NCBI RefSeq assembly: GCF_046105845.1
Contig: NZ_CP151004.1
Source of the DNA: Escherichia coli
Lineage (GTDB): Bacteria > Pseudomonadota > Gammaproteobacteria > Enterobacterales > Enterobacteriaceae
Reading direction: 5' to 3' (one strand)
Length of the DNA stretch: 64,000 nucleotides
Shown: one piece after another, positions 1 through 64,000 of the stretch
How the letters are laid out: every line of letters starts with the position of its first letter
How positions within the stretch are numbered: position 1 is the stretch's first letter
Translations under genes and position numbers: made by a program
Notes under the pieces: generated by a model
Seen by the model: only the letters and a program-made list of their open reading frames with translations
Databases searched by the model: none
Told to the model about the DNA's origin: nothing

Positions 1-612
1 GGCGAATTTCCGGCAGCTTATGCGAGATAAAAACAATACCCACGCCAGTAGCAAGCAGCTCCCGCAAGCGACTAAACAAGCGTTCGGTTTCCGCAGGGGT
101 AAGCGAGGCGGTAGGTTCATCGAGGATCAGAATCTGCGAGTCGCGCATCAGCCCACGGAGGATTTCCACCATTTGGCGATCGGCGACATCCAGCGATCCT
201 GCCAGACTATGCAGATCAAACTGGCAGCCCAGCGCCACCAGCAAGTTATTCATTTTCTGTATGGAGAGTTGTTTTTTTGCCAGACCAAACAGGATGTTTT
301 CTTTTATCGACAGGCTTGGAAAAAGCAGCGGTTCCTGGGGAACGAGATAAATGCCCAGCTGATGAGCATGAACTGGCGTTAATCTGGTGTAGTTGTTGCC
401 CCCAATCTCAAGCGTACCGCTATCAGCAGGGGTAATACCGGCAATAATCTTCATTAACGTCGATTTACCGGCACCATTGCCGCCGAGCAGGGCGTGGACC
501 TCCCCCTGGTGCAACGTAAAATCGATGCCTTTCAGGACATTAACCCCTGAATACTGTTTATAAACCGAGCGGGCGCAAAGTAGCGGTAACGCGCGGGTAT
601 CACTCGTTTGCA
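1..612 (-). CDS. lsrA: AI-2 ABC transporter ATP-binding protein LsrA, N-terminal part (continues beyond window start)
   Basis: Minus-strand translation from ATG at 612..610 gives [32 protein letters not shown]...GGNGAGKST (Walker A); divergent from lsrR as in the known lsr locus. The + ORF 20..382 is its antisense shadow. Confidence 0.9.
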
Positions 613-634
613 TATTTCCCCCGTTCAGTTTTGC

Positions 635-667
635 AGGTGAGTTTTGAACAAATGTATTTTTGCTTTT
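635..667. promoter_or_regulatory. Perfect 9-bp inverted repeat TGAACAAAT-N15-ATTTGTTCA in the lsrA/lsrR divergent promoter region; candidate repressor (LsrR) operator
   Basis: Inverted repeat read directly; location between divergent lsrA and lsrR. Assignment to LsrR is inference. Confidence 0.35.
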
Positions 668-777
668 AATTTGTTCATAACCTTAGGCGGGCATTGCATA
701 TATTTCCGACGAATAGATCACAATTTATGCTATTTTGATTTTCACGGTTGCGTTTGTTCATGCTCGTAGAGTCAAAC

Positions 778-793
778 TGTGGTTGCTATCACA
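778..793. promoter_or_regulatory. CRP-like site TGTGG-N6-TCACA in lsr intergenic region
   Basis: Matches CRP consensus TGTGA-N6-TCACA in 4/5 + 5/5 positions; lsr operon is known to be cAMP-CRP dependent. Confidence 0.45.
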
Positions 794-861
794 GATATAA
801 ATGCGCAAGAACTGAACAATTGCATTAAAGATTTAAATATGTTCAAAGTGAAGAATGAATT

Positions 862-1815
862 ATGACAATCAACGATTCGGCAATTTCAGAACAGGGAATG
901 TGTGAAGAAGAACAGGTCGCGCGGATCGCGTGGTTTTACTACCACGACGGGCTGACCCAGAGCGAGATCAGCGATCGTCTCGGGCTGACCCGTTTGAAAG
1001 TGTCGCGATTACTGGAGAAAGGGCATCAGTCCGGCATTATTCGCGTGCAGATTAATTCTCGCTTTGAAGGCTGTCTGGAATATGAAACACAATTACGTCG
1101 TCAGTTTTCGCTACAACATTTCCGGGTGATCCCTGGGCTTGCGGATGCTGATGTCGGCGGGCGACTGGGGATAGGCGCGGCGCATATGTTGATGAGTTTA
1201 CTTCAACCACAACAGATGCTGGCGATTGGTTTTGGCGAGGCAACCATGAATACGCTGCAACGCTTAAGTGGTTTTATTTCGTCACAGCAAATTCGCTTGG
1301 TCACGCTCTCCGGTGGCGTCGGTTCTTATATGACGGGTATCGGGCAGCTTAACGCGGCGTGCAGTGTGAATATTATTCCGGCTCCGTTGCGGGCATCCTC
1401 CGCTGACATTGCCCGTACGCTAAAAAATGAAGATTGCGTCAAAGACGTTCTGCTAGCCGCGCAAGCAGCGGATGTGGCGATTGTCGGCATTGGGGCTGTG
1501 AGTCAACAAGACGACGCAACAATCATTCGCTCCGGCTATATCAGCCAGGGCGAACAGTTAATGATTGGTCGAAAAGGGGCGGTTGGCGACATTTTAGGCT
1601 ACTTTTTTGATGCAAAAGGTGACGTTGTCACGGATATTAAAATACATAACGAACTGATTGGCTTACCTTTAAGCGCGCTGAAGACCATTCCCGTCCGGGT
1701 TGGCGTAGCAGGGGGAGAAAATAAAGCCGAAGCCATTGCCGCTGCAATGAAAGGCGGCTATATCAACGCACTGGTTACCGATCAGGACACAGCAGCGGCG
1801 ATTTTACGTAGTTAA
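862..1815 (+). CDS. lsrR: lsr operon transcriptional repressor LsrR (SorC family)
   Basis: 317-aa [54 protein letters not shown]...; near-identical to remembered K-12 LsrR. Confidence 0.95.
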
Positions 1816-1893
1816 ATTTGCATGACCTTATTACCGGGAATGATGGAGAACGTATAGAGGAACAGACAGAACGCATAAGCCGAGGATAATCTA

Positions 1894-3486
1894 ATGGCTC
1901 GACTCTTTACCCCTTCAGAATCAAAGTACTACCTGATGGCGCTGGATGCAGGCACCGGAAGTATTCGGGCTGTGATATTCGACCTGGAAGGCAATCAAAT
2001 AGCAGTGGGACAGGCGGAGTGGCGGCACCTGGCAGTACCGGACGTTCCTGGTTCTATGGAGTTTGATCTCAACAAAAACTGGCAACTGGCGTGTGAGTGT
2101 ATGCGCCAGGCGCTTCACAACGCCGGCATAGCCCCGGAGTATATCGCTGCCGTTTCGGCATGTTCGATGCGCGAAGGCATTGTTTTATATAACAATGAAG
2201 GAACACCGATCTGGGCCTGCGCCAATGTGGATGCCAGAGCGGCGCGCGAAGTTAGCGAACTTAAAGAACTGCACAACAATACCTTTGAAAACGAAGTTTA
2301 TCGCGCCACCGGACAAACGCTGGCTTTAAGCGCTATTCCCAGATTACTTTGGCTGGCGCACCATCGTTCCGATATTTACCGTCAGGCATCAACCATCACC
2401 ATGATCAGCGACTGGCTGGCCTATATGCTCAGCGGCGAACTGGCGGTGGATCCCTCTAACGCTGGCACCACGGGACTTCTTGATCTAACCACCCGTGACT
2501 GGAAACCTGCATTGCTGGATATGGCCGGACTGCGGGCCGATATTCTTTCTCCTGTCAAAGAAACCGGCACATTGCTGGGCGTGGTAAGTTCACAAGCGGC
2601 GGAACTCTGCGGTCTGAAGGCGGGCACTCCGGTGGTCGTTGGAGGAGGCGACGTGCAACTTGGTTGCCTGGGGTTAGGCGTTGTGCGTCCGGCACAAACC
2701 GCTGTTCTTGGCGGCACATTCTGGCAGCAAGTTGTAAACTTAGCCGCGCCGGTGACAGACCCAGAAATGAACGTGCGCGTTAATCCTCATGTTATTCCTG
2801 GCATGGTACAAGCTGAATCTATAAGCTTTTTTACCGGACTCACCATGCGCTGGTTCCGCGATGCTTTCTGTGCCGAAGAAAAACTGATTGCCGAACGTTT
2901 AGGCATCGACACCTATACGCTGCTGGAAGAGATGGCAAGTCGGGTGCCGCCTGGGTCGTGGGGCGTAATGCCGATATTCTCCGACAGAATGCGCTTTAAA
3001 ACCTGGTATCACGCTGCGCCTTCCTTTATTAATTTGTCTATTGATCCGGATAAATGTAACAAAGCGACGTTGTTCCGTGCGCTGGAAGAAAATGCGGCGA
3101 TTGTATCAGCGTGTAACTTGCAGCAAATCGCTGATTTCTCGAATATTCATCCTTCATCGTTAGTCTTTGCAGGCGGAGGTTCAAAAGGGAAATTATGGAG
3201 TCAAATTCTCGCTGATGTCTCGGGATTACCCGTCAATATTCCAGTGGTCAAAGAAGCCACCGCATTAGGATGTGCCATTGCAGCTGGCGTCGGTGCCGGA
3301 ATTTTTTCATCAATGGCAGAAACCGGAGAACGCCTGGTTCGCTGGGAACGGACGCACACACCAGACCCGGAAAAGCATGAACTTTATCAGGATTCACGCG
3401 ATAAGTGGCAGGCAGTTTATCAGGATCAGCTGGGGCTGGTTGATCACGGGCTGACGACGTCGTTATGGAAAGCGCCTGGGTTATAG
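1894..3486 (+). CDS. lsrK: autoinducer-2 kinase LsrK (FGGY carbohydrate kinase family)
   Basis: 530-aa [33 protein letters not shown]...; matches K-12 LsrK; directly downstream of lsrR. Confidence 0.95.
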
Positions 3487-3493
3487 TTTCATT

Positions 3494-3531
3494 GACAGCC
3501 ACATCATGATGACCGTGGCTGTTAGTTTTTG
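3494..3531 (+). terminator. Rho-independent terminator after lsrK
   Basis: Hairpin ACAGCCAC-loop-GTGGCTGT followed by TTAGTTTTT. Confidence 0.6.
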
Positions 3532-4009
3532 AGTATTCTTATTTCCCTTCTTTTAGATCTGGTTTGTTAAATGCCAGCTTGCAGATTCATCGTTCCATCG
3601 CCAGTAATATATTCAAGGGGAAATTGCTATTTTTCTTAAAATATTAAGCATAACCCTTATTTTATAGCGAATATTCCTAAAGACATAAATGAATGAAAAA
3701 GAGTTTTAATAGAGTTCTTTTTTAGCAATTAATGCTATTCTTTGTTAAATATGATGATGGTAATTTTCTTATTGAAAGAAACATTTTTCTTATTAAGCAA
3801 CAATAACTCATGGTTCATTTTTAAATAAAATAAGAACTATGCAATTTTTAATCTATCAATTCGAAAGTATTAGCAAATGAGCCAAATTGACACCTTCCCA
3901 CCTCCAACCAACACTCAATACAGACCTCTGACAACTTAATAAGTTTCATTTTTAACGTCTGATGACTCATCTCTTTCGTGGCTGTATTGTTTGTATATGG
4001 AGCGTTTAT

Positions 4010-7000
4010 ATGAATAGAATCTATCGCGTGATATGGAATTGCACCCTACAGGTATTTCAGGCCTGCTCGGAATTAACTCGCAGGGTAGGTAAAACATCAA
4101 CGGTTAATTTGCGTAAATCCTCTGGACTGACAACGAAATTCAGTAGATTGACGCTGGGTGTTTTGCTGGCACTAAGCGGTTCAGCGTCTGGTGCGAGTCT
4201 GGAAGTTGATAATGATCAGATTATCAATATTGATACTGATGTTGCTTATGATGCCTACCTGGTTGGGTGGTATGGCACTGGAGTGCTTAATATTTTGGCT
4301 GGCGGTAATGCCTCCTTAACCACTATTACTACCAGCGTCATTGGTGGTAATGAGAACTCGAAGGGCACCGTTAATGTTTTGGGTGGCACCTGGCGATTGT
4401 ATGATAGCGGAAATAATGCAAGGCCTTTAAATGTGGGCCAATCCGGAACGGGGATGCTGAATATTAAACAGAAGGGGCACGTTGACGGAGGCTATTTAAG
4501 ATTAGGTACTCAAGCTGTAGGCGTCGGGATGGTTAATGTTGAGGGAGAGGACTCGGTTCTGACGACCGAATTATTCGAAATAGGGAGTTACGGTACAGGC
4601 TCATTAAATATTACGGATAAGGGTTACGTCACGAGTTCAATCGTCGCCATTGTAGGATATCAGGCGAACAGCACTGGTAAGGTTGTCGTTGAAAAGGGTG
4701 GCGAGTGGCTAATAAAAAATAATGATTCCTCAATTGAATTTCAAATTGGTAATCAAGGAACTGGGGAGGCGACTATTCGCGAGGGTGGACTGATTACGGC
4801 TGAAAATACGATTATCGGTGGCAATGCCACCGGTATCGGAACCCTGAATGTGCAGGATCAAGACTCTGTCATCACGGTACGCAGAGTCTATAATGGATAT
4901 TTCGGTAATGGCACAGTCAATATTTCCAATAATGGACTGATTAATAATAAAGAATATTCATTGGTGGGCGTTCAGGACGGGTCCCACGGTGTCGTCAACG
5001 TGACCAATAAAGGGCATTGGAATTTCCTCGGAACGGGCGAAGCTTTCCGCTATATCTATATCGGTGATGCTGGCGACGGTGAACTTAATGTCTCTAGTGA
5101 AGGCAAAGTAGATTCGGGAATTATCACTGCGGGGATGAAAGAAACAGGCACAGGCAACATTACTATTAAGGATAAGAACTCCATTATCACTAATCTCGGA
5201 ACTAATCTTGGTTATGACGGCCACGGCGAAATGAATATCAGTAATGAGGGGCTTGTTATCAGCAACGGAGGAAGCTCACTCGGTTATGGAGAAACCGGCG
5301 TCGGGAAGGTTAGCATCACCACGGGGGGGATGTGGGAGGTCAATAAGAATGTCTATACCACCATTGGTGTTGCGGGCGTCGGAAACCTCAATATCAGCGA
5401 TGGCGGTAAGTTCGTATCGCAAAATATTACTTTTTTGGGCGATAAAGCAAGCGGTATCGGCACACTGAACCTGATGGATGCGACATCATCGTTCGATACT
5501 GTAGGTATCAATGTCGGTAATTTTGGTAGCGGCATCGTAAATGTCAGTAATGGTGCCACCCTTAATTCAACGGGCTATGGATTTATCGGAGGAAATGCCT
5601 CCGGTAAGGGGATAGTTAATATTTCAACGGATAGTCTCTGGAATTTAAAAACGTCATCTACTAACGCCCAATTGTTACAGGTCGGTGTATTAGGCACGGG
5701 TGAACTGAATATTAGCACCGGAGGTATAGTTAAAGCGCGTGATACACAAATAGCTCTCAATGACAAAAGTAAGGGCGACGTGCGGGTGGATGGGCAGAAC
5801 TCTCTTCTTGAAACATTCAATATGAACGTAGGGACGACTGGCACAGGTACGTTAACCCTGACGAATAACGGTACGCTGAATGTCGAAGGTGGAGAAGTTT
5901 ACTTAGGTGTTTTTGCGCCTGCTGTAGGAACGCTAAACATTGGTGCTGCTCACGGTGAGGCGGCGGCAGATGCCGGATTTATCACCAATGCGACGAAAGT
6001 GGAGTTTGGTCTTGGCGAAGGCGTTTTTGTCTTTAATCATACCAATAACAGTGATGCCGGCTACCAGGTCGATATGCTGATTACGGGTGACGATAAAGAC
6101 GGAAAAGTGATGCATGATGCAGGCCATACGGTGTTCAATGCAGGGAATACTTATAGCGGTAAAACGTTGGTCAATGGCGGCCTCCTGACCATTGCGTCAC
6201 ATACGGCAGATGGGGTAACGGGCATGGGTTCGAGTGAAGTAACCATTGCAAACCCCGGTACGCTCGACATTCTCGCATCAACGAACAGTGCAGGAGATTA
6301 CACGCTGACCAATGCGCTCAAAGGCGATGGCTTGATGCGAGTGCAGCTGTCATCCTCCGACAAAATGTTTGGCTTTACCCATGCAACAGGAACTGAATTC
6401 GCCGGTGTTGCCCAACTGAAAGACAGTACCTTCACACTGGAACGCGACAACACCGCTGCGCTTACTCACGCGATGCTTCAGTCTGACAGTGAAAATACCA
6501 CATCGGTAAAAGTGGGAGAGCAATCCATTGGTGGACTAGCCATGAATGGCGGTACGCTCACTTTCGATACGGATATACCTGCTGCGACGCTCGCGGAGGG
6601 ATATATCAGCGTCGATACGCTGGTTGTCGGCGCGGGTGACTACACCTGGAAAGGCCGTAACTATCAGGTAAACGGGACGGGCGACGTGCTTATCGACGTG
6701 CCTAAACCGTGGAATGATCCCATGGCGAATAACCCTCTGACGACGCTCAATTTGCTGGAACACGATGATAGTCATGTCGGCGTTCAACTGGTGAAGGCGC
6801 AAACGGTTATTGGGTCGGGTGGCTCATTAACGTTACGTGATTTACAGGGCGACGAGGTGGAAGCGGACAAAACGTTACATATTGCACAAAACGGGACAGT
6901 GGTCGCCGAGGGTGATTATGGATTCCGCCTCACGACCGCTCCTGGTGATGGTTTGTATGTTAACTATGGGCTGAAAGCGCTGAACATCCATGGTGGGCAA

Positions 7001-9430
7001 AAGCTGACGTTAGCCGAACATGGCGGAGCCTATGGCGCAACGGCCGATATGTCGGCAAAAATCGGTGGTGAAGGGGATCTGGCAATCAATACGGTGCGAC
7101 AGGTTTCGCTTTCTAACGGTCAGAACGACTATCAGGGGGCAACCTACGTTCAGATGGGGACATTACGTACCGATGCGGATGGCGCTCTGGGCAATACTCG
7201 GGAACTGAACATCAGCAACGCGGCCATCGTCGATCTTAATGGATCGGAGCAGACGGTAGAGACATTCACCGGGCTGATGGGTTCGACTATTTTGTTCAAA
7301 GAAGGTTCGCTGACGGTGAATAAAGGTGGGATCAGTCAGGGCGAACTGACAGGTGGCGGAAACCTGAATGTTACAGGGGGAACACTGGCTATCGAGGGGC
7401 TTAATGCACGCTACAATGCGTTAACCAGCATTAGCCCAAATGCGGAAGTCAGCCTCGACAATACGCAGGGGTTAGGCAGAGGAAATATTGCCAATGACGG
7501 TCTGTTAACGCTAAAAAACGTGACCGGCAAACTGCGCAATAGCATAAGCGGTAAAGGTATCGTGAGCGCAACCGCCAGCACAGACGTAGAGCTGGATGGC
7601 GATAATAGCCGCTTTGTGGGGCAATTCAACATCGATGCAGGCAGCGCGCTCAGCGTCAACGAGCAGAAAAACCTGGGTGATGCTTCCGTTATCAATAATG
7701 GCCTGCTCACCATCGCCACTGAGCGTAGCTGGGCGATGACGCACAGTATCACCGGTAGCGGCGATGTGACAAAACTGGGGACCGGGATCCTGACTCTTAA
7801 CAACGATTCCGCGGCGTATCAGGGTACGACGGATATCGTGGGTGGTGAAATTGCTTTCGGTTCCGACTCTGCCATTAATATGGCAAGTCAGCACATTAAT
7901 ATCCATAACAGCGGTGTGATGTCGGGAAATGTCACCACTGCAGGTGATGTGAACGTTATGCCAGGGGGGACACTGCGTGTCGCTAAAACCACTGTCGGCG
8001 GTAACCTGGAGAATGGTGGCACGGTTCAAATGAACAGCGAAGGGGGGAAACCGGGGAATGTACTGACCGTTAACGGCAACTATACCGGAAACAATGGCCT
8101 GATGACGTTCAACGCGACGCTGGGTGGCGATAATTCGCCCACGGATAAAATGAACGTGAAAGGCGATACCCAAGGGAATACTCGCGTTCGGGTTGATAAC
8201 ATTGGCGGCGTCGGTGCACAAACGGTCAACGGTATTGAACTCATTGAGGTTGGCGGTAATTCTGCAGGTAAATTCGCGCTGACCACCGGAACTGTCGAAG
8301 CTGGGGCTTACGTCTACACGCTGGCTAAAGGGAAGGGGAATGACGAGAAAAACTGGTATCTGACCAGTAAATGGGACGGCGTAACGCCAGCGGATACACC
8401 CGATCCCATCAATAATCCCCCTGTTGTGGATCCGGAAGGCCCATCAGTTTATCGCCCGGAGGCCGGAAGCTATATCAGCAACATTGCCGCAGCCAACTCG
8501 CTGTTTAGCCATCGCTTACACGACCGTCTGGGTGAGCCGCAGTATACAGATTCACTGCATTCTCAGGGTTCGGCAAGCAGTATGTGGATGCGTCATGTCG
8601 GGGGGCACGAACGTTTCAGGACCGGTGACGGCCAGCTAAATATTCAGGCTAACCGCTATGTATTGCAGCTAGGAGGCGATTTGGCGCAGTGGAGTAGCAA
8701 CGCGCAGGATCGCTGGCATCTCGGCATCATGGCAGGCTATGCCAATCAGCACAGTAATACTCAGAGTAATCATGTGGGTTATAAATCGGATGGGCGCATC
8801 AGCGGTTACAGCGCAGGACTGTACGCGACCTGGTATCAGAACGATGCGAATAAGACCGGCGCTTATGTTGACAGCTGGGCGCTGTATAACTGGTTTGATA
8901 ACAGCGTCAGTTCCGATAACCGTTCTGCTGACGACTATGATTCTCGCGGTGTGACGGCCTCTGTTGAGGGGGGGTATACCTTTGAAGCGGGAACATTTAG
9001 CGGCAGCGAAGGGACGCTGAATACCTGGTACGTCCAGCCACAGGTACAAATCACCTGGATGGGTGTGAAAGATTCTGACCATACCCGGAAAGACGGAACA
9101 CGCATTGAAACGGAAGGCGACGGAAACGTGCAAACGCGACTTGGGGTGAAAACCTACCTGAACAGCCATCACCAGCGTGACGATGGTAAACAGCGTGAGT
9201 TCCAGCCTTACATTGAAGCGAACTGGATCAACAACAGCAAAGTCTACGCCGTGAAGATGAATGGTCAAACCGTAAGCCGTGATGGTGCGCGTAATCTCGG
9301 TGAAGTACGTACCGGGGTTGAGGCGAAAGTAAATAACAACCTTAGCCTGTGGGGGAATGTCGGTGTGCAACTAGGTGATAAAGGCTATAGCGATACTCAG
9401 GGCATGCTGGGAGTGAAATATATCTGGTAA
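4010..9430 (+). CDS. ydeK: Large type Va autotransporter adhesin (full length, 1806 aa) with extended signal peptide region, repetitive beta-helix passenger and C-terminal beta-barrel
   Basis: Start at MNRIYRVIWNCTLQVF (ESPR-like) with GGAG RBS 7 nt upstream; many GTGxLNI/GNASG passenger repeats; C-terminus ends ...LGVKYIW (aromatic terminal residue). Locus position between lsrK and hipB matches ydeK/yneO, which I recall as a pseudogene in K-12. Confidence 0.85.
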   Translation: MNRIYRVIWNCTLQVFQACSELTRRVGKTSTVNLRKSSGLTTKFSRLTLGVLLALSGSASGASLEVDNDQIINIDTDVAYDAYLVGWYGTGVLNILAGGNASLTTITTSVIGGNENSKGTVNVLGGTWRLYDSGNNARPLNVGQSGTGMLNIKQKGHVDGGYLRLGTQAVGVGMVNVEGEDSVLTTELFEIGSYGTGSLNITDKGYVTSSIVAIVGYQANSTGKVVVEKGGEWLIKNNDSSIEFQIGNQGTGEATIREGGLITAENTIIGGNATGIGTLNVQDQDSVITVRRVYNGYFGNGTVNISNNGLINNKEYSLVGVQDGSHGVVNVTNKGHWNFLGTGEAFRYIYIGDAGDGELNVSSEGKVDSGIITAGMKETGTGNITIKDKNSIITNLGTNLGYDGHGEMNISNEGLVISNGGSSLGYGETGVGKVSITTGGMWEVNKNVYTTIGVAGVGNLNISDGGKFVSQNITFLGDKASGIGTLNLMDATSSFDTVGINVGNFGSGIVNVSNGATLNSTGYGFIGGNASGKGIVNISTDSLWNLKTSSTNAQLLQVGVLGTGELNISTGGIVKARDTQIALNDKSKGDVRVDGQNSLLETFNMNVGTTGTGTLTLTNNGTLNVEGGEVYLGVFAPAVGTLNIGAAHGEAAADAGFITNATKVEFGLGEGVFVFNHTNNSDAGYQVDMLITGDDKDGKVMHDAGHTVFNAGNTYSGKTLVNGGLLTIASHTADGVTGMGSSEVTIANPGTLDILASTNSAGDYTLTNALKGDGLMRVQLSSSDKMFGFTHATGTEFAGVAQLKDSTFTLERDNTAALTHAMLQSDSENTTSVKVGEQSIGGLAMNGGTLTFDTDIPAATLAEGYISVDTLVVGAGDYTWKGRNYQVNGTGDVLIDVPKPWNDPMANNPLTTLNLLEHDDSHVGVQLVKAQTVIGSGGSLTLRDLQGDEVEADKTLHIAQNGTVVAEGDYGFRLTTAPGDGLYVNYGLKALNIHGGQKLTLAEHGGAYGATADMSAKIGGEGDLAINTVRQVSLSNGQNDYQGATYVQMGTLRTDADGALGNTRELNISNAAIVDLNGSEQTVETFTGLMGSTILFKEGSLTVNKGGISQGELTGGGNLNVTGGTLAIEGLNARYNALTSISPNAEVSLDNTQGLGRGNIANDGLLTLKNVTGKLRNSISGKGIVSATASTDVELDGDNSRFVGQFNIDAGSALSVNEQKNLGDASVINNGLLTIATERSWAMTHSITGSGDVTKLGTGILTLNNDSAAYQGTTDIVGGEIAFGSDSAINMASQHINIHNSGVMSGNVTTAGDVNVMPGGTLRVAKTTVGGNLENGGTVQMNSEGGKPGNVLTVNGNYTGNNGLMTFNATLGGDNSPTDKMNVKGDTQGNTRVRVDNIGGVGAQTVNGIELIEVGGNSAGKFALTTGTVEAGAYVYTLAKGKGNDEKNWYLTSKWDGVTPADTPDPINNPPVVDPEGPSVYRPEAGSYISNIAAANSLFSHRLHDRLGEPQYTDSLHSQGSASSMWMRHVGGHERFRTGDGQLNIQANRYVLQLGGDLAQWSSNAQDRWHLGIMAGYANQHSNTQSNHVGYKSDGRISGYSAGLYATWYQNDANKTGAYVDSWALYNWFDNSVSSDNRSADDYDSRGVTASVEGGYTFEAGTFSGSEGTLNTWYVQPQVQITWMGVKDSDHTRKDGTRIETEGDGNVQTRLGVKTYLNSHHQRDDGKQREFQPYIEANWINNSKVYAVKMNGQTVSRDGARNLGEVRTGVEAKVNNNLSLWGNVGVQLGDKGYSDTQGMLGVKYIW

Positions 9431-9437
9431 ACCTTAT

Positions 9438-9472
9438 AAGCCGCATGTCGAAGATGGCATGCGGCTTAATAT
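9438..9472 (+). terminator. Terminator-like hairpin after autotransporter gene
   Basis: AAGCCGCATG-loop-CATGCGGCTT inverted repeat directly after stop; weak U tract. Confidence 0.45.
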
Positions 9473-9506
9473 TGCCGACTTCAAACGACTTTTAAATCCT
9501 CCTTTT

Positions 9507-9620
9507 TATCCGCGATCGCGGATATCACAGCGTTTATCCCGTAGAGCGGATAAAATGTGTTTCCTGATTGACTTTATCCCCACTAAAGGATAAAACTGAT
9601 AATATCCCCTTGAGCGGATA
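9507..9620 (+). promoter_or_regulatory. hipBA promoter with four HipB operator sites TATCC-N8-GGATA
   Basis: Four exact TATCC-N8-GGATA palindromes at 9507-9524, 9535-9552, 9575-9592, 9603-9620, immediately upstream of hipB. Confidence 0.9.
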
Positions 9621-9641
9621 AATATGCTGTGGACGTATGAC

Positions 9642-9908
9642 ATGATGAGCTTTCAGAAGATCTATAGCCCAACGCAATTAGCGAATGCAATGAAACTGGT
9701 TCGTCAGCAAAATGGCTGGACGCAGAGCGAGCTGGCGAAAAAAATCGGTATTAAGCAGGCGACAATTTCCAATTTCGAAAACAACCCTGACAATACCACG
9801 CTCACGACATTTTTTAAGATTTTACAGTCGCTTGAACTCTCAATGACGCTATGCGACACGAAAAATGCCTCGCCAGAATCAACAGAACAGCAAGATCTGG
9901 AGTGGTAA
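9642..9908 (+). CDS. hipB: HipB antitoxin (Xre-family HTH)
   Basis: 88-aa product MMSFQKIYSPTQLANAMKLVRQQNGWTQSELAKKIGIKQATISNFENNPDNTTL...; matches K-12 HipB; stop overlaps hipA start (TAATG). Confidence 0.95.
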   Translation: MMSFQKIYSPTQLANAMKLVRQQNGWTQSELAKKIGIKQATISNFENNPDNTTLTTFFKILQSLELSMTLCDTKNASPESTEQQDLEW

Positions 9909-11230
9909 TGCCTAAACTTGTCACTTGGATGAACAACCAGCGGGTAGGCGAGTTAACGAAGTTAGCCAATGGCGCGCACACCTTTAAGTATGCACCGGAG
10001 TGGTTAGCTAACCGTTATGCCAGACCGTTGTCACTTTCGCTGCCATTGCAGAGGGGGAATATCACCTCTGATGCCGTATTTAACTTCTTCGATAACCTGT
10101 TACCCGATAGCCCGATTGTACGTGACCGGATCGTTAAACGTTATCATGCCAAATCCAGACAACCGTTTGATTTATTGTCAGAAATAGGGCGAGACAGCGT
10201 TGGTGCCGTGACGTTAATACCCGAAGACGAAACCGTAACGCATCCGATAATGGCATGGGAAAAGCTTACTGAAGCCAGACTTGAAGAAGTATTAACGGCT
10301 TATAAAGCAGATATCCCTCTGGGCATGATTAGAGAAGAAAATGACTTTCGCATCTCGGTTGCTGGCGCGCAGGAGAAGACAGCGCTGCTCAGAATAGGCA
10401 ATGACTGGTGCATTCCGAAAGGAATAACGCCGACGACGCACATCATTAAATTACCGATTGGCGAAATCAGGCAGCCCAATGCGACGCTCGATCTCAGCCA
10501 AAGCGTTGATAATGAGTATTACTGTCTGCTGCTGGCGAAAGAACTTGGGTTGAATGTTCCGGACGCAGAAATCATTAAAGCGGGAAGGGTGCGCGCGTTA
10601 GCGGTCGAACGTTTTGACAGGCGTTGGAATGCTGAGCGAACGGTTTTACTTCGCTTGCCACAGGAGGATATGTGTCAGACATTCGGTTTACCTTTATCGG
10701 TGAAATATGAATCAGATGGAGGCCCAGGCATCGCGCGGATCATGGCTTTTTTGATGGGGTCCAGCGAGGCGCTGAAAGATCGCTATGATTTTATGAAGTT
10801 TCAGGTGTTCCAGTGGTTGATTGGCGCAACGGATGGCCATGCAAAAAACTTCTCCGTATTTATTCAGGCTGGCGGCAGTTATCGACTCACGCCATTTTAC
10901 GACATCATTTCAGCATTTCCGGTATTGGGTGGCGCAGGAATACACATCAGCGATCTCAAACTGGCAATGGGGCTTAACGCATCCAAAGGCAAAAAAACGG
11001 CAATCGATAAAATTTATCCGCGACATTTTCTGGCGACAGCAAAGGTGCTGAAATTTCCGGAAGTGCAGATGCATGAAATCCTGAGTGACTTTGCCAGAAT
11101 GATTCCGGCAGCACTGGATAACGTGAAGACTTCATTACCGACAGATTTTCCGGAGAACGTGGTGACGGCAGTTGAAACAAATGTGTTGAGGTTGCACCGT
11201 CGGTTAAGCCGAGAATACGGTATTAAGTAA
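9908..11230 (+). CDS. hipA: HipA serine/threonine kinase toxin
   Basis: 440-aa product MPKLVTWMNNQRVGELTKLANGAHTFKYAPEWL...; matches K-12 HipA. Residue 22 is Gly (not the hipA7 G22S allele). Confidence 0.95.
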   Translation: MPKLVTWMNNQRVGELTKLANGAHTFKYAPEWLANRYARPLSLSLPLQRGNITSDAVFNFFDNLLPDSPIVRDRIVKRYHAKSRQPFDLLSEIGRDSVGAVTLIPEDETVTHPIMAWEKLTEARLEEVLTAYKADIPLGMIREENDFRISVAGAQEKTALLRIGNDWCIPKGITPTTHIIKLPIGEIRQPNATLDLSQSVDNEYYCLLLAKELGLNVPDAEIIKAGRVRALAVERFDRRWNAERTVLLRLPQEDMCQTFGLPLSVKYESDGGPGIARIMAFLMGSSEALKDRYDFMKFQVFQWLIGATDGHAKNFSVFIQAGGSYRLTPFYDIISAFPVLGGAGIHISDLKLAMGLNASKGKKTAIDKIYPRHFLATAKVLKFPEVQMHEILSDFARMIPAALDNVKTSLPTDFPENVVTAVETNVLRLHRRLSREYGIK

Positions 11231-11510
11231 GATATGGGGTTTGGCTGTTGTTAATGAGCAGGACAATCATGACCGCCAACGACTGGATTCTCCCTTGGTT
11301 TATGTTGGTGCGCATAATGTATATTATGTTAAATTGAATTTGAGTGATACGAAGCGATTTTCCGGTCGTCGTTATTACTTCAGGGTTCCAGAACATAAAG
11401 CCTCTCCTCTTTCATAATTGGCCTGTGCATACCGGATATAGGCTGGCTGGTATGCAGGTTTGCCGTTTGCCGCATCTTCCCTGCGTTGAAGAGTCAGGCT
11501 GGCAAACCGC

Positions 11511-11765
11511 GTGCAAATGAACACCCCCTCTTTCCATCAACACTTCAGACAGCTTGCGGGAATGAGTCCACTCCGGTATCAGAAATGGCTACGCCTCAAT
11601 GAAGCCAGGCGACTGATGCTGAATGAACATTACGATGTCACCACTGCAGCCTATGCTGTCGGTTACGAAAGCTTATCCCATTTCAGTCGGGAATATTCGC
11701 GGATGTTTGGAGAGTCACCTAAGAGAGATATTACCGGGTTAAGAAAGTCTGTCGGTCAGCTTTAA
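11511..11765 (+). pseudogene. yneL: AraC-family regulator C-terminal HTH fragment (remnant)
   Basis: 84-aa ORF containing only an AraC-type HTH tail (…LRYQKWLRLNEARRLMLNEHYDVTTAAYAVGYESLSHFSREYSRMFGESP…); no N-terminal domain; position matches K-12 yneL pseudogene. Confidence 0.7.
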
Positions 11766-12199
11766 TAAACCCTGCACTTATCTGTTTAGAGCAATTCCGT
11801 GTTAGTTACACCAGTCAAACATTAACCATAGCTAATGTTTTATAGCCATATAAACCATTGGCCGCTCTTGACCTTTCCTGACACTTCCCTTGTTCGCAAT
11901 AATATTCTGTTTAGTCGCTGTTTATAAATAACATGCATAATGAAATCGTAATGTTATTTAGCGACATAAAATGTCTTTGCAAATACTCTCTACAACAAGT
12001 GCTGCAATAAACTTGTTGTGATTAGGTGTCCTTGTAATTTAAAGATATTATCGTTCTTCGTGAAATGTAATAACCCTGGAAACTATATTCTCAGGGCAAT
12101 ATCCCATCAAGAATGATTCTTGTTTTATAAGCAATAACAGAATTACTTAATTGTTAACTTTCTTTATTCAGCTACTTAAATATAAATTTTGGAGAATTA

Positions 12200-12762
12200 T
12201 GAAACTCAAACATGTCGGTATGATTGTCGTTTCTGTGTTGGCGATGTCGTCTGCTGCGGTAAGCGCAGCCGAGGGTGATGAATCAGTAACGACCACTGTT
12301 AATGGCGGTGTTATTCATTTTAAAGGTGAAGTGGTAAATGCCGCTTGTGCGATTGATTCAGAATCAATGAACCAAACGGTTGAGCTGGGTCAGGTCCGTT
12401 CTTCTCGTCTGGCTAAAGCGGGTGACCTCAGCTCCGCCGTTGGCTTCAATATCAAGCTGAATGATTGTGATACCAATGTTTCCAGTAATGCAGCTGTTGC
12501 ATTCCTGGGTACTACTGTCACCAGTAATGACGATACCTTAGCGCTGCAGAGTTCAGCGGCAGGCTCTGCCCAAAATGTCGGTATTCAAATTTTGGACCGT
12601 ACGGGGGAGGTATTAATACTTGATGGTGCCACTTTTAGCGCTAAAACCGACTTGATTGATGGCACGAATATACTGCCATTCCAGGCTCGTTATATTGCTC
12701 TCGGGCAGTCAGTAGCTGGTACTGCAAACGCTGATGCGACCTTCAAAGTTCAATATCTATAA
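12200..12762 (+). CDS. Fimbrial major subunit (type 1/F9-like pilin)
   Basis: Start at [23 protein letters not shown] (signal peptide); Cys pair and C-terminal ...TFKVQYL beta-strand typical of chaperone-usher pilins; first gene of a six-gene cluster. Confidence 0.85.
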
Positions 12763-12803
12763 TTCAATCTTAAGGTGGCTATACGTCATCTGAAATTGAA
12801 ACA

Positions 12804-12832
12804 GGGTGTGTGTGGCATGGCTACGCACACCC
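12804..12832 (+). other. 12-bp stem-loop in the pilin-chaperone intergenic region (possible intra-operon attenuator / mRNA stabiliser)
   Basis: GGGTGTGTGTGG-CATGG-CTACGCACACCC read directly; no U tract follows. Confidence 0.35.
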
Positions 12833-13122
12833 GAGCAATTCACCAATGTGAATCTCATTATTAATGAGGAGTGGTTTGTATTTGGAGCACTATGAAAAAT
12901 CACATAATATCTAAACGTTCAATAAACAACAGTAGTTAAACTTACTGTTATTTAAAATATTTACTTTGTAGCAAGGTTTTCCTGTTAAAAGAGAACCAAC
13001 ATTTATTACAAACGCATTAAGTCTGGAAACCCAGCGAGTCGCCGATGTATTAGCAACATTTACCGATTGTCTGATGTAACGGTTTCCCCGCTTATCCTCT
13101 TAACACATGGAGAATGCATCAG

Positions 13123-13833
13123 ATGCAAACTACGCGTACCCCCTACTCTGTTTCCTTTATGGCGACAGTGTTACTTTTATTGGTCTTTGCTTGCCATAGC
13201 ACCATTGCCAACGCAGCTGTCGCACTGGGTGCGACGCGGGTAATTTATCCGGCAAACCAGAAACAGGTTTTATTGCCTGTCACGAATAATGATCCTGCCA
13301 GTGTCTATCTCATTCAGTCATGGATAGAAAATGCAGGTGACCAAAAAGACACCCAGTTTGTCATTACCCCACCGCTTTTTTCCATGCAAGGTAAAAAAGA
13401 GAATACGCTGCGGATAATCAACGCCACTAATCATCAGTTACCAGGCGACCGTGAAAGCCTGTTCTGGGTGAATGTTAAAGCTATTCCTGCTATGGAAAAA
13501 GACCAGAAGAATGAGAATACATTACAGCTGGCAATTATTAGCCGCATAAAAATGTTTTATCGCCCCACGAACCTGGCAATGGCACCTGAAGAAGCGCCTG
13601 CAATGCTTCGGTTTCGTCGCAGCGGTAGCAAACTCACTCTTATTAATCCAACGCCCTACTTCATTACCGTAACAAATATGAAAGCAGGAAATAGCAATCT
13701 CCCAAACACCATGGTGCCGCCAAAAGGTGAAGTATCGGTGGATATCCCGCATGCTGCAACCGGGGATATCAGTTTTCAGACGATCAATGATTACGGTGCA
13801 TTAACTCCGCGTATTAAGGCAACCATGCAGTAA
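13123..13833 (+). CDS. Periplasmic fimbrial chaperone (PapD/FimC family)
   Basis: Signal peptide then ...RVIYPANQKQVLLPVTNNDPASVYLIQSWIE...; typical chaperone N-terminal motif. Start could be 13114 or 13123. Confidence 0.85.
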   Translation: MQTTRTPYSVSFMATVLLLLVFACHSTIANAAVALGATRVIYPANQKQVLLPVTNNDPASVYLIQSWIENAGDQKDTQFVITPPLFSMQGKKENTLRIINATNHQLPGDRESLFWVNVKAIPAMEKDQKNENTLQLAIISRIKMFYRPTNLAMAPEEAPAMLRFRRSGSKLTLINPTPYFITVTNMKAGNSNLPNTMVPPKGEVSVDIPHAATGDISFQTINDYGALTPRIKATMQ

Positions 13834-13874
13834 GCCAGTGACCTAATTAATAATAAACTCAATCGGAATTAAAA

Positions 13875-16526
13875 ATGACAGCCTTTCGTGCCGCATTTAA
13901 GGCATATCGTATGCATCAGGTGTTACTACTGCCTCGCTTTGCACGGCTTACCATTGCCCTTGGCTTAGCAACTGCGGTATTTCCCGTTGACGCAGAGTAT
14001 TATTTTAATCCACGGTTTTTAAGCAATGATCTTGCTGAATCTGTCGATTTATCCGCCTTTACTAAGGGACGCGAGGCACCACCTGGTACATATCGGGTCG
14101 ACATTTATTTGAACGACGAATTTATGACTAGTCGGGATATTACTTTTATTGCAGATGATAATAACGCAGATCTCATCCCATGCCTGAGTACAGATCTTCT
14201 TGTCAGTCTTGGCATAAAAAAATCAGCGTTATTAGACAATAAAGAACATTCGGCAGAAAAACATGTGCCGGACAACAGCACATGCACACCACTTCAGGAT
14301 CGTTTGGCTGACGCATCATCTGAGTTTGATGTTGGTCAGCAACATCTGTCACTCTCCGTTCCGCAAATTTATGTTGGCAGAATGGCTCGCGGCTATGTTT
14401 CTCCGGATCTGTGGGAAGAAGGAATAAATGCTGGGCTACTAAACTATAGTTTTAATGGTAATTCTATTAATAATCATAGTAACCATAATGCAGGAAAATC
14501 CAACTATGCATATTTGAATTTACAGAGTGGCATCAACATTGGTAGTTGGCGACTGCGTGATAACTCAACGTGGAGTTATAACAGTGGGAGTAGCAATTCA
14601 TCTGACAGCAATAAATGGCAGCATATCAATACGTCGGCTGAACGTGACATTATTCCCTTACGCTCACGGTTAACGGTGGGTGATAGTTATACCGATGGCG
14701 ATATTTTTGATAGTGTGAACTTTCGTGGCCTCAAAATAAATTCAACAGAAGCGATGTTGCCCGATAGCCAACATGGTTTCGCTCCGGTGATTCATGGTAT
14801 TGCCCGTGGCACAGCACAAGTGAGTGTAAAACAGAATGGATACGATGTTTATCAGACTACTGTTCCACCCGGCCCTTTTACTATTGATGATATCAACTCT
14901 GCGGCCAATGGTGGTGATCTGCAAGTAACCATAAAAGAGGCAGACGGCAGTATTCAGACATTATATGTTCCTTATTCGTCTGTTCCGGTTCTCCAACGTG
15001 CTGGATATACGCGTTATGCGCTTGCCATGGGGGAATATCGTAGTGGAAATAACCTGCAAAGCTCCCCCAAGTTCATACAAGGTAGCTTGATGCATGGACT
15101 GGAAGGAAACTGGACACCTTATGGCGGAATGCAAATTGCAGAAGATTATCAGGCCTTCAACCTTGGTATTGGTAAAGATTTAGGACTTTTTGGTGCCTTT
15201 TCTTTCGATATCACGCAGGCCAATACGACACTTGCAGATGGCACCCGTCACAGCGGGCAATCGATTAAATCCGTCTACAGCAAATCCTTCTACCAGACGG
15301 GAACCAATATCCAGGTCGCAGGATATCGCTATTCTACGCAAGGTTTTTATAACTTATCCGACAGTGCCTACAGTCGAATGAGTGGTTACACCGTCAAGCC
15401 TCCTACCGGAGACAGCAATGAGCAGACACAATTTATTGATTATTTTAATCTGTTCTACAGTAAGCGTGGTCAGGAACAAATAAGCATCTCTCAGCAGCTT
15501 GGAAATTACGGTACGACATTTTTCAGTGCCAGTCGCCAAAGTTACTGGAACACGTCACGCAGCGACCAGCAAATATCATTTGGATTAAATGTGCCGTTTG
15601 GCGATATTACAACTTCGCTGAATTACAGCTATTCCAATAATATATGGCAAAACGATCGGGATCATTTACTTGCTTTTACGCTTAATGTTCCCTTCAGTCA
15701 TTGGATGCGTACAGACAGTCAGTCGGCATTTCGTAATTCAAACGCCAGTTACAGTATGTCAAACGATTTGAAAGGCGGCATGACCAATCTATCAGGGGTT
15801 TATGGCACTCTGCTGCCGGATAATAACCTGAATTATAGCGTTCAGGTAGGTAACACCCACGGAGGTAATACATCGTCTGCCACCAGTGGTTACAGTTCTC
15901 TTAATTATCGTGGAGCTTACGGTAATACTAATGTCGGTTACAGTCGGAGTGGGGACAGCAGCCAGATTTATTACGGAATGAGTGGTGGGATTATTGCTCA
16001 TGCTGATGGCATCACCTTTGGTCAGCCGCTGGGCGACACAATGGTTCTGGTTAAGGCTCCTGGCGCTGATAATGTCAAAATAGAGAACCAGACCGGAATT
16101 CATACCGACTGGCGTGGCTATGCCATATTACCATTTGCGACAGAATATAGAGAAAATCGTGTCGCTCTTAACGCGAATTCCCTTGCAGATAATGTTGAAC
16201 TGGATGAAACCGTGGTCACTGTCATCCCAACTCACGGTGCTATTGCCAGAGCAACATTTAATGCACAAATCGGCGGGAAAGTATTAATGACGTTGAAGTA
16301 CGGTAATAAGAGCGTTCCATTCGGTGCAATTGTCACTCACGGAGAGAATAAAAATGGCAGCATTGTCGCGGAAAACGGTCAGGTTTATCTGACTGGACTT
16401 CCACGGTCAGGGAAATTACAGGTTTCATGGGGCAATGATAAAAACTCAAACTGTATAGTCGATTACAAGCTTCCTGAAGTCACTCCTGGAACCTTACTGA
16501 ACCAGCAGACAGCAATCTGTCGCTAA
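13875..16526 (+). CDS. ydeT: Fimbrial outer-membrane usher (full length, 883 aa)
   Basis: Length and sequence features of PapC/FimD ushers (…YFNPRFL…, C-terminal Cys pair …NSNCIVDYKLPEV…TAICR). Position corresponds to ydeT, which I recall as truncated in K-12. Confidence 0.85.
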   Translation: MTAFRAAFKAYRMHQVLLLPRFARLTIALGLATAVFPVDAEYYFNPRFLSNDLAESVDLSAFTKGREAPPGTYRVDIYLNDEFMTSRDITFIADDNNADLIPCLSTDLLVSLGIKKSALLDNKEHSAEKHVPDNSTCTPLQDRLADASSEFDVGQQHLSLSVPQIYVGRMARGYVSPDLWEEGINAGLLNYSFNGNSINNHSNHNAGKSNYAYLNLQSGINIGSWRLRDNSTWSYNSGSSNSSDSNKWQHINTSAERDIIPLRSRLTVGDSYTDGDIFDSVNFRGLKINSTEAMLPDSQHGFAPVIHGIARGTAQVSVKQNGYDVYQTTVPPGPFTIDDINSAANGGDLQVTIKEADGSIQTLYVPYSSVPVLQRAGYTRYALAMGEYRSGNNLQSSPKFIQGSLMHGLEGNWTPYGGMQIAEDYQAFNLGIGKDLGLFGAFSFDITQANTTLADGTRHSGQSIKSVYSKSFYQTGTNIQVAGYRYSTQGFYNLSDSAYSRMSGYTVKPPTGDSNEQTQFIDYFNLFYSKRGQEQISISQQLGNYGTTFFSASRQSYWNTSRSDQQISFGLNVPFGDITTSLNYSYSNNIWQNDRDHLLAFTLNVPFSHWMRTDSQSAFRNSNASYSMSNDLKGGMTNLSGVYGTLLPDNNLNYSVQVGNTHGGNTSSATSGYSSLNYRGAYGNTNVGYSRSGDSSQIYYGMSGGIIAHADGITFGQPLGDTMVLVKAPGADNVKIENQTGIHTDWRGYAILPFATEYRENRVALNANSLADNVELDETVVTVIPTHGAIARATFNAQIGGKVLMTLKYGNKSVPFGAIVTHGENKNGSIVAENGQVYLTGLPRSGKLQVSWGNDKNSNCIVDYKLPEVTPGTLLNQQTAICR

Positions 16527-16539
16527 GGAACAATAGATT

Positions 16540-17070
16540 ATGAAATACAATAACGTTATTTTCCTCGGTTTATGTCTGGGGTTAACCACCTATTCTGCTT
16601 TATCCGCAGATAGCGTTATTAAAATTAGCGGGCGCGTCCTCGATTATGGCTGCACAGTCTCATCGGATTCGCTTAATTTTACCGTAGATCTCCAAAAAAA
16701 CAGTGCCAGACAATTTCCAACGACCGGTAGCACAAGTCCAGCCGTCCCTTTTCAGATTACGTTAAGTGAATGCAGCAAAGGGACAACGGGGGTTCGAGTT
16801 GCATTTAACGGGATTGAGGATGCAGAAAATAATACTCTGTTGAAACTGGATGAAGGAAGCAATACAGCCTCCGGTTTGGGTATAGAAATACTGGACGGAA
16901 ATATGCGTCCGGTGAAATTGAATGACCTTCATGCCGGGATGCAGTGGATCCCACTGGTACCAGAACAGAACAATATTTTGCCTTACTCCGCTCGTCTGAA
17001 GTCAACTCAGAAGTCCGTCAATCCGGGACTGGTGAGGGCTTCGGCAACCTTTACCCTTGAATTTCAATAA
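16540..17070 (+). CDS. ydeS: Fimbrial minor subunit
   Basis: 176-aa pilin-like protein with signal peptide and Cys pair; gene order matches K-12 ydeS. Confidence 0.8.
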   Translation: MKYNNVIFLGLCLGLTTYSALSADSVIKISGRVLDYGCTVSSDSLNFTVDLQKNSARQFPTTGSTSPAVPFQITLSECSKGTTGVRVAFNGIEDAENNTLLKLDEGSNTASGLGIEILDGNMRPVKLNDLHAGMQWIPLVPEQNNILPYSARLKSTQKSVNPGLVRASATFTLEFQ

Positions 17071-17082
17071 TCAGAGTCAGAT

Positions 17083-17586
17083 ATGAAAAGACTTCACAAG
17101 AGGTTCCTGTTAGCTACGTTTTGCGCGTTATTCACAGCAACTCTCCAGGCCGCCGATGTCACTATCACTGTTAATGGTCGGGTAGTCGCTAAACCCTGCA
17201 CTATTCAAACCAAAGAAGCTAACGTTAATCTCGGGGATCTTTATACACGCAATCTGCAACAACCTGGCTCTGCATCTGGCTGGCACAATATTACTTTGTC
17301 ATTAACCGATTGTCCGGTTGAAACAAGTGCAGTGACGGCAATCGTGACAGGTTCAACTGACAATACGGGTTATTACAAAAATGAAGGTAGTGCCGAAAAT
17401 ATTCAGATAGAGCTGAGGGACGACCAGGATGCTGCGTTAAAAAATGGCGATAGCAAAACGGTTATTGTTGATGAGATCACTCGTAATGCACAGTTTCCAC
17501 TTAAGGCAAGAGCTATCACGGTGAATGGAAACGCAAGCCAGGGAACGATCGAGGCTCTAATCAATGTGATCTACACCTGGCAATAA
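17083..17586 (+). CDS. ydeR: Fimbrial minor subunit
   Basis: 167-aa pilin-like protein with signal peptide; gene order matches K-12 ydeR. Confidence 0.8.
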   Translation: MKRLHKRFLLATFCALFTATLQAADVTITVNGRVVAKPCTIQTKEANVNLGDLYTRNLQQPGSASGWHNITLSLTDCPVETSAVTAIVTGSTDNTGYYKNEGSAENIQIELRDDQDAALKNGDSKTVIVDEITRNAQFPLKARAITVNGNASQGTIEALINVIYTWQ

Positions 17587-17645
17587 CGTCGATTCGATTT
17601 TCTTAGCCTCCTTTTTAAATCAATTTTTTAACCTTAGGATATATC

Positions 17646-18560
17646 ATGGGTAAAACAATAAGTATGAAGCTTCTGTTCGGTATTTATCTTCTATTAATGG
17701 CAGGCAAAGTTTTTGCCTTCAGTTGTAATGTCGATGGCGGGTCAAGTATTGGAGCAGGTACAACCTCTGTTTATGTTAATCTCGACCCTGTAATACAACC
17801 GGGCCAGAATCTGGTTGTAGACTTGTCTCAGCACATAAGTTGCTGGAATGATTACGGCGGCTGGTACGACACTGATCATATAAACCTGGTACAAGGCTCA
17901 GCTTTCGCAGGCTCTCTACAGTCATATAAAGGATCGCTGTACTGGAATAATGTGACCTACCCCTTCCCGTTGACGACAAATACTAATGTATTAGATATTG
18001 GTGATAAGACACCGATGCCATTACCGTTAAAACTCTATATTACCCCAGTCGGTGCGGCCGGTGGAGTTGTCATAAAAGCCGGGGAAGTTATTGCCCGTAT
18101 TCATATGTATAAAATTGCCACGTTAGGAAGCGGAAATCCGCGTAATTTTACGTGGAATATTATTTCAAATAACAGTGTTGTTATGCCAACAGGCGGCTGC
18201 ACCGTTGATAGTCGTAATGTCAACGTGAATCTCCCGGACTTTCCTGGAAGCGCAGAAATACCCCTTGGCGTATATTGCTCAAGTGAACAAAAGCTCTCAT
18301 TTTATCTTTCGGGTGCTACCACTGACAGTGCCAGACAAGTGTTTGCTAACACAGCACCAGATGCAACAAAAGCATCGGGAGTGGGTGTCTCTCTGATGCG
18401 TAATGGAAAAATACTGGCTACGGGAGAAAACGTCTCCCTGGGGACAGTAAATAAAAGCAAAGTACCTCTGGGTTTAAGCGCAACCTATGGACAAACAGGA
18501 AACAAGGTTGCAGCCGGAACCGTCCAGTCAGTCATTGGTGTCACTTTTATCTATGAATAA
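17646..18560 (+). CDS. ydeQ: Fimbrial tip adhesin (FimH-like two-domain adhesin)
   Basis: 304-aa, signal peptide, N-terminal lectin-like domain + C-terminal pilin domain; last gene of fimbrial operon. Confidence 0.8.
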
Positions 18561-18632
18561 TTGTGATTTTGACATTGGTCTATGCGCTCCATTCACGAAA
18601 ATTGCGCGGATATTTATTTTGTGAAGGCTATT

Positions 18633-18650
18633 ATCCTACATCTGTAAGAA
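18633..18650. promoter_or_regulatory. EvgA box (ATCCTACA-TC-TGTAAGAA) upstream of ydeP
   Basis: Matches the 18-bp EvgA inverted-repeat consensus TTCYTACA-N2-TGTARGAA; ydeP is a known direct EvgA target. Confidence 0.7.
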
Positions 18651-18892
18651 AATCCGCGCACAATTGAAGCCAGAGTCTTATTTTTTATATTGAAAAATAT
18701 GTTAATTTAAACACTATGAGAGATGATGCTTAATTTATCGTATTTAATCTTTTGTTTAACGATAATAGATTAAAATAGAAAGAGAGTAGTCCCCTACTCT
18801 TATATATCCATGTTGACGATAATCCCTTTGTATATACTGTGCATCATCGCTATTACAAATCCTAATAATTCATTTCCACACAGGATAAGCAG

Positions 18893-21172
18893 ATGAAGAA
18901 AAAAATTGAATCCTACCAGGGAGCTGCCGGTGGTTGGGGTGCTGTTAAATCCGTAGCGAATGCAGTACGTAAGCAGATGGATATACGCCAGGATGTTATT
19001 GCCATGTTTGACATGAATAAGCCAGAGGGCTTTGACTGTCCGGGTTGTGCATGGCCAGATCCTAAGCACAGTGCGTCATTCGACATTTGTGAAAACGGCG
19101 CAAAAGCAATCGCCTGGGAAGTCACGGATAAGCAGGTAAACGCCTCTTTCTTTGCTGAGAATACGGTTCAATCATTACTTACCTGGGGAGACCACGAGCT
19201 CGAGGCTGCGGGGCGTCTCACCCAGCCTTTGAAATATGATGCCGTCAGCGACTGTTACAAGCCATTAAGCTGGCAACAAGCTTTCGACGAAATTGGCGAA
19301 CGCCTTCAAAGCTATAGTGATCCCAATCAGGTTGAATTCTATACTTCGGGCCGCACTTCCAATGAAGCTGCCTTTCTTTATCAGCTTTTTGCCCGTGAAT
19401 ACGGGAGCAATAACTTCCCCGACTGCTCCAACATGTGCCATGAACCGACCAGTGTGGGTTTGGCAGCGAGTATCGGTGTAGGTAAAGGGACCGTGTTGCT
19501 GGAAGACTTTGAGAAATGCGATTTAGTCATTTGCATTGGGCATAACCCTGGTACAAACCACCCTCGCATGTTGACTTCGTTGCGCGCTTTAGTGAAACGG
19601 GGAGCGAAAATGATCGCCATCAATCCTCTACAGGAACGTGGCCTGGAGCGATTTACCGCACCGCAAAACCCGTTTGAAATGCTGACGAACTCTGAGACTC
19701 AGTTGGCCAGTGCCTACTATAACGTGCGCATTGGTGGTGATATGGCGTTGCTCAAGGGGATGATGCGCCTGTTAATTGAGCGCGATGATGCTGCAAGCGC
19801 CGCAGGTCGGCCCTCATTGCTGGATGACGAATTTATTCAAACGCATACCGTCGGCTTTGACGAGCTACGCCGTGACGTGCTCAATTCCGAGTGGAAAGAT
19901 ATCGAACGTATTTCTGGATTAAGTCAGACTCAAATCGCCGAACTGGCTGATGCATATGCCGCTGCCGAACGCACCATTATCTGTTACGGAATGGGGATCA
20001 CTCAGCACGAACATGGTACCCAGAATGTACAGCAACTGGTCAATCTGCTGTTGATGAAAGGTAACATTGGCAAGCCTGGTGCGGGTATCTGCCCACTACG
20101 AGGTCACTCTAATGTACAGGGCGACCGAACCGTCGGTATCACCGAGAAACCGTCTGCAGAGTTTCTGGCTCGCCTGGGTGAGCGCTATGGTTTCACCCCA
20201 CCTCATGCACCTGGACATGCTGCAATTGCCAGCATGCAAGCAATATGTACGGGGCAGGCTCGAGCATTGATCTGCATGGGGGGCAACTTTGCACTGGCAA
20301 TGCCAGATCGGGAAGCGAGCGCTGTACCGTTAACGCAATTAGATTTGGCGGTACACGTAGCCACTAAGCTTAACCGCTCTCATCTGCTGACCGCACGGCA
20401 TAGCTATATTCTGCCGGTTCTTGGGCGTAGCGAGATTGACATGCAAAAAAGCGGTGCGCAGGCGGTAACCGTTGAGGATTCAATGTCGATGATTCATGCC
20501 TCGCGTGGCGTGTTAAAACCCGCCGGTGTAATGCTGAAATCAGAGTGTGCAGTGGTCGCGGGAATCGCGCAGGCAGCACTACCCCAGAGCGTGGTAGCCT
20601 GGGAGTATCTGGTGGAAGATTATGATCGCATTCGCAATGACATTGAAGCTGTGCTGCCAGAGTTCGCCGACTATAACCAGCGCATCCGTCATCCCGGTGG
20701 TTTTCACCTGATAAATGCAGCTGCTGAAAGGCGCTGGATGACGCCGTCAGGTAAGGCTAATTTCATTACCAGTAAAGGGCTGTTAGAAGATCCCTCTTCA
20801 GCGTTTAACAGTAAGCTAGTCATGGCGACAGTACGCAGTCACGATCAGTACAACACGACGATTTATGGTATGGATGATCGCTATCGAGGGGTATTCGGTC
20901 AACGAGATGTGGTCTTTATGAGTGCTAAACAAGCTAAAATTTGCCGTGTAAAAAACGGCGAAAGAGTTAATCTTATTGCGCTTACGCCAGACGGTAAGCG
21001 AAGCTCACGCCGCATGGATAGATTAAAAGTGGTCATTTACCCTATGGCTGACCGCTCACTGGTGACCTATTTTCCAGAATCGAATCACATGCTAACACTT
21101 GATAACCACGATCCATTGAGTGGCATTCCTGGCTATAAAAGTATTCCGGTTGAATTAGAACCATCAAATTAA
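18893..21172 (+). CDS. ydeP: Acid-resistance molybdopterin oxidoreductase YdeP (formate-dehydrogenase-like)
   Basis: 759-aa [31 protein letters not shown]...; matches K-12 YdeP. Confidence 0.95.
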
Positions 21173-21185
21173 TTCGCCTCCTCAT

Positions 21186-21216
21186 TTCTTCTGCTGTCAT
21201 CCGCACAGCAGAAGAA
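21186..21216 (+). terminator. Terminator-like hairpin after ydeP
   Basis: 12-bp stem TTCTTCTGCTGT / ACAGCAGAAGAA with 7-nt loop; weak U tract. Confidence 0.5.
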
Positions 21217-21290
21217 TTCCTCATTGACCATTGTCGCGCAATTTACTCACATGTGCTAAATTAAACTGCTCGTTATAAGATATATACCTC

Positions 21291-21308
21291 CGCCTACAGC
21301 TGTAAGAA
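21291..21308. promoter_or_regulatory. EvgA box (CGCCTACA-GC-TGTAAGAA) upstream of safA-ydeO
   Basis: Second copy of the EvgA inverted-repeat motif; safA-ydeO is a known EvgA-activated operon. Confidence 0.7.
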
Positions 21309-21419
21309 ACTCCGCTCAGTACTGAAGCGCCAGTCCTATTTCCTCTATTCTCCAGCCTGTTATATTAAGCATACTGATTAACGATGCTTAACGTCATTCG
21401 TTTAATAAACATATTTGAA

Positions 21420-21617
21420 ATGCATGCGACCATAGTGAAAAATAAAATCACGCAAAGAGACAACTATAAAGGGATCATGTCTGTAATTGTGGTTGTATTA
21501 TTACTGACCCTTACATTGATAGCCATTTTTTCGGCAATTGATCAGCTGGGTATTTCAGAAATGGGTCGCATTGCAAGGGATCTTACACATTTCATTATCA
21601 ATAGTTTGCAAGACTGA
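21420..21617 (+). CDS. safA: Small membrane connector protein SafA (links EvgS/EvgA to PhoQ/PhoP)
   Basis: 65-aa product MHATIVKNKITQRDNYKGIMSVIVVVLLLTLTLIAIFSAIDQLG...; single TM helix; position before ydeO. Confidence 0.85.
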   Translation: MHATIVKNKITQRDNYKGIMSVIVVVLLLTLTLIAIFSAIDQLGISEMGRIARDLTHFIINSLQD

Positions 21618-21691
21618 AAATAAACAGCAAATTATAAATATGAAATGTTAAAAAAGTATCGATAAAAACTTTATTGTTTTAAGGAGATAAA

Positions 21692-22453
21692 ATGTCGCTC
21701 GTTTGTTCTGTTATATTTATTCATCATGCCTTCAACGCTAACATTTTAGATAAAGATTACGCCTTCTCTGACGGCGAGATCCTGATGGTAGATAACGCTG
21801 TTCGTACGCATTTTGAACCTTATGAGCGGCATTTCAAAGAAATCGGATTTAATGAAAATACCATTAAAAAATATCTACAATGCACTAACATCCAGACAGT
21901 GACGGTGCCTGTTCCTGCGAAGTTTTTACGTGCTTCAAATGTACCGACTGGATTGCTTAATGAAATGATTGCTTATCTCAACTCGGAAGAACGCAATCAT
22001 CATAATTTTTCAGAACTTTTGCTTTTTTCTTGCCTGTCTATTTTTGCCGCATGCAAAGGTTTCATTACACTATTAACTAACGGTGTGCTATCCGTTTCCG
22101 GGAAAGTGAGAAATATTGTCAACATGAAGCTGGCGCACCCATGGAAGCTGAAAGATATTTGTGACTGCCTGTACATCAGTGAAAGCCTGCTCAAGAAAAA
22201 ACTAAAGCAAGAGCAAACGACATTCTCACAGATTCTTTTAGATGCCAGAATGCAGCACGCAAAAAATTTGATACGCGTAGAAGGTTCTGTTAATAAAATT
22301 GCCGAACAATGTGGTTATGCCAGTACATCTTATTTTATTTATGCGTTCCGCAAACATTTCGGCAACAGTCCGAAGAGAGTTTCTAAGGAGTACCGTTGTC
22401 AAAGGCACACGGGAATAAATACGGGCAACACGATGAATGCTTTAGCTATTTGA
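21692..22453 (+). CDS. ydeO: AraC-family acid-resistance regulator YdeO
   Basis: 253-aa ORF with C-terminal AraC HTH (…YASTSYFIYAFRKHFGNSPKR…); matches K-12 YdeO. Confidence 0.9.
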   Translation: MSLVCSVIFIHHAFNANILDKDYAFSDGEILMVDNAVRTHFEPYERHFKEIGFNENTIKKYLQCTNIQTVTVPVPAKFLRASNVPTGLLNEMIAYLNSEERNHHNFSELLLFSCLSIFAACKGFITLLTNGVLSVSGKVRNIVNMKLAHPWKLKDICDCLYISESLLKKKLKQEQTTFSQILLDARMQHAKNLIRVEGSVNKIAEQCGYASTSYFIYAFRKHFGNSPKRVSKEYRCQRHTGINTGNTMNALAI

Positions 22454-22499
22454 TTATTTGCTAACGAGTAGTCAACCACACACGCTACGTAAGAATTAA

Positions 22500-22531
22500 A
22501 TGGGGCAGCCATTTCCTGCCCCGCGTTGTTT
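22500..22531 (+). terminator. Rho-independent terminator after ydeO
   Basis: GGGGCAG-CCATTTC-CTGCCCC followed by GCGTTGTTTTT. Confidence 0.7.
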
Positions 22532-22854
22532 TTAGGCGATATATTTATTGAAATAAATAAGTGACATTCATCACATATTTATGCATTTGCATAACCCGTT
22601 GCATGATTATTTATGATCTCAATTCGGCATTTTGTCAGTAAAATACAATAATTTATTAAATATCAATAGATTAGTTGTTTATCATCGAGAAATTACTTAG
22701 TAGAACAGAAAGTAATGTCAACGCTTTATGGACTGTTATTTCCCTTTTTTTAGCTAAATCTGCTATCTCTTTATGTGACTAACTTCACTTACATTCACTT
22801 ATTTCTCTTCGTAAAATTACTTTGGAATTAAGTACAATAAGAAGAGGAACATTT

Positions 22855-24537
22855 ATGAAGTCTGCATTAAAGAAAAGTGTCGTAAGTACCTCGATATCTT
22901 TGATACTGGCATCTGGTATGGCTGCATTTGCTGCTCATGCGGCAGATGATGTAAAGCTAAAAGCAACCAAAACAAACGTTGCTTTCTCAGACTTTACGCC
23001 GACTGAATACAGTACCAAGGGAAAGCCAAATATTATCGTACTGACTATGGATGATCTTGGTTATGGACAACTTCCTTTTGATAAGGGATCTTTTGACCCA
23101 AAAACAATGGAAAATCGTGAAGTTGTCGATACCTACAAAATAGGGATAGATAAAGCCATTGAAGCTGCGCAAAAATCAACGCCGACGCTCCTTTCATTAA
23201 TGGATGAAGGCGTACGTTTTACTAACGGCTATGTGGCGCACGGTGTTTCCGGCCCCTCCCGCGCCGCAATAATGACCGGTCGAGCGCCCGCCCGCTTTGG
23301 TGTCTATTCCAATACCGATGCTCAGGATGGTATTCCGCTAACAGAAACTTTCTTGCCTGAATTATTCCAGAATCATGGTTATTACACTGCAGCAGTAGGT
23401 AAATGGCACTTGTCAAAAATCAGTAATGTGCCAGTACCAGAAGATAAACAAACGCGTGACTATCATGACAACTTCACCACATTTTCTGCGGAAGAATGGC
23501 AACCTCAAAACCGTGGCTTTGATTACTTTATGGGATTCCACGCTGCAGGAACGGCATATTACAACTCCCCTTCACTGTTCAAAAACCGTGAACGCGTCCC
23601 CGCAAAAGGTTATATCAGCGATCAGTTAACCGATGAGGCAATTGGCGTTGTTGATCGTGCCAAAACACTTGACCAGCCTTTTATGCTTTACCTGGCTTAT
23701 AATGCTCCGCACCTGCCAAATGATAATCCTGCACCGGAGCAATATCAGAAGCAATTTAATACTGGTAGTCAAACAGCAGATAACTACTACGCTTCCGTTT
23801 ATTCTGTTGATCAGGGTGTAAAACGCATTCTCGAACAACTGAAGAAAAACGGACAGTATGACAATACTATTATTCTCTTTACCTCCGATAATGGTGCGGT
23901 TATCGATGGTCCTCTGCCGCTGAACGGGGCGCAAAAAGGCTATAAGAGTCAGACCTATCCTGGCGGTACTCACACCCCAATGTTTATGTGGTGGAAAGGA
24001 AAACTTCAACCCGGTAATTATGACAAGCTGATTTCCGCAATGGATTTCTACCCGACAGCTCTTGATGCAGCCGATATCAGCATTCCAAAAGACCTTAAGC
24101 TGGATGGCGTTTCCTTGCTGCCGTGGTTGCAAGATAAGAAACAAGGCGAGCCACATAAAAATCTGACCTGGATAACCTCTTATTCTCACTGGTTTGACGA
24201 GGAAAATATTCCATTCTGGGATAATTACCACAAATTTGTCCGCCATCAGTCAGACGATTACCCGCATAACCCCAATACCGAGGACTTAAGCCAATTCTCT
24301 TATACGGTGAGAAATAACGATTATTCGCTTGTCTATACAGTAGAAAACAATCAGTTAGGTCTATACAAACTGACGGATCTACAGCAAAAAGATAACATTG
24401 CCGCCGCCAATCCGCAGGTCGTTAAAGAGATGCAAGGCGTGGTAAGAGAGTTTATCGACAGCAGCCAGCCACCGCTTAGCGAGGTAAATCAGGAGAAGTT
24501 TAACAATATCAAGAAAGCACTAAGCGAAGCGAAATAA
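22855..24537 (+). CDS. ydeN: Ser-type sulfatase (periplasmic, signal peptide)
   Basis: Start MKSALKKSVVSTSISLILASGMAAFAAHA with RBS AAGAGGAA; sulfatase signature S-G-P-S-R-AAIMTGR (Ser in the C/S-x-P-x-R motif) read at approx. 23250-23285. Confidence 0.9.
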   Translation: MKSALKKSVVSTSISLILASGMAAFAAHAADDVKLKATKTNVAFSDFTPTEYSTKGKPNIIVLTMDDLGYGQLPFDKGSFDPKTMENREVVDTYKIGIDKAIEAAQKSTPTLLSLMDEGVRFTNGYVAHGVSGPSRAAIMTGRAPARFGVYSNTDAQDGIPLTETFLPELFQNHGYYTAAVGKWHLSKISNVPVPEDKQTRDYHDNFTTFSAEEWQPQNRGFDYFMGFHAAGTAYYNSPSLFKNRERVPAKGYISDQLTDEAIGVVDRAKTLDQPFMLYLAYNAPHLPNDNPAPEQYQKQFNTGSQTADNYYASVYSVDQGVKRILEQLKKNGQYDNTIILFTSDNGAVIDGPLPLNGAQKGYKSQTYPGGTHTPMFMWWKGKLQPGNYDKLISAMDFYPTALDAADISIPKDLKLDGVSLLPWLQDKKQGEPHKNLTWITSYSHWFDEENIPFWDNYHKFVRHQSDDYPHNPNTEDLSQFSYTVRNNDYSLVYTVENNQLGLYKLTDLQQKDNIAAANPQVVKEMQGVVREFIDSSQPPLSEVNQEKFNNIKKALSEAK

Positions 24538-24549
24538 CTAAACCTTCAT

Positions 24550-24575
24550 GCGGCGGATTTTTCCGCCGCCTTATT
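24550..24575 (+). terminator. Hairpin between ydeN and ydeM (attenuator/terminator-like)
   Basis: GCGGCGG-ATTTTT-CCGCCGC then TTATTG. Confidence 0.4.
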
Positions 24576-24588
24576 GAGCGAGATAGCG

Positions 24589-25746
24589 ATGCACGTTACA
24601 GCCAAGCCCTCCAGTTTTCAATGTAATCTCAAATGTGATTACTGTTTTTACCTTGAAAAAGAGTCGCAGTTTACTCATGAAAAATGGATGGATGACAGCA
24701 CTCTGAAAGAGTTCATCAAACAATATATCGCAGCGTCTGGCAATCAGGTCTATTTTACGTGGCAAGGCGGTGAACCCACTCTGGCTGGTCTGGATTTTTT
24801 CCGTAAAGTTATTCACTATCAACAACGCTATGCAGGCCAAAAACGTATTTTTAATGCATTACAAACGAATGGCATTTTATTGAATAATGAATGGTGTGCC
24901 TTTCTCAAAGAACATGAGTTTCTGGTTGGTATCTCGATCGATGGACCCCAGGAGCTACATGACCGTTACAGACGCAGTAATTCAGGTAACGGTACTTTTG
25001 CAAAAGTGATAGCAGCCATCGAGCGTCTGAAATCATTTCAAGTAGAGTTTAATACGTTAACCGTCATTAATAACGTTAATGTCCATTACCCTCTTGAGGT
25101 TTATCATTTTTTAAAATCTATCGGCAGTAAACATATGCAATTTATCGAATTGCTCGAAACCGGGACGCCGAATATTGATTTCAGTGGTCATAGTGAGAAC
25201 ACATTCCGTATCATTGATTTTTCTGTGCCTCCTACGGCTTATGGCAAGTTTATGTCGACCATTTTTATGCAATGGGTTAAAAACGATGTGGGTGAAATTT
25301 TCATCCGTCAGTTTGAAAGCTTTGTCAGCCGTTTTTTGGGGAATGGGCATACCAGTTGTATTTTCCAGGAGTCCTGCAAGGATAATCTGGTTGTTGAAAG
25401 TAATGGAGACATTTACGAATGCGACCATTTTGTCTATCCACAGTACAAAATTGGAAACATTAATAAATCTGAACTCAAAACGATGAACAGTGTTCAACTG
25501 ACAGCGCAAAAAAAACGGATTTCAGCGAAATGTCAGCAATGTGCATATAAACTTATCTGCAATGGCGGTTGCCCTAAGCATCGTATTACTAAAGTAAACA
25601 ATGAGACTGTTTCCTATTTTTGCGAAGGTTATAAAATCCTTTTTTCAACCATGGTACCTTATATGAACGCCATGGTGGAGTTAGCCAAGAACAGAGTACC
25701 GCTTTACCACATTATGGATGTTGCAAAACAAATGGAGAATAATTAA
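24589..25746 (+). CDS. ydeM: Anaerobic sulfatase-maturating enzyme homolog (radical SAM, SPASM domain)
   Basis: 385-aa product [21 protein letters not shown]… (CxxxCxxC radical-SAM cluster motif) plus C-terminal Cys-rich region; adjacent to Ser-type sulfatase. Confidence 0.9.
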
Positions 25747-25992
25747 TAACGCTCCTTCTTTGCTCCAGTCTTAGCCTCCGTCTTATGACCTTAACAAAGC
25801 ACCCGACATAAATTCCTGTTGGGTGTTTCGTCATCATCATCTTCCCTTGCGAAAATCCTGGCTTACGTGGTATGCGTCAGGGCATTAGCAATATCCTTGA
25901 TTATCAATAGCATAACCATAACCACTGAAAATGAAATATTCCTTTATATTTCATATTGTTAAATGATACTTAAATAAATTTCATCAGTAAAT

Positions 25993-26016
25993 CATTGCCA
26001 TAGATAATCATTGGAT
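25993..26016. promoter_or_regulatory. Fur-box-like sequence (…TTGCCATAGATAATCATTGG…) upstream of yddA
   Basis: Contains GATAATCATT, a close match to the core of the Fur consensus GATAATGATAATCATTATC; 20-45 bp upstream of yddA start. Confidence 0.45.
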
Positions 26017-26036
26017 GGCACAATCAATTTTCGCTA

Positions 26037-27722
26037 ATGATAACCATTCCCATTACGTTTCGTATGTTGATAGCAAAGTATCTCTGTCTGCTGAAGCCCT
26101 TTTGGCTGCGTAAGAATAATAAAACTTCAGTGCTGTTAATCATTATTATCCTCGCCATGATCCTTGGCGTGGTTAAAATTCAGGTCTGGTTAAACGACTG
26201 GAATAATGATTTTTTCAATGCGCTAAGCCAGAAAGAAACCGATAAGCTTTGGCAGCTTGTTCTTTGGTTCCCTGCCCTGCTGGGGATCTTTGTATTAATA
26301 TCCGTAAACAAAACATGGTTAATTAAACTACTGACTATTCGCTGGCGCGAATGGTTAACAGATTACTACCTTAATCGCTGGTTTGCAGATAAAAACTACT
26401 ACTTCACGCAAATCTACGGCGAGCATAAAAATACAGATAACCCTGACCAACGTATCGCTGAAGACATTCTCTTACTGATCAGTAAAACGCTCAGCCTTTC
26501 ATTTGGCTTCATCCAGTCGCTTAGCATGCTGATCACCTTTACCGTTATTCTTTGGCAAAGCGCGGGTACGCTCTCATTCACTGTTGGTGGAACAGAATGG
26601 AATATCCAGGGGTATATGGTCTATACCGTCGTGCTCATTGTGATCGGTGGAACTTTATTTACTCATAAGGTGGGTAAACGTATTCGTCCGCTTAATGTGG
26701 AAAAACAACGTAGCGAAGCGACATTTCGAACTAATCTTGTGCAGCATAATAAGCAGGCTGAACTGATTGCGCTAAGCAATGCTGAGTCTCTACAACGCCA
26801 GGAGTTGAGCGACAATTTTCATACCATTAAAGAGAACTGGCATCGTTTAATGAATCGTCAGCGGTGGCTTGATTACTGGCAGAATATTTATTCGCGCTCG
26901 CTTAGCGTTCTTCCCTACTTTCTGTTATTGCCACAGTTTATTAGCGGACAGATCAATCTGGGCGGACTGATGAAATCGCGCCAGGCATTTATGCTGGTAT
27001 CGAACAATTTAAGCTGGTTTATTTATAAATATGATGAACTTGCTGAACTGGCTGCGGTTATCGATCGCTTGTATGAGTTCCATCAACTCACCGAACAGCG
27101 CCCTACGAATAAGCCTAAAAATTGCCAACATGCGGTACAAGTGGCTGACGCGAGTATTCGTACTCCTGATAATAAGATCATATTAGAGAACCTAAACTTT
27201 CATGTTTCGCCAGGCAAATGGCTATTACTGAAAGGTTACTCTGGTGCGGGAAAAACCACACTGCTTAAAACATTATCCCACTGCTGGCCGTGGTTTAAAG
27301 GTGATATTTCTTCTCCTGCTGACAGTTGGTATGTGTCACAAACACCGTTAATCAAAAGCGGCTTACTGAAAGAGATTATTTGTAAAGCACTTCCCCTGCC
27401 CGTAGACGATAAATCGTTGAGCGAAGTACTGCATCAGGTTGGTTTGGGGAAATTGGCTGCGCGTATTCATGACCACGATCGCTGGGGAGATATTCTTTCC
27501 AGCGGCGAAAAACAACGCATCGCGCTGGCACGATTAATTTTACGACGTCCGAAATGGATATTTCTTGACGAAACTACCTCTCATCTTGAGGAACAAGAGG
27601 CTATCCGCTTACTGTGTTTAGTGCGTGAAAAACTACCCACAAGCGGCGTCATTATGGTTACACATCAACCCGGTGTCTGGAACCTGGCCGATGATATTTG
27701 TGACATTAGCGCGGTTTTATAA
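26037..27722 (+). CDS. yddA: Fused ABC transporter permease/ATP-binding protein (exporter-type)
   Basis: 561-aa ORF; N-terminal TM domain, C-terminal NBD with Walker A GYSGAGKTT and ABC signature LSSGEKQR; matches K-12 YddA. Confidence 0.9.
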   Translation: MITIPITFRMLIAKYLCLLKPFWLRKNNKTSVLLIIIILAMILGVVKIQVWLNDWNNDFFNALSQKETDKLWQLVLWFPALLGIFVLISVNKTWLIKLLTIRWREWLTDYYLNRWFADKNYYFTQIYGEHKNTDNPDQRIAEDILLLISKTLSLSFGFIQSLSMLITFTVILWQSAGTLSFTVGGTEWNIQGYMVYTVVLIVIGGTLFTHKVGKRIRPLNVEKQRSEATFRTNLVQHNKQAELIALSNAESLQRQELSDNFHTIKENWHRLMNRQRWLDYWQNIYSRSLSVLPYFLLLPQFISGQINLGGLMKSRQAFMLVSNNLSWFIYKYDELAELAAVIDRLYEFHQLTEQRPTNKPKNCQHAVQVADASIRTPDNKIILENLNFHVSPGKWLLLKGYSGAGKTTLLKTLSHCWPWFKGDISSPADSWYVSQTPLIKSGLLKEIICKALPLPVDDKSLSEVLHQVGLGKLAARIHDHDRWGDILSSGEKQRIALARLILRRPKWIFLDETTSHLEEQEAIRLLCLVREKLPTSGVIMVTHQPGVWNLADDICDISAVL

Positions 27723-27759
27723 AAACAATAAAAGCCCTGCTGTACGGAGATAAAAATAA

Positions 27760-30132
27760 ATGAAGCGAGTTCTTATTCCTGGCGTCATTTTATGTGGCGC
27801 TGATGTGGCGCAGGCCGTCGATGACAAAAACATGTACATGCATGTTTTTGAAGAGATGACGGTCTATGCTCCTGTCCCTGTACCCGTAAACGGCAACACG
27901 CATTACACCAGTGAAAGCATCGAGCGTTTACCGACCGGGAATGGCAATATCAGCGATCTGCTGAGAACAAACCCTGCGGTACGCATGGATTCAACGCAAA
28001 GTACCTCGTTGAACCAGGGAGATATTCGCCCGGAGAAAATCTCTATTCACGGTGCGTCGCCCTATCAGAATGCCTATTTGATTGACGGTATTAGTGCAAC
28101 TAACAACCTGAATCCAGCGAATGAGTCCGATGCCAGTAGTGCAACCAATATTAGCGGGATGTCACAGGGGTATTATCTTGATGTCAGCTTACTGGACAAT
28201 GTGACGCTTTATGACAGTTTTGTGCCGGTTGAATTCGGTCGCTTCAATGGCGGGGTAATTGATGCAAAGATCAAACGCTTCAACGCTGATGATAGCAGCG
28301 TGAAACTGGGTTATCGCACTACGCGTTCGGACTGGTTAACATCGCATATCGATGAGAATAACAAGAGCGCATTTAATCAAGGTTCTTCAGGAAGTACTTA
28401 TTTCTCTCCAGATTTTAAAAAGAACTTTTATACCTTGTCGTTTAATCAGGAACTGGCTGATAACTTTGGCGTTACTGCCGGTTTATCGCGCCGCCAGTCT
28501 GATATCACCCGCGCGGATTATGTTTCGAATGACGGCATTGTCGCCGGTCGGGCACAGTATAAAAATGTTATCGATACCGCATTGAGCAAATTTACCTGGT
28601 TTGCCAGCGACCGCTTTACCCACGATTTAACCTTAAAATATACCGGCTCCAGTCGTGATTATAATACCAGCACCTTCCCGCAGTCTGATCGCGAAATGGG
28701 TAATAAATCCTACGGTCTGGCATGGGATATGGATACGCATCTCGCATGGGCCAAACTACGTACCACCGTTGGTTGGGATCATATTAGTGATTATACCCGT
28801 CACGATCATGACATCTGGTACACCGAACTTTCATGTACATATGGTGATATTACAGGGCGTTGCACCCGTGGCGGATTAGGACACATTTCCCAGGCTGTAG
28901 ATAATTACACCTTCAAAACACGCCTGGACTGGCAAAAATTCACCGTGGGTAATGTTTCGCATCAACCCTACTTCGGCGCGGAATACATCTATTCCGATGC
29001 ATGGACTGAACGCCATAACCAGTCTGAATCCTATGTGATTAATGCTGCCGGAAAGAAAACTAACCATACCATTTACCATAAAGGTAAAGGCAGCCTGGGA
29101 ATTGACAACTACACGCTGTATATGGCGGATCGCATTAGCTGGCGTAATGTGTCATTAATGCCCGGCGTGCGGTATGACTATGACAACTATCTGTCAAACC
29201 ACAATATCTCCCCGCGCTTTATGACGGAATGGGATATTTTTGCTGATCAAACCTCAATGATTACCGCAGGTTATAACCGTTACTATGGCGGGAATATTCT
29301 TGATATGGGATTACGTGATATCCGCAATAGCTGGACGGAATCGGTATCAGGCAATAAAACCCTGACGCGTTATCAGGATTTGAAAACGCCTTATAACGAT
29401 GAACTGGCAATGGGATTGCAGCAAAAAATCGGTAAGAACGTTATTGCGCGCGCAAACTATGTTTACCGTGAAGCGCATGATCAAATCAGCAAAAGCAGTC
29501 GTACCGACAGCGCGACTAAAACCACCATTACTGAATATAACAACGACGGCAAAACCAAAACGCATTCGTTCAACCTCAGTTTTGAACTGGCCGAACCCCT
29601 GCATATCAGCCAGGTAGATATTAACCCGCAAATTGTCTTTAGCTATATCAAGAGCAAGGGCAACTTGTCGTTAAACAATGGTTATGAGGAAAGCAATACC
29701 GGTGATAACCAGGTGGTTTATAACGGTAATCTGGTCTCTTACGATAGCGTTCCAGTGGCAGATTTTAATAACCCATTAAAGATCTCCTTAAACATGGATT
29801 TCACGCATCAACCGAGCGGGTTGGTGTGGGCGAATACGCTGGCCTGGCAAGAAGCGCGTAAAGCTCGCATTATCCTTGGTAAGACAAATGCGCAATACAT
29901 CAGTGAATATTCAGATTACAAGCAGTATGTTGACGAAAAACTGGATAGCAGCCTGACCTGGGACACCCGCTTGTCCTGGACGCCACAATTTCTGAAACAA
30001 CAAAACCTGACGATCAGTGCCGATATTCTCAATGTACTGGATAGCAAAACCGCGGTTGATACAACGAATACCGGTGTGGCGACCTACGCCAGTGGCCGTA
30101 CTTTCTGGCTTGATGTCAGCATGAAATTTTAA
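27760..30132 (+). CDS. yddB: TonB-dependent outer-membrane receptor-like protein
   Basis: 790-aa ORF with signal peptide, plug-like N-terminal region and C-terminal …WLDVSMKF (terminal aromatic); gene order matches K-12 yddB. Confidence 0.9.
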   Translation: MKRVLIPGVILCGADVAQAVDDKNMYMHVFEEMTVYAPVPVPVNGNTHYTSESIERLPTGNGNISDLLRTNPAVRMDSTQSTSLNQGDIRPEKISIHGASPYQNAYLIDGISATNNLNPANESDASSATNISGMSQGYYLDVSLLDNVTLYDSFVPVEFGRFNGGVIDAKIKRFNADDSSVKLGYRTTRSDWLTSHIDENNKSAFNQGSSGSTYFSPDFKKNFYTLSFNQELADNFGVTAGLSRRQSDITRADYVSNDGIVAGRAQYKNVIDTALSKFTWFASDRFTHDLTLKYTGSSRDYNTSTFPQSDREMGNKSYGLAWDMDTHLAWAKLRTTVGWDHISDYTRHDHDIWYTELSCTYGDITGRCTRGGLGHISQAVDNYTFKTRLDWQKFTVGNVSHQPYFGAEYIYSDAWTERHNQSESYVINAAGKKTNHTIYHKGKGSLGIDNYTLYMADRISWRNVSLMPGVRYDYDNYLSNHNISPRFMTEWDIFADQTSMITAGYNRYYGGNILDMGLRDIRNSWTESVSGNKTLTRYQDLKTPYNDELAMGLQQKIGKNVIARANYVYREAHDQISKSSRTDSATKTTITEYNNDGKTKTHSFNLSFELAEPLHISQVDINPQIVFSYIKSKGNLSLNNGYEESNTGDNQVVYNGNLVSYDSVPVADFNNPLKISLNMDFTHQPSGLVWANTLAWQEARKARIILGKTNAQYISEYSDYKQYVDEKLDSSLTWDTRLSWTPQFLKQQNLTISADILNVLDSKTAVDTTNTGVATYASGRTFWLDVSMKF

Positions 30133-30188
30133 TAGTTCGGATTTTACTTAACCGGGTAAATTTGCCCGGTTTTCGCATGGAGATAATT

Positions 30189-32972
30189 ATGAGAAACCTC
30201 TGTTTCTTACTGACGTTAGTGGCAACTCTGTTGCTCCCCGGGCGACTGATTGCCGCCGCCTTACCGCAGGATGAAAAGTTAATTACCGGGCAACTGGACA
30301 ATGGCTTGCGATATATGATTTATCCGCATGCTCAACCAAAGGATCAGGTAAATTTATGGCTGCAAATTCATACCGGTTCATTGCAGGAAGAGGACAATGA
30401 GCGCGGCGTGGCTCATTTTGTAGAACATATGATGTTTAACGGCACAAAAACATGGCCGGGTAATAAAGTCATCGAAACATTTGAGTCAATGGGCCTGCGT
30501 TTTGGTCGCGATGTTAATGCCTATACCAGCTATGACGAAACGGTGTATCAGGTGAGTTTGCCGACTACGCAGAAACAAAATCTGCAACAAGTGATGGCAA
30601 TCTTTAGTGAATGGAGTAATGCCGCAAGCTTTGAAAAACTCGAAGTAGACGCTGAACGCGGCGTAATTACTGAGGAATGGCGTGCCCATCAGGATGCGAA
30701 ATGGCGCACCTCTCAGGCGCGCCGCCCTTTCCTGCTGGCTAATACCCGTAATTTAGACCGTGAACCTATCGGCCTGATGGATACTGTCGCCACGGTCACA
30801 CCGGCACAATTGCGCCAATTTTATCAACGCTGGTATCAACCAAATAATATGACCTTTATCGTGGTCGGCGATATTGACAGTAAAGAAGCGCTGGCGCTGA
30901 TTAAGGATAATTTAAGTAAGCTTCCGGCTAACAAAGTAGCTGAAAATCGCGTCTGGCCGACAAAAGCCGAAAACCACCTGCGCTTTAATATCATTAATGA
31001 TAAAGAAAACCGGGTGAACGGCATCGCACTCTATTATCGCCTGCCAATGGTGCAAGTGAGCGATGAGCAAAGCTTTATCGAACAAGCTGAATGGAGCATG
31101 TTGGTTCAGCTGTTCAATCAGCGTCTGCAGGAACGCATACAGTCGGGCGAGTTGAAGACTATTTCTGGCGGCACTGCGCGCAGCGTTAAAATTGCACCCG
31201 ATTATCAGTCGCTGTTTTTCCGTGTAAATGCACGAGACGATAATATGCAGGATGCTGCGAATGCATTAATGGCAGAGTTGGCAACTATTGATCAGCATGG
31301 TTTTTCTGCTGAAGAACTCGATGATGTCAAATCTACCCGCCTCACCTGGCTGAAAAATGCGGTTGATCAGCAAGCTGAACGTGATTTACGTATGCTGACC
31401 AGTCGCCTGGCATCCAGCTCATTAAATAATACGCCGTTCTTGTCGCCGGAAGAGACATATCAACTTTCGAAACGTCTGTGGCAGCAAATTACCGTGCAAA
31501 GTCTGGCGGAAAAATGGCAGCAGTTAAGAAAGAACCAGGACGCATTTTGGGAGCAAATGGTAAACAATGAGGTTGCCGCAAAAAAAGCATTGTCTCCTGC
31601 GGCTATCCTGGCGCTGAAAAAAGAGTACGCCAACAAAAAGCTGGCGGCTTACATCTTCCCAGGCAGAAATTTATCGTTAACAGTAGACGCTGACCCACAG
31701 GCGGAAATTAGCAGCAAAGAAACGCTGGCTGAGAATCTGACATCATTAACACTTTCCAATGGTGCCAGGGTTATTCTGGCAAAATCCGCGGGTGAAGAGC
31801 AAAAGCTACAAATTACTGCCGTATCTAATAAAGGCGATTTAAGTTTCCCTGCGCAGCAAAAATCACTTATCGCGCTGGCAAATAAAGCAGTAAGCGGAAG
31901 CGGCGTTGGTGAACTCTCCTCTTCCAGCCTGAAACGCTGGAGTGCGGAAAACTCGGTAACCATGAGCAGTAAAGTCAGTGGCATGAATACGTTGCTCTCC
32001 GTTAGCGCGCGGGCTAATAACCCTGAACCTGGTTTCCAGTTGATTAACCAGCGAATCACCCACAGCACGATTAACGACAATATTTGGGCATCGCTACAAA
32101 ATGCTCAAATTCAGGCGTTGAAAACGCTCGACCAGCGTCCAGCGGAGAAATTCGCCCAGCAGATGTATGAGACGCGCTATGCTGATGACCGCACGAAATT
32201 ACTGCAAGAAAATCAGATTGCACAGTTTACTGCCGCAGATGCGCTGGCTGCCGATCGCCAGTTGTTTTCATCTCCAGCGGATATCACGTTTGTCATTGTC
32301 GGTAATGTCGCAGAAGACAAACTCGTGGCGTTAATTACGCGTTACTTAGGGTCAATCAAACACTCTGATTCGCCATTAGCCGCAGGTAAACCATTAACTC
32401 GCGCGACGGACAACGCATCGGTTACTGTAAAAGAACAAAATGAACCTGTGGTACAGGTTTCACAGTGGAAGCGTTATGATTCCCGGACACCTGTTAATCT
32501 GGCGACGCGTATGGCGCTCGATGCTTTTAACGTCGCACTGGCAAAAGATCTACGCGTTAATATTCGTGAACAGGCCTCTGGGGCATACAGCGTTTCTTCT
32601 CGCCTCTCGGTTGATCCTCAGGCCAAAGATATCAGTCATTTGCTGGCTTTTACTTGTCAACCGGAACGACATGATGAACTGTTAACGTTAGCGAATGAAG
32701 TGATGGTTAAGCGTCTGGCTAAAGGGATCAGTGAGCAAGAACTGAACGAATACCAGCAAAACGTTCAGCGCAGCCTCGATATCCAACAGCGTAGCGTTCA
32801 ACAATTAGCGAACACCATTGTAAATAGTCTTATTCAATATGACGATCCTGCAGCATGGACTGAGCAGGAGCAATTATTGAAACAAATGACGGTAGAGAAT
32901 GTTAACACTGCCGTTAAACAATATCTTTCTCATCCGGTGAATACCTATACCGGAGTATTATTGCCAAAATAA
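30189..32972 (+). CDS. pqqL: Periplasmic M16-family zinc metallopeptidase (pitrilysin-like)
   Basis: 931-aa product MRNLCFLLTLVATLLLPGRLIAA…; inverted zinc-binding motif HFVEH at approx. residue 85; matches K-12 PqqL. Confidence 0.9.
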   Translation: MRNLCFLLTLVATLLLPGRLIAAALPQDEKLITGQLDNGLRYMIYPHAQPKDQVNLWLQIHTGSLQEEDNERGVAHFVEHMMFNGTKTWPGNKVIETFESMGLRFGRDVNAYTSYDETVYQVSLPTTQKQNLQQVMAIFSEWSNAASFEKLEVDAERGVITEEWRAHQDAKWRTSQARRPFLLANTRNLDREPIGLMDTVATVTPAQLRQFYQRWYQPNNMTFIVVGDIDSKEALALIKDNLSKLPANKVAENRVWPTKAENHLRFNIINDKENRVNGIALYYRLPMVQVSDEQSFIEQAEWSMLVQLFNQRLQERIQSGELKTISGGTARSVKIAPDYQSLFFRVNARDDNMQDAANALMAELATIDQHGFSAEELDDVKSTRLTWLKNAVDQQAERDLRMLTSRLASSSLNNTPFLSPEETYQLSKRLWQQITVQSLAEKWQQLRKNQDAFWEQMVNNEVAAKKALSPAAILALKKEYANKKLAAYIFPGRNLSLTVDADPQAEISSKETLAENLTSLTLSNGARVILAKSAGEEQKLQITAVSNKGDLSFPAQQKSLIALANKAVSGSGVGELSSSSLKRWSAENSVTMSSKVSGMNTLLSVSARANNPEPGFQLINQRITHSTINDNIWASLQNAQIQALKTLDQRPAEKFAQQMYETRYADDRTKLLQENQIAQFTAADALAADRQLFSSPADITFVIVGNVAEDKLVALITRYLGSIKHSDSPLAAGKPLTRATDNASVTVKEQNEPVVQVSQWKRYDSRTPVNLATRMALDAFNVALAKDLRVNIREQASGAYSVSSRLSVDPQAKDISHLLAFTCQPERHDELLTLANEVMVKRLAKGISEQELNEYQQNVQRSLDIQQRSVQQLANTIVNSLIQYDDPAAWTEQEQLLKQMTVENVNTAVKQYLSHPVNTYTGVLLPK

Positions 32973-33234
32973 TAACAGCCCCGTCAACACCTCGTTGGCG
33001 GGGATTTTAGCAATATTCGCTATTTTTATGTAATAATTTTATAAATGCGTTCAAAATAATAACCAAGTACTAATAGTGATATTTTAAGGTCTGATTTTTA
33101 CGTGATAATTCAGGAGGCGTAGAAAGTGCATAAAAATAACAGCATAAAACACCTTGCCATCACCCAAGAATTCAATAATGTATTGATTTTCAATGATAAA
33201 ATATTATTCGCATAATATCTCACGATAAATAACA

Positions 33235-33254
33235 TTAGGATTTTGTTATTTAAA
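33235..33254 (+). promoter_or_regulatory. GAD box (GadE binding site) TTAGGATTTTGTTATTTAAA in gadB promoter
   Basis: Exact 20-bp GAD box sequence as remembered for gadA/gadBC promoters, about 80 bp upstream of the gadB ATG. Confidence 0.8.
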
Positions 33255-33333
33255 CACGAGTCCTTTGCACTTGCTTACTTTATCGATAAATCCTACTTTT
33301 TTAATGCGATCCAATCATTTTAAGGAGTTTAAA

Positions 33334-34734
33334 ATGGATAAGAAGCTAGTAACGGATTTAAGGTCGGAACTACTCGATTCACGTTTTGGTGCGAAGTCTA
33401 TTTCCACTATCGCAGAATCAAAACGTTTTCCGCTGCACGAAATGCGCGACGATGTCGCATTTCAGATTATCAATGACGAATTATATCTTGATGGCAACGC
33501 TCGTCAGAACCTGGCCACTTTCTGCCAGACCTGGGACGACGAAAATGTCCACAAGTTGATGGATTTATCCATTAACAAAAACTGGATCGACAAAGAAGAA
33601 TATCCGCAATCTGCAGCCATCGACCTGCGTTGCGTAAACATGGTTGCCGATCTGTGGCATGCGCCTGCGCCGAAAAATGGTCAGGCCGTTGGCACCAACA
33701 CCATTGGTTCTTCCGAGGCCTGTATGCTCGGCGGGATGGCGATGAAATGGCGTTGGCGCAAGCGTATGGAAGCCGCAGGTAAGCCGACCAACAAACCAAA
33801 CCTGGTGTGCGGTCCGGTACAAATCTGCTGGCATAAATTCGCCCGCTACTGGGATGTGGAGCTGCGTGAGATCCCTATGCGCCCCGGTCAGTTGTTTATG
33901 GACCCGAAACGCATGATTGAAGCCTGCGACGAAAACACCATCGGCGTGGTGCCGACTTTTGGCGTGACCTACACCGGTAACTATGAGTTCCCGCAGCCGC
34001 TGCACGATGCGCTGGATAAATTCCAGGCCGACACCGGTATCGACATCGACATGCACATCGACGCCGCCAGCGGTGGCTTCCTGGCACCGTTCGTCGCCCC
34101 GGATATCGTCTGGGACTTCCGCCTGCCGCGTGTGAAATCGATCAGTGCTTCAGGCCATAAATTCGGTCTGGCTCCGCTGGGCTGCGGCTGGGTTATCTGG
34201 CGTGATGAAGAAGCGCTGCCGCAGGAACTGGTGTTCAACGTTGACTATCTCGGTGGTCAGATTGGGACTTTCGCCATCAACTTCTCCCGCCCGGCGGGTC
34301 AGGTGATTGCACAGTACTATGAATTCCTGCGCCTTGGTCGTGAAGGCTATACCAAAGTACAGAACGCTTCCTACCAGGTCGCTGCCTATCTGGCGGATGA
34401 AATCGCCAAACTGGGGCCGTATGAGTTCATCTGTACTGGTCGCCCGGACGAAGGCATTCCGGCGGTTTGCTTCAAACTGAAAGATGGTGAAGATCCGGGA
34501 TACACCCTCTACGACCTCTCTGAACGTCTGCGTCTGCGCGGCTGGCAGGTTCCGGCCTTCACTCTCGGCGGTGAAGCCACCGACATCGTGGTGATGCGCA
34601 TTATGTGTCGTCGCGGCTTCGAAATGGACTTTGCTGAACTGTTGCTGGAAGACTACAAAGCCTCCCTGAAATATCTCAGCGATCACCCGAAACTGCAGGG
34701 TATTGCCCAGCAGAACAGCTTTAAACATACCTGA
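33334..34734 (+). CDS. gadB: Glutamate decarboxylase B (PLP-dependent)
   Basis: 466-aa product [40 protein letters not shown]…; followed by gadC, so it is the gadB paralogue. Confidence 0.95.
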
Positions 34735-34754
34735 TAACGTTTAACGGTAACGGT

Positions 34755-34780
34755 GTCCCGAAACCCACCCGTTTCGGGAC
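34755..34780 (+). other. 10-bp stem-loop in gadB-gadC intergenic region
   Basis: GTCCCGAAAC-CCACCC-GTTTCGGGAC read directly; followed by AATTTCC (weak U tract). Confidence 0.45.
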
Positions 34781-34889
34781 AATTTCCAAAGTCTGTTCAC
34801 TGGCATTAGCAACGGAAAATATTGTTCTGAATACGCTACAGAACAAAACAGGTGCGGTTCCGACAGGAATACCGTTTTAGGGGGATAAT

Positions 34890-36425
34890 ATGGCTACATC
34901 AGTACAGACAGGTAAAGCTAAGCAGCTCACATTACTCGGATTTTTTGCCATAACGGCATCGATGGTAATGGCTGTTTATGAATACCCTACCTTCGCAACA
35001 TCGGGCTTTTCATTAGTCTTCTTCCTGCTATTAGGCGGGATTTTATGGTTTATTCCCGTGGGACTTTGTGCTGCGGAAATGGCCACCGTCGACGGCTGGG
35101 AAGAAGGTGGTGTCTTCGCCTGGGTATCAAATACTCTGGGGCCGAGATGGGGATTTGCAGCGATCTCATTTGGCTATCTGCAAATCGCCATTGGTTTTAT
35201 TCCGATGCTCTATTTCGTGTTAGGGGCACTCTCCTACATCCTGAAATGGCCAGCGCTGAATGAAGACCCTATTACCAAAACTATTGCAGCACTCATCATT
35301 CTTTGGGCGCTGGCATTAACGCAGTTTGGTGGCACAAAATACACGGCGCGAATTGCTAAAGTTGGCTTCTTCGCCGGTATCCTGTTACCTGCATTTATTT
35401 TGATCGCATTAGCGGCTATTTATCTGCACTCCGGTGCCCCCGTTGCTATCGAAATGGATTCGAAGACCTTCTTCCCTGACTTCTCTAAAGTGGGCACCCT
35501 GGTTGTATTTGTTGCCTTCATTTTGAGTTATATGGGCGTTGAAGCTTCCGCAACCCACGTCAATGAAATGAGCAATCCAGGGCGTGACTATCCACTGGCT
35601 ATGTTACTGCTGATGGTGGCGGCAATCTGCTTAAGCTCTGTTGGCGGTTTGTCTATTGCGATGGTCATTCCGGGTAATGAAATCAACCTCTCCGCAGGGG
35701 TAATGCAAACCTTTACCGTTCTGATGTCCCATGTGGCACCGGAAATTGAGTGGACGGTTCGCGTGATCTCCGCACTGCTGTTACTGGGTGTTCTGGCGGA
35801 AATCGCCTCCTGGATTGTTGGTCCTTCTCGCGGGATGTATGTCACAGCGCAGAAAAACCTGCTGCCAGCGGCATTCGCTAAAATGAACAAAAATGGCGTA
35901 CCGGTAACGCTGGTCATTTCGCAGCTGGTGATTACTTCTATCGCGTTGATCATCCTCACCAATACCGGTGGCGGTAACAACATGTCCTTCCTGATCGCAC
36001 TGGCGCTGACGGTGGTGATTTATCTGTGTGCTTATTTCATGCTGTTTATTGGCTACATTGTGTTGGTTCTTAAACATCCTGACTTAAAACGCACATTTAA
36101 TATCCCTGGTGGTAAAGGGGTGAAACTGGTCGTGGCTGTTGTCGGTCTGCTGACTTCAATTATGGCGTTTATTGTTTCCTTCCTGCCGCCGGATAACATC
36201 CAGGGTGACTCTACCGATATGTATGTTGAATTACTGGTCGTTAGTTTCCTGGTGGTACTTGCCCTGCCCTTTATTCTCTATGCTGTTCATGATCGTAAAG
36301 GCAAAGGGAATACCGGCGTCACTCTGGAGCCAATCAACAGTCAGAACGCACCAAAAGGTCACTTCTTCCTGCACCCGCGTGCACGTTCACCACACTATAT
36401 TGTGATGAATGACAAGAAACACTAA
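34890..36425 (+). CDS. gadC: Glutamate:GABA antiporter
   Basis: 511-aa APC-family transporter [33 protein letters not shown]…; matches K-12 GadC. Confidence 0.95.
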
Positions 36426-36448
36426 CCATGTCTGAATGGTTATAAGAT

Positions 36449-36480
36449 AAGGGAGCGATAATTCATCGCTCCCTTTTTCG
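36449..36480 (+). terminator. Rho-independent terminator of gadBC
   Basis: GGGAGCGAT-AATTC-ATCGCTCCC followed by TTTTT. Confidence 0.85.
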
Positions 36481-36555
36481 TGCTTGCTGTCGTATTGACT
36501 TAACCGGGATAAGTACGAGAATGAGCGCACATCTGTTTACCGGAAACCAGCACAT

Positions 36556-37875
36556 ATGGATATCTGCTCCCGAAACGAGAAATTAGCGATTAGAAGACCA
36601 GCGGTACTGGTTGCACTGGCACTTTTACTGTGTAGTTGCAAAAGCACGCCTCCAGAGTCAATGGTGACACCACCAACAGGTTCGAAGCCACCAGCTACGA
36701 CGCAACAATCGTCACAACCGATGCGTGGCATCTGGCTGGCCACAGTGTCTCGCCTCGACTGGCCACCGGTTTCCTCGGTTAACATTAGTAACCCCACCAG
36801 CCGGGCCCGTGTACAACAACAGGCGATGATCGACAAACTGGATCATCTGCAACGTCTCGGCATAAACACGGTCTTTTTCCAGGTCAAGCCAGACGGTACC
36901 GCCCTGTGGCCATCGAAAATTTTGCCGTGGTCCGATCTTATGACCGGTAAGATTGGTGAAAATCCGGGTTACGATCCGCTGCAATTTATGCTCGACGAAG
37001 CCCACAAGCGTGGGATGAAAGTACACGCCTGGTTTAACCCCTATCGCGTATCGGTTAATACGAAGCCCGGTACTATCAGGGAACTGAATAGCACTCTGTC
37101 TCAACAACCAGCGAGCGTCTATGTGCAACACCGCGACTGGATCAGAACGTCCGGCGATCGCTTTGTCCTCGACCCGGGCATCCCTGAGGTTCAGGACTGG
37201 ATCACATCAATAGTCGCAGAAGTGGTTTCCCGCTATCCGGTAGATGGCGTGCAGTTTGACGACTATTTCTATACTGAGTCACCAGCTTCACGGCTAAATG
37301 ATAACGAAACGTACCGCAAATACGGAGGCGCATTTGCGTCAAAAGCAGACTGGCGGCGCAACAATACTCAGCAGTTAATTGCGAAGGTATCGCACACCAT
37401 TAAAAGCATTAAGCCGGAAGTCGAATTTGGCGTTAGCCCGGCAGGCGTGTGGCGTAACCGATCACACGATCCGCTCGGTTCCGATACCCGAGGCGCGGCA
37501 GCCTATGACGAATCATACGCTGACACCCGTCGATGGGTGGAACAAGGATTGCTGGATTACATTGCTCCCCAAATTTACTGGCCGTTCTCACGGAGTGCCG
37601 CACGTTATGACGTTTTGGCAAAATGGTGGGCGGATGTCGTTAAACCGACCAGGACCCGCCTGTATATCGGTATCGCCTTCTATAAAGTGGGTGAACCTTC
37701 AAAGATAGAGCCAGACTGGATGATTAACGGCGGCGTACCGGAACTGAAAAAGCAGCTCGATCTTAACGATGCCGTGCCAGAAATTAGCGGCACAATCTTG
37801 TTCCGTGAGGACTATCTGAATAAACCGCAGACTCAACAAGCGGTTAGCTATCTGCAAAGTCGTTGGGGCAGTTAA
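36556..37875 (+). CDS. yddW: Outer-membrane lipoprotein YddW (glycoside-hydrolase-like domain)
   Basis: 439-aa ORF, lipobox LLLCSC, matches K-12 YddW. Confidence 0.9.
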   Translation: MDICSRNEKLAIRRPAVLVALALLLCSCKSTPPESMVTPPTGSKPPATTQQSSQPMRGIWLATVSRLDWPPVSSVNISNPTSRARVQQQAMIDKLDHLQRLGINTVFFQVKPDGTALWPSKILPWSDLMTGKIGENPGYDPLQFMLDEAHKRGMKVHAWFNPYRVSVNTKPGTIRELNSTLSQQPASVYVQHRDWIRTSGDRFVLDPGIPEVQDWITSIVAEVVSRYPVDGVQFDDYFYTESPASRLNDNETYRKYGGAFASKADWRRNNTQQLIAKVSHTIKSIKPEVEFGVSPAGVWRNRSHDPLGSDTRGAAAYDESYADTRRWVEQGLLDYIAPQIYWPFSRSAARYDVLAKWWADVVKPTRTRLYIGIAFYKVGEPSKIEPDWMINGGVPELKKQLDLNDAVPEISGTILFREDYLNKPQTQQAVSYLQSRWGS

Positions 37876-38251
37876 ACTCCCATTCTTACTTTGTAACAAG
37901 CCGGTGCTTTCCCCCCCGGCTTGTTACCCTCTTGAAATATCCCACTAGTAATCATGCTTACTTAAGTCAAATTAACTACGCAATTAACCACACTTAGTTA
38001 AACAGTCATAAACCCCCTAATAAAAATGTATGAATATGAAAAAACATACGATATTCGCTGTCACCGAAAAATAATTACGATGGGCTATACTCTTCTGAAG
38101 AACAGTAGCGTAGATTGAAACTGTCCTAAGTCGCTTATTTGTTTTCAGTATATCTTCATATTTCAGGAGAATATGGTGCAGTTAGTCGATCTCGCACGTT
38201 GCGTTTCGTTTTGATTCCGTCTGCTTTCCCAGCCTTATAAGGGTGTGAATT

Positions 38252-39634
38252 ATGGAGATGTATTTTAAAAGAATGAAAGATGAGTGGACCGGGCTTGTCG
38301 AACAAGCAGATCCGCTCATTCGTGCTAAAGCCGCGGAAATTGCCGTTGCGCATGCCCATTATCTGAGTATTGAGTTTTACCGAATTGTCCGTATCGACCC
38401 GCATGCCGAAGAATTCTTGAGTAATGAACAAGTTGAGCGGCAGTTGAAAAGTGCGATGGAACGCTGGATTATTAACGTGCTTTCTGCCCAGGTTGACGAT
38501 GTCGAAAGGCTAATACAAATCCAGCATACCGTCGCGGAAGTGCATGCCCGCATAGGAATTCCGGTAGAAATTGTCGAGATGGGGTTTCGGGTGCTGAAAA
38601 AAATCCTCTATCCGGTAATCTTCTCTTCGGATTATTCCGCCGCAGAAAAACTTCAGGTCTACCATTTCTCTATTAACAGTATTGATATCGCTATGGAAGT
38701 GATGACCCGCGCGTTTACCTTTAGTGACAGTAGTGCCTCAAAGGAAGATGAAAACTATCGTATCTTCTCGTTACTGGAAAATGCCGAAGAAGAAAAAGAA
38801 CGGCAAATAGCCTCATTACTTTCATGGGAAATAGATATTATCTATAAAGTCCTACTGGATTCTGATTTAGGCAGTAGTTTGCCTTTAAGCCAGGCTGATT
38901 TTGGCCTGTGGTTTAACCATAAAGGTCGACATTATTTTAGCGGCATAGCCGAAGTGGGCCATATCTCCCGTCTGATTCAGGATTTCGACGGTATTTTCAA
39001 TCAAACCATGCGTAACACCAGGAATTTGAATAACAGAAGTTTGCGGGTGAAATTTTTATTACAGATAAGAAATACCGTATCGCAAATTATTACCTTGCTG
39101 CGTGAATTGTTTGAAGAAGTATCGCGCCACGAAGTCGGTATGGATGTACTGACGAAATTACTTAACCGCCGTTTCCTGCCGACGATCTTCAAACGCGAAA
39201 TTGCCCATGCCAACCGGACCGGTACACCGCTGTCAGTGCTGATTATTGACGTTGATAAATTCAAAGAGATTAACGATACGTGGGGCCATAACACTGGCGA
39301 TGAAATTCTGCGTAAAGTCTCTCAGGCCTTTTATGACAACGTCCGCAGTAGTGATTATGTTTTCCGCTACGGGGGCGATGAATTTATCATTGTTTTGACT
39401 GAAGCTTCGGAAAACGAAACGTTACGTACCGCAGAACGTATTCGCAGTCGGGTGGAGAAAACCAAACTGAAAGCCGCGAACGGCGAAGATATTGCCCTCT
39501 CACTTTCCATCGGTGCCGCCATGTTTAATGGTCATCCTGACTATGAGCGCCTCATTCAAATAGCCGATGAAGCTCTGTATATCGCCAAAAGACGAGGTAG
39601 AAACCGTGTTGAACTCTGGAAAGCCAGTCTTTAG
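38252..39634 (+). CDS. dosC: Globin-coupled diguanylate cyclase DosC
   Basis: 460-aa ORF MEMYFKRMKDEWTGLVEQ…; C-terminal GGDEF (…RYGGDEFIIVL…); matches K-12 DosC. Confidence 0.95.
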   Translation: MEMYFKRMKDEWTGLVEQADPLIRAKAAEIAVAHAHYLSIEFYRIVRIDPHAEEFLSNEQVERQLKSAMERWIINVLSAQVDDVERLIQIQHTVAEVHARIGIPVEIVEMGFRVLKKILYPVIFSSDYSAAEKLQVYHFSINSIDIAMEVMTRAFTFSDSSASKEDENYRIFSLLENAEEEKERQIASLLSWEIDIIYKVLLDSDLGSSLPLSQADFGLWFNHKGRHYFSGIAEVGHISRLIQDFDGIFNQTMRNTRNLNNRSLRVKFLLQIRNTVSQIITLLRELFEEVSRHEVGMDVLTKLLNRRFLPTIFKREIAHANRTGTPLSVLIIDVDKFKEINDTWGHNTGDEILRKVSQAFYDNVRSSDYVFRYGGDEFIIVLTEASENETLRTAERIRSRVEKTKLKAANGEDIALSLSIGAAMFNGHPDYERLIQIADEALYIAKRRGRNRVELWKASL

Positions 39635-39658
39635 ATGCGCCAGGATGCAGAGGTAATC

Positions 39659-42058
39659 ATGAAGCTAACCGATGCGGATAATGCCGCCGATGGCATTTTT
39701 TTCCCCGCCCTTGAGCAAAATATGATGGGCGCGGTGTTAATTAACGAAAATGATGAAGTGATGTTTTTCAACCCCGCCGCAGAGAAGCTCTGGGGGTACA
39801 AACGTGAAGAAGTTATTGGCAATAACATTGATATGCTGATTCCGCGGGATTTGCGTCCCGCGCATCCTGAATACATCCGTCACAACCGTGAAGGCGGTAA
39901 AGCGCGCGTCGAGGGGATGAGTCGGGAGCTGCAGCTGGAGAAAAAAGACGGCAGTAAAATCTGGACCCGTTTTGCGCTATCGAAAGTGAGCGCCGAGGGT
40001 AAAATTTATTACCTGGCGCTGGTACGAGATGCCAGCGTAGAAATGGCGCAAAAAGAACAGACCCGACAATTGATTATTGCCGTTGACCATCTCGACCGAC
40101 CGGTGATTGTCCTCGATCCGGAACGCCATATTGTGCAGTGCAATCGCGCATTTACCGAAATGTTTGGTTACTGCATTAGCGAAGCCAGCGGTATGCAGCC
40201 CGATACACTCCTGAACATTCCAGAATTCCCTGCTGATAACCGCATTCGTTTACAACAGTTGCTATGGAAAACCGCCCGCGATCAGGACGAATTTCTGCTG
40301 TTGACGCGCACCGGTGAAAAAATCTGGATTAAAGCCTCTATCAGCCCGGTCTATGATGTGCTCGCGCATCTGCAGAACCTGGTAATGACTTTCTCGGATA
40401 TCACCGAAGAACGGCAAATCCGCCAGCTTGAAGGCAATATTCTCGCCGCCATGTGCAGCAGCCCGCCATTTCATGAAATGGGGGAAATCATTTGTCGTAA
40501 CATCGAATCTGTTCTCAACGAATCGCATGTTTCGCTGTTCGCGCTGCGCAACGGGATGCCGATACACTGGGCGTCATCTTCGCACGGTACAGAAGTTCAA
40601 AATGCGCAAAGCTGGTCAGCGACCATTCGTCAGCGTGATGGCGCGCCGGCGGGGATCCTGCAAATTAAAACCTCGTCAGGAGCAGAAACCAGCGCCTTTA
40701 TCGAACGCGTGGCAGATATCAGCCAGCATATGGCCGCGCTGGCGCTGGAACAGGAAAAAAGCCGTCAGCATATTGAACAACTCATCCAATTTGATCCGAT
40801 GACCGGTCTGCCAAATCGCAATAACCTGCACAATTACCTCGATGACCTGGTCGACAAAGCCGTCTCTCCGGTGGTGTATCTCATCGGTGTTGACCATATT
40901 CAGGATGTGATTGATAGCCTTGGCTATGCGTGGGCCGATCAGGCATTGCTGGAAGTGGTCAATCGCTTTCGTGAAAAACTCAAACCGGATCAGTATCTCT
41001 GTCGTATCGAAGGTACGCAGTTTGTCCTCGTGAGCCTGGAAAACGACGTCAGTAACATTACCCAGATCGCCGATGAGCTACGGAATGTGGTCAGCAAGCC
41101 GATAATGATTGACGATAAACCATTCCCGCTTACCTTGAGTATTGGCATCAGCTACGACGTGGGTAAAAACCGCGATTACCTGCTCTCCACTGCTCACAAT
41201 GCAATGGATTATATTCGCAAGAATGGCGGTAACGGCTGGCAGTTCTTCAGCCCGGCGATGAACGAAATGGTAAAAGAGCGTTTGGTTTTAGGCGCAGCGC
41301 TGAAAGAAGCGATTAGCAATAACCAACTGAAACTGGTTTACCAGCCACAAATCTTCGCAGAAACGGGTGAACTCTACGGCATCGAAGCCCTTGCTCGCTG
41401 GCACGATCCCCTGCATGGTCATGTGCCCCCTTCACGGTTTATTCCTCTCGCAGAAGAGATTGGTGAAATCGAAAATATTGGGCGCTGGGTCATCGCGGAA
41501 GCTTGCCGTCAGTTAGCAGAATGGCGTAGCCAGAATATTCATATCCCGGCGTTATCCGTTAACTTGTCGGCGCTGCACTTTCGCAGTAATCAACTGCCTA
41601 ATCAGGTGTCTGATGCAATGCACGCCTGGGGTATTGACGGCCACCAGCTGACGGTGGAAATCACGGAAAGCATGATGATGGAACACGATACCGAAATCTT
41701 TAAGCGCATTCAGATCCTGCGCGATATGGGCGTGGGTTTATCGGTAGATGATTTTGGCACGGGCTTTTCCGGATTATCCCGCTTAGTCAGTCTTCCGGTA
41801 ACGGAAATCAAAATTGACAAAAGTTTTGTCGATCGTTGTCTGACCGAAAAACGCATCCTTGCCTTACTTGAAGCCATTACCAGCATTGGGCAAAGCCTTA
41901 ATTTAACCGTCGTGGCGGAAGGCGTCGAAACCAAAGAGCAATTTGAGATGCTACGCAAGATCCACTGTCGCGTTATTCAGGGATATTTCTTTTCCCGCCC
42001 CCTGCCCGCCGAAGAAATTCCAGGCTGGATGAGCAGCGTGTTACCGCTGAAAATCTGA
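39659..42058 (+). CDS. dosP: Heme/oxygen-sensing c-di-GMP phosphodiesterase DosP (PAS-PAS-GGDEF-EAL)
   Basis: 799-aa product MKLTDADNAADGIFFPALEQNMMGAVLINEND…; EAL motif region (…YGIEALARW…); matches K-12 DosP. Confidence 0.95.
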   Translation: MKLTDADNAADGIFFPALEQNMMGAVLINENDEVMFFNPAAEKLWGYKREEVIGNNIDMLIPRDLRPAHPEYIRHNREGGKARVEGMSRELQLEKKDGSKIWTRFALSKVSAEGKIYYLALVRDASVEMAQKEQTRQLIIAVDHLDRPVIVLDPERHIVQCNRAFTEMFGYCISEASGMQPDTLLNIPEFPADNRIRLQQLLWKTARDQDEFLLLTRTGEKIWIKASISPVYDVLAHLQNLVMTFSDITEERQIRQLEGNILAAMCSSPPFHEMGEIICRNIESVLNESHVSLFALRNGMPIHWASSSHGTEVQNAQSWSATIRQRDGAPAGILQIKTSSGAETSAFIERVADISQHMAALALEQEKSRQHIEQLIQFDPMTGLPNRNNLHNYLDDLVDKAVSPVVYLIGVDHIQDVIDSLGYAWADQALLEVVNRFREKLKPDQYLCRIEGTQFVLVSLENDVSNITQIADELRNVVSKPIMIDDKPFPLTLSIGISYDVGKNRDYLLSTAHNAMDYIRKNGGNGWQFFSPAMNEMVKERLVLGAALKEAISNNQLKLVYQPQIFAETGELYGIEALARWHDPLHGHVPPSRFIPLAEEIGEIENIGRWVIAEACRQLAEWRSQNIHIPALSVNLSALHFRSNQLPNQVSDAMHAWGIDGHQLTVEITESMMMEHDTEIFKRIQILRDMGVGLSVDDFGTGFSGLSRLVSLPVTEIKIDKSFVDRCLTEKRILALLEAITSIGQSLNLTVVAEGVETKEQFEMLRKIHCRVIQGYFFSRPLPAEEIPGWMSSVLPLKI

Positions 42059-42255
42059 CAAATTCCTCTCGCCCGCACTCGCGGGTTTTCCTTTAAAGTG
42101 ACACTGTCACTTAAATACTGTGATTTCAGCTACGATTCCGGGAGATTCCTTCCTTAACTTCCCCTCTTGCACCAAAACTGCACTACGCTGCACAAATGTT
42201 GATCAAAAGTTAAAAAATATAACTTTAAGCCAGCATTCTGGCGCTTATCCCGGCA

Positions 42256-42271
42256 TGGCATGAGATCTGCA
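42256..42271 (+). promoter_or_regulatory. Sigma54-type -24/-12 promoter element TGGCAT-N5-CTGCA upstream of ddpX
   Basis: GG and GC dinucleotides with correct spacing (consensus TGGCAC-N5-TTGCA), 45 bp upstream of ddpX ATG; ddp operon is known to be nitrogen (NtrC) regulated. Confidence 0.6.
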
Positions 42272-42315
42272 TAAGCGGAAAGCGCAGCAATTTTTGTCTT
42301 ATACAGGAACCGTTT

Positions 42316-42897
42316 ATGTCGGATACCACCGAACTGGTTGATTTAGCCGTGATCTTCCCTGATCTGGAGATCGAATTGAAATACGCCTGCGCTGATAACA
42401 TCACAGGTAAAGCTATTTATCAGCAAGCGCGTTGTCTGTTACACAAGGATGCGATTACCGCGCTGGCGAAAAGTATCAGTATCGCCCAGCTGTCAGGCTT
42501 ACAACTGGTGATTTACGATGCGTATCGCCCACAACAAGCACAGGCGATGTTGTGGCAAACCTGCCCAGACCCGCAATATGTTGTTGATGTGGCGGTCGGT
42601 TCTAATCACAGCCGTGGCACGGCGATCGACCTGACGCTTCGTGATGAGCACGGGAACATCCTGGATATGGGTGCAGAGTTCGATGAAATGCACGAACGTT
42701 CCCATGCTTATCACCCTTCCGTCCCGCCCGCTGCTCAGCGCAATCGGCTGTTGCTGAATGCGATTATGACTGGCGGTGGCTTTGTCGGTATCCCGAGCGA
42801 ATGGTGGCACTTCGAATTACCCCTGGCAGCGAGTTACCCACTACTCGCTGATCAATTCACCTGTTTTATATCCCCTGGCACACAGCACGCCAGTTAA
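42316..42897 (+). CDS. ddpX: D-Ala-D-Ala dipeptidase (VanX-like)
   Basis: 193-aa ORF MSDTTELVDLAVIFPDLEIELKYACADNITG…; matches K-12 DdpX. Confidence 0.95.
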   Translation: MSDTTELVDLAVIFPDLEIELKYACADNITGKAIYQQARCLLHKDAITALAKSISIAQLSGLQLVIYDAYRPQQAQAMLWQTCPDPQYVVDVAVGSNHSRGTAIDLTLRDEHGNILDMGAEFDEMHERSHAYHPSVPPAAQRNRLLLNAIMTGGGFVGIPSEWWHFELPLAASYPLLADQFTCFISPGTQHAS

Positions 42898-42910
42898 TCA
42901 GGAAACTGTC

Positions 42911-44461
42911 ATGAAGAGATCGATATCGTTTCGTCCTACATTGCTCGCGATCGTCCTTGCCACAACAATGCCGGTTGCGCACGCCGCCGTACCGAAAGAT
43001 ATGCTGGTGATCGGTAAAGCTGCCGACCCACAAACCCTCGACCCAGCGGTGACAATTGATAATAACGACTGGACAGTGACCTACCCGTCTTATCAGCGAC
43101 TGGTTCAGTACAAAACGGACGGTGATAAAGGCTCAACCGACGTTGAAGGCGATCTGGCGAGTAGCTGGAAAGCGTCTGACGATCAAAAAGAGTGGACGTT
43201 CACCCTGAAGGACAATGCTAAATTTGCCGATGGCACACCTGTCACTGCCGAAGCAGTAAAACTCTCTTTTGAGCGGTTACTAAAAATCGGCCAGGGGCCA
43301 GCAGAAGCATTTCCCAAAGATTTAAAGATTGATGCTCCCGACGAACATACGGTGAAGTTTACCCTTAGCCAACCATTCGCACCGTTCCTCTACACGCTGG
43401 CGAATGACGGTGCATCCATTATCAATCCGGCGGTCTTAAAGGAACATGCAGCGGATGATGCCCGTGGTTTCCTCGCGCAAAATACCGCTGGCTCCGGACC
43501 GTTTATGCTGAAAAGCTGGCAAAAAGGTCAGCAATTAGTTCTGGTGCCAAATCCGCATTACCCCGGTAATAAACCGAATTTCAAACGGGTATCGGTAAAA
43601 ATTATCGGTGAAAGTGCTTCCCGTCGCCTGCAGCTCTCCCGTGGCGACATTGACATTGCCGATGCGCTGCCGGTGGATCAACTCAACGCACTGAAGCAGG
43701 AAAACAAAGTCAATGTGGCAGAGTATCCGTCACTGCGCGTCACCTATCTGTATCTGAATAACAGCAAAGCGCCACTTAATCAGGCGGATCTGCGTCGGGC
43801 CATTTCCTGGTCTACCGATTATCAGGGTATGGTTAACGGCATTCTGAGTGGTAACGGAAAACAAATGCGCGGCCCGATTCCGGAAGGCATGTGGGGATAC
43901 GATGCGACGGCAATGCAATACAACCATGACGAAACGAAAGCCAAAGCCGAATGGGATAAAGTGACGAGCAAACCCACCAGCCTGACGTTTCTCTATTCTG
44001 ATAATGATCCGAACTGGGAGCCTATTGCTCTGGCGACACAATCCAGTCTCAACAAGCTGGGCATCAATGTGAAGCTGGAAAAGCTGGCGAACGCCACCAT
44101 GCGCGACAGAGTGGGTAAAGGTGATTACGACATTGCGATTGGCAACTGGAGCCCGGATTTTGCCGACCCGTATATGTTTATGAATTACTGGTTTGAGTCA
44201 GACAAAAAAGGTCTGCCGGGTAACCGCTCGTTCTATGAAAACAGTGAGGTCGATAAGCTACTGCGCAATGCGCTAGCGACCACCGACCAGACGCAGCGTA
44301 CCCGGGACTACCAGCAGGCACAGAAAATCGTCATTGATGACGCTGCTTATGTGTACCTGTTCCAGAAAAACTACCAACTGGCGATGAACAAAGAGGTGAA
44401 AGGTTTTGTGTTCAATCCCATGCTGGAACAGGTCTTCAATATCAATACCATGAGTAAATAA
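42911..44461 (+). CDS. ddpA: Dipeptide ABC transporter periplasmic binding protein
   Basis: 516-aa product with signal peptide MKRSISFRPTLLAIVLATTMPVAHA; SBP family 5. Confidence 0.9.
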   Translation: MKRSISFRPTLLAIVLATTMPVAHAAVPKDMLVIGKAADPQTLDPAVTIDNNDWTVTYPSYQRLVQYKTDGDKGSTDVEGDLASSWKASDDQKEWTFTLKDNAKFADGTPVTAEAVKLSFERLLKIGQGPAEAFPKDLKIDAPDEHTVKFTLSQPFAPFLYTLANDGASIINPAVLKEHAADDARGFLAQNTAGSGPFMLKSWQKGQQLVLVPNPHYPGNKPNFKRVSVKIIGESASRRLQLSRGDIDIADALPVDQLNALKQENKVNVAEYPSLRVTYLYLNNSKAPLNQADLRRAISWSTDYQGMVNGILSGNGKQMRGPIPEGMWGYDATAMQYNHDETKAKAEWDKVTSKPTSLTFLYSDNDPNWEPIALATQSSLNKLGINVKLEKLANATMRDRVGKGDYDIAIGNWSPDFADPYMFMNYWFESDKKGLPGNRSFYENSEVDKLLRNALATTDQTQRTRDYQQAQKIVIDDAAYVYLFQKNYQLAMNKEVKGFVFNPMLEQVFNINTMSK

Positions 44462-44462
44462 C

Positions 44463-45485
44463 GTGACCTTCTGGAGTATTTTACGCCAACGCTGCTGGGG
44501 GCTGGTGCTCGTGGTGGCGGGCGTCTGTGTGATTACGTTTATTATCTCGCATCTTATCCCCGGCGATCCGGCGCGGTTACTGGCGGGTGACCGCGCCAGC
44601 GATGCTATCGTGGATAATATTCGCCAGCAACTGGGACTGGACCAGCCACTGTACGTACAGTTTTACCGCTACGTCAGCGACCTGTTTCAGGGTGACCTGG
44701 GAACATCCATTCGTACCGGGCGTCCGGTGCTGGAAGAGTTGCGCATATTTTTCCCGGCGACGCTGGAACTGGCTTTTTGTGCCCTGCTGCTGGCACTCCT
44801 GATTGGCATCCCGCTGGGCATACTCTCTGCAGTCTGGCGAAATCGCTGGCTGGATCATCTGGTGCGAATAATGGCCATTACCGGAATCTCCACACCTGCG
44901 TTCTGGCTTGGGCTGGGCGTCATTGTGCTGTTTTATGGTCATCTGCAAATTCTTCCCGGCGGCGGAAGGCTTGATGACTGGCTGGATCCACCAACGCACG
45001 TTACCGGCTTTTATCTGCTCGATGCGCTGCTTGAAGGCAACGGTGAAGTCTTCTTCAATGCGCTGCAACATCTCATCTTACCGGCATTAACGCTGGCGTT
45101 CGTTCACCTGGGAATTGTCGCTCGCCAGATCCGCTCAGCGATGCTGGAACAATTGAGTGAAGACTACATTCGTACCGCCCGGGCCAGCGGCTTGCCCGGC
45201 TGGTATATCGTTTTATGTTATGCGCTACCCAATGCGTTGATCCCCTCGATTACCGTATTGGGGCTGGCGCTGGGCGATTTGTTGTATGGCGCAGTGCTCA
45301 CCGAAACCGTTTTTGCCTGGCCCGGAATGGGGGCATGGGTAGTGACATCAATACAGGCGCTCGACTTCCCTGCGGTGATGGGATTTGCCGTCGTGGTTTC
45401 GTTTGCTTATGTGCTGGTGAACCTGGTGGTGGATTTGCTCTATTTGTGGATTGATCCGCGTATCGGACGTGGAGGTGGTGAATGA
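44463..45485 (+). CDS. ddpB: Dipeptide ABC transporter permease
   Basis: 340-aa, GTG start, DppB-like permease. Confidence 0.9.
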   Translation: MTFWSILRQRCWGLVLVVAGVCVITFIISHLIPGDPARLLAGDRASDAIVDNIRQQLGLDQPLYVQFYRYVSDLFQGDLGTSIRTGRPVLEELRIFFPATLELAFCALLLALLIGIPLGILSAVWRNRWLDHLVRIMAITGISTPAFWLGLGVIVLFYGHLQILPGGGRLDDWLDPPTHVTGFYLLDALLEGNGEVFFNALQHLILPALTLAFVHLGIVARQIRSAMLEQLSEDYIRTARASGLPGWYIVLCYALPNALIPSITVLGLALGDLLYGAVLTETVFAWPGMGAWVVTSIQALDFPAVMGFAVVVSFAYVLVNLVVDLLYLWIDPRIGRGGGE

Positions 45486-46378
45486 TGCTAAGCGAGGAAA
45501 CGTCAGCCGTGCGCCCACCAAAACAAACGCGATTTAACGGTGCAAAACTGGTATGGATGCTGAAAGGCAGCCCGCTTACCGTGACCGGCGCAGTCATCAT
45601 TGTATTAATGCTACTGATGATGATTTTTTCACCGTGGCTGGCGACGCATGATCCCAACGCCATTGATTTAACCGCCCGCCTTTTGCCGCCTTCTGCGGCG
45701 CACTGGTTTGGCACCGATGAAGTGGGACGCGATCTGTTTAGCCGCGTACTGGTCGGCAGTCAGCAATCAATTCTCGCCGGATTAGTGGTAGTCGCCATTG
45801 CAGGTATGATGGGGTCGCTACTCGGGTGTCTATCCGGTGTGCTTGGCGGACGCGCAGACGCGATTATCATGCGCATCATGGACATTATGCTGTCGATTCC
45901 TTCGCTGGTGCTGACAATGGCACTGGCAGCCGCTCTCGGTCCGAGTTTGTTTAACGCCATGCTGGCGATTGCTATTGTGCGAATTCCCTTTTATGTGCGC
46001 CTGGCGCGGGGGCAAACATTAGTTGTTCGCCAGTACACTTACGTTCAGGCGGCGAAAACCTTTGGTGCGTCACGCTGGCATCTGATCAACTGGCATATTT
46101 TACGTAACTCCCTGCCGCCGCTGATTGTGCAGGCATCGCTGGATATCGGTAGCGCGATTTTAATGGCCGCCACGTTGGGATTTATTGGCCTGGGTGCTCA
46201 ACAACCGAGTGCTGAATGGGGGGCGATGGTGGCGAATGGTCGCAACTATGTGCTCGATCAATGGTGGTATTGCGCATTTCCGGGGGCAGCGATTTTGCTT
46301 ACCGCCGTCGGGTTTAATCTCTTTGGCGATGGTATTCGCGATCTGCTTGACCCGAAAGCAGGAGGAAAGCAGTCATGA
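45482..46378 (+). CDS. ddpC: Dipeptide ABC transporter permease
   Basis: 298-aa DppC-like permease; ATGA overlap with ddpB stop. Confidence 0.9.
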   Translation: MMLSEETSAVRPPKQTRFNGAKLVWMLKGSPLTVTGAVIIVLMLLMMIFSPWLATHDPNAIDLTARLLPPSAAHWFGTDEVGRDLFSRVLVGSQQSILAGLVVVAIAGMMGSLLGCLSGVLGGRADAIIMRIMDIMLSIPSLVLTMALAAALGPSLFNAMLAIAIVRIPFYVRLARGQTLVVRQYTYVQAAKTFGASRWHLINWHILRNSLPPLIVQASLDIGSAILMAATLGFIGLGAQQPSAEWGAMVANGRNYVLDQWWYCAFPGAAILLTAVGFNLFGDGIRDLLDPKAGGKQS

Positions 46379-47361
46379 CCCAACCCGTTCTGGACATTCA
46401 ACAGCTGCATTTGAGTTTCCCCGGTTTTAACGGCGACGTTCACGCGCTCAACAATGTGTCATTGAAAATCAACCGCGGTGAAATTGTCGGTCTGGTGGGA
46501 GAATCCGGCTCGGGTAAATCAGTCACTGCAATGTTGATTATGCGTCTGCTACCGACGGGCAGTTATTGCGTACATCGGGGGCAGATTTCACTGCTGGGAG
46601 AAGATGCTCTTAACGCTCGGGAAAAGCAGCTTCGTCAGTGGCGCGGCGCACGAGTGGCGATGATCTTTCAGGAACCGATGACCGCCCTTAATCCGACACG
46701 TCGAATAGGTCTTCAGATGATGGACGTGATCCGCCATCATCAGCCAATAAGTCGTCGGGAAGCCAGAGCTAAAGCGATTGCCCTGCTGGAAGAGATGCAA
46801 ATCCCGGATGCCGTGGAAGTTATGTCGCGCTATCCGTTTGAGCTTTCAGGTGGTATGCGCCAGCGGGTAATGATTGCGCTGGCATTCTCCTGCGAGCCGC
46901 AATTGATTATTGCCGACGAACCGACTACGGCGCTGGACGTCACGGTACAGTTGCAGGTACTGCGTCTGCTTAAACATAAAGCCCGCGCCAGTGGAACTGC
47001 GGTACTGTTCATCAGCCATGATATGGCCGTGGTGTCGCAACTGTGCGATAGCGTTTACGTGATGTATGCCGGAAGCGTGATTGAGAGCGGCGTGACGGCA
47101 GACGTTATCCATCATCCCCGGCATCCGTATACCATTGGTTTGCTGCAATGCGCACCGGAACATGGAATACCGCGCCAGCCATTACCCGCCATTCCAGGGA
47201 CGGTACCAAACCTCACCCATTTGCCTGACGGCTGCGCTTTTCGCGATCGTTGCTATGCGGCAGGTGCACAGTGTGAAAACGTCCCGGCGCTGACAGCGTG
47301 TGGTGACAACAACCACCGCTGCGCCTGTTGGTATCCTCAGCAGGAGGTCATTAGTGTCTGA
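46375..47361 (+). CDS. ddpD: Dipeptide ABC transporter ATP-binding protein
   Basis: 328-aa, Walker A GESGSGKS, signature LSGGMRQR. Confidence 0.9.
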   Translation: MTQPVLDIQQLHLSFPGFNGDVHALNNVSLKINRGEIVGLVGESGSGKSVTAMLIMRLLPTGSYCVHRGQISLLGEDALNAREKQLRQWRGARVAMIFQEPMTALNPTRRIGLQMMDVIRHHQPISRREARAKAIALLEEMQIPDAVEVMSRYPFELSGGMRQRVMIALAFSCEPQLIIADEPTTALDVTVQLQVLRLLKHKARASGTAVLFISHDMAVVSQLCDSVYVMYAGSVIESGVTADVIHHPRHPYTIGLLQCAPEHGIPRQPLPAIPGTVPNLTHLPDGCAFRDRCYAAGAQCENVPALTACGDNNHRCACWYPQQEVISV

Positions 47362-48280
47362 CACGTTATTAACGTTACGCGACGTCCATATCAATTTCCC
47401 TGCCCGAAAAAACTGGCTTGGTAAAACTACGGAACATGTTCATGCCATCAATGGTATTGATTTACAGATCCGTCGTGGTGAAACCTTAGGGATCGTCGGT
47501 GAGTCAGGCTGCGGCAAAAGCACCCTCGCACAGCTTTTAATGGGTATGCTGCAACCGAGCCACGGGCAGTACATCCGTTCAGGATCACAACGCATTATGC
47601 AGATGGTGTTTCAGGACCCGCTCTCTTCGCTTAATCCGCGCTTACCGGTGTGGCGCATCATCACGGAACCGCTCTGGATTGCTAAGCGTAGTAGTGAACA
47701 ACAGCGGCGAGCGTTGGCAGAGGAGCTGGCTGTGCAGGTGGGTATTCGTCCGGAGTATCTCGACCGCTTGCCTCATGCGTTCTCAGGCGGGCAGCGGCAA
47801 CGTATCGCCATTGCCAGAGCACTCTCTTCGCAGCCTGACGTGATTGTGCTTGATGAACCAACCTCGGCGCTGGATATCTCCGTGCAGGCGCAGATCCTCA
47901 ATTTACTGGTAACGCTACAGGAAAATCGCGAGCTGACTTATGTGCTGATTTCACACAATGTCTCGGTGATACGTCATATGAGCGATCGGGTGGCGGTGAT
48001 GTATCTCGGACAGATTGTGGAACTAGGAGACGCGCAACAGGTGCTGACAGCTCCGGCACATCCATACACCCGATTATTGCTGGATTCCCTCCCCGCCATT
48101 GATAAACCGCTGGAGGAAGAATGGGCATTACGTAAAACGGATCTGCCGGGAAACCGCACGTTGCCACAAGGCTGTTTTTTCCGCGAACGCTGCCCTCTGG
48201 CAACCCACGGATGTGAAGTCCGGCAATCATTAACAATAAGGGAGGACGGACGTGAGATCCGGTGCTGGCGGGCGCTGTAG
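47354..48280 (+). CDS. ddpF: Dipeptide ABC transporter ATP-binding protein
   Basis: 308-aa from GTG 47354 (VSDTLLTLRDVHINF…), Walker A GESGCGKST, signature FSGGQRQR; 8-bp overlap with ddpD. Confidence 0.85.
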   Translation: MSDTLLTLRDVHINFPARKNWLGKTTEHVHAINGIDLQIRRGETLGIVGESGCGKSTLAQLLMGMLQPSHGQYIRSGSQRIMQMVFQDPLSSLNPRLPVWRIITEPLWIAKRSSEQQRRALAEELAVQVGIRPEYLDRLPHAFSGGQRQRIAIARALSSQPDVIVLDEPTSALDISVQAQILNLLVTLQENRELTYVLISHNVSVIRHMSDRVAVMYLGQIVELGDAQQVLTAPAHPYTRLLLDSLPAIDKPLEEEWALRKTDLPGNRTLPQGCFFRERCPLATHGCEVRQSLTIREDGREIRCWRAL

Positions 48281-48282
48281 AG

Positions 48283-48335
48283 ACGCTAACAACGCATCAG
48301 GCAATCACGCGCCTGACGCGTCATCCGGCAACGCT
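48283..48335. repeat. REP-like palindromic element between convergent ddpF and osmC
   Basis: …CGCATCAGGCAATCACGCGCCTGACGCGTCATCCGGCA… imperfect GC-rich palindromes resembling REP units. Confidence 0.4.
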
Positions 48336-48767
48336 TTATGATTTCAACTGGTAATCAAGCGTAATTTCAGCTTTCAGTACCTGAGAAACCGGGCATCCTG
48401 CTTTTGCTTTCTGGATAATGCCGTCAAAGGTGGCTGCATCAATACCCGGCACCGCAACTTCGCTCTTCAGTGCGATTTTAGTAATCGCAAAACCGGCATC
48501 CACTTTATCCAGCGACACATCGGCGGTGGTATCAATCGATGTTGGCGTGAATCCCGCTTCCCCCAGCATTAATGAAAGCGCCATTGAGAAACATGCGGCA
48601 TGCGCTGCGCCAATCAGTTCTTCAGGGTTGGTTCCTTTTTCGCCTTCAAAACGCGTGTTAAATCCATACGGCTGTTGGTTCAGCACGCCGCTCTCGGTGG
48701 ATACTGTTCCCTTCCCGCGTTTGATATCGCCTTCCCAGTGTGCCTGACCTTTCTTATGGATTGTCAT
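48336..48767 (-). CDS. osmC: Osmotically inducible peroxiredoxin OsmC
   Basis: 143-aa minus-strand ORF MTIHKKGQAHWEGDIKRGKGTVSTESG…; matches K-12 OsmC. Confidence 0.95.
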   Translation of the reverse strand: MTIHKKGQAHWEGDIKRGKGTVSTESGVLNQQPYGFNTRFEGEKGTNPEELIGAAHAACFSMALSLMLGEAGFTPTSIDTTADVSLDKVDAGFAITKIALKSEVAVPGIDAATFDGIIQKAKAGCPVSQVLKAEITLDYQLKS

Positions 48768-49111
48768 TGTTGCTCTCCTGTGGGTTTAAAAAGGAAATTA
48801 TAGACTACGTGAGAAACAGCACGAGGATAAGCAGGATATTCCGAATGAAATCCGGCGAAAACATTATTTCTGTACTTAAATTAAATTCCCACAATAGATA
48901 ACGGGGAATATATAATCCAAAAGATATTGTATCAATATTAATCGGATCACCCCAATTACAATCCCTATGAATATCATGGTGTTAAAATATAAAAATTATC
49001 AACCAGGACTAATCTTAACAACGAAGCGGCAAATATTTGCCATGCTGAATGTGCTTTATAAATCTGCGATCCGTAGCAGACACCATAAATACACAGACAC
49101 GGAGAATCACT

Positions 49112-49327
49112 ATGTTTACTTATTATCAGGCAGAAAATTCAACAGCAGAACCCGCTCTGGTTAATGCCATTGAGCAAGGCCTTCGGGCAGAGCACGGTGT
49201 TGTCACTGAAGATGACATTCTCATGGAGCTGACCAAATGGGTGGAAGCTTCTGATAACGACATCCTCAGTGATATCTACCAGCAAACGATCAATTATGTG
49301 GTCAGTGGCCAGCACCCTACGCTTTAA
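49112..49327 (+). CDS. bdm: Biofilm-dependent modulation protein Bdm
   Basis: 71-aa product MFTYYQAENSTAEPALVNAIEQGLRAEHGVV…; GGAGA RBS upstream. Confidence 0.9.
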   Translation: MFTYYQAENSTAEPALVNAIEQGLRAEHGVVTEDDILMELTKWVEASDNDILSDIYQQTINYVVSGQHPTL

Positions 49328-49428
49328 GGTGCTATGCTTGATCGGCAACCTAATTTAGGGGTTTAGCACGTGTTTCTTCGCTACGGCGATGTTGTCCTTA
49401 AAACTAGCAACAGGATTGAGGAGTTAAA

Positions 49429-49566
49429 ATGAAATCGAACCGTCAGGCACGTCATATTCTTGGACTGGACCATAAAATTTCTAACCAGCGCAAAATAGTT
49501 ACCGAAGGTGACAAATCCAGCGTGGTAAATAACCCAACCGGCAGAAAACGCCCCGCTGAAAAGTAA
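49429..49566 (+). CDS. sra: Stationary-phase ribosome-associated protein Sra (S22)
   Basis: 45-aa product [52 protein letters not shown] upstream; below the ORF-track length cut-off. Confidence 0.85.
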
Positions 49567-49597
49567 TTCATAACCATCAGTCCTCAATGACGATTAA

Positions 49598-49630
49598 ACA
49601 CCATTGCCTGCGCAATGGTGTTTTTGTTTT
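49598..49630 (+). terminator. Rho-independent terminator after sra
   Basis: ACACCATTGC-CTGC-GCAATGGTGT followed by TTTTTGTTTTT. Confidence 0.85.
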
Positions 49631-49722
49631 TATCTGCTTTATACTTGGGGCCGACGCCCTGGCGGTAAAGCAAAGACGATAAAAGCGTGCCAGGGATGGA
49701 TATTCAAAAAAGAGTGAGTGAC

Positions 49723-51420
49723 ATGGAACCAAAAACAAAAAAACAGCGTTCGCTTTATATCCCTTACGCTGGCCCTGTACTGCTGGAATTTCCGTTGTTG
49801 AATAAAGGCAGCGCCTTCAGCATGGAAGAACGCCGTAACTTCAACCTGCTGGGGTTACTGCCGGAAGTGGTCGAAACCATCGAAGAGCAAGCGGAACGAG
49901 CATGGATCCAGTATCAGGGATTCAAAACCGAAATCGACAAACACATCTACCTGCGTAACATCCAGGACACTAACGAAACCCTCTTCTACCGTCTGGTAAA
50001 CAATCATCTTGATGAGATGATGCCTGTTATTTATACCCCAACCGTCGGCGCAGCCTGTGAGCGTTTTTCTGAGATCTACCGCCGTTCACGCGGCGTGTTT
50101 ATCTCTTACCAGAACCGCCACAATATGGACGATATTCTGCAAAACGTGCCGAACCATAATATTAAAGTGATTGTGGTGACTGACGGTGAACGTATTCTGG
50201 GGCTTGGTGACCAGGGCATCGGCGGGATGGGCATTCCGATCGGTAAACTGTCACTCTATACCGCCTGTGGCGGCATCAGCCCGGCGTATACCCTTCCGGT
50301 GGTGCTGGATGTCGGGACGAACAACCAACAGCTGCTTAACGATCCGCTGTATATGGGCTGGCGTAATCCGCGTATCACTGACGACGAATACTATGAATTC
50401 GTTGATGAATTTATCCAGGCTGTGAAACAACGCTGGCCGGACGTGCTGTTGCAGTTTGAAGACTTCGCACAAAAAAATGCGATGCCGTTACTTAACCGCT
50501 ATCGCAATGAAATTTGTTCCTTTAACGATGACATTCAGGGCACTGCGGCGGTAACAGTCGGCACCCTGATCGCAGCCAGCCGCGCGGCAGGTGGTCAGTT
50601 AAGCGAGAAAAAAATCGTCTTCCTTGGCGCAGGTTCAGCGGGATGCGGCATTGCCGAAATGATCATCGCCCAGACCCAGCGCGAAGGATTAAGCGAGGAA
50701 GCGGCGCGGCAGAAAGTCTTTATGGTCGATCGCTTTGGCCTGCTGACCGACAAGATGCCGAACCTGCTGCCTTTCCAGACCAAACTGGTGCAGAAGCGCG
50801 AAAACCTCAGTGACTGGGATACCAACAGCGATGTGCTGTCACTGCTGGATGTGGTGCGCAATGTAAAACCAGATATTCTGATTGGCGTCTCAGGACAGAC
50901 CGGGCTGTTTACGGAAGAGATCATCCGTGAGATGCATAAACACTGTCCGCGTCCGATCGTGATGCCGCTGTCTAACCCGACTTCACGCGTGGAAGCCACA
51001 CCGCAGGACATTATCGCCTGGACTGAAGGTAACGCGCTGGTCGCCACTGGCAGTCCGTTTAACCCAGTGGTATGGAAAGATAAAATCTACCCTATCGCCC
51101 AGTGTAACAACGCCTTTATTTTCCCGGGCATCGGGCTGGGCGTTATTGCTTCCGGTGCGTCACGTATCACCGATGAGATGCTGATGTCGGCAAGTGAAAC
51201 GCTTGCTCAGTATTCGCCGCTGGTGCTGAACGGCGAAGGTCTGGTACTACCGGAACTGAAAGATATTCAGAAAGTCTCCCGCGCAATTGCGTTTGCGGTT
51301 GGCAAAATGGCGCAGCAGCAAGGCGTGGCGGTGAAAACCTCCGCCGAAGCTCTGCAACAGGCCATTGATGATAATTTCTGGCAAGCCGAATACCGCGACT
51401 ACCGCCGTACCTCCATCTAA
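49723..51420 (+). CDS. maeA: NAD-dependent malic enzyme
   Basis: 565-aa from [29 protein letters not shown]…; an upstream in-frame ATG at 49687 is possible but gives a non-conserved extension. Confidence 0.95.
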
Positions 51421-51553
51421 GCCTGCGCCCGGTAGTGAAGGCTACCGGGCAATTTCCCTCTCCCTTTTTCAGATCTCATCCATACTGGGTAGTGGCGAAT
51501 AAATCTCATTTGCCTCACCTGCTATGCAGAACATCATCCGAAAAGGAGGAACT

Positions 51554-52564
51554 ATGAAGGCTGCAGTTGTTACGAAGGATCATCATGTTGACGTTACGGA
51601 TAAAACACTGCGCTCACTGAAACATGGCGAAGCCCTGCTGAAAATGGAGTGTTGTGGTGTATGTCATACCGATCTTCATGTTAAGAATGGCGATTTTGGT
51701 GACAAAACCGGCGTAATTCTGGGCCATGAAGGCATCGGTGTGGTGGCAGAAGTTGGCCCAGGTGTCACCTCATTAAAACCAGGCGATCGTGCCAGCGTGG
51801 CGTGGTTTTACGAAGGATGCGGTCATTGCGAATACTGTAACAGTGGTAACGAAACGCTCTGCCGTTCAGTTAAAAATGCCGGATACAGCGTTGATGGCGG
51901 GATGGCGGAAGAGTGCATCGTGGTCGCTGATTACGCGGTAAAAGTGCCAGATGGTCTGGACTCGGCGGCGGCCAGCAGCATTACCTGTGCGGGGGTCACC
52001 ACCTACAAAGCCGTTAAGCTGTCAAAAATTCGTCCAGGGCAGTGGATTGCTATCTACGGTCTTGGCGGTCTGGGTAACCTCGCCCTGCAATACGCGAAGA
52101 ATGTCTTTAACGCCAAAGTGATCGCCATTGATGTCAATGATGAGCAGTTAAAACTGGCAACCGAAATGGGCGCTGATTTAGCGATTAACTCACGCACTGA
52201 AGACGCCGCCAAAATTGTGCAGGAAAAAACCGGTGGCGCTCACGCCGCGGTGGTGACAGCAGTAGCTAAAGCTGCGTTTAACTCGGCGGTTGATGCTGTA
52301 CGAGCAGGCGGTCGTGTTGTGGCTGTCGGTCTGCCGCCGGAGTCAATGAGCCTGGACATCCCACGCCTTGTGCTGGATGGTATTGAAGTGGTCGGTTCGC
52401 TGGTCGGCACGCGCCAGGATCTAACCGAAGCCTTCCAGTTTGCCGCCGAAGGCAAAGTGGTGCCGAAAGTCGCCCTGCGTCCGTTAGCGGACATCAACAC
52501 CATCTTTACTGAGATGGAAGAAGGCAAAATCCGTGGCCGTATGGTGATTGATTTCCGCCGCTAA
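51554..52564 (+). CDS. adhP: Zn-dependent alcohol dehydrogenase (propanol-preferring)
   Basis: 336-aa product [15 protein letters not shown]…; Zn ligand motifs ([15 protein letters not shown]); RBS AAGGAGG. Confidence 0.95.
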
Positions 52565-52680
52565 GAGGCCTTTGCTGCGACTGCCATGTTCGGGTCGCAG
52601 CATCGCACACTCTCCAACATGAAATGGCTAAATGGATTATTGTTGCGTAGGAAGGAACGCTACTGAGAGTAAAGACACTA

Positions 52681-52965
52681 ATGAAAATGGCCAATCATCC
52701 CCGCCCGGGGGACATTATTCAGGAATCACTGGACGAACTTAATGTCAGCCTGCGCGAGTTTGCCAGAGCAATGGAAATTGCGCCCTCAACGGCAAGCCGA
52801 TTGCTGACCGGAAAAGCAGCTTTGACACCAGAAATGGCGATTAAACTTTCCGTGGTGATCGGCAGTTCGCCGCAAATGTGGCTGAATCTGCAAAACGCCT
52901 GGAGTCTGGCAGAGGCAGAAAAAACGGTGGATGTGTCGCGATTACGCCGTCTGGTTACGCAATAA
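52681..52965 (+). CDS. yddM: HigA-like (Xre-family HTH) antitoxin-type DNA-binding protein, solitary
   Basis: 94-aa ORF with HTH (…[40 protein letters not shown]…); position between adhP and fdnI matches K-12 yddM. Confidence 0.8.
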
Positions 52966-52997
52966 AAAAAATGGCGCTTCTTAAAGCGCCATTTTCA
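52965..52997. terminator. Bidirectional Rho-independent terminator between yddM (+) and fdnI (-)
   Basis: AAAAAAATGGCGCTT-CTTA-AAGCGCCATTTT: hairpin flanked by A tract upstream and T tract downstream. Confidence 0.8.
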
Positions 52998-53016
52998 GCT
53001 TAAAGTTCAAAAGAGA

Positions 53017-53670
53017 TTATATCCCTTCTTCACTCTCTTTTTTCGCTTCTGCCTTCTCGATTTCACGATACCAGCGCGGATGGTGTTTCTTCGCCCAGCG
53101 ACGGCTCACCTTTCCTTCGATCATCCCTTTAATCGATCCTTTCACCCAGAATGCCATATACATATGGATCAGGATGGCGTGGATCAGGATGATACCCGCA
53201 GCCGCGTGGATCAGCAGGCTATAACGGACAACCTGTATCGGGAAGTACTGCGCAAAGTACGGACGCCAGATAATCACCCCGGTCACCAGCAGCACGAAAA
53301 TCATGCTCATGATCGACCAGAACATCATCTTTTGCCCGGCGTTGTACTTACCGACATCCGCCACTTTGTGCTCATTGCCTTTTAATACTTCGACAATGTT
53401 CAACAGCCACGGAATATCTTTCTTATCCGGGATGTTGTGATGCACAAAACGCACAAACATAAACATCAGCGCGACGAAAATCGCAATGCCGAAGAACGGG
53501 TGCAAAATGCGCCCCATCTGCGGCGTACCGAAGGTTTGCGTCAGCCATTGCAGCGTCGGGAAGAAGAACGAAATCCCGGACAGCGCCACCAGGAAGAAGC
53601 AAATCACCACGGTCCAGTGACAGGCGCGATCAATAAATTTGGTGCGCACAATCATTTTCGACTTACTCAT
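53017..53670 (-). CDS. fdnI: Formate dehydrogenase-N gamma subunit (cytochrome b556)
   Basis: 217-aa from [28 protein letters not shown]…; the ORF-track entry (to 53712) carries a non-native N-terminal extension overlapping fdnH. Confidence 0.9.
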
Positions 53671-54547
53671 GATGATCCTCCTCGTCATCGTCCACTTCCT
53701 TATTCGGGCCAATACCGATGTAGTGGAAAATCAACCCGGCAAAAGTGGCAATAAAGCCAGCCGCTGCCAGCGGTTTCAACGCGCCTTTCCACAGGCTTAC
53801 CGAGGTGTCGATCTTCGGATCTTTCGGCAGACCATGATACAGCTCCGGCTGATCGGCGTGATGCAGCACGTACATGACATGCGTACCACCGACCCCTTCC
53901 GGGTTGTAGACGCCAGCATGTTCGTAACCACGCGCTTTCAGTTTCGCCACGCGCTGTTCCGCCAGCTCCAGCATCTCCTTCTTGGTGCCGAAGTGGATAG
54001 CCCCGGTCGGACAGGTTTTCACACAAGCCGGTTCCTGGCCGACGCTGACGCGATCGACGCAGAGCGTGCATTTATATACCCGGTTATCCTCTTTGTTGAG
54101 GCGCGGAATATTAAACGGACACCCGGCAATGCAGTAACCACAGCCGATGCAGTTTTCCGACTGGAAATCGACAATCCCGTTAGCGTACTGAATGATTGCA
54201 CCAGCAGACGGGCACGCCTTCAGGCAGCCCGGATCTTCACAGTGCATACAGCCGTCTTTACGGATCAGCCACTCCAGCTTGCCGTTCTGTTCGGTTTCGC
54301 TAAAGCGCATCACCGTCCAGGACTTGGCGCTCAGATCGGCGGGGTTATCGTAAACCCCGACGCAGTGCCCCACTTCATCACGGATGTCGTTCCACTCCGA
54401 ACATGCCACCTGACAGGCTTTACAGCCGATACAGGTGGAAACGTCGATAAGTTTCGCGACTTCTGCTTTGTAATCACGCACCTGAGAAGGCGGCGTGATG
54501 GAGTTAGTTGCGGACCTTTTGATAATGTCCTGCGTTTCCATAGCCAT
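53663..54547 (-). CDS. fdnH: Formate dehydrogenase-N beta subunit (4x[4Fe-4S])
   Basis: 294-aa [49 protein letters not shown]…; multiple CxxCxxCxxxCP ferredoxin motifs. Confidence 0.95.
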
Positions 54548-54559
54548 CTGTTCGCCCCC

Positions 54560-57500
54560 TTACGCCTTCTCGATGTTTACTAAGAACGCTTTATATTCCG
54601 GCGTTTGCGAGTTTGCATCACCGACATTAGGCGTCAGAGTGTTAGCGATGTAACCTTTACGCGCGACACCCTCAAAGCCCCAGTGGATTGGAATACCCAC
54701 CGTTTCAACCTGCTGACCGTTTACATTCAGCGGCTTCAGACGGCGCGTTACCACAGCCACCGCGCGGATAAAACCACGCTTGCTGGAGACAGTGACACGA
54801 TCGCCATTATTAATGCCTTTCGCCGCCGCCAGCGTTTCGCTGATTTCCACAAACTGTTCCGGCTGAGCAATTGCGTTGAGCAACGCGTGCTTGGTCCAGG
54901 TGTGGAAGTGCTCGGTCAGACGATAGGTCGTACCCACATACGGGAACTGCTCTTTTTTACCCATCCGCAGCGCGTCTTGTTCATACAGACGAACCACCGG
55001 GTTAGACACCACGTTCGGATGCAGCGGGTTAGTGCCCAGCGGCGTTTCAATCGGCTCGTAGTGTTCCGGGAACGGACCTTCCGCCATTTTGTTGATGGCA
55101 AACAGGCGTCCCATCCCTTCCGGCTGCATGATAAACGGTCCGGTTAGTGTACCTGGCGCGGCATTGCCGAAGTCCGGAATATCGTTACCCGTCCACTTGC
55201 TGCCGTTCCACTGGATCAGCATCCGTTTCGGATCCCACGGTTTACCGTTGATATCCGCCGAAGCACGGTTGTACAGCACGCGACGGTTGAGCGGCCACGC
55301 CCAGGCCCATCCCAGCGTATTCCCCAGACCGGACGGGTCGGAGTTATCGCGGTTAGCCATCTGGTTGCCCTGCTCTGTCCAGCTACCAGTGTAGATCCAG
55401 CAAGAAGATGCGGTTGTACCGTCATCACGCAGATGCGCAAAGCTACTCAGCAACTGACCTTTCTTCGCAATCAGCACGCCATTAGCATCATAGAGATCTT
55501 CCAGCGCATAGCCGTTGTTCTCTTTAGCTACTTCGTCAGATTGCGGTTCGTGCGGCTGCTTGTAGTTCCAGCTCATCTTCATCAGCGGTTCTACGCCTTT
55601 GCCACCTTCGGCCTGGTACAACTCGCGCAGATGATGGTAGATACCCGCCAGAATTTCGCCGTCGTTACGCGCTTCGCCCGGCGCGTCCTGACCTTTCCAG
55701 TGCCACTGCAACCAGCGACCGGAGTTAGCGATAGAACCATCTTCTTCAGCAAAGCAGGTCGAAGGCAGACGGAATACTTCAGTCTGAATAGACGCCGGAT
55801 CGACATCGTTCGACTCGCCGTGGTTCTGCCAGAAGGTTGAGGTTTCAGTCACCAGCGGATCGATAACCACCATGTACTTCAGTTTGCTCAGGCAGCTCAC
55901 CACTTTGTTTTTGTCCGGGAAGGACGCAACCGGGTTAAAGCCCTGGCAGAAATAACCGGTGACTTTGCCTTCGTCCATCATGTTGAAATACTTGATGACG
56001 TCGTAGGTCTGGTCCCACTTCGGCAGCCAGTCGTAGCCCCAGTTGTTTTCTTTCTGCGCGGCATCGCCATAGAAAGATTTCATCAGGCTAACGAAGAACT
56101 TCGGATAGTTGCTCCAGTAGTTCACCTGATCAGCCAGCGTCGCTTTCGGCGTATTCGCTTCCAGATACGACTGCAAATCAACCTGTTTTTCTGACGGCAG
56201 CGTCAGATAACCCGGCAGGCTGGTTGAGAGCAGACCTAAGTCGGTCAGCCCCTGAATGTTGGAGTGACCACGCAATGCGTTCACGCCGCCACCGGCCATA
56301 CCCATGTTACCGAGCAGTAACTGGATCATCGCCATAGTACGGATGTTCTGCGCACCCACGGTGTGCTGCGTCCAGCCCAGCGCGTAAAGGAAGGTGGTTG
56401 TGCGATCCGGTGCGCTGGTGGAGGCCAGCACTTCACACACTTTCAGGAAGTCGGCTTTTGGCGTACCACAGATGTTTTCTACTACGTCCGGCGTGTAGCG
56501 GGAAACGTGCTCTTTCAGCAAGTTCCACACACAGCGCGGATGAGTCAGTGTTTCATCGCGTTTCGCATAGCCGTTTTCATCGAACTGATAGTTCCAGGAC
56601 GATTTATCGTATTGACGTTTTTCAGCGTCGTAGCCGCTGAACAGACCGTCTTCGAAAGCAAAATCATCACGCACCAGCAGACTGGCGTTGGTGTAATGCT
56701 TAACGTATTCGGCGTTGATTTTGTTGTTTTCGATCAGGTAGCGCAAAACGCCAGACAGGAACGTAATGTCCGTACCGGAACGAATAGGTGCGTAAATATC
56801 CGCTACAGAAGCGGTACGCGTAAAACGGGGATCGACAACGATCAAGGTTGCATCGTTGTTGTTTTTCGCTTCCATCGCCCAGCGGAAACCGACGGGATGC
56901 GCTTCAGCAGCGTTACCACCCATCACCATTACGACGTTAGCGTTTTTGATATCCACCCAGTGGTTGGTCATCGCACCGCGACCAAATGTTGGAGCAAGAC
57001 TTGCTACCGTTGGTCCGTGTCAGACGCGCGCCTGGTTGTCTACCGCCAGCATCCCGAGGGAGCGGGCAAATTTTTGAGTCAGCATCCCGGTTTCGTTGCT
57101 GGCACCGGAGGCACACAGCATACCGGTAGAAAGCCAACGGTTTACCGTTACGCCCTGCTCGTTCTTTTCAATAAAGTTAGCGTCACGGTCAGCTTTCATC
57201 AGCTTGGCAATACGGGAGAATGCTTCATCCCAGCTAATGCGCTGCCATTTATCAGAACCTGGCGCACGATATTCCGGGTAGCGCAGACGGTTTTCGCTGT
57301 TGACGTAATCCAGCAAACCGGCCCCTTTCGGGCACAGCGCACCACGGCTTACCGGATGATCCGGGTCACCTTCAATGTGATAAATCGCTTCTCTGGCGTT
57401 TTTCGCGCCATCACCCAGGCTATACATCAATAGCCCGCAACCTACGGAACAGTATGTGCAGGTGTTACGGATCTCTTTCGCGCGTAATAATTTATAGTTT

Positions 57501-57607
57501 CGCGCCTGAGCCAGTGCTTGCTTCGGGGCAAAGCCCAATGCCGCTACCGTTGTTCCAGCCATACCGCCCGCGCAGATTTTAAAAAATTGTCTGCGACTGA
57601 CGTCCAT
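54560..57607 (-). CDS. fdnG: Formate dehydrogenase-N alpha subunit, selenoprotein (Tat signal; in-frame UGA = Sec)
   Basis: Two ORF-track pieces (57020..57607 and 54560..56971) are one 1015-codon frame interrupted only by TGA at 57020..57022 (minus strand); N-terminus MDVSRRQFFK (twin-arginine); sequence continues …VDNQARV-U-HGPTVASLAPTFGRGAMTNHW…. Confidence 0.9.
56975..57019 (-). other. Predicted SECIS region immediately 3' of the fdnG UGA codon
   Basis: mRNA 3' of UGA reads CACGGACCAACGGUAGCAAGUCUUGCUCCAACAUUUGGUCGCGG with a short AGCAAG/CUUGCU hairpin; bacterial SECIS elements lie directly downstream of the Sec codon. Exact fold not computed. Confidence 0.5.
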
Positions 57608-57671
57608 TGCTTTCCTCTTTTTTCAGGGGTATTACTGCGCGAGGAAACTAACAGCAAAATTCTGAATCTTT

Positions 57672-57685
57672 TTGCGCGAAATCAA
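57672..57685. promoter_or_regulatory. FNR-like site TTGCG-N4-ATCAA in fdnG promoter
   Basis: Close match to FNR consensus TTGAT-N4-ATCAA, about 65-80 bp upstream of fdnG start; fdnGHI is anaerobically induced. Confidence 0.5.
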
Positions 57686-57732
57686 AAAGAACACGTGTTT
57701 GCCACAAAATAATCCGCCTGCGCAAATTGACC

Positions 57733-57749
57733 TACCTCAATAGCGGTAG
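57733..57749. promoter_or_regulatory. Candidate NarL heptamer pair (TACCTCA-AT-AGCGGTAG, 7-2-7-like) upstream of fdnG
   Basis: Inverted TACYYMT-like heptamers separated by 2-3 bp; fdnG is nitrate/NarL activated. Motif match is approximate. Confidence 0.35.
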
Positions 57750-57838
57750 AAAAACGCACCGCTGCCTGACAGGCCAGTTAAAAAAATGCTATAAAATTCA
57801 GCTTAATTTTTAACGGCAAGAGAGACAAAACAGCGAGC

Positions 57839-58720
57839 ATGACACGACAAAAAGCAACGCTCATAGGGCTAATAGCGATCGTCCTGTGGAGCACGATGGT
57901 AGGATTGATTCGCGGTGTCAGTGAGGGGCTCGGCCCGGTCGGCGGCGCAGCTGCTATCTATTCATTAAGCGGGCTGCTGTTAATCTTCACGGTTGGATTT
58001 CCGCGTATTCGGCAGATCCCGAAAGGCTATTTACTCGCCGGGTGTCTGTTATTCGTCAGCTATGAAATCTGTCTGGCGCTTTCCTTAGGATATGCGGCGA
58101 CCCGTCATCAGGCGATTGAAGTGGGTATGGTGAACTATCTGTGGCCCAGCCTGACAATTCTCTTTGCCATTCTGTTTAATGGTCAGAAAACCAACTGGCT
58201 GATTGTACCAGGATTATTATTAGCCCTGGTTGGCGTCTGCTGGGTGTTAGGTGGTGACAATGGATTACATTATGATGAAATCATCAATAATATCACCACC
58301 AGCCCATTGAGTTATTTCCTGTCGTTTATTGGTGCGTTTATCTGGGCAGCCTACTGCACAGTAACGAATAAATACGCACGCGGATTTAACGGAATTACCG
58401 TTTTTGTCCTGCTAACTGGAGCAAGTCTGTGGGTTTACTATTTTCTCACGCCACAACCAGAAATGGTATTTAGCACGCCAGTCATGATTAAACTCATCTC
58501 TGCGGCATTTACCTTAGGATTTGCTTATGCTGCATGGAACGTCGGTATATTACATGGCAACGTCACCATTATGGCGGTAGGTTCGTATTTTACGCCCGTC
58601 CTTTCCTCAGCGCTTGCAGCCGTGCTGCTCAGCGCCCCGCTGTCGTTCTCGTTCTGGCAAGGCGCGCTAATGGTCTGCGGCGGTTCCCTGCTCTGCTGGC
58701 TGGCGACACGTCGTGGCTAA
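57839..58720 (+). CDS. yddG: Aromatic amino acid exporter (DMT superfamily)
   Basis: 293-aa 10-TM protein MTRQKATLIGLIAIVLWSTMVGLIRG…; matches K-12 YddG. Confidence 0.95.
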   Translation: MTRQKATLIGLIAIVLWSTMVGLIRGVSEGLGPVGGAAAIYSLSGLLLIFTVGFPRIRQIPKGYLLAGCLLFVSYEICLALSLGYAATRHQAIEVGMVNYLWPSLTILFAILFNGQKTNWLIVPGLLLALVGVCWVLGGDNGLHYDEIINNITTSPLSYFLSFIGAFIWAAYCTVTNKYARGFNGITVFVLLTGASLWVYYFLTPQPEMVFSTPVMIKLISAAFTLGFAYAAWNVGILHGNVTIMAVGSYFTPVLSSALAAVLLSAPLSFSFWQGALMVCGGSLLCWLATRRG

Positions 58721-58978
58721 AATAATTGTCGGGTCTACGGCCCGGCAGTTAATCAGATAAATTCCGACAATATAAAAAAATAAATTTCAAATACCAGTAG
58801 TTCACCTTATATTTCATTTCGACTTCGATCACATATCGATAAATAATATTATTTCATCTATTTTTCTCATTGTTTTTAATCACCATTCTATTTTAAAAAC
58901 AGTATGTCATTTATAAATGACGCCGTTTAAAATTCGTTTAGAAAATACGTTTAACGATAATTAAAAGGATTCTGTTAA

Positions 58979-60079
58979 ATGAAATTAAAAATAGTTGCGG
59001 TGGTTGTAACTGGTTTGTTAGCTGCGAACGTAGCACACGCTGCCGAAGTCTATAACAAGGATGGTAATAAACTCGACCTTTATGGCAAGGTTACCGCTCT
59101 ACGTTATTTTACTGATGATAAGCGTGACGATGGTGATAAAACTTATGCCCGTCTCGGCTTTAAAGGAGAAACGCAAATCAATGATCAAATGATTGGTTTT
59201 GGTCACTGGGAATATGATTTTAAAGGCTATAACGATGAAGCCAACGGCTCGCGCGGTAACAAGACCCGTCTGGCCTATGCAGGTTTAAAAATTAGTGAAT
59301 TTGGCTCTCTGGACTATGGTCGTAACTACGGTGTCGGCTATGACATTGGTTCATGGACCGATATGTTGCCAGAATTTGGTGGCGATACCTGGAGTCAGAA
59401 AGATGTCTTCATGACATACCGTACTACCGGTGTGGCAACCTATCGCAACTACGATTTCTTCGGCTTAATTGAAGGTCTGAACTTTGCCGCGCAATATCAA
59501 GGCAAAAATGAACGCACTGACAATGGTCATCTTTATGGTGCTGACTACACGCGTGCCAATGGTGACGGTTTCGGTATCTCCTCAACTTATGTTTATGATG
59601 GCTTTGGTATCGGTGCGGTGTATACCAAATCCGATCGGACAAATGCGCAGGAAAGAGCCGCTGCTAATCCTCTCAATGCCTCCGGTAAGAATGCAGAACT
59701 GTGGGCTACAGGTATAAAATATGATGCCAACAACATCTACTTTGCAGCTAATTACGCTGAAACATTAAACATGACCACCTATGGCGATGGTTATATCTCT
59801 AACAAAGCACAAAGTTTTGAAGTAGTGGCACAATATCAATTCGACTTCGGCTTGCGCCCATCACTCGCTTACCTGAAATCGAAAGGCAGAGATCTGGGCC
59901 GCTACGGCGACCAGGACATGATTGAGTATATCGACGTTGGTGCGACGTATTTCTTCAACAAAAATATGTCGACCTATGTTGATTATAAAATCAACCTGAT
60001 TGATGAAAGCGACTTTACCCGTGCCGTAGATATTCGCACCGATAACATCGTCGCAACGGGCATTACCTATCAGTTCTAA
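58979..60079 (+). CDS. yddL: General bacterial porin, OmpC/OmpF/PhoE family (full length, 366 aa)
   Basis: Signal peptide [21 protein letters not shown] then [17 protein letters not shown]…, ends …GITYQF (C-terminal Phe); position matches yddL, which I recall as a fragment in K-12. Confidence 0.8.
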
Positions 60080-60091
60080 CATCCTCTCCTG

Positions 60092-60118
60092 ACCAGCCCT
60101 TCTCTGGGCTGGTTTTTG
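60092..60118 (+). terminator. Rho-independent terminator after porin gene
   Basis: ACCAGCCC-TTCTCT-GGGCTGGT followed by TTTTTGATTT. Confidence 0.85.
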
Positions 60119-60248
60119 ATTTAAGTGCTGCTGTATGACTCCTTAAGTAAAAATGAGCAATTTTTGATATTTCTGGTCATTCACCTCAATTAATATTATT
60201 CCATACCCTCCGGGGACATCTTACTATAATATTTATTGATGAGTGATT

Positions 60249-64000: not shown

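Follow-up and report, generated by a model that had tools for sequence, protein, structure and literature searches.

The window analysed here, a 64-kb stretch of Escherichia coli DNA, carries the gene order maeA, adhP, yddM, followed by the convergent genes fdnI, fdnH and fdnG. The alcohol dehydrogenase gene adhP (51554–52564, plus strand, from the list of open reading frames) is the upstream neighbour of yddM; its product of 336 amino acids is 99–100% identical to the annotated AdhP of the loci L001–L006, and its stop codon forms the left edge of the intergenic spacer. The yddM gene itself (52681–52965, plus strand) encodes an Xre-type HTH protein of 94 amino acids, identified by profile and structure matches as an orphan member of the HigA antitoxin family. 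The spacer between both genes spans 116 bp (52565–52680), as stated in the original prediction. A hairpin with a 10-bp stem and a 10-nt loop lies 3′ of adhP (52573–52602, plus strand; folding energy –20.8 kcal/mol, z = –2.1), followed by a 38-nt segment (52603–52640, plus strand), which according to our alignments is specific to alleles lacking a toxin gene, a putative YddM operator, TGTTGC-GTAGGAA-GGAACG (52641–52659), recognised by pattern match and alignment, and the 22-nt 5′ leader of yddM (52659–52680, plus strand). Inside the operator lies the surviving copy of an 8-bp direct repeat, GAAGGAAC (52651–52658), which became apparent in the alignment with the K-12-like loci L003 and L004. A short ORF of 15 codons plus stop (52619–52666, plus strand), which we regard as a chance ORF, has its ATG in the 38-nt segment and draws its codons 8–14 from operator DNA.

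On the other side, a bidirectional terminator hairpin (52967–52996; –16.2 kcal/mol, z = –3.2, from a terminator scan) is shared by yddM and the convergent fdnI (53017–53670, minus strand, from the list of open reading frames), a conserved downstream neighbour encoding the gamma subunit of formate dehydrogenase-N. An Rfam scan of 52300–53200 returned only sub-threshold sRNA matches, all of them on this hairpin and reflecting the hairpin alone. The length of the yddM-fdnI spacer varies between strains, from 51 bp in the window (52966–53016) to 228 bp in L004 (2192–2419) and 406 bp in the K-12-like L003 (2192–2597), the extra DNA consisting of one or two tandem units of ~178 bp that include a terminator hairpin copy as well as REP-like palindromes. 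In two strains (H1 and H2), an IS200 family element is inserted in this region. Further downstream, the fdnG ORF (54560–56971, minus strand) is listed with only 803 amino acids, which is expected and no defect, as an in-frame TGA encodes selenocysteine in the alpha subunit of formate dehydrogenase-N.

The classification of yddM as a gene of the Xre/HigA type, as originally proposed, proved correct. YddM matches the NCBIfam equivalog TIGR02607 ("antidote_HigA") with 93.7 bits at a cut-off of 47.7, covering 80 of the 81 profile positions, as well as Pfam HTH_3 with 39.1 bits (cut-off 23), and it is 100% identical over 94/94 residues to the PDB entries 2ICP/2ICT, "antitoxin HigA", i.e., the structure of YddM from strain CFT073 (PMC3968373). 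The claim that a toxin partner is missing was likewise confirmed: no toxin gene lies between the end of adhP at 52564 and that of the minus-strand fdnI at 53017, and tblastn searches with the cognate toxin and 23 of its orthologues against the whole 64 kb, proposed originally for the spacer in all frames, gave no toxin-like similarity there and a lowest E-value of 0.14 over the entire window. An adjacent, translationally coupled HigB-type toxin gene upstream of the antitoxin gene is found in L002, L007–L029 and NRG857c and is absent here; the window consequently harbours the antitoxin alone, and not the toxin and antitoxin in one operon that characterise a complete type II HigB-HigA system. 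We conclude that most E. coli have lost the toxin gene of an old chromosomal HigB-HigA pair, of which yddM, the antitoxin gene, survives.

The complete pair is still found at this position in other strains. A megablast search with 52300–53100 against 5426 complete E. coli genomes located the locus in several length classes, and with it the yddM gene, in 5413 of them. In some strains, a RelE/ParE-family toxin is annotated by PGAP between adhP and yddM; in L002 (strain SCAID URN1-2021), e.g., the toxin WP_000605675.1 of 92 amino acids is encoded first (1950–2228) and yddM second (2228–2512), with the toxin stop overlapping the yddM start by one base. Strain NRG857c has the same arrangement (adhP – toxin – yddM – fdnI). 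Altogether, a gene for this HigB-type toxin lies directly 5′ of yddM in 1331/5426 E. coli genomes, including the type strain ATCC 11775, UM146 and ST131, a count which, like the others given here, stems from complete RefSeq genomes with clinical lineages (e.g., ST131) over-represented and is not a population frequency. The encoded toxin matches Pfam PF05015 (HigB-like toxin) with 63 bits and the Rts1 HigB of Proteus vulgaris (4MCT_B) with E = 1.2e-31; it retains the catalytic His54, whose exchange to alanine (H54A) inactivates Rts1 HigB (PMC12266136), and the C-terminal EDYH.

Beyond E. coli, a YddM scan of one genome per GTDB species yielded 41 loci, with the toxin at the identical 279-bp offset before the yddM orthologues, mostly adjoining fdnI. 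Intact pairs were found in E. albertii, three other Escherichia representatives and about 12 Citrobacter species, as well as in Cedecea, Buttiauxella, Pluralibacter, Enterobacter, Chimaeribacter and Erwinia, and in Escherichia, Citrobacter, Pluralibacter and Enterobacter the pair is followed by fdnI. Since the toxin occupies the same offset across these outgroup species, the ancestor had the intact pair and the toxin-less state is derived; a recent insertion of the toxin gene is contradicted by the outgroups. The comparison with genomes having an intact locus, suggested at the outset, has hereby substantiated the idea of a decayed toxin-antitoxin pair, with intact orthologous pairs at exactly the same locus in E. 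coli, E. albertii, Citrobacter and further genera.

Complete removal of the toxin gene is not the only route by which the pair has been broken. In 545/5426 genomes, including ST131, an identical 1-bp deletion (CGCCACC-ACTCGC, counted with a 54-nt probe) frameshifts the toxin gene, as in L001 (1950–2227, NZ_CP095137); these amount to 41% of the toxin-bearing genomes, and yddM is functionally orphaned in them by a different route. A further deletion is present in the O157:H7 strain TR01 (L006:1102–1246), in which the 3′-terminal 47 bp of the toxin gene are fused directly to yddM. The TR01 allele is a mosaic of intact-type DNA beside the adhP hairpin, a K-12-type copy of the operator O1 described below and the toxin 3′ end, and its spacer, at 145 nt, is as long as the K-12 one but differs from it in the left and right thirds. 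Partial toxin matches of this kind occur in 2 genomes only, i.e., the allele is rare. Independent decay or loss of the toxin, with the yddM orthologue kept, has also occurred outside of Escherichia (L010, L016, L030, L031 and L033): in Citrobacter sp. FP75 27 codons remain, in C. portucalensis A60 the gene is frameshifted, in Xenorhabdus lircayensis and X. khoisanae it is fragmentary and in Chimaeribacter californicus it is absent. The locus is hence a clear and well-sampled case of a common pattern, in which a chromosomal toxin-antitoxin pair repeatedly loses the toxin, here by whole-gene deletion, frameshift or the alternative deletion of TR01, and the antitoxin persists under purifying selection.

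In order to interpret the spacer, we compared in one alignment 19 alleles with a toxin gene, drawn from about ten genera, and two without. Just 5′ of the toxin start, these 21 alleles share a conserved array of two palindromes, TGTTGC-N7-GGAACA (O1) and TGTTCC-N7-GGAACA (O2), separated by 10 nt. All four half-sites are invariant or nearly so, in contrast to the freely varying flanks and inner 7-nt spacers. The TGTTSC-N7-GGAACA palindromes are best viewed as putative operators bound by YddM. The 10-nt segment between them ends in a –10-like hexamer, which reads GATAGT in E. coli, GATAAT in C. gillenii, TATACT in Chimaeribacter and TATGAT in Erwinia, and a conserved TTGCG is located 16 nt 5′ of this hexamer. 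As consensus scans found no sigma-70 promoter in any allele scanned (window, K-12-like and intact), the promoter assignment is weak, and reading TTGCG and GATAGT as –35 and –10 elements rests on their position and cross-species conservation. The alignment shows the 116-bp spacer of the window to be the remainder of the control region of the operon, and the toxin gene of the intact alleles would sit at or beside the present yddM leader (52659–52680).

Most toxin-less E. coli keep both operators, as in the K-12-like alleles L003 and L004 with their 145-bp spacer. The spacer of the window differs from these by a deletion of 29 bp between two GAAGGAAC direct repeats, which make up the right-hand parts of the two operators. 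Lost with it were the right half-site of O1, the 10-nt inter-operator spacer including GATAGT and the left half-site of O2, and the left half-site of O1 was joined to the right half-site of O2 in the hybrid palindrome at 52641–52659. The pattern TGTTSC-N7-GGAAC occurs nowhere else in the 64 kb, with 0.08 matches expected. A junction-specific 46-nt probe detected the deletion allele in 182/5426 genomes; NZ_CP042899 is one strain of this window type. Another variant was noticed in L005 (NZ_CP075665, STEC2018-553), where O1 (1835–1853) reads TGTTCCTTCCTACGCAACA, the exact reverse complement of the K-12-type O1 TGTTGCGTAGGAAGGAACA of L003, so that 19 bp are inverted across the palindrome; subtracting the other allele counts leaves roughly 1,000 of the 5426 genomes as expected carriers of this L005-type allele.

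To the left of the operators, the two types of allele diverge as well. In toxin-bearing alleles, the adhP hairpin is followed by CUGUUUUU (L002:1773–1815) and resembles a terminator, and in all toxin-less alleles, including the window (52573–52610), it is followed by AUCGCACAC, without a U-tract. Judging from this allele-specific sequence 3′ of the hairpin, the loss of the toxin coincides with the loss of the U-tract of the adhP terminator, and read-through from adhP could plausibly supply yddM mRNA here. The adjoining 38-nt segment has no significant similarity to the intact upstream region or the toxin gene on either strand (shuffle p = 0.35 and 0.73, respectively), and a 43-nt probe found it in 3015/5426 genomes, as a single copy. 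That it arose by inverted duplication of the upstream region of intact alleles was considered and rejected (p = 0.35, single-copy in the genomes). Likewise, a MAFFT alignment suggested an exact deletion joining two ATGAA microhomologies, one at each start codon of the pair; we did not retain this as established, since the 22 nt preceding yddM resemble the toxin 5′ leader or 3′ end no better than shuffled sequences do (p = 0.66–0.8). With these 22 nt and the 38 nt 5′ of O1 matching nothing in the intact alleles, the end points of the toxin deletion are not placeable. Within the leader, a MazF cleavage site has been reported in K-12 at an ACA 6 nt 5′ of the yddM AUG (PMC5001579); this ACA motif at –6 (52675–52680) is kept in the window, and cleavage as in K-12 would yield a near-leaderless yddM mRNA.

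Taken together, these data can be arranged into a history which we consider the best explanation as a whole, with a probability of roughly 85%. The starting point would be an ancestral chromosomal operon of the higB-higA type between adhP and fdnI, with the toxin first and its stop overlapping the antitoxin start by one base, and with a control region in which O1 and O2, each of the form TGTTSC-N7-GGAACA, flanked the –10-like hexamer. The lineage of the window would then have lost the 279-bp toxin gene, and the further deletion of 29 bp between the GAAGGAAC repeats would have fused O1 and O2 into one palindrome and removed the –10-like element; both losses are seen directly in the alleles compared. 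YddM was most likely retained as a dimeric HTH repressor, which could act on the remaining palindrome and thereby regulate its own gene, and which possibly has a few other chromosomal targets, both by the paradigm of Rts1 HigA and the ChIP-exo and CRISPRi reports from K-12. Transcription of yddM in this allele would probably start from a weak residual promoter or arise by read-through from adhP, and the short ORF would have come about by chance.

What speaks for a lasting role of YddM is its conservation. No residue differs between the YddM proteins of the window, five other toxin-less alleles or strains, six toxin-bearing E. coli and E. albertii, and the canonical protein is found on at least 1000 contigs. 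All variable sites of yddM are synonymous, 22/22 among 12 E. coli and E. albertii alleles and 8/8 among five toxin-less ones; although the latter is a small sample, its probability under neutrality is ~0.3^8, about 1e-4 or less, given that a quarter to a third of random changes are synonymous. The gene is under purifying selection, and because the protein is the same with and without the toxin and varies at synonymous sites only, YddM is probably kept as a DNA-binding repressor. Moreover, the operator half-sites survive in every toxin-less allele despite heavily remodelled surroundings, including substituted inner spacers, a replaced upstream segment, the 19-bp inversion of O1 in the L005-type and the 29-bp deletion of the window.

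Purifying selection without a cognate toxin could also mean that the orphan YddM is kept to neutralise related HigB toxins from plasmids or elsewhere, i.e., for anti-addiction or cross-talk and not as a regulator. HigB-type toxins are indeed common on plasmids of Escherichia, Salmonella and Providencia, with 447 matching plasmid records. However, identity to the cognate toxin does not exceed 56.5% among the plasmid-encoded toxins, a value reached by higB of a Providencia plasmid (tblastn), with E. coli plasmid toxins at roughly 50% also among them, and the identity to YddM is at most 43% for the enterobacterial plasmid antitoxins and 39.5% for the homologous Rts1 HigA (E = 1.3e-18). Type II toxin-antitoxin pairs so diverged are usually insulated from one another, which counts against this role, and we therefore regard it as unlikely. 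Cross-protection by YddM against other HigB toxins is possible but unsupported, with our toxin search spanning 64 kb of the genome.

The second alternative holds that yddM of toxin-less strains is a functionless relic heading for pseudogenisation. In favour of this, a W74amber allele (TGG>TAG, with a product of 73 amino acids; L051–L053:1501–1722) is present in 35/5426 genomes, on a K-12-like toxin-less background (54-nt probe), from which it follows that yddM is dispensable in at least some lineages. In the protein collection, this allele was seen on 487 contigs. In addition, the window allele lacks one operator and the –10-like element, and K-12 deletion mutants made in the Keio collection (PMC12457515) or by lambda-red (PMC6237786) are viable. 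A gene in decay would, however, hardly show zero amino-acid changes next to 22 synonymous ones over 12 deeply sampled alleles, nor be present in all but 13 of the genomes with the half-sites preserved amid remodelled DNA, and phenotypes have been reported for K-12: the Keio mutant is hypersusceptible to epetraborole, a result obtained without complementation (PMC12457515), and yddM shows genetic interactions with stress regulators (PMC9283627). We hold a mere relic to be even less probable than a role in anti-addiction, and retention as a repressor remains the preferred reading.

Published work on K-12 treats YddM as a minor transcription factor. A binding peak of the RpoD holoenzyme has been assigned to yddM (PMC3946193), YddM was taken through ChIP-exo and motif search (PMC6237786), and CRISPRi of yddM altered expression in a manner compatible with putative binding sites (bioRxiv 10.64898/2025.12.20.695731). 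For this otherwise uncharacterised regulator, the proposed operator TGTTSC-N7-GGAACA is of practical use as a concrete candidate site, and the alleles with one, two or inverted operators are ready-made natural variants for studying it. As a tentative extension, and one we hold to be rather doubtful, YddM might have been domesticated after toxin loss and, in some three quarters of the sequenced E. coli, be maintained by selection as a transcription factor in its own right, the polymorphism of the control region (mostly two operators, the inverted O1 of the L005-type, or the single hybrid without –10-like element of the 182-genome lineage) then reflecting adaptive tuning of yddM expression and not neutral decay.

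The short ORF in front of yddM was originally described as extending from an ATG at 52619 to a TGA at 52664–52666, 15 codons in length, which is accurate, and its frame opens even earlier, at an ATG at 52586, to give 26 amino acids. Such a frame requires no special explanation: a forward ATG ORF of at least 15 codons occurs in 22% of mononucleotide shuffles of the spacer, and in 36% if both strands are counted. Its possible role as a leader had been raised from the beginning and would mean a functional leader peptide or upstream ORF controlling the translation or transcription of yddM. The ORF is on the same strand and ends 14 nt before the yddM ATG, and the upstream segment carrying its own ATG is present in the above-mentioned 3015 genomes. 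Neither the start, nor a ribosome-binding site, nor the peptide is conserved across alleles, however. No Shine-Dalgarno sequence precedes the ATG (upstream bases CACACTCTCCAAC); the frame yields 14 amino acids with another C-terminus in K-12-type alleles, the ATG is replaced by ATT in the L005-type allele, and the 21-allele alignment contains no counterpart in intact alleles or other genera. The exact 15-codon form is possible only with the 29-bp deletion and hence confined to its 182 genomes. A leader function is accordingly very improbable.

The other suggestion, that this ORF or another frame of the spacer is the remnant of a decayed HigB/RelE toxin, had the position in its favour, as the site just 5′ of the antitoxin gene is where the toxin gene sits in the HigB/HigA family. 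A profile HMM built from 24 toxin orthologues nevertheless gave no more than –0.5 bits in all six translated frames of the window, K-12 and L005 spacers, compared to 21 bits for the TR01 spacer, which served as positive control with 15 toxin codons truly kept, and a Pfam scan of the 26-aa ORF matched 0 families. The ORF starts 5′ of the operator, in the 38-nt segment dissimilar to the toxin gene (p = 0.73), and runs across the operator and the 29-bp deletion junction, whereas the toxin ORF of the intact alleles lies downstream of the operator array. This reading is already effectively refuted and deserves hardly any credence; of the original prediction, the orphaning of yddM by decay of a HigB/HigA-type pair stands, and the toxin remnant does not. 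The short ORF is a chance reading frame over control DNA; it is not a relic of the toxin, nor is it a conserved leader peptide.

The orphan status of yddM as such is already known, having been published in 2020 (PMC7232551), with the structure solved (2ICP/2ICT) and the gene named by PGAP. Bustamante and Vidal described the pair as TA20 (ParE-2/HigA-2) of the adherent-invasive strain AIEC NRG857c, common to UPEC CFT073, and found that HS and K-12 encode the antitoxin only (PMC7232551). The TA20 coordinates in NRG857c correspond exactly to the adhP-toxin-yddM-fdnI locus, and the window has the same chromosomal position and an identical YddM protein (WP_000781370.1), but is devoid of the toxin gene and of one of the two operators, the latter loss being undescribed in that study (PMC7232551). 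The case is therefore an ordinary one, which matters little beyond a tidy annotation, and the population-scale allele counts, the outgroup evidence for an ancestral pair, the proposed two-operator architecture and the one-operator deletion allele added here are refinements.

The archetype of the family, HigB-HigA of the Proteus vulgaris plasmid Rts1, shares with the yddM system the toxin-first gene order and two palindromic operators 5′ of the toxin gene. In the Rts1 hig promoter, two operators of 21 bp overlap the –35 and –10 elements, and HigA alone represses ~211-fold, or 67–117-fold with either operator alone (PMC12266136). Unlike Rts1, the yddM system is chromosomal, its operator half-sites differ and its operators are spaced by 29 bp from centre to centre, whereas the contacts at –30/–24 and –8/–2 imply ~22 bp for Rts1; the window, moreover, has no toxin and one operator only. 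A second orphan of the HigA type in E. coli K-12 is YbaQ, an Xre-type HTH homologue of YddM (PDB 2EBY, E = 5.6e-9) at another locus and a different protein of 113 amino acids, for which K-12 and HS likewise carry the antitoxin only and the toxin ParE-1 is intact in NRG857c (PMC7232551). The reverse distribution is found for YgjN-YgjM, the chromosomal HigB-HigA pair of K-12 at the fadH-rlmG locus, which is complete in K-12 and HS and reduced to higA in NRG857c and CFT073 (PMC7232551). This pair shares the family name and an HTH antitoxin with yddM, and its organisation and regulation reportedly differ from those of the Rts1-type pair (PMC12266136).

What the first reader, a model, noticed from the sequence alone, without database searches (positions are those of the whole stretch)
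57608..57838. fdnG/yddG divergent control region with FNR and NarL-like motifs
An FNR-like TTGCG-N4-ATCAA and a 7-2-7-like heptamer pair are positioned upstream of fdnG, fitting anaerobic plus nitrate induction; the same region must also drive yddG in the opposite direction.
Basis: partly seen in the sequence, partly recalled or inferred. Interest (0 to 1): 0.25.

Follow-up and report, generated by a model that had tools for sequence, protein, structure and literature searches.

The report
Known fdnG nitrate/anaerobic promoter region
This 231-base gap between two E. coli genes is the already well-studied switch that turns on formate dehydrogenase-N when oxygen is absent and nitrate is present.

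Summary
Window 57608-57838 is the E. coli fdnG(-)/yddG(+) intergenic region. It is 99.6-99.9% identical to complete E. coli genomes.

**Both motifs are present.**
- TTGCG-N4-ATCAA lies at 57672-57685.
- The 7-2-7 pair TACCTCA-AT-AGCGGTA lies at 57733-57748.

**Their positions fit the literature.** If the FNR site is set at its published -42.5, +1 falls on A57636, leaving a 29-nt leader. The heptamers then fall exactly on the published -100, -109, -77 and -124.

**Motif counts alone are at chance level in 64 kb.** What makes the sites real is position, published FNR ChIP peaks, and conservation in 64 orthologous regions from at least 15 Enterobacteriaceae genera:
- Both FNR half-sites are 99-100% identical, against 41% for unassigned positions.
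- A 7-2-7 sits exactly 62 bp upstream of the FNR centre in about 94% of regions.

**yddG has its own promoter.** It has a conserved extended -10 (TGCTATAA, 57787-57794). Published data show no FNR-dependent change in yddG expression.

The best FNR match in the whole window is a second site, TTGACCTACCTCAA, at 57727-57740 (-97.5).
- It overlaps the -100 NarL heptamer.
- It is found only in Escherichia.
- It lies closest to the published ChIP-seq summit.

**Verdict:** already known, low interest.

The parts
57608..57838 (.). fdnG/yddG divergent intergenic control region (231 bp)
   Evidence: ORFs. Present in 5413 of 5426 complete E. coli genomes at 96-99.6% identity, with no annotated feature under the match. 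Annotation of K-12 and 042.
57672..57685 (-). FNR site of the fdnG promoter, TTGAT-TTCG-CGCAA, centre 57678.5 = published -42.5 (class II position)
   Evidence: Sequence. Published position. TTGAT is 1.00 and CGCAA 0.99 identical in 58 non-Escherichia orthologues. PWM score 10.3 bits, rank 9 of 63,987.
57645..57653 (-). fdnG extended -10, TGtTAGTTT. There is no -35 hexamer; the FNR site takes its place.
   Evidence: Sequence. 0.95 identity across genera. Fixed 25-bp spacing from the FNR centre in 60 of 65 regions.
57636..57636 (-). Inferred fdnG transcription start (A), giving a 29-nt leader
   Evidence: Inferred by setting the FNR centre to the published -42.5. All four published heptamer positions then fit. 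The primary mapping paper was not readable.
57613..57617 (-). fdnG Shine-Dalgarno sequence, GAGGA
   Evidence: Sequence. Conserved across genera.
57733..57748 (-). NarL/NarP 7-2-7 site, TACCGCT-AT-TGAGGTA (heptamers -109 and -100, centre -104.5)
   Evidence: 2 mismatches. Published as a 7-2-7 site for fdnG. Located 62 bp from the FNR centre in 61 of 65 orthologues, and is the best or tied-best match in 60 of 64. Heptamer-profile dips fall at exactly -109 and -100.
57702..57716 (-). Conserved block containing the published -77 NarL heptamer (CGGATTA, 57710-57716). Conservation runs on to about -66.
   Evidence: A-77, T-75, A-74, T-73, T-72, G-69 and G-66 are >=95% conserved. (profile dip at -77; weaker dips at -76 and -67). 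Published position.
57757..57763 (-). The published -124 NarL heptamer position. Reads AGCGGTG here and AGTGGTG in all other Escherichia compared.
   Evidence: Position. Not conserved outside Escherichia (0.13 identity; no profile dip). Private SNP at 57761.
57727..57740 (.). Second FNR-like site, TTGAGGTAGGTCAA in fdnG orientation, centre -97.5. Overlaps the -100 NarL heptamer and is specific to Escherichia.
   Evidence: PWM rank 1 of 63,987 at 15.7 bits. Listed as the predicted site under the yddG/fdnG ChIP-seq peak in Myers 2013 Table S6. Present in 6 of 6 Escherichia-type regions and 0 of 58 others.
57787..57795 (+). Predicted yddG extended -10, TGcTATAAA. Predicted start near 57801-57803.
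   Evidence: Sequence. TGCTATAA is 0.91 identical across genera. Found in 61 of 64 orthologues. No experimental start site was found.
57766..57771 (+). Possible yddG -35, CTGACA, 18 bp upstream of TATAAA. Seen in E. coli only.
   Evidence: Sequence. Not conserved (0.25). Missed by the promoter scan, which requires T at position 6 of the -10.
54560..57607 (-). fdnG coding sequence. Has a twin-arginine signal peptide and an in-frame TGA (selenocysteine) at 57020-57022.
   Evidence: SECIS_3 at 56967-57025.
57839..58720 (+). yddG coding sequence (EamA/DMT aromatic amino acid exporter)

Best explanation
This is the characterised control region of the E. coli fdnGHI operon, which encodes formate dehydrogenase-N. 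A separate yddG promoter sits back-to-back with it.

**fdnG promoter.** It has an extended -10 (TGtTAGTTT) and no -35. It depends on FNR bound at a deliberately weak site, TTGAT-N4-CGCAA, centred at -42.5 (class II activation under anaerobiosis). Nitrate acts through phospho-NarL bound upstream at the 7-2-7 pair (-109/-100), helped by the -77 heptamer and, in E. coli, by the -124 heptamer. Established knowledge holds that NarP can also bind the 7-2-7. Full expression needs both signals.

**yddG promoter.** yddG is read from its own extended -10 promoter about 166 bp away, and appears independent of FNR.

**Shown here:** the sequences, their relative positions, and their conservation.
**Taken from the literature:** FNR and NarL binding and their effects.
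**Inferred:** the exact +1 nucleotide, the yddG start, and the idea that the weak half-site is kept weak to enforce dependence on NarL.
For: **Identity of the locus:**

**Published architecture.** FNR at -42.5 and heptamers at -77, -100, -109 and -124 (PMC3349551). fdnG is one of the four classical 7-2-7 genes (PMC2718512). FNR and NarL give dual control (PMC11841067). All five published positions land on matching sequence once FNR is set to -42.5.

**FNR binding in vivo.**
- ChIP-seq peak at yddG/fdnG.
- ChIP-chip peak.
- The Fnr ChIP signal-to-noise is 6.2 in fermentation and 106.7 under nitrate, with fdnGHI scored as activated.

**Conservation** in 64 distinct orthologous spacers from Escherichia, Citrobacter, Salmonella, Klebsiella, Raoultella, Enterobacter, Leclercia, Lelliottia, Kosakonia, Kluyvera, Phytobacter and others:
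- TTGAT 1.00, CGCAA 0.99, fdnG -10 0.95 and yddG -10 0.91, against 0.41 for unassigned positions.
- The 7-2-7 sequence drifts but keeps the TA...TA palindrome at a fixed 62 bp.
- An unbiased heptamer profile dips at exactly -109, -100 and -77.
- The non-consensus G of CGCAA is kept in 61 of 64 regions.
Against: - The motifs are statistically unremarkable as bare consensus matches.
- The -42.5 site scores below every ChIP-positive training site.
- A published genome-wide scan picked the -97.5 site instead.
- The ChIP-seq summit (U00096.2 coordinate 1545309, about -87) is closer to the -97.5 site than to -42.5.
- The -124 heptamer is not conserved outside Escherichia.
- The primary mapping and footprinting papers could not be read, so the +1 nucleotide and the footprints rest on secondary citation.
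- The TAGTTT hexamer would sit at -14 to -9 relative to A57636, 2 bp further upstream than usual.
Confidence: 0.93

Rival explanations
1. Dual-FNR architecture in Escherichia. The strong upstream site at -97.5 (57727-57740) is a working part of the switch. Without nitrate, FNR occupies it. This blocks the overlapping NarL/NarP 7-2-7, or damps the FNR bound at -42.5, as I recall the upstream FNR site does at yfiD. Phospho-NarL then has to displace it, which sharpens the dependence on nitrate.
For: - Best FNR PWM score in the whole 64-kb window: 15.7 bits, above the training median of 14.6.
- It is the site listed under the ChIP-seq peak.
- The ChIP-seq summit is about 10 bp from it and about 44 bp from the -42.5 site.
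- It shares 7-8 bp with the 7-2-7.
- It is invariant in all 6 Escherichia-type sequences compared.
- The 55-bp centre-to-centre spacing resembles the yfiD arrangement of -40.5 and -93.5 (from memory, not checked).
Against: - It is absent from 58 of 58 non-Escherichia orthologues, which regulate with the same core.
- Its invariance within Escherichia is not significant. By my estimate about 14% chance, and half of the site is the NarL heptamer anyway.
- The FNR ChIP signal rises, not falls, with nitrate, although that signal cannot separate the two sites.
- No paper found here tests this site.
Confidence: 0.22
2. True bidirectional control. The NarL 7-2-7 lies about -61.5 from the predicted yddG start, and the -97.5 FNR site lies about -67. 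One or both also regulate yddG, so that the exporter responds to nitrate or anaerobiosis.
For: - All sites lie between the two promoters.
- The spacing from the yddG -10 to the 7-2-7 is 46 bp in 42 of 61 orthologues, although the sequence in between is not conserved.
- The E. coli -124 heptamer abuts the yddG -35.
Against: - yddG shows no FNR-dependent change in expression in two studies: glucose minimal medium without nitrate, and both fermentative and nitrate conditions.
- The spacing varies from 45 to 49 bp in 31% of orthologues, so it is not phase-locked. By contrast the 7-2-7 to FNR spacing is fixed in 61 of 65.
- About -67 is on the wrong helical face for class I FNR activation.
- No paper links yddG to NarL.
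Confidence: 0.1
3. The motifs are chance matches in an AT-rich spacer and have no regulatory role.
For: Consensus-level counts equal chance expectation.
Against: - Exact agreement with five published positions.
- Three ChIP data sets.
- Near-perfect conservation of the half-sites and fixed spacings across at least 15 genera.
Confidence: 0.01

Closest known systems
E. coli K-12 fdnGHI operon control region (Li & Stewart 1992; Li, Kustu & Stewart 1994; Darwin et al. 1996, 1997; Wang & Gunsalus 2003)
   Same: It is the same locus. The 231-bp spacer differs from K-12 MG1655 at 5 positions. None of them falls in the FNR site, the 7-2-7, the -77 heptamer or either -10 element.
   Different: There is one private SNP, 57761 G where the others have A. 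It lies inside the -124 heptamer: CACCGCT on the + strand against CACCACT. Both versions mismatch the consensus at that position.
narG operon control region (FNR at about -41.5 plus upstream NarL heptamers)
   Same: The same logic applies: a class II FNR promoter co-activated by phospho-NarL from far upstream sites. states that the regulatory pattern is essentially identical.
   Different: narG needs IHF to bring distant NarL sites (about -200) to the promoter. fdnG has its 7-2-7 at -104.5, and from memory of Rabin/Stewart work (not checked here) it does not need IHF.
yfiD-type promoters with tandem FNR sites (-40.5 and -93.5)
   Same: There are two FNR-like sites about 55 bp apart, at -42.5 and -97.5, with the stronger one upstream.
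   Different: The upstream site here overlaps a NarL 7-2-7, is restricted to Escherichia, and has no functional test. The yfiD comparison is from memory.

Membership tests
Class II FNR-activated promoter | Inverted repeat resembling TTGAT-N4-ATCAA | tested here: met
   TTGAT-TTCG-CGCAA at 57672-57685, 8 of 10 half-site bases. PWM score 10.3 bits, weak.
Class II FNR-activated promoter | Site centred near -41.5 and replacing the -35, with a -10 element at the matching distance | tested here: met
   The extended -10, TGtTAGTTT, starts 25 bp from the FNR centre in 60 of 65 orthologues. No -35 was found. The published centre is -42.5. The +1 itself is inferred.
Class II FNR-activated promoter | FNR occupies the region in vivo and activates transcription | not testable with these tools
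   From the literature only: ChIP-seq and ChIP-chip peaks, and fdnGHI scored 'Activation, Known' under nitrate.
NarL/NarP 7-2-7 binding site | Two inverted TACYYMT heptamers separated by 2 bp | tested here: met
   TACCGCT-AT-TGAGGTA, 2 mismatches out of 14. The orthologues keep the pattern with different bases.
NarL/NarP 7-2-7 binding site | Position constrained relative to the promoter it serves | tested here: met
   Located 62 bp from the FNR centre in 61 of 65 regions. Unique best match in 51 of 64 and tied best in 9. Equals the published -109/-100.
NarL/NarP 7-2-7 binding site | Bound by phospho-NarL or NarP and needed for nitrate induction | not testable with these tools
   Cited as established. 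The footprinting papers were not readable.
Sigma-70 extended -10 promoter (yddG) | TGn immediately upstream of a TATAAT-like hexamer, at a suitable distance from the gene | tested here: met
   TGcTATAAA at 57787-57795, 44 bp before the ATG. Present in 61 of 64 orthologues.
Sigma-70 extended -10 promoter (yddG) | Mapped transcription start | not tested
   No TSS data could be reached. The simple scan reported nothing, because position 6 of the hexamer is A.

The most novel reading that the evidence does not exclude
In the genus Escherichia only, a high-affinity FNR site has arisen at -97.5, on top of the promoter-proximal half of the NarL/NarP 7-2-7. FNR and NarL-P would then compete for overlapping DNA. 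The upstream FNR would hold anaerobic, nitrate-free fdnGHI expression down until NarL-P displaces it. This would be a lineage-specific tightening of an otherwise family-wide switch. The published ChIP-seq summit lies nearest this site, and no functional test of it was found.
Probability: 0.2. Interest if true: 0.35.

Novelty: already known. Interest (0 to 1): 0.1.

Why it matters
**The finding itself.** It matters little. It re-identifies a textbook promoter from sequence alone, and it shows that the first-stage reader can place regulatory sites to the base.

**What this check adds.**
- The whole core, from the yddG -10 to the fdnG -10, is a rigid module shared by at least 15 enterobacterial genera.
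- The FNR site is kept weak: the G of CGCAA is retained in 61 of 64 regions. That fits selection for dependence on NarL.
- E. coli carries an extra, stronger FNR site overlapping the NarL site. Genome-wide studies have been scoring this as 'the' fdnG FNR site, which could mislead regulon databases and motif training sets.

Tried and rejected
- **Consensus counting.** Counts of the FNR and 7-2-7 patterns in the window were at chance level, so this cannot serve as evidence.
- **Promoter and terminator scan.** It found nothing in 57500-57950. Its rules need a -35 and a T at position 6 of the -10. The FNR-dependent fdnG promoter fails the first rule and the yddG TATAAA fails the second.
- **Rfam.** No RNA family in the spacer; the mir-129 hit at E=0.5 is noise. 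Nothing above threshold in the longer fdnG leaders of Salmonella, Citrobacter, Phytobacter or E. wuhouensis.
- **Small ORFs.** Only TTG/GTG-started frames of 20-64 aa, none credible.
- **Primary papers.** Li & Stewart 1992, Wang & Gunsalus 2003, Stewart & Bledsoe 2003 and the Thomason dRNA-seq paper are not held. Positions were therefore taken from a secondary citation.
- **Literature searches.**
  - Searches for NarL, FNR or nitrate control of yddG found nothing relevant.
  - A search for the site sequences found only primer lists.
- **Motif under the Federowicz ChIP peak.** The motif is TAGCATTTTTTTAAC at window 57777-57791. The passages returned from their Table S5 (ArcA) and Table S6 (Fnr) show the same rows apart from small differences in the motif text (TAGCATTTTTTTAAC against TAGCATTTTTTTTAAAC). 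The motif resembles neither FNR consensus half-site. No match to fdnG or yddG turned up in their ArcA peak tables. I did not use it.
- **FNR control of yddG.** Considered and rated unlikely.

Full report
**What is there**

The interval 57608-57838 is the 231-bp spacer between two divergent genes.
- **fdnG** lies on the - strand with its ATG at 57607-57605. Its product starts MDVSRRQFFK..., a twin-arginine signal. The reading frame is interrupted by an in-frame TGA at 57020-57022, which is covered by an Rfam SECIS_3 match of 84 bits at 56967-57025.
- **yddG** lies on the + strand at 57839-58720 and encodes an EamA/DMT transporter.

A 901-bp query centred on the spacer matches 5413 of 5426 complete E. 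coli genomes. The best matches are 99.9% identical and are annotated fdnG and yddG. The spacer alone matches at 96.1-99.6%. The gene order in E. coli 042 and K-12 agrees.

**Checking the observation**

- The FNR-like TTGCG-CGAA-ATCAA is at 57672-57685.
- The 7-2-7 pair TACCTCA-AT-AGCGGTA is at 57733-57748.

As bare consensus matches they are not unusual.
- The 7-2-7 pattern with up to 2 mismatches occurs 7 times in the window, against 4.08 expected.
- The FNR consensus with up to 2 mismatches occurs 47 times, against 43.9 expected.

I built a position weight matrix from 62 ChIP-positive FNR sites in Myers et al. 2013 Table S6, leaving this locus out. That is rank 9 of 63,987 positions and below the weakest training site at 11.4 bits. 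The sequence alone would therefore not carry the claim.

**What makes it real: position**

A secondary source, PMC3349551, gives the published architecture: FNR at -42.5 and NarL heptamers at -77, -100, -109 and -124. Setting the FNR centre (57678.5) to -42.5 puts +1 on A57636, which leaves a 29-nt leader. The elements then fall as follows.

| Published position | Window coordinates | Sequence (fdnG orientation) |
|---|---|---|
| -109 | centre 57745 | TACCGCT |
| -100 | centre 57736 | TGAGGTA |
| -77 | 57710-57716 | CGGATTA |
| -124 | 57757-57763 | AGCGGTG |

Upstream of +1 there is an extended -10, TGtTAGTTT, at 57653-57645, and no -35. That is what a class II FNR promoter should look like.

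**What makes it real: binding data from the literature**

- FNR ChIP-seq and ChIP-chip peaks are reported at yddG/fdnG by Myers et al. 2013 and by Grainger et al. 2007.
- Federowicz et al. 2014 report a signal-to-noise of 6.2 under fermentation and 106.7 under nitrate respiration. They score fdnGHI as activated by Fnr, and report no change for yddG.
- fdnG is cited as one of the four classical 7-2-7 genes.
- It is cited as jointly controlled by FNR and NarL.

**What makes it real: phylogenetic footprinting**

A scan of one genome per species with YddG returned 80 loci. In 63 of them fdnG lies divergently upstream of yddG, with a spacer of 219-368 bp. These come from Escherichia, Citrobacter, Salmonella, Klebsiella, Raoultella, Enterobacter, Leclercia, Lelliottia, Kosakonia, Kluyvera, Phytobacter, Silvania and others. 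The yddG homologues outside the family (Burkholderia, Pseudomonas, Acinetobacter) have no fdnG upstream.

The table gives identity to the window base in the 58 distinct non-Escherichia spacers.

| Element | Identity |
|---|---|
| FNR half-site TTGAT | 1.00 |
| FNR half-site CGCAA | 0.99 |
| fdnG extended -10 | 0.95 |
| yddG TGCTATAA | 0.91 |
| Positions outside the assigned elements | 0.41 |

The 7-2-7 behaves differently: its bases drift but its form and place are kept. Examples are TACCGCTATTGAGGTA in E. coli, TAACCCGAAAGGAGTA in Enterobacter, TACTCCCTTATGGGTA in C. braakii and CACCCCTTTAGGGGTA in Phytobacter.
- At exactly 62 bp from the FNR centre, 55 of 64 spacers have 3 or fewer mismatches, against 0.11% of all other offsets.
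- That offset is the unique best match in 51 spacers and tied best in 9.

I also ran an unbiased profile of heptamer-likeness anchored on the FNR site. It dips at exactly -109 (1.58 mismatches against a background of 4.47), -100 (1.02) and -77 (2.2). It does not dip at -124, which is therefore an Escherichia feature.

**Mechanism**

- **Shown here:** the anatomy and its conservation.
- **From established knowledge:** FNR at about -41.5 or -42.5 contacts RNA polymerase as a class II activator. [quoted passage not shown] NarP binds only 7-2-7 sites.
- **Inferred:** the promoter-proximal FNR half-site is kept non-consensus. The G of CGCAA is retained in 61 of 64 spacers, and the three exceptions have CTCAA at 16 bits. 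I infer that FNR alone is insufficient and that NarL-P is needed. The 17-fold rise in Fnr ChIP signal under nitrate fits this.

**yddG**

- An extended -10, TGcTATAAA at 57787-57795, lies 44 bp before the ATG and is present in 61 of 64 orthologues.
- E. coli adds a CTGACA 18 bp upstream, at 57766-57771, which other genera lack.

The two promoters are back-to-back, about 166 bp apart, with every known fdnG site between them. I found no evidence that these sites act on yddG.
- Two fnr-deletion studies report no change in yddG.
- The yddG -10 to 7-2-7 spacing varies from 45 to 49 bp (46 bp in 42 of 61), so it is looser than the spacings on the fdnG side.

The best FNR match in the entire 64-kb window is a second site at 57727-57740. 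It reads TTGACCTACCTCAA on the + strand and TTGAGGTAGGTCAA in fdnG orientation, and scores 15.7 bits, above the training median.
- It is centred at -97.5.
- It shares 57733-57740 with the 7-2-7: the whole -100 heptamer (57733-57739) plus one spacer base.
- It, and not the -42.5 site, is the sequence that Myers et al. list under the ChIP-seq peak.
- The ChIP-seq summit converts to about -87, which is closer to this site than to -42.5.
- It is present in all 6 Escherichia-type spacers and in none of the 58 others.

Whether it works is open. Possibilities include competition with NarL or a yfiD-like damping role. I rate a functional role at about 0.2.

**Comparison and novelty**

This is the same locus as the K-12 fdnG control region. 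It differs at 5 bases, none of them in a core element. One SNP, 57761 G, is private to the window relative to every Escherichia sequence compared. It lies in the poorly conserved -124 heptamer.

The finding is already known. Interest is low.

Noticed in passing
window 57727-57740: A second FNR-like site, TTGACCTACCTCAA, centred at -97.5 from fdnG. It is the top FNR PWM score in the whole window, overlaps the -100 NarL heptamer, is confined to Escherichia, and lies nearest the published ChIP-seq summit.
   Followed up: yes
window 57761: A private SNP: G here and A in K-12, 042, O157, GMF054 and three other Escherichia species representatives. It lies inside the -124 NarL heptamer (CACCGCT against CACCACT) and is the only difference from E. 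coli 042 across the 901-bp query.
   Followed up: partly
window 57702-57716: A block conserved across genera (E. coli GGATTATTTTGTGG, others GACTATTAAGGGGG). It contains the -77 heptamer but extends about 10 bp towards the promoter. It could be a degenerate 7-2-7 centred at -71.5 (profile dips at -76 forward and -67 reverse) or an alpha-CTD contact. Unresolved.
   Followed up: partly
window 56967-57025 (-): SECIS_3 element (Rfam, 84 bits) directly downstream of the in-frame TGA of fdnG. The same element is found in Citrobacter, Salmonella, Phytobacter and Enterobacter orthologues.
   Followed up: yes
window 58979-60079 (+) and 58870-58883: An intact 366-aa Porin_1 gene lies downstream of yddG (annotated 'porin OmpC' in strain 042), where K-12 has only the yddL remnant. 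An FNR-like sequence, TTGTTTTTAATCAC (PWM rank 3 in the window, 11.1 bits), sits about 100 bp upstream of its ATG.
   Followed up: partly
window 60243-61508 and 61550-62827 (+); 60982-60995: Two leucine-rich-repeat protein genes of 421 and 425 aa, relatives of yddK/yddJ. The second-best FNR PWM match of the window, ATGACATTGATCAA at 12.6 bits, lies inside the first gene.
   Followed up: no
L009, L023, L024 and other Citrobacter/Salmonella loci; L058, L041: The fdnG leader carries an insertion between the -10 and the Shine-Dalgarno sequence: about 55 nt in Citrobacter and Salmonella, and 110-150 nt in Phytobacter diazotrophicus and Enterobacter wuhouensis. The leader length therefore ranges from about 27 to about 175 nt. 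There was no Rfam match above threshold; the only hit was a sub-threshold sX9 match in L041.
   Followed up: partly
window 32942-32957: The closest 7-2-7 match in the window, TACCTATACCGGAGTA with 1 mismatch, lies at the 3' end of a 936-aa ORF (30162-32972). It is probably a chance match.
   Followed up: no
L003, L066: Two metagenome-assembled genomes look mislabelled. L003, labelled 'Citrobacter sp.', has an E. coli-identical spacer and 100% identity to the N-terminal 195 aa of the window's FdnG. L066, labelled 'uncultured Raoultella', has a Citrobacter-type spacer.
   Followed up: no
literature: PMC3974632 Tables S5 and S6: In the passages retrieved, the supplementary tables of ArcA motifs and Fnr motifs hold near-identical rows for this locus. 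The motif listed (window 57777-57791) therefore cannot be attributed to either factor.
   Followed up: no

What the first reader, a model, noticed from the sequence alone, without database searches (positions are those of the whole stretch)
58979..60079. Intact extra OmpC/F-family porin
A 366-aa classical porin with signal peptide and C-terminal Phe sits between yddG and the LRR genes, with an AT-rich upstream region (58721-58978) and a strong terminator. From memory, the K-12 counterpart (yddL) is a fragment. An additional, probably silenced porin can matter for antibiotic permeability and phage receptor repertoire.
Basis: partly seen in the sequence, partly recalled or inferred. Interest (0 to 1): 0.35.

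Follow-up and report, generated by a model that had tools for sequence, protein, structure and literature searches.

The report
E. coli's own OmpD-type porin, intact
This is an ordinary, intact outer-membrane pore gene: the E. coli counterpart of Salmonella's major porin OmpD, kept whole in about a fifth of E. coli genomes, cut down to the yddL stub in K-12, and apparently expressed only weakly.

Summary
Window 58979-60079 (+) is an uninterrupted 366-aa classical porin. It has a signal peptide, the PEFGG loop-3 motif, every constriction residue and a C-terminal Phe. Upstream lies a 258-bp, 27% GC region, and a hairpin terminator follows.

It is not OmpC, although RefSeq calls it that. It is 62% identical to K-12 OmpC and OmpN, 61% to OmpF and 59% to PhoE. 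It is 74% identical to Salmonella OmpD and 78% to a Citrobacter koseri porin. Those two genes, and an IS1-broken E. albertii copy, occupy the same fdnGHI-yddG-porin slot. Their upstream DNA aligns with this one, so the gene is the positional orthologue of OmpD.

K-12 yddL is its first 93 codons, left by a 1.54-kb deletion. Of 5,426 complete E. coli genomes, 1,101 hold the whole gene, about 3,150 only the stub, and about 1,150 nothing.

dN/dS of 0.02-0.09 shows purifying selection. Codon bias is weak (ENC 51, against 34 for Salmonella ompD) and the MicC pairing site is lost. This fits low or conditional expression.

The gene is already published as Z2239 of O157 O-island 62, so interest is low.

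The parts
58721..58978 (+). yddG-porin intergenic region: promoter plus 5' leader. 27% GC. Homologous to the Salmonella and Citrobacter ompD upstream region over about 160 nt.
   Evidence: Composition. Seven-sequence alignment.
58818..58833 (+). Candidate CRP-like site TTCGACTTCGATCACA (8 of 10 consensus positions). The TCACA half is conserved in E. albertii and Salmonella. Its centre is about -80.5 from the inferred start site.
   Evidence: Inference only; binding was not tested.
58870..58899 (+). Inferred sigma-70 promoter: -35 TTGTTT (58870-58875), 18-nt spacer, -10 TAAAAA (58894-58899). It aligns with Salmonella TTGAAC-18-TAAAAA.
   Evidence: using the published Salmonella ompD start at -69 (PMC3333887). 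Inferred by alignment, not mapped experimentally.
58906..58978 (+). Inferred 5' UTR of about 73 nt. The start site is aligned to the Salmonella +1. The Shine-Dalgarno sequence AAGGA lies at 58965-58969.
58979..59041 (+). Signal peptide, 21 aa, [21 protein letters not shown].
   Evidence: the mature N-terminus [10 protein letters not shown] aligns with all reference porins.
58979..60079 (+). Porin coding sequence, 366 aa plus stop. OmpD-type general-diffusion porin.
59369..59383 (+). PEFGG motif of constriction loop L3 (residues 131-135).
59417..59419 (+). Tyr147 (mature residue 126). It sits at the position of PhoE Lys125. That position is Gly or Gln in OmpD, NmpC, OmpF and OmpC, and Tyr only in the E. 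coli and E. albertii copies.
59257..60794 (+). The 1.54-kb stretch missing from K-12. Its loss leaves yddL (porin codons 1-93 plus 3 foreign codons) joined to the middle of the first LRR gene.
60091..60120 (+). Intrinsic-terminator-like hairpin GACCAGCCC-loop-GGGCTGGTT followed by a T run. It separates the porin from the LRR genes.

Best explanation
The gene encodes a classical trimeric general-diffusion porin. It is the Escherichia positional orthologue of OmpD, the major porin of Salmonella, which is also functionally important in Enterobacter hormaechei.

It was inherited vertically in the fdnGHI-yddG-porin-narU neighbourhood. It has since been lost repeatedly within E. coli: by a 1.54-kb deletion that leaves the yddL stub in K-12-like strains, by loss of the whole island in B2-like strains, and by occasional IS insertions.

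Where it is intact, the product should be exported by Sec, assembled by BAM through its C-terminal Phe signal, and form a water-filled 16-strand barrel. The eyelet should be the standard basic ladder (K, R, R, R) facing the acidic L3 loop, letting small hydrophilic solutes through, including beta-lactams.

Unlike Salmonella OmpD, the E. coli copy behaves as a minor, conditionally expressed porin. It has lost the codon bias of a major porin, sits behind a very AT-rich promoter with a weaker -35 element, and has lost the MicC pairing site.

Shown here: an intact gene, family membership, orthology by synteny and by upstream homology, the deletion map, population frequencies, purifying selection and weak codon bias. 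Inferred: pore function, the start site and promoter, the low expression level, and any H-NS or CRP control.
For: Family membership. Porin_1 matches over the full length. The protein aligns end to end with solved OmpC and OmpK36 chains at 428 bits. K16, R42, R82, R132, D113, E117, D121 and PEFGG are all conserved.

Orthology. Salmonella OmpD and the C. koseri 78% homologue both lie in the order fdnIHG(-), yddG(+), porin(+), then narU and narZ. E. albertii has the same gene after yddG. E. hormaechei ompD is also adjacent to yddG (PMC11874173). Identity is 74-78% to these genes against 59-62% to K-12 OmpC, OmpF, PhoE and OmpN. In an NJ tree the split from the four K-12 porins has 87% bootstrap support. 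The upstream 160 nt, the ribosome-binding site and the -10 element align with Salmonella ompD. Silent-site divergence matches the neighbouring yddG: 0.079 against 0.071 within E. coli, and saturated for both against Salmonella.

Selection. dN/dS is 0.044, 0.042 and 0.090 between E. coli alleles, and 0.02 against E. albertii. In an evenly spread sample of 60 carrier genomes, 59 are annotated as intact.

Low expression. ENC is 51.4, against 34.5 for Salmonella ompD, 33.6 for C. koseri, 29.0 for ompC and 37.1 for ompF. The upstream region is 27% GC. The -35 element is TTGTTT against TTGAAC in Salmonella. The MicC seed duplex is -6.8 kcal/mol against -15.8 in Salmonella. Only 2 peptide hits were reported in an O157 proteome.
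Against: No expression or channel data exist for this strain. The two O157 peptide hits could be peptides shared with other porins. The promoter and start site are inferred by alignment only. The window porin sits on a long branch, and its grouping with the C. koseri gene has only 73% bootstrap support; relationships inside the OmpD/NmpC/Lc group are poorly resolved. Okeke et al. (PMC3079680) read the whole island as recently acquired because of its low GC content. The AlphaFold model was of low confidence (pLDDT 61) and adds nothing.
Confidence: 0.85

Rival explanations
1. The porin is part of a recently acquired genomic island (O-island 62) brought in by horizontal transfer together with the LRR genes, rather than an ancestral gene.
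For: Okeke et al. 2011 proposed this from the 33-36% GC of the island. The LRR genes here are 33-35% GC. The porin is 44% GC, below its Salmonella and Citrobacter orthologues at 50%. The island is patchily distributed.
Against: The same gene occupies the same slot next to yddG in Salmonella, C. koseri and E. albertii, and the upstream regions are homologous. Silent divergence equals that of the flanking core gene yddG. A strong terminator separates the porin from the LRR genes, and GC content steps down only after the porin. The patchy distribution is explained by mapped deletions. Acquisition probably applies to the LRR genes, which replace GFA-smvA-smvR, but not to the porin.
Confidence: 0.08
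2. The gene is a silent relic on its way to becoming a pseudogene. It is intact by chance in this strain and makes no contribution to the cell.
For: It has been lost independently several times: the K-12-type deletion, the B2-type deletion, an IS3 insertion in ETEC6334 and an IS1 insertion in E. albertii. Codon bias is weak, the promoter is AT-rich, and no phenotype has been reported.
Against: dN/dS of 0.02-0.09 over divergences up to the E. coli-E. albertii split shows sustained purifying selection on the protein. Of 60 carriers sampled at even steps, 59 are annotated as intact. All pore-lining residues are conserved. Two peptide hits were reported in O157.
Confidence: 0.08
3. It is simply an OmpC allele or duplicate, as the RefSeq name 'porin OmpC' implies.
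For: The NCBIfam 'porin OmpC' subfamily model scores 495 bits against a cut-off of 484. The best PDB matches are OmpC and OmpK36.
Against: It is only 62% identical to K-12 OmpC. It sits at a different locus, whereas canonical ompC lies next to micF and rcsD and is present in 5,362 of 5,426 genomes. It separates from OmpC in the tree with 87% support. It has Lys at the OmpF K80 position, like OmpD and OmpF, where OmpC and OmpN have Trp.
Confidence: 0.02
4. Its main role is not diffusion. Instead it acts as a surface adhesin or receptor linked to the neighbouring EspR-type LRR effector genes, as Kudva et al. proposed when listing it as a putative adhesin.
For: [quoted passage not shown] It is kept or lost together with the LRR genes. 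The few amino-acid differences between alleles fall at residues 48, 93, 183 and 304.
Against: There are no experimental data. It is a separate transcription unit with its own terminator. Co-loss is explained by a single deletion spanning both. The pore architecture is fully conserved. Porins commonly serve as receptors as a by-product.
Confidence: 0.05

Closest known systems
Salmonella enterica OmpD (STM1572), and OmpD of Enterobacter hormaechei
   Same: Same chromosomal slot downstream of yddG and fdnGHI. 74% identity. Homologous promoter, 5' UTR, ribosome-binding site and signal peptide. Identical constriction residues.
   Different: Weak codon bias: ENC 51 against 34.5. The MicC target site in codons 23-26 is disrupted. 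The -35 element is weaker. Tyr replaces Gly at the PhoE-K125 position. There is an 8-residue insertion in the loop after QGKNER and a 5-residue deletion in the TYGDG loop. The downstream neighbours are LRR genes instead of GFA-smvA-smvR. The gene is polymorphic for presence within the species.
E. coli K-12 YddL (b1472)
   Same: The promoter and the first 93 codons are the same sequence: 97.7% nucleotide identity over window 57800-59256, with an identical N-terminal protein sequence.
   Different: YddL is a 96-aa truncation created by a 1.54-kb deletion that joins the porin to the first LRR gene. It cannot form a barrel.
E. coli O157:H7 Z2239 (O-island 62) and EAEC 042 orf1601
   Same: The same gene. 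97.8% nucleotide identity and 3 amino-acid differences from the O157 allele. The 3' 780 nt are 100% identical to strain 042.
   Different: Only allelic differences. Published mentions are as a 'putative outer membrane porin' (PMC3420319) or as an unnamed ORF (PMC3079680).
NmpC / Lc prophage porins (DLP12, PA-2)
   Same: Same broad OmpD/NmpC/Lc clade, 68-69% identity. The literature treats NmpC as the E. coli counterpart of OmpD (PMC3333887).
   Different: Those are prophage-borne, have different signal peptides and sit at different loci. The gene here is the syntenic chromosomal copy.
E. coli OmpC, OmpF, PhoE, OmpN
   Same: Same Pfam family and the same eyelet chemistry.
   Different: 59-62% identity, different loci, and separated in the tree with 87% support.

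Membership tests
Classical enterobacterial general porins (Pfam PF00267 Porin_1; OmpC/OmpF/PhoE type) | Full-length Porin_1 domain | tested here: met
   Residues 27-366 match profile positions 1-337 of 337, 448.6 bits.
Classical enterobacterial general porins (Pfam PF00267 Porin_1; OmpC/OmpF/PhoE type) | Cleavable Sec signal peptide and conserved mature N-terminus AE(V/I)YNKDGNK | tested here: met
   [21 protein letters not shown] followed by [10 protein letters not shown], aligned with all reference porins. Based on alignment; no signal-peptide predictor was run.
Classical enterobacterial general porins (Pfam PF00267 Porin_1; OmpC/OmpF/PhoE type) | C-terminal aromatic residue (Phe) of the assembly signal | tested here: met
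   The protein ends in ...GITYQF.
Classical enterobacterial general porins (Pfam PF00267 Porin_1; OmpC/OmpF/PhoE type) | L3 constriction loop with PEFGG, acidic D113/E117/D121, and the opposing basic ladder K16/R42/R82/R132 (OmpF numbering) | tested here: met
   All of these residues are conserved in the alignment.
Classical enterobacterial general porins (Pfam PF00267 Porin_1; OmpC/OmpF/PhoE type) | 16-stranded beta-barrel that forms trimers | tested here: inconclusive
   The AlphaFold2 model built from a 19-sequence alignment reached only pLDDT 60.9. The fold is inferred instead from about 62% full-length identity to solved OmpC and OmpK36 structures.
Classical enterobacterial general porins (Pfam PF00267 Porin_1; OmpC/OmpF/PhoE type) | Non-specific diffusion channel activity | not testable with these tools
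   Needs bilayer conductance or liposome swelling measurements.
OmpD orthologue group (Salmonella / Enterobacter OmpD) | Chromosomal position directly downstream of yddG, opposite fdnGHI, on the narU-narZ side | tested here: met
   Window gene order compared with Salmonella, C. koseri and E. albertii; E. hormaechei from PMC11874173.
OmpD orthologue group (Salmonella / Enterobacter OmpD) | Closer in sequence to OmpD than to OmpC, OmpF, PhoE or OmpN | tested here: met
   74-78% against 59-62% identity; 87% bootstrap support for the split.
OmpD orthologue group (Salmonella / Enterobacter OmpD) | Homologous promoter and 5' UTR | tested here: met
   Alignable for about 160 nt upstream, with a conserved -10 element, ribosome-binding site and TCACA half-site.
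OmpD orthologue group (Salmonella / Enterobacter OmpD) | Signature of a major, highly expressed porin (strong codon bias) | tested here: not met
   ENC 51.4 against 34.5 (Salmonella) and 33.6 (C. koseri). This concerns expression level, not ancestry.
OmpD orthologue group (Salmonella / Enterobacter OmpD) | MicC seed-pairing site in codons 23-26 | tested here: not met
   Duplex energy is -6.8 kcal/mol for the window and O157 and -4.0 for E. albertii, against -15.8 for Salmonella and -15.7 for C. koseri.
OmpD orthologue group (Salmonella / Enterobacter OmpD) | Activation by cAMP-CRP; repression by RybB, SdsR and InvR | not tested
   Only a candidate CRP-like site was found, 8 of 10 positions, centred at -80.5. 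The RybB, SdsR and InvR sites were not examined.
OmpC proper (the RefSeq/PGAP label) | Locus adjacent to micF and rcsD | tested here: not met
   K-12 ompC lies beside micF and rcsD. This gene lies beside yddG. The canonical ompC-micF region is present separately in 5,362 of 5,426 genomes.
OmpC proper (the RefSeq/PGAP label) | Score above the cut-off of the NCBIfam 'porin OmpC' model | tested here: met
   495.3 bits against a cut-off of 484. This is a subfamily-level model, not an equivalog.
OmpC proper (the RefSeq/PGAP label) | Clusters with OmpC in a porin tree | tested here: not met
   Separated from K-12 OmpC and OmpN.
Quiescent / H-NS-silenced porins (OmpS1, OmpS2, OmpN type) | AT-rich regulatory region and low codon adaptation | tested here: met
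   27% GC upstream; ENC 51.4.
Quiescent / H-NS-silenced porins (OmpS1, OmpS2, OmpN type) | Demonstrated H-NS binding and derepression in hns mutants | not testable with these tools
   Needs ChIP and expression data from a strain carrying the intact gene.

The most novel reading that the evidence does not exclude
In Escherichia the ancestral major porin OmpD may have been converted into a low-level, conditionally expressed porin with an altered eyelet. A bulky Tyr sits at the position of the PhoE selectivity residue Lys125, and MicC control has been lost. The presence, truncation or absence of this gene (about 20%, 58% and 21% of genomes) would then be an unrecognised determinant of antibiotic permeability and of phage or colicin susceptibility in phylogroup D, E and F pathogens. 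It would also follow that the usual equation of E. coli NmpC with Salmonella OmpD is wrong.
Probability: 0.2. Interest if true: 0.45.

Novelty: already known. Interest (0 to 1): 0.22.

Why it matters
Mostly this is housekeeping. The gene is annotated in over a thousand complete genomes, under the misleading name 'porin OmpC'. It has been mentioned in the literature as Z2239 of O-island 62.

Three points are useful:

- The true E. coli counterpart of Salmonella OmpD is this yddG-linked gene, of which K-12 yddL is the remnant. It is not prophage nmpC, as sRNA and porin papers assume.
- K-12 yddL-yddK-yddJ is a product of deletion, not insertion.
- About one E. coli genome in five, including O157:H7, EAEC 042 and CE10, carries a fourth intact classical porin under purifying selection. 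Porin-loss resistance studies and phage-receptor screens built on K-12 ignore it.

Tried and rejected
- **Bootstrapping.** The Biopython bootstrap timed out. A first support calculation was invalid for deep nodes because the bootstrap trees were not rooted consistently. It was replaced by split-based counting.
- **Structure prediction.** The AlphaFold2 model from a 19-sequence alignment was of low confidence (pLDDT 61). It was not used and no fold search was run.
- **Literature.** Searches for locus tags (ECs2074, ECs2076, EC042_1601) found nothing on the porin. The ECs2073-2075 hits concern the neighbouring EspR genes. E. coli 'OmpD' hits in the literature refer to NmpC or Lc, or to database labels, not to this locus.
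- **RNA families.** An Rfam scan of 58500-60400 found only a chance miRNA hit at E = 0.37.
- **Promoter scan.** The generic scan gave 10 sites against 4.9 expected and was uninformative on its own. The alignment-based inference was preferred.
- **Palindrome.** The 16-bp perfect palindrome GTCATTTATAAATGAC was considered as an operator. It is imperfect in O157 and E. albertii and corresponds to the start of the Salmonella 5' UTR, so it was not claimed as one.
- **Not examined.** RybB, SdsR and InvR pairing was not analysed, because their sequences were not retrieved with the tools.
- **Not run.** The costly genome contigs and metagenome scans were skipped. Four genera already gave the synteny answer.

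Full report

Yes. The ORF listing gives a single uninterrupted ORF at 58979..60079 (+) of 366 aa. It matches Pfam Porin_1 over the whole profile at E = 2e-134. It aligns end to end with solved OmpC, OmpK36, OmpF and PhoE chains.

The protein starts with a typical signal peptide, [21 protein letters not shown], followed by [10 protein letters not shown]. It ends in YQF. The 258 bp between the yddG stop and the ATG are 27% GC. A 9-pair hairpin (6 G-C pairs) at 60091-60114 is followed by a T run.

Upstream lies an EamA-family gene (yddG), and beyond it fdnG on the other strand. Downstream lie two LRR genes.

**2. What is it?**

NCBIfam places it just above the cut-off of the subfamily model 'porin OmpC' (495 against 484 bits) and well below the OmpF and PhoE equivalog cut-offs. 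This explains why RefSeq annotates it as 'ompC'. It is nevertheless not OmpC.

- Identity to the K-12 porins is 62% (OmpC), 61% (OmpF), 59% (PhoE) and 62% (OmpN).
- Identity is 74% to Salmonella OmpD, 78% to a Citrobacter koseri porin, 73-75% to Enterobacter, Lelliottia and Intestinirhabdus porins, and 68-69% to prophage NmpC and Lc.
- In a neighbour-joining tree with 500 bootstrap replicates counted as splits, it separates from the four K-12 porins with 87% support. Its nearest neighbour is the C. koseri gene, at 73% support. Branching inside the OmpD/NmpC/Lc group is weak.
- Canonical ompC-micF is present at its own locus in 5,362 of 5,426 complete genomes. This porin is therefore additional.

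**3. Synteny shows it is the orthologue of OmpD.**

The contigs that encode Salmonella OmpD and the C. koseri homologue both read fdnI-fdnH-fdnG (-), yddG (+), porin (+), GFA-domain gene, smvA, smvR, narU, narZ. The window reads fdnG (-), yddG (+), porin (+), LRR, LRR, narU. An E. albertii genome has the same porin after yddG, broken by IS1. In Enterobacter hormaechei a natural deletion 'disrupts yddG and ompD' (PMC11874173).

The similarity extends outside the coding region. About 160 nt upstream of the ATG align between Escherichia, Salmonella and Citrobacter, including the ribosome-binding site and an A-rich block.

Silent-site divergence of the porin matches that of the neighbouring core gene yddG. 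Within E. coli it is 0.079 against 0.071, and against Salmonella both are saturated.

Together this indicates vertical inheritance of the porin. The LRR genes are 33-35% GC and have replaced GFA-smvA-smvR, so they are the part that looks acquired. The sRNA literature treats prophage nmpC as the E. coli counterpart of ompD (PMC3333887). By position, the counterpart is this gene.

**4. Relation to K-12 and to the population.**

The reverse complement of the K-12 region aligns to the window in three blocks. These are 57800-59256 (97.7% identity), 60795-61126 and 61769-64000. K-12 therefore lacks two stretches:

- Window 59257-60794. This runs from porin codon 94 onward, through the terminator, to the 5' half of the first LRR gene.
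- Window 61127-61768. This deletion fuses the two LRR genes, across the short shared sequence ATTGATTTATC, into what is annotated as yddK.

YddL is porin residues 1-93 plus Lys-Asn-Leu. The locus is a deletion remnant. It is not an island 'disrupted by insertion of yddK', as suggested in PMC3079680.

Among 5,426 complete genomes:

- 1,118 carry the 3' 780 nt of the porin, and 1,101 of these carry it essentially complete.
- 4,271 carry the promoter and 5' end. About 3,150 therefore have only the stub.
- About 1,150 have neither. One example is APEC O1:K1:H7, where yddG abuts narU.

Carriers include O157:H7, O145, EAEC 042, CE10 and several ETEC strains. In an evenly spread sample of 60 carriers, 59 are annotated as an intact CDS. 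One ETEC copy is split by an IS3 element at codon 255.

**5. Is it functional?**

All residues that define the eyelet of general porins are conserved. These are K16, R42, R82, R132, D113, E117 and D121 in OmpF numbering, plus PEFGG, Y102 and Y106.

dN/dS is 0.044 and 0.042 between the window allele and two divergent E. coli alleles, 0.09 between those two, and 0.02 against E. albertii over 280 codons. Such ratios are not expected of a permanently silent gene.

One lineage-specific change is notable. The position of PhoE Lys125 is Gly or Gln in OmpD, NmpC, OmpF and OmpC, but Tyr in the E. coli and E. albertii copies. From prior knowledge (Bauer et al. 1989), PhoE Lys125 is the anion-selectivity determinant. 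A narrower or altered constriction is a reasonable but untested inference.

**6. How strongly is it expressed?**

The evidence is indirect and points to low or conditional expression.

- ENC is 51.4, as unbiased as yddG at 50.6. The orthologues in Salmonella and C. koseri score 34.5 and 33.6. K-12 ompC, ompF, ompN and phoE score 29.0, 37.1, 40.4 and 46.3.
- The published Salmonella start site (-69, PMC3333887) aligns to window 58906. The -10 element TAAAAA is conserved. The -35 element is TTGTTT against TTGAAC in Salmonella.
- A CRP-like sequence with a conserved TCACA half lies at about -80 in E. coli, E. albertii and Salmonella. This is a candidate only.
- The 12-bp MicC seed site in codons 23-26 of Salmonella and C. 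koseri ompD (-15.8 kcal/mol) is broken by two substitutions in the Escherichia genes (-6.8 and -4.0).
- The only direct expression evidence found is two peptide hits for Z2239 in an O157 DMEM proteome (PMC3420319). These could be peptides shared with other porins.
- H-NS silencing is plausible given the 27% GC promoter, but it was not tested.

**7. What is known already?**

The gene is Z2239 of EDL933 O-island 62 and orf1601 of EAEC 042 (PMC3079680). It is listed as a 'putative outer membrane porin' under evaluation as an adhesin (PMC3420319). Its K-12 fragment yddL was recently discussed as an uncharacterised beta-barrel fragment (PMC9976479). No functional study of the intact E. coli protein was found in the searchable library. 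I found no paper that states the OmpD orthology.

**8. Verdict.**

This is an ordinary member of the best-known porin family, already annotated and already noted in the literature. It is not a new kind of system.

The added value is a sharper identity and history:

- It is the positional OmpD orthologue.
- yddL is its deletion remnant.
- There is a clear presence/absence polymorphism with purifying selection on the intact copies.
- It carries signs of demotion to a minor porin.

Interest is low, at about 0.2. The most novel reading still open is a functionally diverged, clinically relevant fourth porin. That reading needs expression and channel measurements.

Noticed in passing
window 60243-61508 and 61550-62827 (+): Two low-GC (33-35%) LRR genes of 421 and 425 aa. 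They correspond to the EspR2/EspR1 family, annotated in O157 as T3SS effector LRR proteins. They give weak partial LRR matches to SlrP, internalin and XopAC models. The first is one intact ORF here (as described for EAEC 042 orf1600), whereas it is split or frameshifted in O157 and annotated only as a fragment in strain 118UI. In Escherichia these genes occupy the place of GFA-smvA-smvR.
   Followed up: partly
window 61127-61768 against K-12 (L011): K-12 yddK appears to be a chimera made by a 642-bp deletion between the two LRR genes across the short shared sequence ATTGATTTATC. yddJ is the 3' remainder of the second LRR gene.
   Followed up: partly
window 60080-62900: The LRR region is at best 98.3% identical to any complete E. 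coli genome. The adjacent porin region (58721-60240) is 100% identical to strain 118UI. This suggests a mosaic or recombinant island, or a strain not represented among the complete genomes.
   Followed up: no
window 54560-57607 (-): fdnG appears as two ORFs (803 aa and 195 aa) separated by an in-frame stop. This is the expected TGA selenocysteine codon of formate dehydrogenase-N, and RefSeq annotates a single 1,015-aa product.
   Followed up: no
window 58906-58921: A perfect 16-bp palindrome, GTCATTTATAAATGAC, begins exactly at the inferred transcription start. It has one mismatch in O157, differs in E. albertii, and corresponds to GCCATTGACAAAC in Salmonella. Its significance is unknown.
   Followed up: partly
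protein P0001 (metagenome contig, 2.1 kb): A 365-aa porin whose first ~100 residues differ from the window porin (signal peptide MKRKVLAMLVPALLVAGAANA, closest by eye to OmpC/OmpN) and whose remainder is nearly identical to the window porin. It is either a natural recombinant between porin paralogues or an assembly chimera.
   Followed up: no
L016 5137-7014 (E. albertii) and L015 4759-7195 (ETEC6334): Independent IS disruptions of the same porin: IS1 in E. albertii, and an IS3-family element at codon 255 in a porcine ETEC strain. These add to the picture of recurrent loss.
   Followed up: partly
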